A program made the position numbers and the translations under genes. Shown one piece after another: positions 1 through 64,000 of a stretch of DNA of 64,000 nt; positions within the stretch are counted from its first letter, which is position 1; each line of letters opens with the position of its first letter. Source of the stretch: Bugula neritina (Eukaryota > Animalia > Bryozoa); the NCBI GenBank assembly GCA_964035545.1, contig OZ037766.1, forward strand, positions 28,627,673 through 28,691,672, in the 5' to 3' direction. The notes beneath the pieces were generated by a model. That model made no database searches and was not told the origin of the DNA. It saw nothing but the letters and a program-made list of their open reading frames with translations.

Positions 1-1885
1 AAATAAAAGTTGTCTAAAATATTTCTTCCGTTCAAATTGGTCACAGTCTATTCTAACATGTATTTTTATAATTAAAAGCTTATTTTTTGCACCAAAAGCA
101 ATATGCTGGTATAGCAGGTATACAATGAAAACTATAGTGGCAAAAGTTGTATCTCACTTGTTCTTAATTAACTTTCAATATTAAAAAGCTCTCTCAAGTT
201 TTTGTGTTTCACCAGAATACTGATTGTAGTGACTGGATAGAAAATTCTAGAAAAGTTTACAAAGTAATATTGTTCTATGAAGGTTTTTTCTCAGACGCTG
301 TTAGACAATAACTGACTGATATGCAATCTACAATGCCACTTTAGGATGTATAATATAGTCCCTTATGGTGGTGGGCTGTACGTACTAAATTTTAGGTGGC
401 AACATATTCAAACCTTTCATCTTTTAGCGTGTTTGGCTTTCGGCCAAGTTTTGTCTTTGAAACACCTGATACCCTGCATTTGATACCCGTGTGCTAGCCT
501 ACACATTGTATTCCCATATCATTGATACGGGTTGCTCATAGTAGCTGTATAGTACACGTGTGCATGCCACGAGTAACGCATAGAGAGCTAGTACAATACT
601 GCATTAGTGATCTAACCTCACAATAATATTGATTTATTAATCTCTATTCAGGATAAACAGCACTTAGTGTGGAGTATAGACACATGCTATTCCACTATCT
701 CTGTCTACTAGTGTTGAGTATACAGTTCTCAAGTGTTGTAACTGCTATCCAATCCTGCTGCTCATTACATTGGAAAGAATTCAAAAGAACCCTTTTACTA
801 ATTAGCATGTAAGTAGTATTAGTACTATTTTTAGAAAGTATGTTTATTACTATGCAATAATCAGAATTATTTTACTATCAGTGTGTTTAGTAAAGCCCAT
901 GCTATGATAGGCTTAGCTGTTCAGTCCATGTTTCAGGGTAGACTATTCATTATTCAGAACTGGAAAAAATAATGTTATAAGTACACCAATAAGGTTGTAT
1001 AACACTTCCTAAATACTTGCAGAAGGTAATATTAAAGTTTCGTAAACTGTATAAATTAAACTATAATACTTGCAGAATTGTTCTTTGTAAGATTGTTTCA
1101 AGTTTGCTTCACATTATAATATTATATCAAACTGTTGATGTGGGGAAACTAATTTTCATATCTCCTGTGGTAAAGCACATACAATATACATAGTACCAAT
1201 GCAGTCTATCTTCAACTATTTCTGGTCAGCTGCTAGCTATTCACAGGGTGGATGGGGGGGGGTGAATGACTGCCCCCATCCTCCTGGATATTCAGATTTT
1301 AACTGAAGGTCAGTGATTCACAGTTTCTTGGCCTAAGAAACAGCCGATCATATGCATCCTCTGTGGATATCTGTTTGGTCTATATTTAGCCTTTGGTCCT
1401 GATTAATTGGCAAAACATGTTCAGTGAACTCATATCTGATAATTAATATTTGCATATCTTCCTGTAAAATAGCCTGTAATATGAAATTTTATACTGTTGA
1501 GATGTTCTTACATAAATTTTGTAATTTGAAGAAGTTTGAAATTGAATCTACAAATAAAACTAGTTCACTTACTGACCATATTAAATAAACCACTGTATCG
1601 TTCTTGGCTCTGTTTTGGTTTTGCTTTACATTCTTGTTCAGTGATTTTATCCATCATTAGGCTCTGGTGTTGTAGTTATGAGTCACAACACCAGTTTTCA
1701 TGTTTGGATTTTAACCAAACTGCTGTGCCTTCTGAAATTAATGCATTAATTTGCAGCTAAAATGATAACTATGTACAATATAAATTGCTTCTAGTAGTGT
1801 CTACTGGTAATTCTGTGTTGAAATTTGTTCATAAAAACTACTTCATGTAGTTATATTAAGTGCGGACAGCTTTTTATAAAACTTT

Positions 1886-1956
1886 TGTCCCCACTGGGAT
1901 TCCAACCCAAGACCTTCGGCTTGCAAGCAGGTGCGCTACCGTTACACCACAGGGAC
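1886..1956 (-). pseudogene. tRNA-like cloverleaf (tRNA pseudogene or tRNA-derived repeat)
   Basis: The minus strand reads GTCCCTG-TG-GTGT-AACGGTA-GCGC-A-CCTGCTTGCAAGCCGA-AGGTC-TTGGG-TTGGAAT-CCCAG-TGGGGAC-A. Acceptor, D and T stems pair (with G-U). The T-loop is TTGGAAT rather than TTCGAAT and the anticodon arm is imperfect. TTTT follows about 5 nt downstream. Confidence 0.65.
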
Positions 1957-2991
1957 CACTGAGTAAACTCAACACTACACTTTTCGTTTTTGCCAATACT
2001 TCTGACAAAAATGTTGTGCTCCAGCATTTCATAGTAACTTAAGCTAAGTAGAAAGGGGCACCTATGAGCCTTGACTATTGATTGATATTTGCTAAGGGAT
2101 TCACTCTTCCCAACAGACAGACACTATGGATATTTTACATTAGTGCTGGGGCAGTATTGTTGATCTCACTGTGGTTGAGTCAAGTTAGTGCTGCACCACC
2201 ATTGCTAATGGGGTCGGTTTTGTTATCAGTAAAATTGTTTGTGATGCAGTTGATGGAAATTGTTTTATTTCCTATACTAATTATTCAATTTTTTTCTAAA
2301 TTTTCCCAGCACTAATGTATGTTCATTCATGTAGTTCATTTTTATACTCGTAAGTCATATATTAAGGTAATGTATTAAGGTACTCTTGCTTTATGTTAAT
2401 GTAGTCATCAAGTTTGAAATTATTGATTTTCATAGAGTAAATGTAGTGGTGTGATAGTTTTAAAACTAGGCCAGCGGCATCAGTTATCAGTTTGTTATTA
2501 TAAGCCGTATATTGGAGTTACATTAGACCTTGAACTTAGTATCATTTCACTAATCAGTAAGTTAGTTAAGTGGACAGCCACTCAAAATACTAGCAAATCT
2601 TAATTTATAGCTTCCACCTTTGATGAGAAGTTTAGTATTAAAATATTTACACTTACGCAGAATATTTTAGGTTAGTTTCAGTTTCAATACTAAAACAGAT
2701 ATAAAAAAAGTTTGAATAGGTTTTTCCACTTTTACATTTTCTAGTGCAGTAAAGTTGATGGTGAGGTATTTTAAAGCAGATATATGGGCGTTATCTTCAT
2801 GCTATTTCATATACTATATGTACGTATGGACGTATATATGTACATATGTATGTACGTGTAGATATTCATATATGTAGATATATATTTAAAGTAGACTGTT
2901 GTTTAGTTTTCAACTTCTATTACAATTTTAACAGATGAGAAAACGACTATAACTCAAGAAAATACAAGAGAAGCAGAGAGAGATTTCCAAG

Positions 2992-5900
2992 ATGTCTGCA
3001 GATGTTACTGAGAATGTCTCAGCAGAAGAGATGGTGTTTGATGAAGAGATGATGGCCAGGGAGGCAGCGAAGGTTTTGGCAGCAATACAAGAAGAAGTTG
3101 ACGGCAGTATGTTTATTACTCTCACCTACTGTAACAACATGCTTTTGGTATATTGTCATTAGACATTAGATCGTTAGGCACACGTTTTCTGGTTTTAAAC
3201 TTGTAAATTTCCGTCAGAAAATATTCAACATTTGGAGAACTTGGTTAAGATAGAGAACGCTGCCAATGTGCTGCCTTAGCTAATAGTAAATCAGCTCCAA
3301 GATTTGGATTGTTGAAAACTCAGAATTAGTTAAAGTCTATCAGTGCACAGGCCATGTGGGATTGTTTAAATTATTTATCTTTTATTATTGAAACTCAACT
3401 CTCACAAGTTCACTAACCTTTTCAATGAGATCTATCAGCACTATACTACTGTATACTAATAACTACTATACTATTATAAGAAATATATTGTGCTATGATG
3501 ATAAATTATATTATTATAGTAACTCTGTTATACTTAGCTAAACATATTTGGGTAGATTATTTATTGGTGAATAGTTGAAACAGTTGCAGAAAGATCATAG
3601 AGTATAGACTAACCAATGGGCCCATCTAATTGCTAGAGACAAATAAACAGGCAAAATATTTGTGACTTCTTTAGTTCACTGTGTAGTATTTTCCCTTATA
3701 TGCAATGTTTCAAAATCAATTCCAATTTTAAAATTATTCATGTTATTAATACTTGCCATAAATGTGTTAAGCAATAATCATGGATAGCAAACTGCAGAAA
3801 TATATTTACTCGTGCAAATACTACTCACTGAACTAAAGAAATGCATTAGAAAGAGGAAGTGGGAAGAAGCTATATGTGTTCTCCTGATACGTTGTATAAC
3901 GTCATAGTCTGTGTTCCTAACATCTCCCTTCTCTCTGTAGACGTATCATCTGGCAGTGTATACTACTTGGGGCAGGGATCTGACAGCTATGATGTGAATA
4001 TGAACACCTCAGTTGAAAAGGGTAGGCAACTCTGCCAGTTATAGTATTTATAGAATTTTGTTATGTGGAAGGTAATGGTTTCCAACTCATGTTGTGAATT
4101 GCTAGAAATGAAACCTTTGAATATGTAAATCTTTGTCAGATTGGAAGTAAGAAACCACTCCCATTTTAATAGAGTAAAAACCGATTGCCAAAAAACCCTC
4201 TCCTGTTCCTTCCAAACAAGTTTTGTTTAATTATAAATACAACATGATGTCCCACTACCAACCCTTTTCCCATCTAATATCTCAATGCAACACTGATGAT
4301 TGTAACAATGGTAAGGGATGGTTGTTTCTGGCTAAAAATTTATATCTCAAAATTGATTGATTTGTCTGGTTTAGTTATCAACATTTCTTCCATTTTTTTA
4401 TTTTTCAATTTTTGTTGTGAAAACTAGAAAATTTATTAACTCTTTTGAAGGAAAACAGCAGTGTTACCAGTATATAGTTACATGTGGAAAGCTCATAGTT
4501 ATGAGTTTAGCAACTGCCTTTTGATCATTTATTAGCCTTTTAGTGCAACTCTGTTCCTGTAATTATTGTATTATGATGTCAAACAATTATCTGTTAATAG
4601 GTTTTTCTGTTGAACTCAGTTGAACTCTCTCTCGAACTCTGTATTACAGAATTAAGTTAGTATTGTGGACTGTATAAGACTGTTAGCGTATTTGTCTTCC
4701 TGCTTTAGGCGAATCTAGCAATGATACATACGTAGCCTCAGTTTCAAATAAGACGTTCATCCGGATAGAAGGTCAGTTAGTAAATGGAGACAACTCCTCA
4801 GCCCTCAATGACTCCCGGGATGCAGACGTCAACATGAGCTCAACTTCGACCCCCGAGTCGACCAATCAGGAGCTAGAACCGTCTCCAAACCCAGCAAATC
4901 TTACATATAGTTTTAGTAACAGTGACTGCAACTCCCTCAACGTCACTAGGACTATAGAAGCTAGGCCTCAGGCTATTATGAATTGTGGTGAATCCCAGAC
5001 TACAGCCACTGAATGTCGTATGAATGAGTCAGGTGATGACTCAGACCAGTTACAGAGCACTTCCTGTCCGGGAGATCCAGTCACTCAGTCTGCAGAACTA
5101 ACCGCTTCTGAACAGTTGAACAGATCCTTAGAAATCAATGGCTCCATGTCCATGTCTATAGAGAATAAGACAGAGTATGATTTTACTAGTAGCACCTCCA
5201 TCTCACATTCCACACCTGTCTCGGCCAATGAGAGGGCAGAATCTAAAGTGGCTGCTAAAGGGTTAAACAAAGCTCCAGCTAAATGCAGAAAGTCTAGCAT
5301 ACTGCAGGTTAAGAGTGGCAATTCGGACAAGAGACAATCTCTGCCTGCTATCAGCAAACCTTCCAAACTTGCAAAACCACGGGAGAGCCTTTTACCGCCC
5401 CCACCCGCTACAAGTACGTAAACTAAGGCTAACTCTAGCCATTCAATAGACTATAAAGTTTTAAATAGCTGTACAGTTTTTGTGCACCAAGTTGCCTGTT
5501 ATTAAATTATGCTGTTAAAATTAGTAGTAATTACTTTCAGTGGTAATTGCCCTGTTAGATGTTTCATAAAGGCTGTTGAACTGCATACCACACTCTAATA
5601 TTACTCCGTTAGCATGCTATAATCAACAGCACATGTGTCAGTAATTATTATATCTTATCTAATAAGTATTACTAGTTCAGCTGAGTTTACGATGCTGTAA
5701 AAGTTAGTGTAAGCACTTAGTTTCTAAACCGGAAGAGTAGGTCCAGCAAAAAAAACAAACCAACACTGTTATAAAAATGTTTCACTAAATATACAATAAT
5801 TATAGTTGCTACAAATAGAACTGTATTTGATACCAAGACTTATTTTTCCTCCTGGCAATGAACATATCTCATTTCAATGAAGAAGTTGATTCTATTGGTA

Positions 5901-8900
5901 CTTGACGATTTTTTGTTTTCTTTTGTAGAAGAAAAGTTAGACCCTCCCAACAAGGTTAGTAGGTCAAGGTTATATTAATACATTGTTATTGTTCGGGAGT
6001 TTTAACAATTGGAAATGGTTTCATAATTTCCTCCTAGATTATTACTCGTCAAACACATGTAGCAGTTGTCTTCTCTACTTAGCCTGTGATCCAGAAGAGT
6101 AAGCCCAAGAGTAAGTGGGCTGACATATCTAAACAAATAGAGGAGAACGCAAAGGCCCCACCTAAAGCTACACCTAGAAATGCGCAGTCTAAATTACACA
6201 CAGGTTTGTCTCCCATCAGCATTCAATGTATACAAGTTATTTTAAGGCTTTGCCATTAATTTACTTTCTACTTTCAATGTGTGTCTTTGATTAGCATCAT
6301 GCTGCCAGGGTCTGTGGCAGCATGAGTCTGTGGCAGCATGGGTCTGTGACACTACCAAACATCAAATATCTTTTACTTTTTTAGTGTTTACAATTTTGTG
6401 AGACATATTTCAGTTGTCTACATTACTATTCTATGCACATTTTATATGTTTTTATTATACACTGTCTATATTATTATTCTAAATTATTCATAATACTATT
6501 CTATGTTACTATTTTATTTTGTCCATATTACTGTGCTAAATCCTAGACCAGAACCAATAGAATGTGCATAATATAATTTTATTACCACAAATATTGTTAT
6601 ATTAACATAGAATTGTCTTCTTCCGAAGATGACACTTGTAAGTTGCTACAGATTTCCAACTATTTATTCTTGGTATTCACTCGCCTATTTGTATTAGACT
6701 AATTTATTTATTGCACAGCTTGCAGTTTTATTTATTGCAAGCTATACGAATAGTGGATTGGTGTAAATTATAATGTAGTTGAAAGCATTTTCATATAATT
6801 ATGTAGATGGGTTATGGGGTATTATCATTGCATATTTATAGACTTTTCGTATAGAAATTGCTGTCAGTTTTTGCCGAGTAGCAACTTGGGAATCTTAAGT
6901 CAGCTTTCAGTGGTTATTTGGGTTTTTTATGTTCAAAACGCTTCTAGTAATAAATTTATAATAAGCAAAGGTGTGTGGGTGGGCAATTCTTCATCCATCG
7001 AATACATGTTGCGTTATTCGTTTTTTACGCTATGGATAGTATAATAATATAATTGATTATGAGGCTGTTTTAGTATCGGCAAGATGAAGTTTTGCATTCT
7101 CTAGTTTACTTTACCCGGTGCTTTATCTGTGTAGATGTGCTGTGAGTTGTGAGTAATGCAGCATTATGGGATATGTTGGGAAGTTGTCTGCTTGATGGTG
7201 GAAATAGTTATGGAAATTGAAGCTTCTTATACTCAGCTATGAGCTAATGAATGGACATGTTAGTCTAATGTCAGACCCCTTGCATGACCTTTAGTGAGGC
7301 CAAGAAAGTAAACCCTGTATTTTCCTCTAGTCGTGTAAAAGGCATGGCTTGTGGGAAATTTGTTTTGGCCAACCTCAAACATTATGAGCTGAAAGAATTT
7401 AGGTTTTTGGGATGAAAGTTTGGTCTTGTATTTCACATTTTGTCCTATATTTCACATTTAATCCTATATTTCACATTTCGTCCTGTATTTCACATTTTCT
7501 CTTATATTTCATGCAGCTCCAGCCAGAAAGAATGTAGAGAGGTCACTGAGTGCATGCAGTAATGAGTCGCAGCTAAGTCAGGTGTGTAATACTTGGAGAG
7601 TATCATTTATTTTAGTTTGAATATTGCTAAAATTTTCATACTTTGTAAAAATAATTTCAATTTGATTAAATCATGTGAGTGTATTTACTGTCTGTGATTG
7701 TCAGAGACTTGTTAAACTTAGAACTGGATGCAGGGGTTGTGATACTATCACACCTGCTAGAGATATTGACTTCAGAGTTTGCTTTATAATCTACAAGGAC
7801 ACTTTACACAGAACCTTTTAGTTATTGATTCCTTTTTCCAGGCATCCACTGTATCCACTAAAAAACCACTGAAGAGACAAAGTTTACTACCTCCTGCATC
7901 AGCCGGTGTAAAACAAGGTAGGTGAAGGTTGATGTAGAAGATTTGGTTCTCAAGCTAACAGTTTAGTGCTCAACCTACAGCCATTTGATACAATGGTTCA
8001 CTATAATCATCTTGTAGTCTGAGGGACAAGTAAGAGTTTCCTTATATTGGGAATCTTAGCACACTGCATAGAATAATAAACAGGAAATTAATCTGCAGTT
8101 GCCATAGGGGTGTAATATCTACAGGGGTATAATATCTACAGGGGTGTAATATCTACAGGATGTAATATTTACAGGGGTATAATATCTACAGGGGTATAAT
8201 ATCTACAGGGGTGTAATACCTGCAGGGGTGTAATATCTACAGGGGTGTAATATCTACAGGGGTGTAATATCTGCAGGGGTGTAATATCTACAGGGGTGTA
8301 ATATCTACAGGGGTGTAATATCTACAGGGGTGTAATATCTACAGGGTTATAATATATGTAGGGGTGTAATGTAATTGAGAAAGTCTTTAAATCAATTTAA
8401 AACTGCCAATGAGTAATTCACTCATCGAAAACTGAAACAATATGGACAAGCTAGCTTATGCAGCTAAATATTTATTTATTTAGTTATCCAGTTTCCATCA
8501 TTTAGTTTTCTATCCTGAAACCTCTGAGTAATAAGGTACTGTAAAGAGAAATAAAATATTCAACATCTTGTGCGAAGTCTATGAATATTCCTATCTTATC
8601 AGTCATATTCTCACTTATACATGTTTTAGATTTTAAAAAGCCTCGGGCGTCCCTCCTACCCCCTCCTTCATCTAAGCTGAAAGGTAAGGAATTAAGTCTA
8701 ACTTTAAAACATCAAAGTCATGTTTTGTGGCAGTTTTATTCTTGGTAAAATATTGTTTATACTGAATGAAAATTATATCTTTGAATAAAGCAACTATAGT
8801 CAAAGAGTAGACAACTTCAACCAATACTAGAGTAGTACCATGAGGAGTCTATAATGAAAATTCAATATATTTAGTTACTCAAAGTTAAGTCAGCTTTTAT

Positions 8901-11900
8901 TCAGCTCTATAAACTATACAGAAAAGTGTCTTCAGACACGCATGTATTCTTTCTGATCAAAAAGCAATGAATTTCTTTGTTTTATAGATTTGCATGCAGT
9001 TAAACAGATTGATTTTTATTTTAAAAATATTTTTACGATACCTTGTCGAACGAGCATAAAACACTAATATTTTTGACACTCATATTTGGATTTTGAATTA
9101 TTGGTGATCAGAAATGTTGCTTTAAGGTGAGTCACTTTGATGAATATAATGTTTTCTATTTGAAAGGATGAGCAAAAATTAAACTCAGCGGTGTTTACAA
9201 TATCACAGTTTCATTCTGCAAAGAATTGAAAACTCCTAATTGTGATCTCTTCTAATGATAGCAGGGAAAATGGAAACTATTTTATAATTTATTAAGAATA
9301 GATATTAGATTTCTAAGGTGCCCCATATTTCATTATTGTTATTATTTCTCATTTTACTATGAAATGACCCTCGGGGAAACTATTATTCCGAAAGCTTTAT
9401 ACAAACAGCAATGTTATTGGTCTCCTGGTTATCAACTCTTTAACTTAAAAAGAACAACAAAACACTGGATATAATATACACAATTACATTGTGACCTGCA
9501 GTGGGTTAATACCCCATGTGTTGGTTATAGCTGCTTGTAGTGTTGAAATTTCTATACTCTTTTGGATATAGTGTTTTGGTGGAGAGAGTGAAAGCTGTTT
9601 TACCTCAAGCTCTCAATTGACAACAATAAGTATCATTACAAAAGAATAACACTCATGAGTAAATTCACTTTGTTAGTAGTTTGTGGCTTTGTTTACGTGC
9701 TGCCAGTTCACTTGCAGAGTTAGCTCAGTTTAGAAGGCAGCATACTTTTTGGCAGCGAGAAATGCCAAGTTATATTTCATAAATTTCGGAGGGAAATATC
9801 GTAGTTCTTTGGGTAATGGATCGCACATGTGTTGTCATAGCAACGTGGGACTCTATACAGTGGCTGCATGCTTGAGTGATTCTGACTAGTGGGTCATATC
9901 TATACAGACAAGTTACTACTAATACTCTCACTAGAAGGCTAGTAGTGTGTGGACTCCGGATATACCATAGGCTGAGATCCTACCGTGCAAACTTTCCTTT
10001 CTGTGGACTACTCATCATGCCTTCCAAGACTGTTACCACGTATACTATTTATTTCAAGTCTATTCTTTCAGCTGACAGCAAAGCATCCAAATCGGGTTCT
10101 GGATCCGCCACTGTTACACCACAGACAGCCCCCAGTGTGCATGTGAATGGCACAGCACCCATCAACGTAGTCAATGGTAACGCAGCCAGTATACAGAGGG
10201 GTAAACCCACGTCCCAGCAAACTGGAAGACTTCAAAAAGGTACTTAGTCTAATAGCCAGAGTAGTACATGTAGTTGTAATTGTGTATAGTTAGTACAGAA
10301 ACTTGCTGTGAAACTGTTAGCACTCTTCACTAACCTTTCCTTTATGTAGCAACTCTCTGAATACACTAAACTAGGATAGATGCTTCATTATATAATATTA
10401 TTATACTGTATTACACTATATTATATTGTATTATATTGTACTATGCTGCACTATATTATACTGTATTATATTATATTATACTATATTTTATCACACTTTA
10501 TTATACTATATTACGCTGCAGTATACTATATTATACTGTATTATACTATATTATACTGTATTTTATCACACTTTATTATGCTATATTACACTGCAGTATA
10601 CTATATTGTACTGTATTATACTATATTATACTGTATTTTATCACACTTCATTATACTATATTACACTGCAGTATACTATATTATACTGTATTATTCTATG
10701 ATATACAGCATTTTACTACCACATTATTATACTCCACTGAATGTTAGGAACTATACTGCATGGATAATACTAAGTATAGTGTAATATAGTATACAGTAGT
10801 CACTGTTGTACTATAACAACCAACAATATTAACATATTTTAATCATTAATACCTATAAGTAGCATTCCATGGTGCAGTCACAACCTGCAGCCAGTGGGAA
10901 ACGACTCCTTACGAATGTTGTAATCTGAGTTGCTGGCCGAAACTACTATCAATTCACACAGCAAATTGTATTCTTTTATTGCAACTTTTATCAATGCTTT
11001 TAGTAATACAAATTTTCACATGACTACAGCTTGACTTTGTTCAATGGATTGAGTTAGTATTCAATGGGAAATAATTATAATTTGTAAACCTATGTCTTGA
11101 ATTCACATCCCCTGCACAGTTAGTCTATATATTACGCAACACTGAGTGTCGGATAGCTAATGGAAAGTCACTGTTGTAGCAGCAACGGAGAAAGGCACCA
11201 GCAAGTCCCAGAGTCTGCTTCAAACTAGACTAGATGAAATGACTAGACTGTGTGACGACAAAGATGTCTACAGCAGGGGACTAAAATCTGAGCTCTTATC
11301 TGCATGTCGCAGTGTAGAGAGTCTTGGAGTTGTCATACAGTGTCTAAGTAGAGTGGTAGAGGAGCAGAATGTGAAGCTAGGTGAATATAATATAGTATAT
11401 AATATAATATTATATGATATCATGTATGGTATGATTTATAGTATATATAGTAGAGTACAGTATATAGTAGAATGTATAACTCTCTGTATATAGTAGAGTA
11501 CAGTATATAGTAGAATGTATAACTTAGTGTATATAGTATATAGTAGAATGTATAACTCAGTGTATATAGTATATAGTAGAATGTATAACTCTCTGTATAT
11601 AGTATATAGTAGAATGTATAACTCTCTGTATATAGTATATAGTAAAATGTATAACTCAGTGTATATACTATATAGTACAATGTATAACTCAGGTAAAGCT
11701 CGAGAATCTCAGCAACTGATGGTAAAATCTCACGAAGAAGAACTCACAAATCAAACCACAGAATTGGAACTTCTCACACAAAACTATGAGCAGGAAAAAC
11801 AGGTGAGTATTTCTTTCTATATGTCTTTCTATTGGGGGAGGGGAGGGGGGTCATTTAGCATGTGTTTCCTGTTCGCAGGCTTTTTTGTCTCTGCTAACAG

Positions 11901-14900
11901 TTTCGGTGCCTCTTTCTGTACAAATCTGCGTATCCATCACTTCCCCTACAGGCTTGCATCTTTATTCGTCTGTATTTCTTTTATTATATCTTTTCTTGAT
12001 TAATTTCCTTCTCTGTACATCCATATGCTTGGACTATCAGACGAGTGAAGTTTGTATACGTGTATCCATGGTAACTATTTCGCTCTGTATAACAGGAAGT
12101 AGTGCGACAGCTGACAGAAGCAAAAGAGAGAGAAATGAGACAGCTGCAGGCGGGCCACGATGAAGAGTTGGAGAAGATGAAAGAGAGGCTCACCACAGAG
12201 CACCATCAGTACATTGATAGTCTGAGAAATGAGCATTGCACTCAAATAGATACTCTGAATGTAAGCTTATAAACAGTTGCTTTAACTTGCCTGATGCGTC
12301 TCTCCGATGCGTTTACTGCCAGTAAAAGTTGTAGACATTGTTTAAATATTTGCAGTAAACAGTGGTCTCAAACGATTGAAAAACATGTTTGAGTTGGATT
12401 TTGAGTTAAAAAGTTGTTTTTATTGTTTTTCTAAGAGTTTTTTCATACTCTGTCGCAATAGAGTGTTTGGTACATTTTACCAGTTGATGAGAAATGGTCA
12501 ATTTTGTTTTGTCACACTTGTACTTCGCTTTATAGTATAATTGTATTATATGTACTGTGGTGTAGAAAGAAGTGAAAAGACTTGCGGCGGAGTGTGACAG
12601 CTGGCAAGTGAAATTTTATGAAGCCACTGAGGCTCTGCATCGAGATATGGACCACAGGCTGCAAGTAAGTGCCGTTTTCACGGGTTATCAATTGAGTTAG
12701 CACCTCTGGCCACTGTAGTATGGTTATACTTTTTGGTTTAATTATGGAAGGCCAGGAGAAGGTGGTGAGAGCACCTGCTAGCCTCCTGTCATATGACAAG
12801 AGCACCTGCTAGCCTCCTGTCATATGGTGTCAACTGAATATATAAGTGGCAGTAACCTTCCCGCTCTCTAAAGCCTCTAAAGCTACTAGAATTAGGTTTA
12901 TATTAAACAGAGAATTTCGTTTAAAGTATTTATAGAATGTCTGCTGTTTGGTAACTTAATGGTAGGGTAACTGTTGCCAGGTGGCGCTGCAGCCCTACAA
13001 AAACCTTCCGATGGAGATAGAGAGTCTGAAGGCAGTCATAGAACTCAAGTCTCATGAAAATAAAGAGTTACGAATAGAGAATAATCACCATAAACAGAAG
13101 GTTAGCCAATGCCATTAGTTACCTGTTGTTTGCGTATCCATAGTAACATGGCTAGCGGCATCATGTTCAGATTGCCTGTCACTTTTATGCAAGGTTCACA
13201 GCATTTAATGTTACGGGTTTTTACATTTAGGAGTTGTTTTACTTTCAGGTGGAGAAAATTCCCGACTTAGAAAAGCAGTTGTATGATACTAAACAGAAGT
13301 TGGAGAATTTACAGGCTCTGCTGGACATCGTGTCAGCTAAGGTAAGTTGAGAAGGTTCTGCCAAGAAGTACATTACAGCAGCAGCATTTTGAGCTAACTT
13401 ACATTCGTGTCATATTCGAGGGTGCCGTAAATAAGTGTTCCTCTTTTATTGGTTAGTGTAACTATTTATAGCCTATCGAAAGAAAAGATTTCAACTAGAG
13501 AAAATTTGTATTTTAGCTACTAAATATATTGAAGGTGTGACAACTTCTAACATACTGAGTAAAACTCTGAAGTTTTTAGTGTCAGTGAAAAGATAACTCC
13601 ATAACTCTTGAGTTCTCTGAAGTTTTCTATAGTGAGATTACAATCTCTCTGCCATGTTATTATCACTACTCTCAGCTAGACCGTAAAGTTGTAGCCTAAA
13701 AAGGTGACTGTATCAACCTAATTTTCAGGAGAAGGAAACGGCTGAGAAATATCACAAGGTGACTCGTCAAGCTGTGCAGGAGAAGAAAGAAAATCACAGG
13801 CTAAGCCTAAATATGGAGGCTTTGGCACTTAAGTTGGAGGAAGTTGAGTTTTCTCAAAGCGTTCACAACGACACGCTCAACGGCTGGTAGGTCAACTTGT
13901 GACTCACACCAAGGTGACCTGACAATACCGGACTGAGGTCAATTTATTTAGAGGCCTGCTGTACAGTTATAACTTTCAAATATATGCAGTGAATGCTTCC
14001 ATTCTTAGGGGTTGTATTTTAGTTGAGTGAAGCTATTTCAGTGGCAAAGTTCTTAAAACTTGATCATACACTACATTCCCATGCTCTGCATTATTCGAAT
14101 GGATTTTTCATTCAATGCAAGGGACAGCATCAATCTAATGAAGCAACAGCCATAGGTTAGCGCAGCTACAAATCCATCAGTACGAGCATCCCATACGAAT
14201 CCATTTAAGGGTCTCTTAAATGCCTTGGTTGATTTGATAAAGTTAATTTTATATAGCAATAATTTTATGTAATATAATTATAGTAGTTATCCATCGAAGC
14301 AAAGAGTTAATAGAATATAATCACACTGTGATGAGTCGCCATCAGCTACTGTTCAGAGAAACAAGCTGACTGTCATTGCTGACTCTTTGTTGGTGTTTCA
14401 GTGATCTGGACTTGTCTACAGTTTCTCTGCCGGCCTACAGTGTCAATAGTCCCGACGCGTCTCCTAGTCAGTTTACAAGGTCATTTTCAAGGTCATCTGG
14501 TAAAAGGCGAAGTAAACGTGGCAGCTCTAGTAGTAATAACTCTACCTGTGAAATACCTGAAGTGAGTTTTCTCCTCTTTCTCATCACTTTTATGTACATT
14601 ATTTCTTTCAGATGTCTTTTATTTCTGCTAAGTTGGAGCCTGAAGAGAAGTAAAGTTTCAGTCAAAGTTACCTGTCAAAGCTATTAGTAAACTAAGCAAG
14701 TTTTTATATAGTTCTAAATAGGATGCCTTTTGGTTTAATTTGGTTTGTTTTTGGGGTAATGATTTACTATATAAAATAATGTTGACTAGGGGGGACTTGC
14801 CTGAGTCTAACTTGATATTTCTGCAGATTTCCTTCTAGTTTTCAAAGTTCAAAAATAAATAAAATAAGAATTACTACATTAGTTCTACATAATATAAACA

Positions 14901-16397
14901 TTCTATGCTTTTACACTGTTGTTTTGTATGTTTTATGATGTTAAACTAATTAGTTTGACTATTTTTAGTAATACAAGTTAAACCTGAAGTGTAGTGTTCT
15001 AGTTCATTTAGTTATAGATTTTATTGTGCTGTCAAGAGTGCATTGGGATTCCCGATGTATTGGGATTCCCAGCGTGAAGGGATTTCCCAACGCACAGGGG
15101 ATCCCTGATGCACGGGAATCCCGAAAGACCGTGCCTATTAGTTACTATGTGGTGTCCTCTTTATGACGGTGTAGGTCATGTGATTTATTCTAATCTTTCA
15201 TTTGTTTCACACTAATTTCAGTTCATGTGTTTTCTTACATAGCATGCTGCCTGCTAGTCTATATGGGTAAGTTTTGCTTCGGCACTCAACAACAACTGCT
15301 GCCTATTTGCTGACTTGCTAACCCTCACTCTGCTTCCACGTAACTAGTTTCACCTCCCCTAGAAATGCCCCTTTCATACATGGCCACGAGTTTTTGATGT
15401 TTTACACCCATGAAGTTCTTTATTTGAAATCGAAAATTCACTGATATTTCTGACTGACTTTTAAAAAAGTTTTTGTTGCACTTAAAAATACTTCAATATA
15501 ATTTATTAATAAAATATTACCCTAAGCTGTAGTTGTGGTGTAAAGCATGGTCAGTTTTGGAAAGGTGCTAAGTCCTAACTAAAACCTTATCAGTATAGTT
15601 GAGTAGAGTATTGATGTGGGTAATGATCTTTTGAAGTATAATATTTGAGTTGTCTTCTCTTTTTAAGCAGCTACAAAACGCTTTAATAATTAGTGAGGTG
15701 GCTGTGGAAACTATTTACCTGACACTGGGGTGCCAGCCTACATGGAAAGTTTTTGAAGTTATACTTGCTTTTAAAAAATTAGACATGAATTAAATGCTTT
15801 TTAAATATATCAAATCAAAATTATAGTATCATTTTTATTTTCCTAGGGATGCTAAATCTATTATAAATATGTTATTCCTTATTCAACATGATTTCAAAAC
15901 TAATGCAGGCTGGATTACACATTTAATAATATATACTCACTACTATATAATATATATTCACTGCTGTATGGTATATTCCTACTACTATATAGCATATACT
16001 CACCAATATATAGCATATACTCACTAATATATAGTAATATATTGCTTAGTCTACCGCACTGTTAACTGGCACATTCTTTTAGCCATTACTAGAGTTTGTA
16101 TGATGACTTTACATTCCATTCTGTACTGTTAGTGCCTTAGTTTTTTAATGCTGCCCAGTGTACATTACACTTGGCTAATTCACATATTGGTATACTATAG
16201 TTGCACCTGATGTCTGTATATTTTAGCGTGAGAGACAAATCTCACCTGCCAAGCACCTTGTTCTCAGGTCACCCAGCTCTAGTCCGAGTCCGACTTATTT
16301 AACTTCCCCAAGAAAACATCAAGTGTTTGGATTTATCTCCTCCAATCCCCGGGCTTCAACTCTACCAAAATCTTATCGATCTACTAGAAATCACTAA
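2992..16397 (+). CDS. MTUS1/MTUS2 (ATIP/TIP150)-like microtubule-associated coiled-coil protein, about 904 aa, spliced
   Basis: Phase-consistent GT-AG exons: 2992-3106, 3941-4021, 4709-5413, 5929-5954, 6083-6203, 6611-6637, 7517-7581, 7842-7917, 8630-8683, 10072-10239, 11180-11380, 11693-11802, 12096-12260, 12566-12664, 12981-13100, 13249-13341, 13729-13886, 14402-14561, 16227-16397 (TAA). A Ser/Pro/Lys-rich N-half is followed by coiled coil with MTUS/CCDC69-type motifs EIESLKAVIELKSHENKELR and EKKENHRLSLNMEALALKL. Family assignment is from recalled motifs; orthology to MTUS1 versus MTUS2 is unresolved. Confidence 0.8.
4709..5413 (+). CDS. Largest exon of the MTUS-like gene (Ser/Thr-rich, predicted disordered)
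   Basis: Acceptor ctttag|GC, donor ACAA|gtacgt, 705 nt, open frame. It contains ORF-track entry 4834..5421. Confidence 0.85.
7427..7516 (+). repeat. About 17-bp tandem repeat (tatttcacatttt.tcc) running into a splice acceptor
   Basis: About 5 degenerate copies; the last ends tatttcatgcag immediately before exon 7517. Confidence 0.8.
8106..8370. repeat. 17-bp minisatellite (aggggtgtaatatctac)n
   Basis: About 15 near-identical tandem copies in an intron. Confidence 0.95.
10385..10735. repeat. AT-rich 5-mer-based repeat with a 75-bp higher-order unit
   Basis: ttttatcacac recurs at 10486, 10561 and 10636 (period 75) on a tatac/tatat background. Confidence 0.85.
11440..11692. repeat. 30-bp minisatellite (tatatagtagaatgtataactcagtgtata-type) ending at a splice acceptor
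   Basis: About 8 copies; the final copy supplies ataactcag|GTAAA of exon 11693. Confidence 0.9.
15258..15266 (+). CDS. Candidate 9-nt micro-exon (Ser-Ile-Trp) of the MTUS-like gene
   Basis: ctgctag|TCTATATGG|gtaagt. Phase 0/0 fits the flanking exons. An upstream ACTAAT, a pyrimidine tract and TGC motifs are present. Confidence 0.45.
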
Positions 16398-17870
16398 GTT
16401 AATGTCAAACGTTTTTTAACTCTTATTTTATTTTTTAATGTTTTATTTATTAACTAGCAAATTCTTGTTGTTTTCCCAAATGTTGAATAATTTATCCTGT
16501 ATTTGGAATATTTTTGTATTGTTTTTCGATGGGATAAATTGTGAGTTCTAGATTTTATTCAGCCAACTGTGTTAATAGAGCTTATTTTATTTTGTACACT
16601 AGTATATATTATTATATTTTCTCCACTTTTAGTAAATAAATTCATTAGATTAGATGCCATTCATTCATTTGTCTTTCTCGTAAGACTACAATAACGGTGA
16701 TGAGAAAACGTTAGCTGGTTTTCAATGCATCAAATTCTGTGTCTCACAATGCTAACAGCTACTTGCCAGCAGTTGCAGTAGTAGTGACTTACAAATTAGA
16801 TTGTAATGCTACATTATTACATTATGCTATTGTTGACTGATGGAGTAAATTTCACTAATGGAGTAATGGAAGCTTACTTAGTTTCACAGTAATGACTGCA
16901 AATAAAATAGAAGATGCTTGTGATCTGCACTTTCAACTGTTTCTATAAGTCTAGACTTCAATGTATGGAAAACTGTCAAATGCAAAGTCAATTTATTTTC
17001 TAATATTTTATTTTCTACACATTTACTCAAATTGAGGACATCAAAAGAAACTATTTACAAAATACAGGAGTGCAATCAGCAAAAACGTAAAATGAAAAGA
17101 ATTTATATAAACTTCTACACTTTGAAAAATAAATTTAAATAAACATATTATAGTAAGAAAATGATTAGATTTGAAAATAAGCTTTAATTTTTTTGCATTA
17201 GTAGCAAAATTTGAAAAGTTAATATTATAGAAGGAATGAATTAGAATTTATTAACAAAAAACAGTAGCTTCGCAGCAATCAAGAGAAAGCAACTACTAGG
17301 AAAATATAAAACATACTATAGATATGATATAATTTGAGTGACTATCAAGCATGTAGGTAAAGCACATAGAGAAAAATAAGCTATAAAGGCAGCAACTTGC
17401 TACTTAGGACTCGCTATTTCTACCAGAATTATACCTGGCATTGTAGGAAAATGGTAATGGTATTATTTAACTTCCCAGAATGCATCAGTGAGCACTTTTG
17501 GTAGGCAAAGGTGCTCACCGATGTCTTGATTTGAAATACATTCAGTTGGCTTTCATTGGCATAAAAACTGATAGCAGAATATTAACAATAAATCATAAAC
17601 ACCTTTTTTAAATTACTAATGATTGAGCATTTATCCACTTTCTATGTGTATAAACTTTAATATAAACTGATTATAAAGTGTTTGTTGTGAAGATCGTCAT
17701 GGTAACATGGTTACATACATTCAAGTGTTGGTAAGTAAATTCATTTTCTCATTGTTAAAAATTCGAGATGCGAAGGCAAAATTATATCTACTATAATAAG
17801 CTTGAAACAATGAATGATCAGCTGTTTGAATAGAAAATCTTTTGATCCATTTTTTTTAATAAAAATTATA

Positions 17871-41047
<23,177 letters not shown>

Positions 41048-41379
41048 TGTGAGTAGTAATTGTAGGTTATGGAAATGTGTTGGTGATTAGAATTTAGTTT
41101 CCTTGTAGACTGTGAAATAGTTTACCCTGTTCCCAGGGACATCTGCTCAGGCAGCCCTACTCTGTCGGCTGCTATAAGAATTACAGTCAGGCAACAGCAA
41201 CGAAATCCTTGATAAACGCCACTTTTAGATTTTTAGGTAGTCGAAACTCTCCAGATGATGTTCCTTTGTCCAAATAGTGCTCAAGTGGTCTGTGTAGTTA
41301 GAATATTGTATTCAAACCTTTTATCTGTTCAACTAGTTACTGATAACATGCAGCTAAAACCCTAATCGGATATTCTAGT

Positions 41380-41600
41380 GTGCTCAGCCAATAGGTAAAC
41401 TGATTTGTCAATCGAATACAGACACACTGAGCTGCGAAATACAAGCTTTACCACTTTTGAGATGCTTTTTGCAAAATACTAGCCTTTACTTGATTTATCA
41501 CCAATTCAAATTAGTGAGCACGTGTTTCCCCTCTACGTATATAATAACATAGCCTATCGCATAACTCTAGTGAGCTACAAACTAACCAATCACAGAAAGC
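41380..41600 (-). promoter_or_regulatory. Putative glypican promoter and non-coding first exon region
   Basis: CCAAT boxes near 41388 and 41587, CACGTG near 41520, a candidate donor AGTG|GTAAAG near 41451 and an acceptor atttcacag near 41110 upstream of the ATG. The TSS cannot be determined. Confidence 0.3.
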
Positions 41601-42335
41601 AAAAGAGATAATAACTCCTACAAATTCTACGAACAATGCGAAGTAATTTTGATCACTAACCTTCATTATTAATTTCTACTTTTAGTTATATGACAACTCC
41701 AAAAGATTTTGTGAATAAGTTCAACAAATCAATATTGAGTCTAAAATGACTTTTATGGCACAAATTCACCATCTAATAATAAATTATTCATCAGACAATA
41801 ATTTGTGCTAACAAAAGACATTGTTTTTAATTCAAATTACTCATTGAAAGTAGTCACATCTTGCAATGTGATTTTTTCAGGTTCATTTTTGTTAAACAAT
41901 TTCTATGACCTCAAAATCCCATCTCTGAGCCAAGACTTATAAATGCAAAACTAGAAGCTATATCAAAATATACAACTTGCTGATGCAATCCAACAAATAA
42001 TAGCTTTAAGAAAATTACAAGAAATCAGGTAAGGCAATAACATATTATATTATATTGCGTAGATACAGTAACATATTTCCAGACCCGTTCATCTATTGCA
42101 AAATAGATTGGGTAGCATACAAGTTTATAAATATGGCACACAACTATATAGACAACACGCAAAACATAAATTACATAAAGGCGGATAGTTATTAAATTTT
42201 GAAATCGCAAAAAGAAACTTTGAATGTATCAAGTTAAAAAGCTGCCCACATAATTATTATAGAAGGCATGGCAATGAGCCAAGACCAAGTGTAAATCAAG
42301 ACTGGAGTGATGTTTGAGCAAGAATACGGAGTCCA

Positions 42336-44619
42336 CTATTCCAGTTTACTGACTTCTTCAAAATAAGCGGCAGCCACTTTCATCTAAAAGTATAAACAGT
42401 CAATGAGCAGGCAATTGGTAATCAGAATGGCAAAAAACTGAGTATAACAATTTATAGCATCCGTACTTGGTGCATTTTTGCAAAAATTTACAGCATGGGG
42501 ACAAAAGTGTAGACAACTCTTAATAATGCTAAGAATTGTGAGTCCATAAGAAGGCAACTCCAACACAAATTTAACTGTAAGTTGAAGTTTCAGAAAGAAT
42601 GAAATAAGCTTTTTTCAATGATTTTGTTCAGTTATTGGTTTATTTTGGCATATGATGTCATTACCACAGAAAAGACAACTACCAACTTCAAAATTGCTCT
42701 ATTAAGTCAGGGACAATTAGGGATTAGAGAGCTACAATAAGCTGATTGGTCTCATGTTGTCACACATGAAGAGTTTCTTGCCCAATTTCTAACTTACTCA
42801 TAAAAGTGTTTTACACGTTATATAGTAACAGAAAACTTTCAGAGCTTTTAGGACTGCACAAGTTAAACTAATGAAAAGTAAAAGAAGCCAACAGTGCTGT
42901 GCGTTGAGAGAGAGTAACTCCCATTTCTATATTAAACTATTCTATAGGGGGAGAAGTAATCAACTCAATACCAAGAGCGGACAACTCACTCCATTCATGT
43001 AGTTGGCGATATCAAACTTCTCGTTCTGTGAATGTGCTCCGTCATCACACAGTCCAAATGGAAGTAGCAGGGTGTTCTTGCCTGTAGCCTCCTGCAGAGT
43101 GAGGGTGACTGGGATAGAGCCCCCTTCTCTGGTCATGTCGGGCTCAATACCATGGACTATACAAAATCAAGATTAGTAGAATGCAGGCAGCGGGTGAAAT
43201 GAGAGCATATAGACTTCGATATCAGACAAATCAAGAATGAATTGAAAGGAGCTGGCTAATGAGAAGAGTAAAGTCACAACACGCACACATCTGATTCATG
43301 GGTTATCAACAGAGTAGAAGGAATACAGAAACACAAATACCAGCAGAACAAGTAGCATTTCTAAGCTTTAGAAACATGTACAATTTCAAAGAACTGAATA
43401 TAAAAAAAACTTTGATTGTCATGCCACACTGATAGCGTTGAGATCCTGAGCTATAAATTTGAATGAATTTTGGATCTGCTTAAATATTCTTAGAACTTAC
43501 ATTCTACCTACCTACACGTACACCTACCTAAACTTACGTCTGTCTACACCTACATCTGTCTACTGTACATGTATACCTGTCTACACGTACATCTACTTAC
43601 ACATACATTTACCTACACATACATCTACTGTACACATACACCTAACTACACATACATCTGCCCCACACTAGCTCCATTCAATCACAACATGTCCCACTCA
43701 ACAACCTCAAACTGCCTCCAGCTAGTGACAGGATGGAAGACAAAGCTAAGAGAAGCAAAGGGCAGCGGTGAGGAGATTGCATTTACCTGTGACGACAGCG
43801 CGTTTAGCCGCCTCGTAATGAGGGTGATCAAATGCGCTAAGCCAGTGATTGCCGGCACCACCAGAGTAAAGACCACAACTAAAACAGAGAGAGAAGTTGC
43901 TGTATTCACTCACCGGTCTGCGTGGCTCGGCTCGCTGCCATGTAGTGTGGCGAATCAAACGGGCTGACCCAGTGACGCCCGCCGTGATGCATGAAACACC
44001 TAAACAGTAACAGAATCACTCAACTTGATTTAAATCTTCTAAATTGAGAATTGAAACAGAAAAACATTCAATTTGTACCAACTTATTGCCTAAATCACAT
44101 TTATGCATTTCAACAGAAATTATCTTCTAAAGAGAAAACAAATTAGAGCCGGCAAATCTCGCCAGAAGCAAACTCTATCACACATAAGTATCACACAAGT
44201 CAATTCATGGCAGTCACAACATTGAGAAGGTTACGAGAACCTATCAAAGGAAACTATAATCCAAGACTTTTCTTTCCTGTCTACTAACTCCGCCCACTTC
44301 CTGTGTGGACAGCAACACTCACTTCATGTCGTTAGGTGACCCCCTCACAGCCCACACGTTCTGCAAATGCTTCACCACCAGTTCTTCCACCTTCTCGGGG
44401 CTCATGTCCGGCACAATTCTGATGGAGAATTTACCGGAAACCTTGGCAGGAATCACAGTCTTGGCTCCGGGCTCGTAGAATGCCCCCTCAATGCCTACAA
44501 TATTGGATAATAAGACTACACACAAAAACACAACTTCTCTAATTACAAACAATAAATTAGCACAGTGCTTTGAGATCAGAATAAACTTTATATACTGAAA
44601 GGAACCACACTTCAGTATG

Positions 44620-44664
<45 letters not shown>

Positions 44665-47600
44665 CCAGTGCAATGCTCTTAGACTAATTTGGTAGTTTGG
44701 GGTTTGTTTAACCTGCTATTGGGTGTGTAGCCCATCAGCGCAGCAGTTGGATAGCCAGGTGGTGGGGTGCACTGTCTAAACTGATAAAACTTTCTCCTCC
44801 CAAGTACTAATATTATACAACAGAAATACAAGTTGTACAAGTGAATAAGTATATAGCTACGCCACCCAGGAGGCAAAAAGTGATTAAATTATAAATTACG
44901 TTTATGTCTTGTTGTTCTATTAAAAATTTTCATAGTTTCACAATTACTGTACAATTTATTGTTTTGTTTTATTTGGCTAGTTATACTACCAGAGGATGTC
45001 TTCTAGGGAACTACTACACGATTCAACTCTAACTCACATGCAGTATATAAACTAAAGTTGTCTTACCGTGCAGGGAAAGGCTGGGAAATCTCCACCTGTG
45101 TTGCAAGATCTTTTCTTTAGTCTGGTGCATCAGCTTGTTTGCTCCAATATCTTTCCGGAAGTCCTCAGGATCAAAGTCTACGTGCAGTAGAACACAATTC
45201 CTCAAACATATGGGAAACCAAAGGAGTTTATAGTTATAGCGAAAAACTAACAATCAAGGTAAGGGACTGCGGGAGGCAGGCCCCCCGCCCGCATCTTACC
45301 AATACTTTCATAGAGCTTAGCCTCAGAAGTGGTCAGCACAGCCACATCATCGTATATTCCAGGTATCTTGAGTTTGCCGTCTTTATCTACCAGCTGGTCC
45401 ATCATATGGACGAGATCCGACATTGCCTCGTGTCTACACAGAGAATTAAAGGGCTGCATACCGGTCTAGATATGAGATACATATATAAAATACTATGAAT
45501 TAAAGGGCTGCATACCGGTCTAGATATGAGATATACATACTTTATACTATGAGCTATAAGACTATGTTAAACACTCTAGTCACTTACACACTTCCACCAA
45601 ACAGCCCTGAATGAAGATCTTTCTTGGCACAAGTTACATCCAGTTGAAAGTAGCAGACGCCCCTGAAATAGTCATATAGCATGGCTACAGAATATACAGT
45701 ACACTGTACAGAGTGGAATAGGGGCGAATATAGTATCTTGCAACTAGAAGATGGGGTTCCGCTAATAAACAGAACTTCGCTAAAGAAACGATGCCACAAT
45801 TCACAAACAATTACTTGAGAGTTTTTAAATATAAAAAAAACTCAAACAATGATTATTGCGGTATTGCATATGAAGATTATAACTGTGTTAGCTACAATAA
45901 TTCTACGTTTGCTCAAAGTTGAAGATATTGTCAAATCAGTGAGATGAGAATCTCACACGTTTGGAGGATTCTAGAGAAAGAGCAGAGCACATGATGAGAA
46001 ACACAACACGATGAGTGAAGTGTCTTAGATCCATACCTGAGTCCATAAGTCAAGCAGGGCTTATTCTTACCCAGCCAGTAATTGTCAGATATGCACACAA
46101 AATCCACATTCTACAAGCATATATATTACTAATATACAAGCATATATAATACTAATATATAAGCATATATAATACTGATATATAAGCATATATAATACTG
46201 ATATACAAGCATATATAATACTAATATATAAGCATATATAATACTAATATATAAACATATATAATACTAATTTAAAAGCATATATAAAATACAACTAGTA
46301 ATATAGAAAGTGGAGTACTATTATAGCAAGTAGTGACTTACACACTCCACCCCCCCTCTCACACCCCTTCATACACACTACACACCCTCTTACACACTAG
46401 ACCCCCTCTTACATCCCCTAATATACACTACACCCCTCTCACACCCTCTCATACACACCCCCTACTACACTCCTACGTATTACAGAGCCGACCTGCATAA
46501 AGGGTTTGTCCTTCCAGGCAAACACCGTCTCATCCAGACCCTCCGAGCCAGACTCCTCCATCCCTTCGAATATGAACTTCAGATTGACTGGCAGGTCAAG
46601 ACCCAACTTCTGGTGAGCCTCTACACAGTTTAGCCAAGCAAGGCATGGGCCCTACAATACACGGCCCGCATATTAGACAGTATACAGTGCGTGGTACACA
46701 GTCTACAGGACTAATGCATTCCACTCTTTCTTCACTAGAATCTACAGCAACATAACCTTGCCACTTGTGTATCATTGTTCAGTGAAATACTATAATTGTG
46801 TTACACTGGTTTATACAACAATGCAATATTAACTACGGGAGTTGTTCACTCCCTTACAGCCAACTACATTATATATTATTGAGATGCATATTCTGTATAC
46901 ATGCAGTCTCAGTGCTTGCTAAACAGATAGATGAAGGATTCTGGGAAAAAGTGATATGAAGTTGATTGTATGACTGAACTTTGAAGACAGAGTATTATTG
47001 TATTATCTGTATAACATCACATGACTGAACTTTGACCTTATAACAAAACCTAGAAAGATAGTGTTGTCTTGTTGATGGATAATATACAGCTCTGTGATAT
47101 ACTATCTTATCTCACATTTTTATCTGAAGCAAGGTCAAAGGTTACAGACAAACAACATGTCAACTTGAAGATGTGAAGTTTAACCATTCAGCACTGTTTG
47201 TCACAGTTACAAGGAAAGCATTTGCATGAGATGTCACTTCCTGGTACCAGCAACGACTATAGAATTGACCAATGGACCTGTTGTGCACATGTCAACTGCT
47301 CTTTATTGCGCCACAGCTGGTGCAAAACCTCATATATTTTATGGCTTTGGTTAAAAATTAAACTAAACATACCTTTTGAAAGCCGGTGAACTCCAACATT
47401 GTTTAAAGTCTAAACAGTTATGAAATTTGATAGAATTTCTACGAATAACAATAAACACTATATTCCCAAATACAATAATCTAGACAGAGTTATAATTTAG
47501 GAGTTCTGTATCAAAAAGCTCCCACCCACCCAACCACCCCTCTACCCTATCCCCCCCTCTACCCTACCCCCCTCTACCCTACACCCCCCAAACCCCAAGC

Positions 47601-49600
47601 CTTTACCTTATCGTCTGTAGATCCTCTGCCATACAGCTTCCCATCTACTTCCGTCAGTACGAAGGGCTCCGTATCCCACCCGTCAGACTTCAAGGCTGGT
47701 TGAACATCAAGATGGCCGTATATGAGGATGGTCTTTTTAGACTTGTCATGTCCCAGCTCAGCAAAGCATATCGGGGGAATGTCCAGCTGGGTTCCGTCTG
47801 GGAGAGTTTGCTTTCCTGGCTCAACCAGCTCGTACGTACCACCAAGTCTCTTTATCCACTGTACAACACCAAATACTTGTATATATACTATATTTACTAT
47901 ATATACTATACTTACTATATATACTATACTTACTATATACTATATTTACTATATATACTATACTTACTATATATACTATACTTACTATATACTATACTTA
48001 CTATATATACTATACTTACTATATACTAGACTTACTATATATTTATTATATACAACTATATAGTAATTATATACTACTATATAGTCATTGAAGAAAAGCA
48101 TTGAACAATCAAGTGCCACCAGCAAAACTTATACTAACTACTATAACAGAGTAACGGCAAAGTACTCAACCAGGAAGTACTGAAGTGTCATAACTTACGG
48201 TGGTTCTTCAGTCATGTGTATGTATAAAAACAAAAAGCTATAAAATTTCTCTGCAGAAAAATTTTAAGTTAGAAATTCCCCTTCAAATTTGAAACAACTT
48301 GAGTTTAAGATAAATATTGCCAACTATTTTCTAGAAAGCAAAATATTATTGCTTAGCAGAATACAATAATAATCTTTTCAAAGAGGACATTCCTATCCTA
48401 ATTTAGAATAATCCTATTATAACGGTAGCTATTTGATTTTGAATACCCGCAGGTGTGACTGAACAAAGAACAACTTAAGCTAGCTTGAAATTTCACTGCC
48501 ACCCATAGGTCTGACATTGTATTGCTTCCTACTTTAGATTTATACCTCTTGGCTTAGTGTGTGGGTTAACAATGGTAAGAATGCTAGAATTTCACACAAC
48601 TCAAGTTTTAATAGGTTTTTTGGTCCTTATGACTCATCATAATCTTGAAAGATAACATGTAGTAAATATAACAGAAGAAAATGAAAGGGAAATCTATTTT
48701 GGTACATATCATAATGACCATACAATTAGGAGTTTAGTATAGACAAATATTAAGATATTTCATTAGTATTCAATTTATTGCTAGTTTATTATTGCTGCTT
48801 TTTATTATATAATAGAATAGTAAAAACAGCAACTAGCCATATGACCTCACGACTTTTAGAATCACTTGATAAATTCAGTAATATTTATTATTGGATGCCA
48901 TGTGTTCACATATACTCTAACGTTCTCATTCAGATGAATGGCTGGAGTGGACATATAATACATTGCAGTAATATTACAAAAATACATTCATCATTAACAT
49001 TATTACTATACCTATTATTATATTCATGGTATTATTAGGTAACTTTAGTTCCATATCAACTATAAAGAAACTAAAAAAACTAATTCCATTGCCATAATAT
49101 TTCTACTTTAGGTTAACAGGGACAAGTGAGAGTGAGAGCATTAATTTTGGTCCCCTAATTTAGCATAAAGATGTTTATTATAAACAAAAGATACCTCAGC
49201 TACTTCCACCACTTGTTTCTTGATTTCTCCTCTCTTCTCTGGCCATGCCGATACACTCTGTATTGCTACAGATTGTGCAAGTCTTTCTATATACAGAGAT
49301 TGATGCTCATCAATGTACCTATGGCAACAAACCCAACATGCTGATTCAAAATAAATGACTTTATTCACATGTCTACTCTCTATTATTTATTGCCAATTAC
49401 AATAACTCTTTACTGATTGTGTTATTAGAAACTATAGTTGTGAAAAGTTGACGTGAAGCGTATACATACAACTTGCCATCTTATTGAGACCCTGTGGTTT
49501 GCATAGACTTGTTACTTATTTTATTATTGAGGTTATTGAAATTGAGAAATAAATCACAGATAACTTACCCAAAGACTTTGGCAAGATTCTCACTAGCCAT
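42336..49600 (-). CDS. CNDP2: Cytosolic non-specific dipeptidase (M20A, carnosine dipeptidase 2), 477 aa with exon 10a
   Basis: Exons (minus): 49600-49569, 49318-49195, 47858-47607, 46651-46493, 46110-46037, 45662-45588, 45433-45300, 45177-45067, 44494-44323, 43999-43914 (10a), 43156-42990, 42383-42336. Intact motifs [59 protein letters not shown]. No signal peptide, which favours CNDP2 over secreted CNDP1. Confidence 0.95.
43787..43878 (-). CDS. CNDP2: CNDP2 alternative exon 10b (paralogous to 10a)
   Basis: ctgttttag|T...ACAG|gtaaat, 92 nt, same phases (2 then 1) as 10a. Encodes [30 protein letters not shown]. Confidence 0.85.
43914..43999 (-). CDS. CNDP2: CNDP2 alternative exon 10a
   Basis: ctgtttag|G...ACCG|gtgagt, 86 nt. 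Encodes [28 protein letters not shown]. Confidence 0.9.
46113..46290. repeat. 23-bp minisatellite (acaagcatatataatactaatat)n adjoining the CNDP2 exon 5 acceptor
   Basis: About 7 copies; the terminal copy gives tgcttgtag on the minus strand. Confidence 0.9.
47872..48082. repeat. AT-rich repeat of about 18-20 bp (tatatactatacttacta)n
   Basis: About 10 copies next to the CNDP2 exon 3 acceptor. Confidence 0.9.
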
Positions 49601-49949
49601 GTTTTATGCTGCAAAAAATAGAAGAATTGTTGATAATATTAATAATATGTTTTGGATAGAAAAATAATCACAAATTACAAAAATAAAAATACTTTTAATA
49701 ATTGCTGACCAATTCTAAGGGAAAATATATATTTAATAAATATCATTACACATTGAGTTGCCATATACCTAATAGAAACCAAACTAATAGTAATAGTCTC
49801 TTTCAAAATAAAAGTGACATGATAAAAGCCATTAAACAAATATAAATGTTAAAAAGATAACCAGAGCCCAGAAAGCAGAAGAAAAATCAAAATGAAAAGA
49901 AAAAGCGACATTTAAATTAAATACTAAAAGTATTATTAAATTTAATACT

Positions 49950-50880
49950 TATAGTTATACTAATAGTAATACTAGTAGTAATAGTAATAGTAATAGTAAT
50001 AGGAATAGTCATAGTGAAATAGTTATGGGACAGTTACGACTTACGAGTTATAATTTAAGTTAATGTTATACAGTTAACGTCGCAGTGCGGGAGTCAGCCC
50101 GAGAATCACTACGAGTAGGACATTGACTTTGAGTATGAGTACGATATTCATATTGATAATAAATATCATATTGATTATCAATTCATATTGAAAATGAACG
50201 CGATTATACGAGTATGACAATCATAATAAACTTAAAGTTACACCATCATCATCATGACCAGCATGAGTATGACTATGAGTATCACTAAGACTATCACTAT
50301 GAGTAAAGAGCGGGCCATAGCCATACTCATATTCTCATTAGCCGTCTATGGGTATCACTATCAGTATGAGTATGACTTGTCTTTCTCTTACAGTTACTCT
50401 TATCTTATGAATATGAGTGATGACTTATGAAGTACAACTTCACTCTAAGACTAAGAGTAAGAGTAAGTCTAATACAAATAGTAACACTATGACTAATAGT
50501 AATACTAATACCAATAGTATTTGAGTAATAACAATACTTATAGTTATAGTTATACTAACACTAACAGTAATAGTAATACTAGTAGTAGTAGTAAATGTAA
50601 TAGTAATACTAATAGTAATACAGTAATACTAATAGTAATACTAATAGTAATACTAATAGGAATATTATTACTATTAATATTATTAATATTAGCATTACTA
50701 ATACAGTAATACTAAGTCTAATAGTAATAGTAATAGTAATAGTAATAGTGATACTAATAATAATAGTAATACTATAACTATAACTATAACTTGAGTTAAC
50801 TATAACTATAAGTATAAGTATAAGTATAAGTATATCATATGATCCTGACAACAAAGTCATCATGATCATGCTATATGAAG
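49950..50880. repeat. Degenerate hexamer/trimer array (taatag, tatgag, tactaa, tataag)
   Basis: The 6-bp periodicity persists while the motif drifts. It lies upstream of the CNDP2 ATG, probably in a 5'UTR intron (acceptor ttttttgcag 8 nt before the ATG; candidate donor GTGAGT at 50925). Confidence 0.8.
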
Positions 50881-52884
50881 TATTACAATCACTTATAAAT
50901 TTCCCTTTAAAGTTTAAAAACTCACTAGCAGTTACGGTTTTACAGAGCTTGTAAATGAAAAGTTCTTTGTAGAACTTCTAAATGAATGGCTTTAAATTTT
51001 TAACTTTATCCACCCACTTCACGTTGCAAAATAATAAAAGCCAGAAAGTTGTTTTGATTTTAAAGGCCATAGCAGTATCCCAACCTTACTCTAGCATTTT
51101 CATAAAGAACCTGGGTTAATGTTATTGAGCTGTTAAGAACAATGATACGCTAATCATCTAGCTTATGATTTTCTTAGTTAGGAGATCAAGGAAACACTTT
51201 GCGCCAGCTTTAGAAAACTAATTTGTTTTGAAAAGACAACTCGACAGTGCCATCTTGATTATTTGTCATTGCAAAACATTATAGTTTATATAGCCCATAT
51301 AATTTTGAGTGCTCCTCAGTTATCTCCTCCATGTCCATGTTTGGGTAGCAGAATAAATTGTTTATGAGCTGTTAAAGCTGAACATCTTATTTTATTTTTA
51401 CCGTGATTTTGAGGAAAAAACTTTTCAATTCAATTGAATCATTGCATTGTGCTAAAAGATGAATTTCAAGTGTTACGTTTCTATTTTCTACCAGAATGAG
51501 AATGGCATATAATAAAGTAGTGAACAATTGTCCAATAATGTGAATATGATGAACTATCGGGTAGATTATTCCATAGCTGCAATGTTATACAAGATACATG
51601 AGATGTTAAATATACATGTATATTATTTTCTATTTTAGGAATTCTTTTACTACAAGTATAATATGTAGGCCTATTTACTACCTGGTTTAACATGCTCATA
51701 TAAAAGAAGTTGTCCCCCACCAAATTGAGAGTTTCTTCTCAATATACAAAGGTTCAAAGTAAATCGTACAAAAGGCAGTGACTAGGAGTTGCTTCCTATG
51801 CTAAAACAACAAAATACTGCAATGTTTTAAACTGCTTTCTGTTGTTACAGCTGAGAACTTTTACACCCCATGCTGCCTTGTTTCAAGCAGATGAGGACTT
51901 GAGCTTTACAGAAGTAATTTATCAGAGCAGTGGACAAGTAGCATATAGTGAAGAGGTCAAGGTGCTATGAGATTTCATGCTGTTTCCTCAATCACAGTAT
52001 GCTTTACAAGTTACAACCAATAGCCAACACAACTAAACAAACATGACTGCCCTTTATATCAGCAAACCACATTCTCTAACTTACACTAAAGAATTAAGTT
52101 TATACTTGCAGTTTATACTTTTATTATTTAAGCAATTAAACTTAATGGTGACAATTACCCATAACATAATAGAATATGTAATTATGCTACAATAAAAATT
52201 TAATAGAAACTCAAAAATTCAAATTAATTTTATTTTCGCAATACATGTTAACAAAATAACAAATATCAAAGAAAAAAGATATTGGAATACAAAAGGCAAC
52301 ACGGCTGCCAATATTGAATTCATACCGGTTGGCTCTTCCGCAGAAAATCTTTGACTTTTATCTAGTGCTATTAGTGAGTCAGTTGTCGTAAATAACAATA
52401 ATAAGCTAATGAGAAATTGTGTACAATATTTATATAAATAATTAGACAAAGCATAGATACATAACAAATCATCTATAAATTCTCACATAATTCTATTCAC
52501 TACTTTCAAGAACAAAGTGTGAAATAAAGTAGGGAAGAGTAATTATAAAACAATAATAATATTCTTATGGTGATACAATGATGCCAGCATACATCTAGTG
52601 TTTAGTTGAACGTAGATCTGGGATCTCGACTGATAGAAACTTCCGGAGAAAACACCACCCTGATCCTTTCAGTACAGCACATCAGCTTACACAACGAATT
52701 TAGAATTCTTTATTTGCTGTTTCCGACTTGCAATATGGCCATCTGAATCCGTAGCTATACACGTGAGTATAGTTATTGAGCAAGCCATTTGTAGAGACAG
52801 ACAGACAGACAGACATACATACCAAGAACGTACTCTCCAGAAGAGAGCAGCAAAATGATTGCAAACAAGATTACAAGAGGGTCA

Positions 52885-55800
52885 CTATTGTGAGCGTATT
52901 TGTATGTACGTGGTGGGGACAAATCCCTCGTCTCCCGTATCCTTTCTAATCCGAGTCCACCCATCTCCATTATCAAATTCCACTACAGAGAACTGCTCTT
53001 CAGCGACCATGTCCAGTGACCCAGGAGTAGTAGCTGTAACAATATGTCCAGATAACATACATATATATATATACACACATCCTTGCGGGCTCAAGAGCAC
53101 ACACATATATATCTGTAGACACAGGAACACGTGAGATGTATAAAATAGCTATGCAACACTGCCTCACCTTGAAAAGGGTAAAGGGCAGAGGCGGATCCAA
53201 CAACAGTTAGGGGTTCAAAATCTTCATCAAAACTGCCCGTTTCATCATAGCTATCTGCCATTGCAGCGCTGAAAAAGCAAACAGTCTACTGTCACCTACC
53301 CTACTAGTATTATTGAGCGAGCGATGAGCAACGAACAGGTGGATCAGTTGAAAGAAAGCTAATGGCGACTAAAGTTGATGGCGAATTGCATTCTGTCAAC
53401 TGATTAACAAAATTGAAACAAATATTATACAATCTAGTAAGCTGTTGAAAAGTAGCAGGTATATCAGAATAAATAAATCATACAAAATAGATGACTATGC
53501 AGTCTGGCTATGATGCAACAAAACCATCAGTGAGTTGAAAGCATTCCGTCTTTTTGTTAATCTGTAGACCACTGCTACAAGTCTTTACAAAGCAATATAT
53601 CTTTCATAAGTTTCATACATTAGTTCTAAGTGCTGCACTTTTAACTATGAATCAAATATTTTGAGAACAGAAATTTGTCACAACATATATTTTGTAGGTA
53701 GGTATGGTGTAATATGCTTCACAATAACAGAACCGTGTGACAGAAAGGCTGAGTTAGTACGACAATCTATTTGTGACAAGACAGTATTACAGTAGATACA
53801 CTCACACTGAAACTTGAATTTTGAATTTAATGTTCTAAATTTAAATTAAACAGATAGCAAGAGAAATAGAACCCTTATACTATGAGCATCTAGCTAAAGA
53901 CAGGGTAGCAGAGCGAAAGAGAGCGAGATAGTCAGATTTCATTTGTAAACCACAAGATTTAATAAACCAATCTACAATAGCATAGTTTATCGATTAAAAT
54001 AGTACAGTCTATCTACTATGATAGCCTATCTACTATATTAGCCTATCTATTATAATAGTTTATCTACTATAATAGTAGATGCTAAAGAAAGGTACAAAAG
54101 GTGGTCAGAAATTGGGACAGCACACACACGCGCACACACACAGTTACAATGTCACAAAGCAGCCACTCACAGCACATGTTTCAATGTCAAGGTCATAAGC
54201 CATAACGACCTTCCACCTCAGAGTGAATTCCAGAAACTCTCAGCCATACTCCGTCAAAGCTTTACATTAAAACTCAGCACTGGAGTTCAGAAAATGTCAT
54301 ATATTTTAGAATTCCTTTTTGAAAAAGATTATTGGGGTTGAAATAAGTTTGATTTAGTAAAATAAGAGCTTTTCTAGAGAGGATTTTGTCGTGAATTTTT
54401 AGTTGCTGGCATCTGGCTAGGCTTCAAAATTCACTCCGAGTAACAGGAAATAAGAGAAAGAATACTTCAAATCATTACAAATGAAAGAGAAGCCGGATGA
54501 TGGTTTACCTATCATCTAACGTTTTCGGACTATCATCGTAGTATAGTTGGCTATGTACAGACTGCGCTGACCGCACACTATACATAGAGCTGAAACATTA
54601 CACGTATTATTGAAGGTACAACAGCTTGGTCACACCAAGTGAAAATAAAAGTCGTCTACTACTACTAACTACTATGAAATGAAAGACAACTACGCCCAGC
54701 CGTGTAGAAGTTATTAACAGTCATGCATCTGCATACAAAGATAAGATGATTAAGATACTTTGAGATGACCTGCAATGTTGGCACAAAAATGTGAATGTAT
54801 TAAATTTGCCAAATAGAAAATTGATGGGGAATTATAGTTTAGAAAAACACTTTATAATTAATAATAGATTTGTGTTGCACATTATCACATCAGTACAAAA
54901 TTACTAAAAACTCGCTCGCTGCAGTCAAACTGATGTGCTCTAAGTGATGTTGTCCAGAAAAAACTCTTAATCCTAACAAACTGTGGCGAATGGGGCACAC
55001 AATTTCCTTTGTCAAGGGGAAAATATTAAATCAGGACTGTCCAGTTACATAATATTGAATTAAACTGCAAAGCCAATGACAGGTGAGCCAAAGCAATGAA
55101 ATTATTAAAAACATGCATGCAGAAAGTCTACTGTAAACCAGATTGCTTAGGCATGCAGCCGTGAAATTTTATTTGGAACATTTTAACATTACATAAAATT
55201 AGCTAGACAGCCTTGCTTTTAGTAGAAAAGTAACTAGTTGTACGTGAGCTAGAACTGTGAAATCATAGAAACATAAGAACTGCAGCAATACAAAGCAGAC
55301 ACATGCAGATTGACTAACTTAGTAACAAAAATATTATTTGAAATTAATATGGTAATTATCTCCCTTACGTGGTTTGTCTGTGTGGTGTTGAGCTAACACT
55401 GAGACTATTCGGGGTTCCACCATTCACTGCAAAATATTGAAACAAAAACAGTTAATCCAGTTTATCCTTTATAAAGCAAAGATGGTAGAGAAGTGGTACT
55501 GAGAGATGGTATAGAAGCGGTACTGAGAGGTGGTATAGAAGTGGTACTGAGAGATGGTAGAAAAGTGGTACTGGGAGGTGGTAGAGAAGTGGTACTGAGA
55601 GGTGGTATAGAAGTGGTACTGAGAGATGGTAGAAAAGTGGTACTGGGAGGTGGTAGAGAAGTGGTACTGGGAGGTGGTAGAGAAGTGGTACTGAGAGGTG
55701 GTAGAGAAGCGGTACTGGGAGGTGGTAGAGAAGCGGTACTGAGAGGTGGTAGAGAAGCGGTACTGGGAGGTGGTAGAGAAGTGGCACTGAGAGATGGTAG

Positions 55801-58800
55801 AGAAGTGGTACTGAGAGATGGTAGAGAAGTGGTACTGGGAGGTGGTAGAGAAGTGGTACTGAGAGGTGATAGAGAAGTGGTACTGAGAGGTGGTAGAGAA
55901 TTGGTACTGAGAGGTGGTAGAGAATTGGCACTGAGAGACGGTAGAGAAGTGGTACTGAGAGATGAGGATGGTGCTATGGTGCTACCCTACGTCATGACTT
56001 GATAAGTTGGTTTCAGCACCACCTGTGTAAACGTCTATCAATGTTAAAATTTTTCTTTGAAAAGTGACTGCTCTACGAAATAATCGGAATAATTAAATGT
56101 ATTCCGGAGCCAGCGGACTCTTACAGACTGAGTAAGTTAGAAATCATTTGCTTCACACCCCAACATTGACAGGCTAACACTTAACACCAGTTTGAATTCC
56201 ATACTCTTGGGTGCTTCATTTTAACAAGAAATGCTAATAAATTCATCATAAGAAGTCTCAGAAATAACAACAAACATAGACTGAGCACCAAGAGTGTTAC
56301 CTCCAGTAGACGGCTGAACAGCTGGAGATTCTGAGGAACCTGCACTATGAAATGAGCCTACAGATGATCGTCTGGCCATGACTGGGGTGTCTCCAGAAGC
56401 GGCTGCTAGGTAACCCTGCATGTAAATAGTATTCCAAGTTATTTACCAATGCCAAGGGGAAAAAACTCTAGCAATATGTAATAAGCTAACTTCTAAGCAA
56501 AAGCTGCAGGAAGTAAAATAGACAAGAAATACTAGAAGCAATGTCTCAATGTAGAGATGTAATACTATGTAGAGATGTAAGTACTAGGTAGAGATGTAAG
56601 TACTACGTAGAGATGGAAGTACTACGTAGAGATGTAAGTACTACGTAGAGATGTAAGTACTACGTAGAGTTGTAAGTACTACGTAGAGATGTAAGTACTA
56701 CGTAGAGATGTAAGTACTACGTAGAGATGTAAGTACTACGTAGAGATGTAAGTACTACTTACCTCAAACTTGGCAAGTTCACTCTCTAGAGCAGCTAGTT
56801 TCTGGTTGCTCTCATCTAGCTGGTGTTGCACAGAGTTGGCGTCTCCTAGCTGAGGGTTGGTTTGGTAGACGCCCTGCATCTTCACAATACCGTCCCTACC
56901 ATGTAGACAGAGTCAGTCACAGTTATGGTTGGCAACACAACATGTTCAACCAAATACAGACGCTGATACTTATTAGATGCATGAAACACTGCAGTATACG
57001 TTAGCACACAATAGCACATCTTAGCAAACAATAACACACATTAGCACACTCTAGTTAGAGCATCCAGTTATTATTGCAGAGTTACCAACGTCCACAACTG
57101 TTTACATTCCGGTTACAAGACACCGCTGTAACTGGTTTCACAAACAACAAGCCAACAACATACTTTAGAAGTTGCTCACCCCTGACACCCACTACACATG
57201 ACTAGCTTCACATGTCACCTACCTGGATGCACTCTCCTTGTTTATCTGATGTTTAATGGTTTTTATCTTCTCTTTCAGCTGCTTCTTTTGCTGCTGCGGA
57301 GGGAGGTGACTGAAGTCTTCACTGGCCGGCTCAGAGCCCTGGGGTTACAGAAGTGAGATACAGTTGAATGGAATAAACTCTCTAAGTACGCTAACTTAGA
57401 GTAACCCAGTACTACTAGCATGCGATGACTTCACGCATCAGCTGATTGAAAAGGGGGAGAGAAGATGACCCCCTCTCCAATTCTTGGCCAGTTTTTGATA
57501 GATTGTAGAATGGTTAGAACCTCAAAATATTGTTAGAATATTGAATTGTTACTCTTATTTGATGCATTCCCAAATTTCAGACAGCTGTCTTAGAGAAAAA
57601 TATTCTTTGAAGTCCATCAAGTATGGCAGTATAAACTTTTTGCATAACTATTCAACGAATCTTAAAAAAATTCAAGCAAAATATAAAAACAAAATCTAAA
57701 TTGAAGTATCAAATCTATCTCTCAGCAAACAACAAGTATATAACATGTGTGTAAAGAGGCTACGTATTGAACGAACACAGGCTATGCTGCCACGGCATAT
57801 CTAAACTACAGTTGTGCAGTCATGCAAGGTGGGAGTACACATAAACTGAGGACAACATTACGGTACACAAAACAGCCTAAGCTGGCGGGTTGACTAGTTG
57901 ACCTAGATAGTAGCAAGTTGACCTAGATAGTAGCAAGTTGACCTAGATAGTAGCAAGTTGACCTAGATAGTAGCAAGTTGACCTAGATAGTAGCAAGTTG
58001 ACCTAGATAGCAAGTTGACCTAGCTAGTAGCAACTTGCCCTAGAATCTAGATAGTGGCAAGTAATATAGATTTGGACCAATTATTTCCTACTGTAAAGCA
58101 GATTTAACCAGCTGCTCTGAAGCTAAAGCAAGGCATTGCATGCATTCCTCGCAGGAGTAACAAATAAACTGGGTATCAGAACTCAACCAACAGATAGAAA
58201 GAATAACCGAAGACAGACTCTTGTAGCAACGGATGTTAAAGAAAGAATGAAAATGTGAATAGCAAAAAGCTGAATGAATTTTCGGAACAAAATCAGACAG
58301 ATTTAGAGAATAACAGTCCAACAGCAAGGTTCTTACAGAGATTGAAGTCGGGAGGCTATATCTACCACCCATCTTTCTGCAGCAAAATCTCCGGAGCTAA
58401 GAGCAAAAGTTAGTTGATGGAATAGAAAACCTGATGAGTGAAGGAGTGTTACACTTAGCCTGATTTCCAACAAGACAAGGTCAAGCAATGAATAAACGAA
58501 CACCAACTAAATGATTGCCTAAACGTTTGCAATTAGCATATATCAGTAAGCCATGTATCAGTAAGCGTGTAGAGTATGTTTATAAGTGTCAGTATGTGGG
58601 TAGCGGGCAAGATGTATCAGTATGCAGGTAAGATATAGGAGAACGCAGGTAAAATTATCAGTATACAGATATAGCAGAGCGTAGATGTGGTAAAGTATAT
58701 ACTATTCACCAGAGTATTTTTGTATAACTCAACTATATATAAGTAAGACCAACAACTTGCGTAGTTACCTTACCCTGTGTTTTATAGAATTTCCCTGCAT

Positions 58801-61800
58801 GAAAATAAAAAAATCCAACATAATACATTGAGGTAGATGATACAGAAAGGAACTTGATATCAGACTGAAAAGAATTTTATGACTCATCTGACTGGACTGG
58901 ACCAATAGGAACACATTGGAGCATAGCGCCAGCATTCCAAAGTAAAAGGACCTAATGACTAAAACCTAAGCTAAGAAGCAAAATGAAGCAGCGCGGCGCA
59001 AACAGCCAGTTCAAAACTTGCAAAAACATCCAATAATAACAAAGCATGCGGCAACAGCAACCACCAGAGGCACATCGTAACCTTGAAAAACAGTAAGCTG
59101 TGTCTTATTGGTAGAGTTTCACTTCTAGCTCGTACATTATAGAACTTTTTAGCCTACAAAACATAGCGCAATAGTAAGCCTTGGATACTGCTAGTAGCCC
59201 AGCAGTCAACACCACCTGGTCAAATGTCCCCCACAAACTGAAATAAAATATACACAAATCTTAAAACTAAACAGGATGAAATACAACATTCTAGCAAACT
59301 ATGGTACAACTAAAACCACCAAATACACTGAACAACATAGAGCAAGCTGTTGAAATGAAAATACAAGAAACTAGCCAAAGTCTACTATAAACTGAAGGAT
59401 ACATAGAGATTACCCTGCGTAAAAGTGTCATCTAGAAAATAGCCAGGGTATCAGAGTGAATGTTGAACAAACCTACGAGAACTAATAAATCTAGGGCAAC
59501 TCTACAAAATCAAGGAATGACAAAACATTTCTAAAATTAATACGGAATTGAATTTGTAAAATGGATGAAATAAAAACTACTAGAATATTGGCTAGAAGGT
59601 ATAACACAGAAAGCTAAAAGCGGCAAGAATAAGAATGACCTTGAACTTAATAGCAAGACGGTTATTCACCACAACTCTTGGGAGCTGAAGCTAAAACCAC
59701 CACTGGTAGCCGTGGACCTAGAATATGTGCTAAAGAAAGGGTGCGTACAACATGCAAGTAAAACAAATGGTATTAAAACAGCTATGAGATGTGTTACCTT
59801 GCCTATTCGAAAACTTGAGCTCTAATGGAATAACCAAAAAAAGATAAACAATTAAGGAGTAGCCTAAAGAAATCAAAATTGGTGACAAATGCCTATATAT
59901 ATTCCGCTATGCATTTCCATAATATTCACAACTTGTACTAACTATACTATAACTGTGTCACTTGACTGTATAACTGTAACTGTGCAACTATGATTGTGCA
60001 GCTATAATTGTTTGACTCCATGTTGGAACAGATCCTGTTTTACAACACAAAAAAATATTTTTGAATCAAATGAGTTTAAAGCCTGCAGAGTTAATGGAAT
60101 AAAAAGGCTACAGATTAACAAGGGCAGTCAAAAATGTAAAACCTTGCAAAATATGTGGCAGGTTTGCTAAGTGGAGACAACACCTAAAATTAGGCTAACC
60201 TATATAGAGGTGGTACGATGAATGAGTGATGACAACTTTGTTCAAATAGCTTTCAAAATGCCCGGTTGTTGGACTGCAACTATTACACCAACATTTTATT
60301 GGTGTGGTGCCATAATTTGCTGTTGGATAAAACTTGTATTCATGTTTTTTATTTTGTCTTATTAAAACAGTAAAACCTCAAGATTATTTGACAACTTCAC
60401 ATCACCAGATTCACCATGTTTAAATTTACAAACAAAAATGCAATGGGCGTGTCCCCGTCAATGTGAGCCAGCCCCATCTTATCTACACCATCACCTCTAG
60501 AGCATGTTTTTAGAAAAGCTAATTCACCGTAATGTGCATCTTTAGACTTGACAAAATGAGAATATCTACATAAACTAGACACATTATAGAGGGCCAAGGT
60601 GACACGTGTCACAAGGTGTGTGCAATCTACCTGCTATTATATTAATGATGATGTTTATTGGAAAAAGTTATTATGGTAATACTGATAAGTACAGAAAATA
60701 ATACAGAATGTCGAGTAATATGTTTTCATAGTAAAAACTGATACATGTATCCGCAATGTATAGGATGGCAAGCGTACGGGGCTGGCTAGAAATGCACTAA
60801 AAGGCAATCTTACAACTTTAGAGTAGAATTAACCCCCAACTAATCTCAAACCAGTAATTCTAACGCTTTCAAATTCCAAACAAAAATACGAGTCTTGGAA
60901 ATGTGTGTTCAACATGCATGAAGCTCTAATATTGAAAACTTATAAGATTGTCTCACTTTCCTTCCCAAAATACCTTTCTGAAATTACAAAAATTCAGTTG
61001 TATAACCAGTGATGCTATGACGGGGTCTACTAAAACAGTCTAAGGCTAAACAGTGCTGATAGCATATCCACTATACCCCATGGCAACCAATTGGATAAAC
61101 TGCAACTATACAAGTGGTGGTGGTGGTAACAGCAAATGAAACTAAGCTAGCACGATGTGGAAATCAAAATGATCTACTCAACAAGATACTGAAGGTCCTA
61201 GTGCATAAGTAAGTGCAGATACATGGCAAGGGTTATATATGTACACAAAAACAGCCCATTACTTACCCTTCCACCAAATATTCCAGCTAATCTGCCTTTT
61301 TCTTTCTTTTTAGGCCCCTTAGTAGTGCCAGCACTAGACTTTATCGTTGGTTCTCTTGTCTAATGGTAACAGATGATGGTTAAACAGCGTACAATGCAAC
61401 AGCAAGATTGAAATGGATATACAATAATAAGCTACAGACACATAACCTATATTGAGGAAAAAGTAAATATATATACAGTTACTGGTAGTATATCTTCAGG
61501 AAAAAGTAAATACATACAGTTACTGGTAGTATATCTTCAGGAAAAAGTAAATATATACAGTTACTGGTAGTATATCTTCAGGAAAAAGTAAATATATATA
61601 CAGTTACTGGTAGTATATCTTCAGGAAAAAGTAAATATATACAGTTACTGGTAGTATATCTTCAGGAAAAAGTAAATATATACAGTTACTGGTAGTATAT
61701 CTTCAGGAAAAAGTAAATATATACAGTTACTGGTAATATACTTCCAGGAACAAGTAAATATATACAGTTACTGGTAGTATATCTTCAGGAAAAAGTAAAT

Positions 61801-63243
61801 ATATACAGTTACTGGTAATATACTTCCAGGAACAAGTAAATATATACAGTTACTAGTAATAGTTGAGAACTGAACCCAGTCAGTTAGAAAGTTGAAGATA
61901 AGTTAAAAGGAGGTCAGAATGAGAACGACTGACAGCCGAGAGTCAAGCTGTTCAGACAGTGTGTTAATGAGTCAGCAAATTAGAAACCAACCTTTGAAGA
62001 GTTTGACGAGCCGATGGACTTTGTGTCTTCGTTACCCAAGTCTTCGAAGGCAATATCATCCGGTGGAACAAATCCAGACTTAAAACGGTCTATCACTCTC
62101 CTGGAGTCCTAGAACAGAGGAGGGGAGCTAGATAGTCGTGTCACCATCAGGTGTCAATGCATGTATGTATGTATGTATTACGAAGGAATGAATATCGAGA
62201 CGCCACATAATTTTAGTGAAACAAATCAAGCCAGAAACTGAAACAGTTCTAGAACTCTGTTTTTACGAACTCTACAAAGCCATTTGGACATCTGCCCTAC
62301 ACCAGGGACACGTCACGAATACTCTACACAAGTAACGGATACTCTACACACTCACCTCTCCGTGGTCTACCTTCTCACTCGACTGACTGATTAGATCGAG
62401 GCAAGTGTTTATTATAGGCTGTATCCCCCTTTCCACATCAGACATCTGTTTTATAGACTCTCTTATTTTTATTATTCTTTTTTCATCAAGTTCCTGCATC
62501 GACTGTACAAAACAATTTTAAACAATATTTCAAGAAGTGGATGGAGGTTGCAGGTGTGTAGATGTCTTACACTGTAGCATTTACTACATGATAATCACCA
62601 CTCAACCTGGTAGGCTACTATGTTCTACTTCTAGTACTTGGGTGTCCGCAACATCTGGTCTTCCCCTCTCTCCCCCCACTAATACCCCCTCTGTCTCCCT
62701 GTCTCTCACCCCACTAATACCCCCTCTGTCTCCCTCCACTACCCCCTCTTTCCCCTACCCTCCTCTCTCCTACCCCCTCCTCTCTCCTACCCCTCCCACT
62801 AAACCTCTCTCCAACCCCCCCTCTCTCCTACCCCCTCCCATTAACCCTCCTTTCTCCCACCCCCTCCCACTAACCCTCCTCTCTCTGACCCCCTCCCACT
62901 AACCTCCTCTCTCCTACCCCCACCCTCTCTTCTAGCCCCCCCCCACTAACCCCCTTTCTCCTACCCCCTCCCACTAACCCTCTCTTTCTCCTACCCTGCT
63001 TTCACTGACCTGGAAGACCTGTGGTAGGAGTTTGTTGTAATAATCTCTCTGGTGATTGTTGGTCTGCTCAAGGACCAGGGCGTAGCTAGATTTGCATTCG
63101 CTGCAGGCCTGTGCTTTCTGGTGCATCATGTTTTTCGTTTTCTCGACTTCAGCTCGAGACAGATTGAGGTTGGCATCAGCATTTCTGAACGTCTCTTCAG
63201 CCCGAACCTGTTCCTGGAACGCCCTTTCGTATCTCCTTTTAGC
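52885..63243 (-). CDS. FNBP1L: FNBP1L/FNBP1/CIP4 (TOCA family) F-BAR-HR1-SH3 protein, 5'-truncated by the window edge
   Basis: Core exons (minus): 63243-63010, 62502-62356, 62108-61992, 61359-61267, 57338-57223, 56895-56763, 56415-56301, 55426-55369, 54589-54509, 53268-53168, 53033-52885 (TAG). F-BAR motifs ADANLNLSRAEVEK, MQELDEKRI and FKSGFVPPDDIAFED. EDFSHLPPQQQKK leads into HR1 (KMQGVYQTNPQLGD). SH3 is ALYPFQ...DNGDGWTRIR...EGFVPTTY. The symbol is used at family level. Confidence 0.92.
55481..55962. repeat. 24-bp minisatellite (ggtagagaagtggtactgagaggt)n
   Basis: About 20 copies; explains the two spurious periodic ORFs here. Confidence 0.95.
56550..56758. repeat. 19-bp minisatellite (gtagagatgtaagtactac)n starting at a splice donor
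   Basis: About 11 copies, contiguous with the minus-strand donor GAG|gtaagt at 56762. Confidence 0.95.
57896..58045. repeat. 20-bp minisatellite (agttgacctagatagtagca)n
   Basis: About 7 copies. Confidence 0.95.
58774..58794 (-). CDS. Candidate 21-nt micro-exon GNSIKHR (F-BAR gene)
   Basis: ttttattttcatgcag|GGAAATTCTATAAAACACAGG|gtaagg, phase 0/0. Confidence 0.7.
59082..59153 (-). CDS. Candidate 72-nt cassette exon AKKFYNVRARSETLPIRHSLLFFK (F-BAR gene)
   Basis: tgttttgtag|GCT...AAG|gttacg, open in phase 0/0. Confidence 0.55.
59414..59431 (-). CDS. Candidate 18-nt micro-exon MTLLRR (F-BAR gene)
   Basis: ctattttctag|ATGACACTTTTACGCAGG|gtaatc, phase 0/0. Confidence 0.6.
59798..59821 (-). CDS. 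Candidate 24-nt micro-exon SSSFRIGK (F-BAR gene)
   Basis: ttttttggttattccattag|AGCTCAAGTTTTCGAATAGGCAAG|gtaaca, phase 0/0. Confidence 0.65.
60957..60977 (-). CDS. Candidate 21-nt micro-exon KGILGRK (F-BAR gene)
   Basis: tttttgtaatttcag|AAAGGTATTTTGGGAAGGAAA|gtgaga, phase 0/0. Confidence 0.65.
61455..61860. repeat. About 41-bp minisatellite (ggaaaaagtaaatatatacagttactggtagtatatcttca)n
   Basis: About 9-10 copies with variable TA length. Confidence 0.95.
62660..63000. repeat. C-rich degenerate repeat (cccactaaccc/ctctctcctaccc), G-rich on the transcribed strand
   Basis: Repeated ccctcccactaa and ctctctcctacccc motifs immediately after the donor at 63009. Confidence 0.85.
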
Positions 63244-63827
63244 CTACGACATTGCAACATACAATGATGCAAACTAGAGCACCAACATCTAGTTAGACTT
63301 GCCTAATTAGAGAAAGTCATCATTAAAATGGTGGTTTTGATAAAATATAACTTGTCAAGGGTGAATGAATATGATTAGAGGGACTCTGTGCCAGGACAGC
63401 CATTGTTTGATAACATATCATAAAATATACTGATTTCGCAGTCATCGGCTATTATCACCCTTTGCTATCACAGATGGGGCTGCATTGTAGGTATATGGTT
63501 GAAAGTGTATAGCAAATACAATCTGCAGCATGTTAATCCATAGGAGCCCAGTGAGATATTTCCACCTGACGCAACAATACTACACATTTGAACTAATGGA
63601 GGCCCCATGACGTCATGCAGCTGATAAGCTAACTGATATAGTTTATAGTTGGCATATATTTACATGTGACTCACCCCAACCCACCCTGTTACCCTTCACT
63701 GTATTTCAGTAACGCAATGTTTGCTAACTACATGAATAAGGCTATCAATGCACTAAATGAGTCATGCGTGCAACGAGTTGATTATCTAATTGCTCAAGGC
63801 AATCAATAACTGTTATAGTAATTTGTG

Positions 63828-63955
63828 AATACTATTATATGCTGTGTATGTACATATTATATGCTATGCACTGTTATATGCCATATACTATTATATGCTA
63901 TATACTATTATATGCTAAATACTATATTATATGATATATACTATGATATATGCTA
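63828..63955. repeat. About 19-bp AT-rich repeat (atactattatatgctat)n
   Basis: About 6 degenerate copies. Confidence 0.8.
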
Positions 63956-64000
63956 GTAACAACTCGCCTAGGAAATTTGCTTGCTAGGAGTCATCTTTTC

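Follow-up and report, generated by a model that had tools for sequence, protein, structure and literature searches.

A duplicated, putatively mutually exclusive exon pair at the substrate-pocket loop of CNDP2 in Bugula neritina

The CNDP2 locus and its two copies of exon 10

The window analysed in this study, i.e. the whole stretch of 64,000 nucleotides, lies on chromosome 2 of the B. neritina assembly tzBugNeri2.1 (PMC11480708). Judged from its sequence, the gene in this window is CNDP2, an M20A dipeptidase. All of the M20A metal and substrate motifs are present, and all are encoded by constitutive exons (equivalents of H99, D132, E166/E167, D195, Y197, H228, T330, R343, S417 and H445). H99, E167 and H445 have their usual M20A roles. 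Those of the remaining residues were taken from PMC11626516. Exons of the gene match the structures of human and mouse CNDP2. The presence of Y197, HGG and REGGS assigns the gene to the CNDP2 type and not to the CNDP1 type. Homologue searches were made exon by exon, and a search of the genome (216,009,554 bases in 321 sequences) with one conserved exon detected a single CNDP locus; thus, a second CNDP gene is not apparent. The features of the gene are as follows:

45067..49318, minus strand: upstream CNDP2 coding exons without the first exon (about 49318-49195, 47875-47607, 46651-46493, 46110-46037, 45662-45588, 45433-45300, 45177-45067)
44323..44494, minus strand: constitutive exon 9, upstream of the pair, with the Thr330 and Arg343 equivalents
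43914..43999, minus strand: exon 10a (86 nt), the canonical copy, which keeps His380-Gly-Gly; expressed
43879..43913, minus strand: spacer intron (35 nt), GT..AG, with the last A before the pyrimidine tract 17 nt from the donor
43787..43878, minus strand: exon 10b (92 nt), the alternative copy, lacking the His and two amino acids longer; conserved, with no transcript seen in four contig sets
42990..43156, minus strand: constitutive exon 11, downstream of the pair, encoding the REGGS loop (Gly416/Ser417 equivalents) and the GAHSQ metal ligand
42336..42383, minus strand: last coding exon, up to the stop codon

A preliminary description of this DNA had reported exons 10a and 10b as a homologous pair with good splice sites and open frames, and our analysis confirmed that the pair is real. 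Each exon is bounded by an AG acceptor and a GT donor, is in phase 2/1 and contains no stop, so that the two show the hallmarks of homologous exons (adjoining copies, equal phases, canonical splice sites and open frames). Both match residues ~376-403 of human and mouse CNDP2 (E values of 8e-5 for 10a and 1.5e-4 for 10b). When aligned with each other they give a BLOSUM62 score of 83, compared with at most 37 for unrelated stretches of 30 aa from the 64 kb, and 52 of 86 nucleotides are identical. As had also been proposed, the inclusion of both exons or of neither shifts the frame and places a stop codon 146 or 157 nt upstream of the last junction, while retention of the 35-nt spacer introduces a stop at once.

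Conservation of both copies in other lineages

The search with exon 9 identified relatives at 82-86% identity, which represent two further lineages, both probably bryozoan: (i) lineage B (L004-L008 and L012-L013) and (ii) lineage C (L009, a metagenome contig). The BRYA16-labelled contigs of lineage B were taken, by their label only, as derived from a study of plastic debris in which encrusting bryozoans dominate (PMC5069773). The order 9-10a-10b is common to lineages B and C, with open frames and GT-AG ends. Exon 10a is 86 nt long in both, and 10b is 89 or 92 nt; the length of the spacer varies from 35 nt in B. neritina to 44 nt in L009 and 64-71 nt in L004-L008.

The decay of 10b in relatives, considered in the preliminary description, was checked by exon search and dN, and 10b was found to be intact and constrained in both of the other lineages. 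Synonymous sites between lineages are saturated (pS 0.66-1.08), as is the divergence between 10a and 10b. The dN values between lineages are 0.13-0.15 for 10b versus 0.24-0.39 for 10a, i.e. 10b is the more constrained copy, and its amino acid sequence in B. neritina is 80% identical to that in L009. Comparison of the flanking introns between lineages revealed no similarity above that of shuffled sequences. In a small tree (29 columns, no starred branch) the three 10b copies form one clade (93/95), and all six 10a/10b copies are placed apart from the outgroups (91/95). The saturated synonymous sites, the low dN and the 10b clade fit a single duplication of old date, after which both copies were under selection as protein. 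By these sequence measures, both are under purifying selection across species.

Among the other sequences, L016 contains one exon 10, and its exon 11 is identical to that of the oyster at 54 of 56 positions; L010, L014/L015 and L017 end short of exon 10. A protein search centred on 10b yielded no candidate, a result made uninformative by length limits.

Transcripts and splicing of the pair

The B. neritina RNA contigs examined (four sets from four studies) contain 9-10a-11-12 as the only form. Of the junctions predicted earlier, those of 10a (44323-43999 and 43914-43156) were observed, but the contigs contained none leading to 10b or away from it. The 10a-10b joint and the double skip were likewise missing from all four sets, which is a weak test, as contigs drop minor variants. 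Depth over 10b is zero in three of the four sets; in the remaining one (X1), an unspliced contig spans 10b, with no indel within the exon. Alternative exons of similar length form a bubble that assemblers collapse. Thus, 10a is the major form, and since rare variants are dropped and such bubbles collapsed, a 10b form may have escaped the contigs.

Unspliced contigs of X1 extend across the introns around the 10a/10b cluster (43284-44327, depth 31-56), with none over the last intron, which may mean that the cluster is spliced slowly or that these contigs stem from DNA. Public RNA runs assigned to the same organism are ~3-5% divergent from the assembly in exons (42300-44600), and X1 is 6-10% divergent in introns; such divergence would fit cryptic species of B. 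neritina.

It has been proposed that joining of two exons is sterically blocked when the branch point lies within ~50 nt of the upstream donor (PMC7969005). In B. neritina, 17 nt separate the 10a donor from the last adenine ahead of the pyrimidine tract, so no branch point can lie farther away than this, and the suggestion that short spacing bars joint splicing is upheld for this species. The corresponding distance is 20 nt in lineage C, and the branch-point candidates of lineage B are at most 44-50 nt from the donor. The other CNDP2 introns are at least 120 nt long, and the shortest myosin introns measure ~90 nt by a hand estimate. We infer steric exclusion with the frameshift as a back-up; in lineage B, where the spacer measures 64-71 nt, frameshift and NMD may account for part of the exclusion. 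A search for a conserved intronic element or a complementary pair found none above shuffles, and docking/selector pairing is thus not indicated.

An upstream AG in the lineage B spacer was also considered as an acceptor and was ruled out, since it is out of frame. In L005 (1455-1474) this extra out-of-frame AG stands at 45 nt, and the 20 nt after it resemble the beginning of B. neritina 10b; a duplication of the junction may have shifted the acceptor.

The substrate-pocket loop and the interpretation of the pair

All 10a copies encode the motif x-M-x-H-G-G-R-H-W. In all 10b copies the His is missing, the GG-x-G loop is one to two residues longer, and Asn or Asp replaces Arg. The preliminary description had 10b exchange the His for Ser and gain two residues: the loss of His and the longer loop hold, but the Ser is the product of one of two alignments and is not conserved. 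An alignment anchored at the front places His380 opposite Ser in B. neritina and opposite Pro or a gap in the relatives, and one anchored at the Trp, as given by HMMER, places it opposite Gly.

The assignment of His380 to the lining of the pocket agrees with the docking of bestatin on human 4RUH, which places the ligand in one pocket formed by His380 and in another at Tyr197/Gly416; the contact with His380 was lost in an MD run (PMC12655758). Tyr197 holds the aromatic end of bestatin in S1, with the aliphatic end in S1' (PMC11626516). From this placement of the two ends, the pocket lined by His380 is most likely S1'. Human CN1 has LGL where CNDP2 has HGG. Among the 39 fetched homologues, His380 is present in 24 and absent from 15, with Ser in the fly and Priapulus proteins; the residue is thus not universal, and losing it does not have to entail a large change in specificity.

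The insect CNDP2-like proteins P0160, P0170, P0295 and P0313 vary at the His380 loop, with Ser for His or one-residue insertions. P0311 (Priapulus caudatus XP_014677414.1, 104 aa) is a short CNDP2-like model of exons 10-12 only, with Ser at the His380 position, and may represent either a terminal cassette that was duplicated or a fragment of the assembly.

The explanation that we consider reasonably likely is that an old exon duplication gave rise to mutually exclusive exons 10a and 10b, of which 10b is a minor or restricted form with a reshaped P1' pocket and a shifted dipeptide preference. One tandem duplication, older than the split of the three sampled bryozoan lineages, would have produced two exclusive exons, each encoding the strand-loop-helix that corresponds to human residues ~376-403. 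With the branch point of 10b no more than ~20 nt from the 10a donor, their joining would be sterically blocked, and the rare products of double inclusion or skipping, which are frameshifted, are likely degraded. Exon 10a, the abundant form in the contigs, would serve as the default, and the constraint on 10b suggests a minor form or one restricted by tissue, stage or condition. The 10b isoform would keep the metal and catalytic residues encoded by the constitutive exons and, with the loss of His380 and the longer loop, most likely reshape the C-terminal (P1') side-chain pocket, shifting the dipeptide preference or the partners in reverse proteolysis. In B. neritina and the two related lineages, a single CNDP2 gene would thus probably be able to give rise to two enzymes and, as suggested in the preliminary description, may also give mixed dimers.

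A possible, less likely reading is that 10b is a functional, mutually exclusive exon, but that it alters the level of activity, stability, metal preference, dimer closure or contacts between proteins, or yields a subunit of low activity, and leaves specificity as it is. This would be consistent with the helix that exon 10 encodes after the loop, with the natural occurrence of CNDP2 proteins lacking the His, and with the instability of the His380-bestatin contact in MD (PMC12655758). However, it is around the His loop that the fixed 10a/10b differences are concentrated, with the helix part (W.S.FD.PHY.AA) alike in both, and the CN1 and CN2 paralogues differ at this very loop. It is very improbable that 10b lacks productive translation and acts as a regulatory or poison element, through double inclusion feeding NMD or through intron retention: the lack of 10b junctions in the four contig sets and the X1 unspliced contigs over introns 9-10, with none over the last intron, would agree with this, but the amino acid constraint at saturated synonymous sites and the frame-compatible lengths (89 and 92 nt) are signs of selection at the protein level. 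A recent or decaying duplicate, to which the absence of 10b from spliced RNA contigs might be ascribed, deserves hardly any credence in view of the intact orthologous 10b in two lineages at saturated synonymous distance and the equally saturated 10a/10b divergence; a recent junk duplication is ruled out by the pS/dN pattern between lineages.

The exchange of a ligand-contacting segment of a metabolic enzyme by homologous alternative exons is known from PKM1/2 and KHK-A/C, which, unlike the present case, are vertebrate genes with known isoform expression. The same applies to the gate-domain exons of ACSL6 (PMC1543647), likewise a vertebrate gene of known isoform expression. The favoured reading of the CNDP2 pair also resembles coq-2 (COQ-2a/COQ-2e), where mutually exclusive exons, one of them lineage-restricted, give one enzyme gene two substrate choices; that enzyme, however, is a prenyltransferase, and its function and regulation were demonstrated by experiment, whereas in CNDP2 they are inferred (PMC7434440). 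OGDH exons 4a/4b (PMC7969005) and alpha-tropomyosin exons 2/3 are exclusive pairs with a branch point less than ~50 nt from the upstream donor and constrained spacer length, but there a distant branch point lies in a longer intron, whereas the whole CNDP2 spacer is 35-44 nt (64-71 nt in lineage B). Vertebrate CNDP1 and CNDP2 (M20A; PDB 3DLJ versus 4RUH) differ at the same loop (LGL versus HGG) and by RDG versus REG; in contrast to the bryozoan forms, which differ in one segment of 28-30 aa, they are products of a whole-gene duplication, with ~54% identity over their full length. The known CNDP2 isoforms (fly A/C and human CPGL-B; PMC6421639) are truncations, not exon swaps. In the literature searched, whose coverage excludes most subscription papers, no description of CNDP2 with mutually exclusive exons or of H380 was found, in line with the preliminary description, so that the pair appears to be an instance, not found described for CNDP2, of mutually exclusive exons retuning an active site.

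CNDP2 degrades dipeptides such as Cys-Gly and also synthesizes N-lactoyl- and BHB-amino acids, and its P1' determinants have been little tested. A natural isoform pair that differs in one segment of ~30 residues and has long been held by selection offers a ready-made test of the loop, and suggests that the dipeptide metabolism of bryozoans includes a hidden branch that is regulated.

A different arrangement (9-10'-11'-10-11-12) was detected in L018 (6829-10168) and L019 (6872-10183), two haplotype contigs from one sample of a distant animal, whose exons 8-9 are closer to Nematostella. The extra 10'-11' cassette is intact (253 nt), and both cassettes together shift the frame. It differs from the canonical copy by pS 0.78-0.89 and pN 0.20-0.24, and between haplotypes by synonymous differences only; HSG replaces HGG, and RDGCS replaces REGGS, with RDG as in CN1. 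These features make it a probable independent alternative cassette, and its different architecture suggests an origin separate from that of bryozoan 10a/10b, which hints at convergence on the same pocket. We would only tentatively propose that the CNDP2 pocket exons are a recurrent target of duplication (exon 10 in bryozoans, exons 10+11 in L018/L019 and the whole gene in vertebrates), with splicing supplying a second, CN1-like or conjugate-making specificity in lineages with a single CNDP gene.

In lineage B, a match to gamma-glutamyltranspeptidase (PF01019) is located ~2 kb downstream of CNDP2 (L004:4729-4872; L005:4864-5007; L008:4499-4642); both enzymes act in glutathione breakdown.
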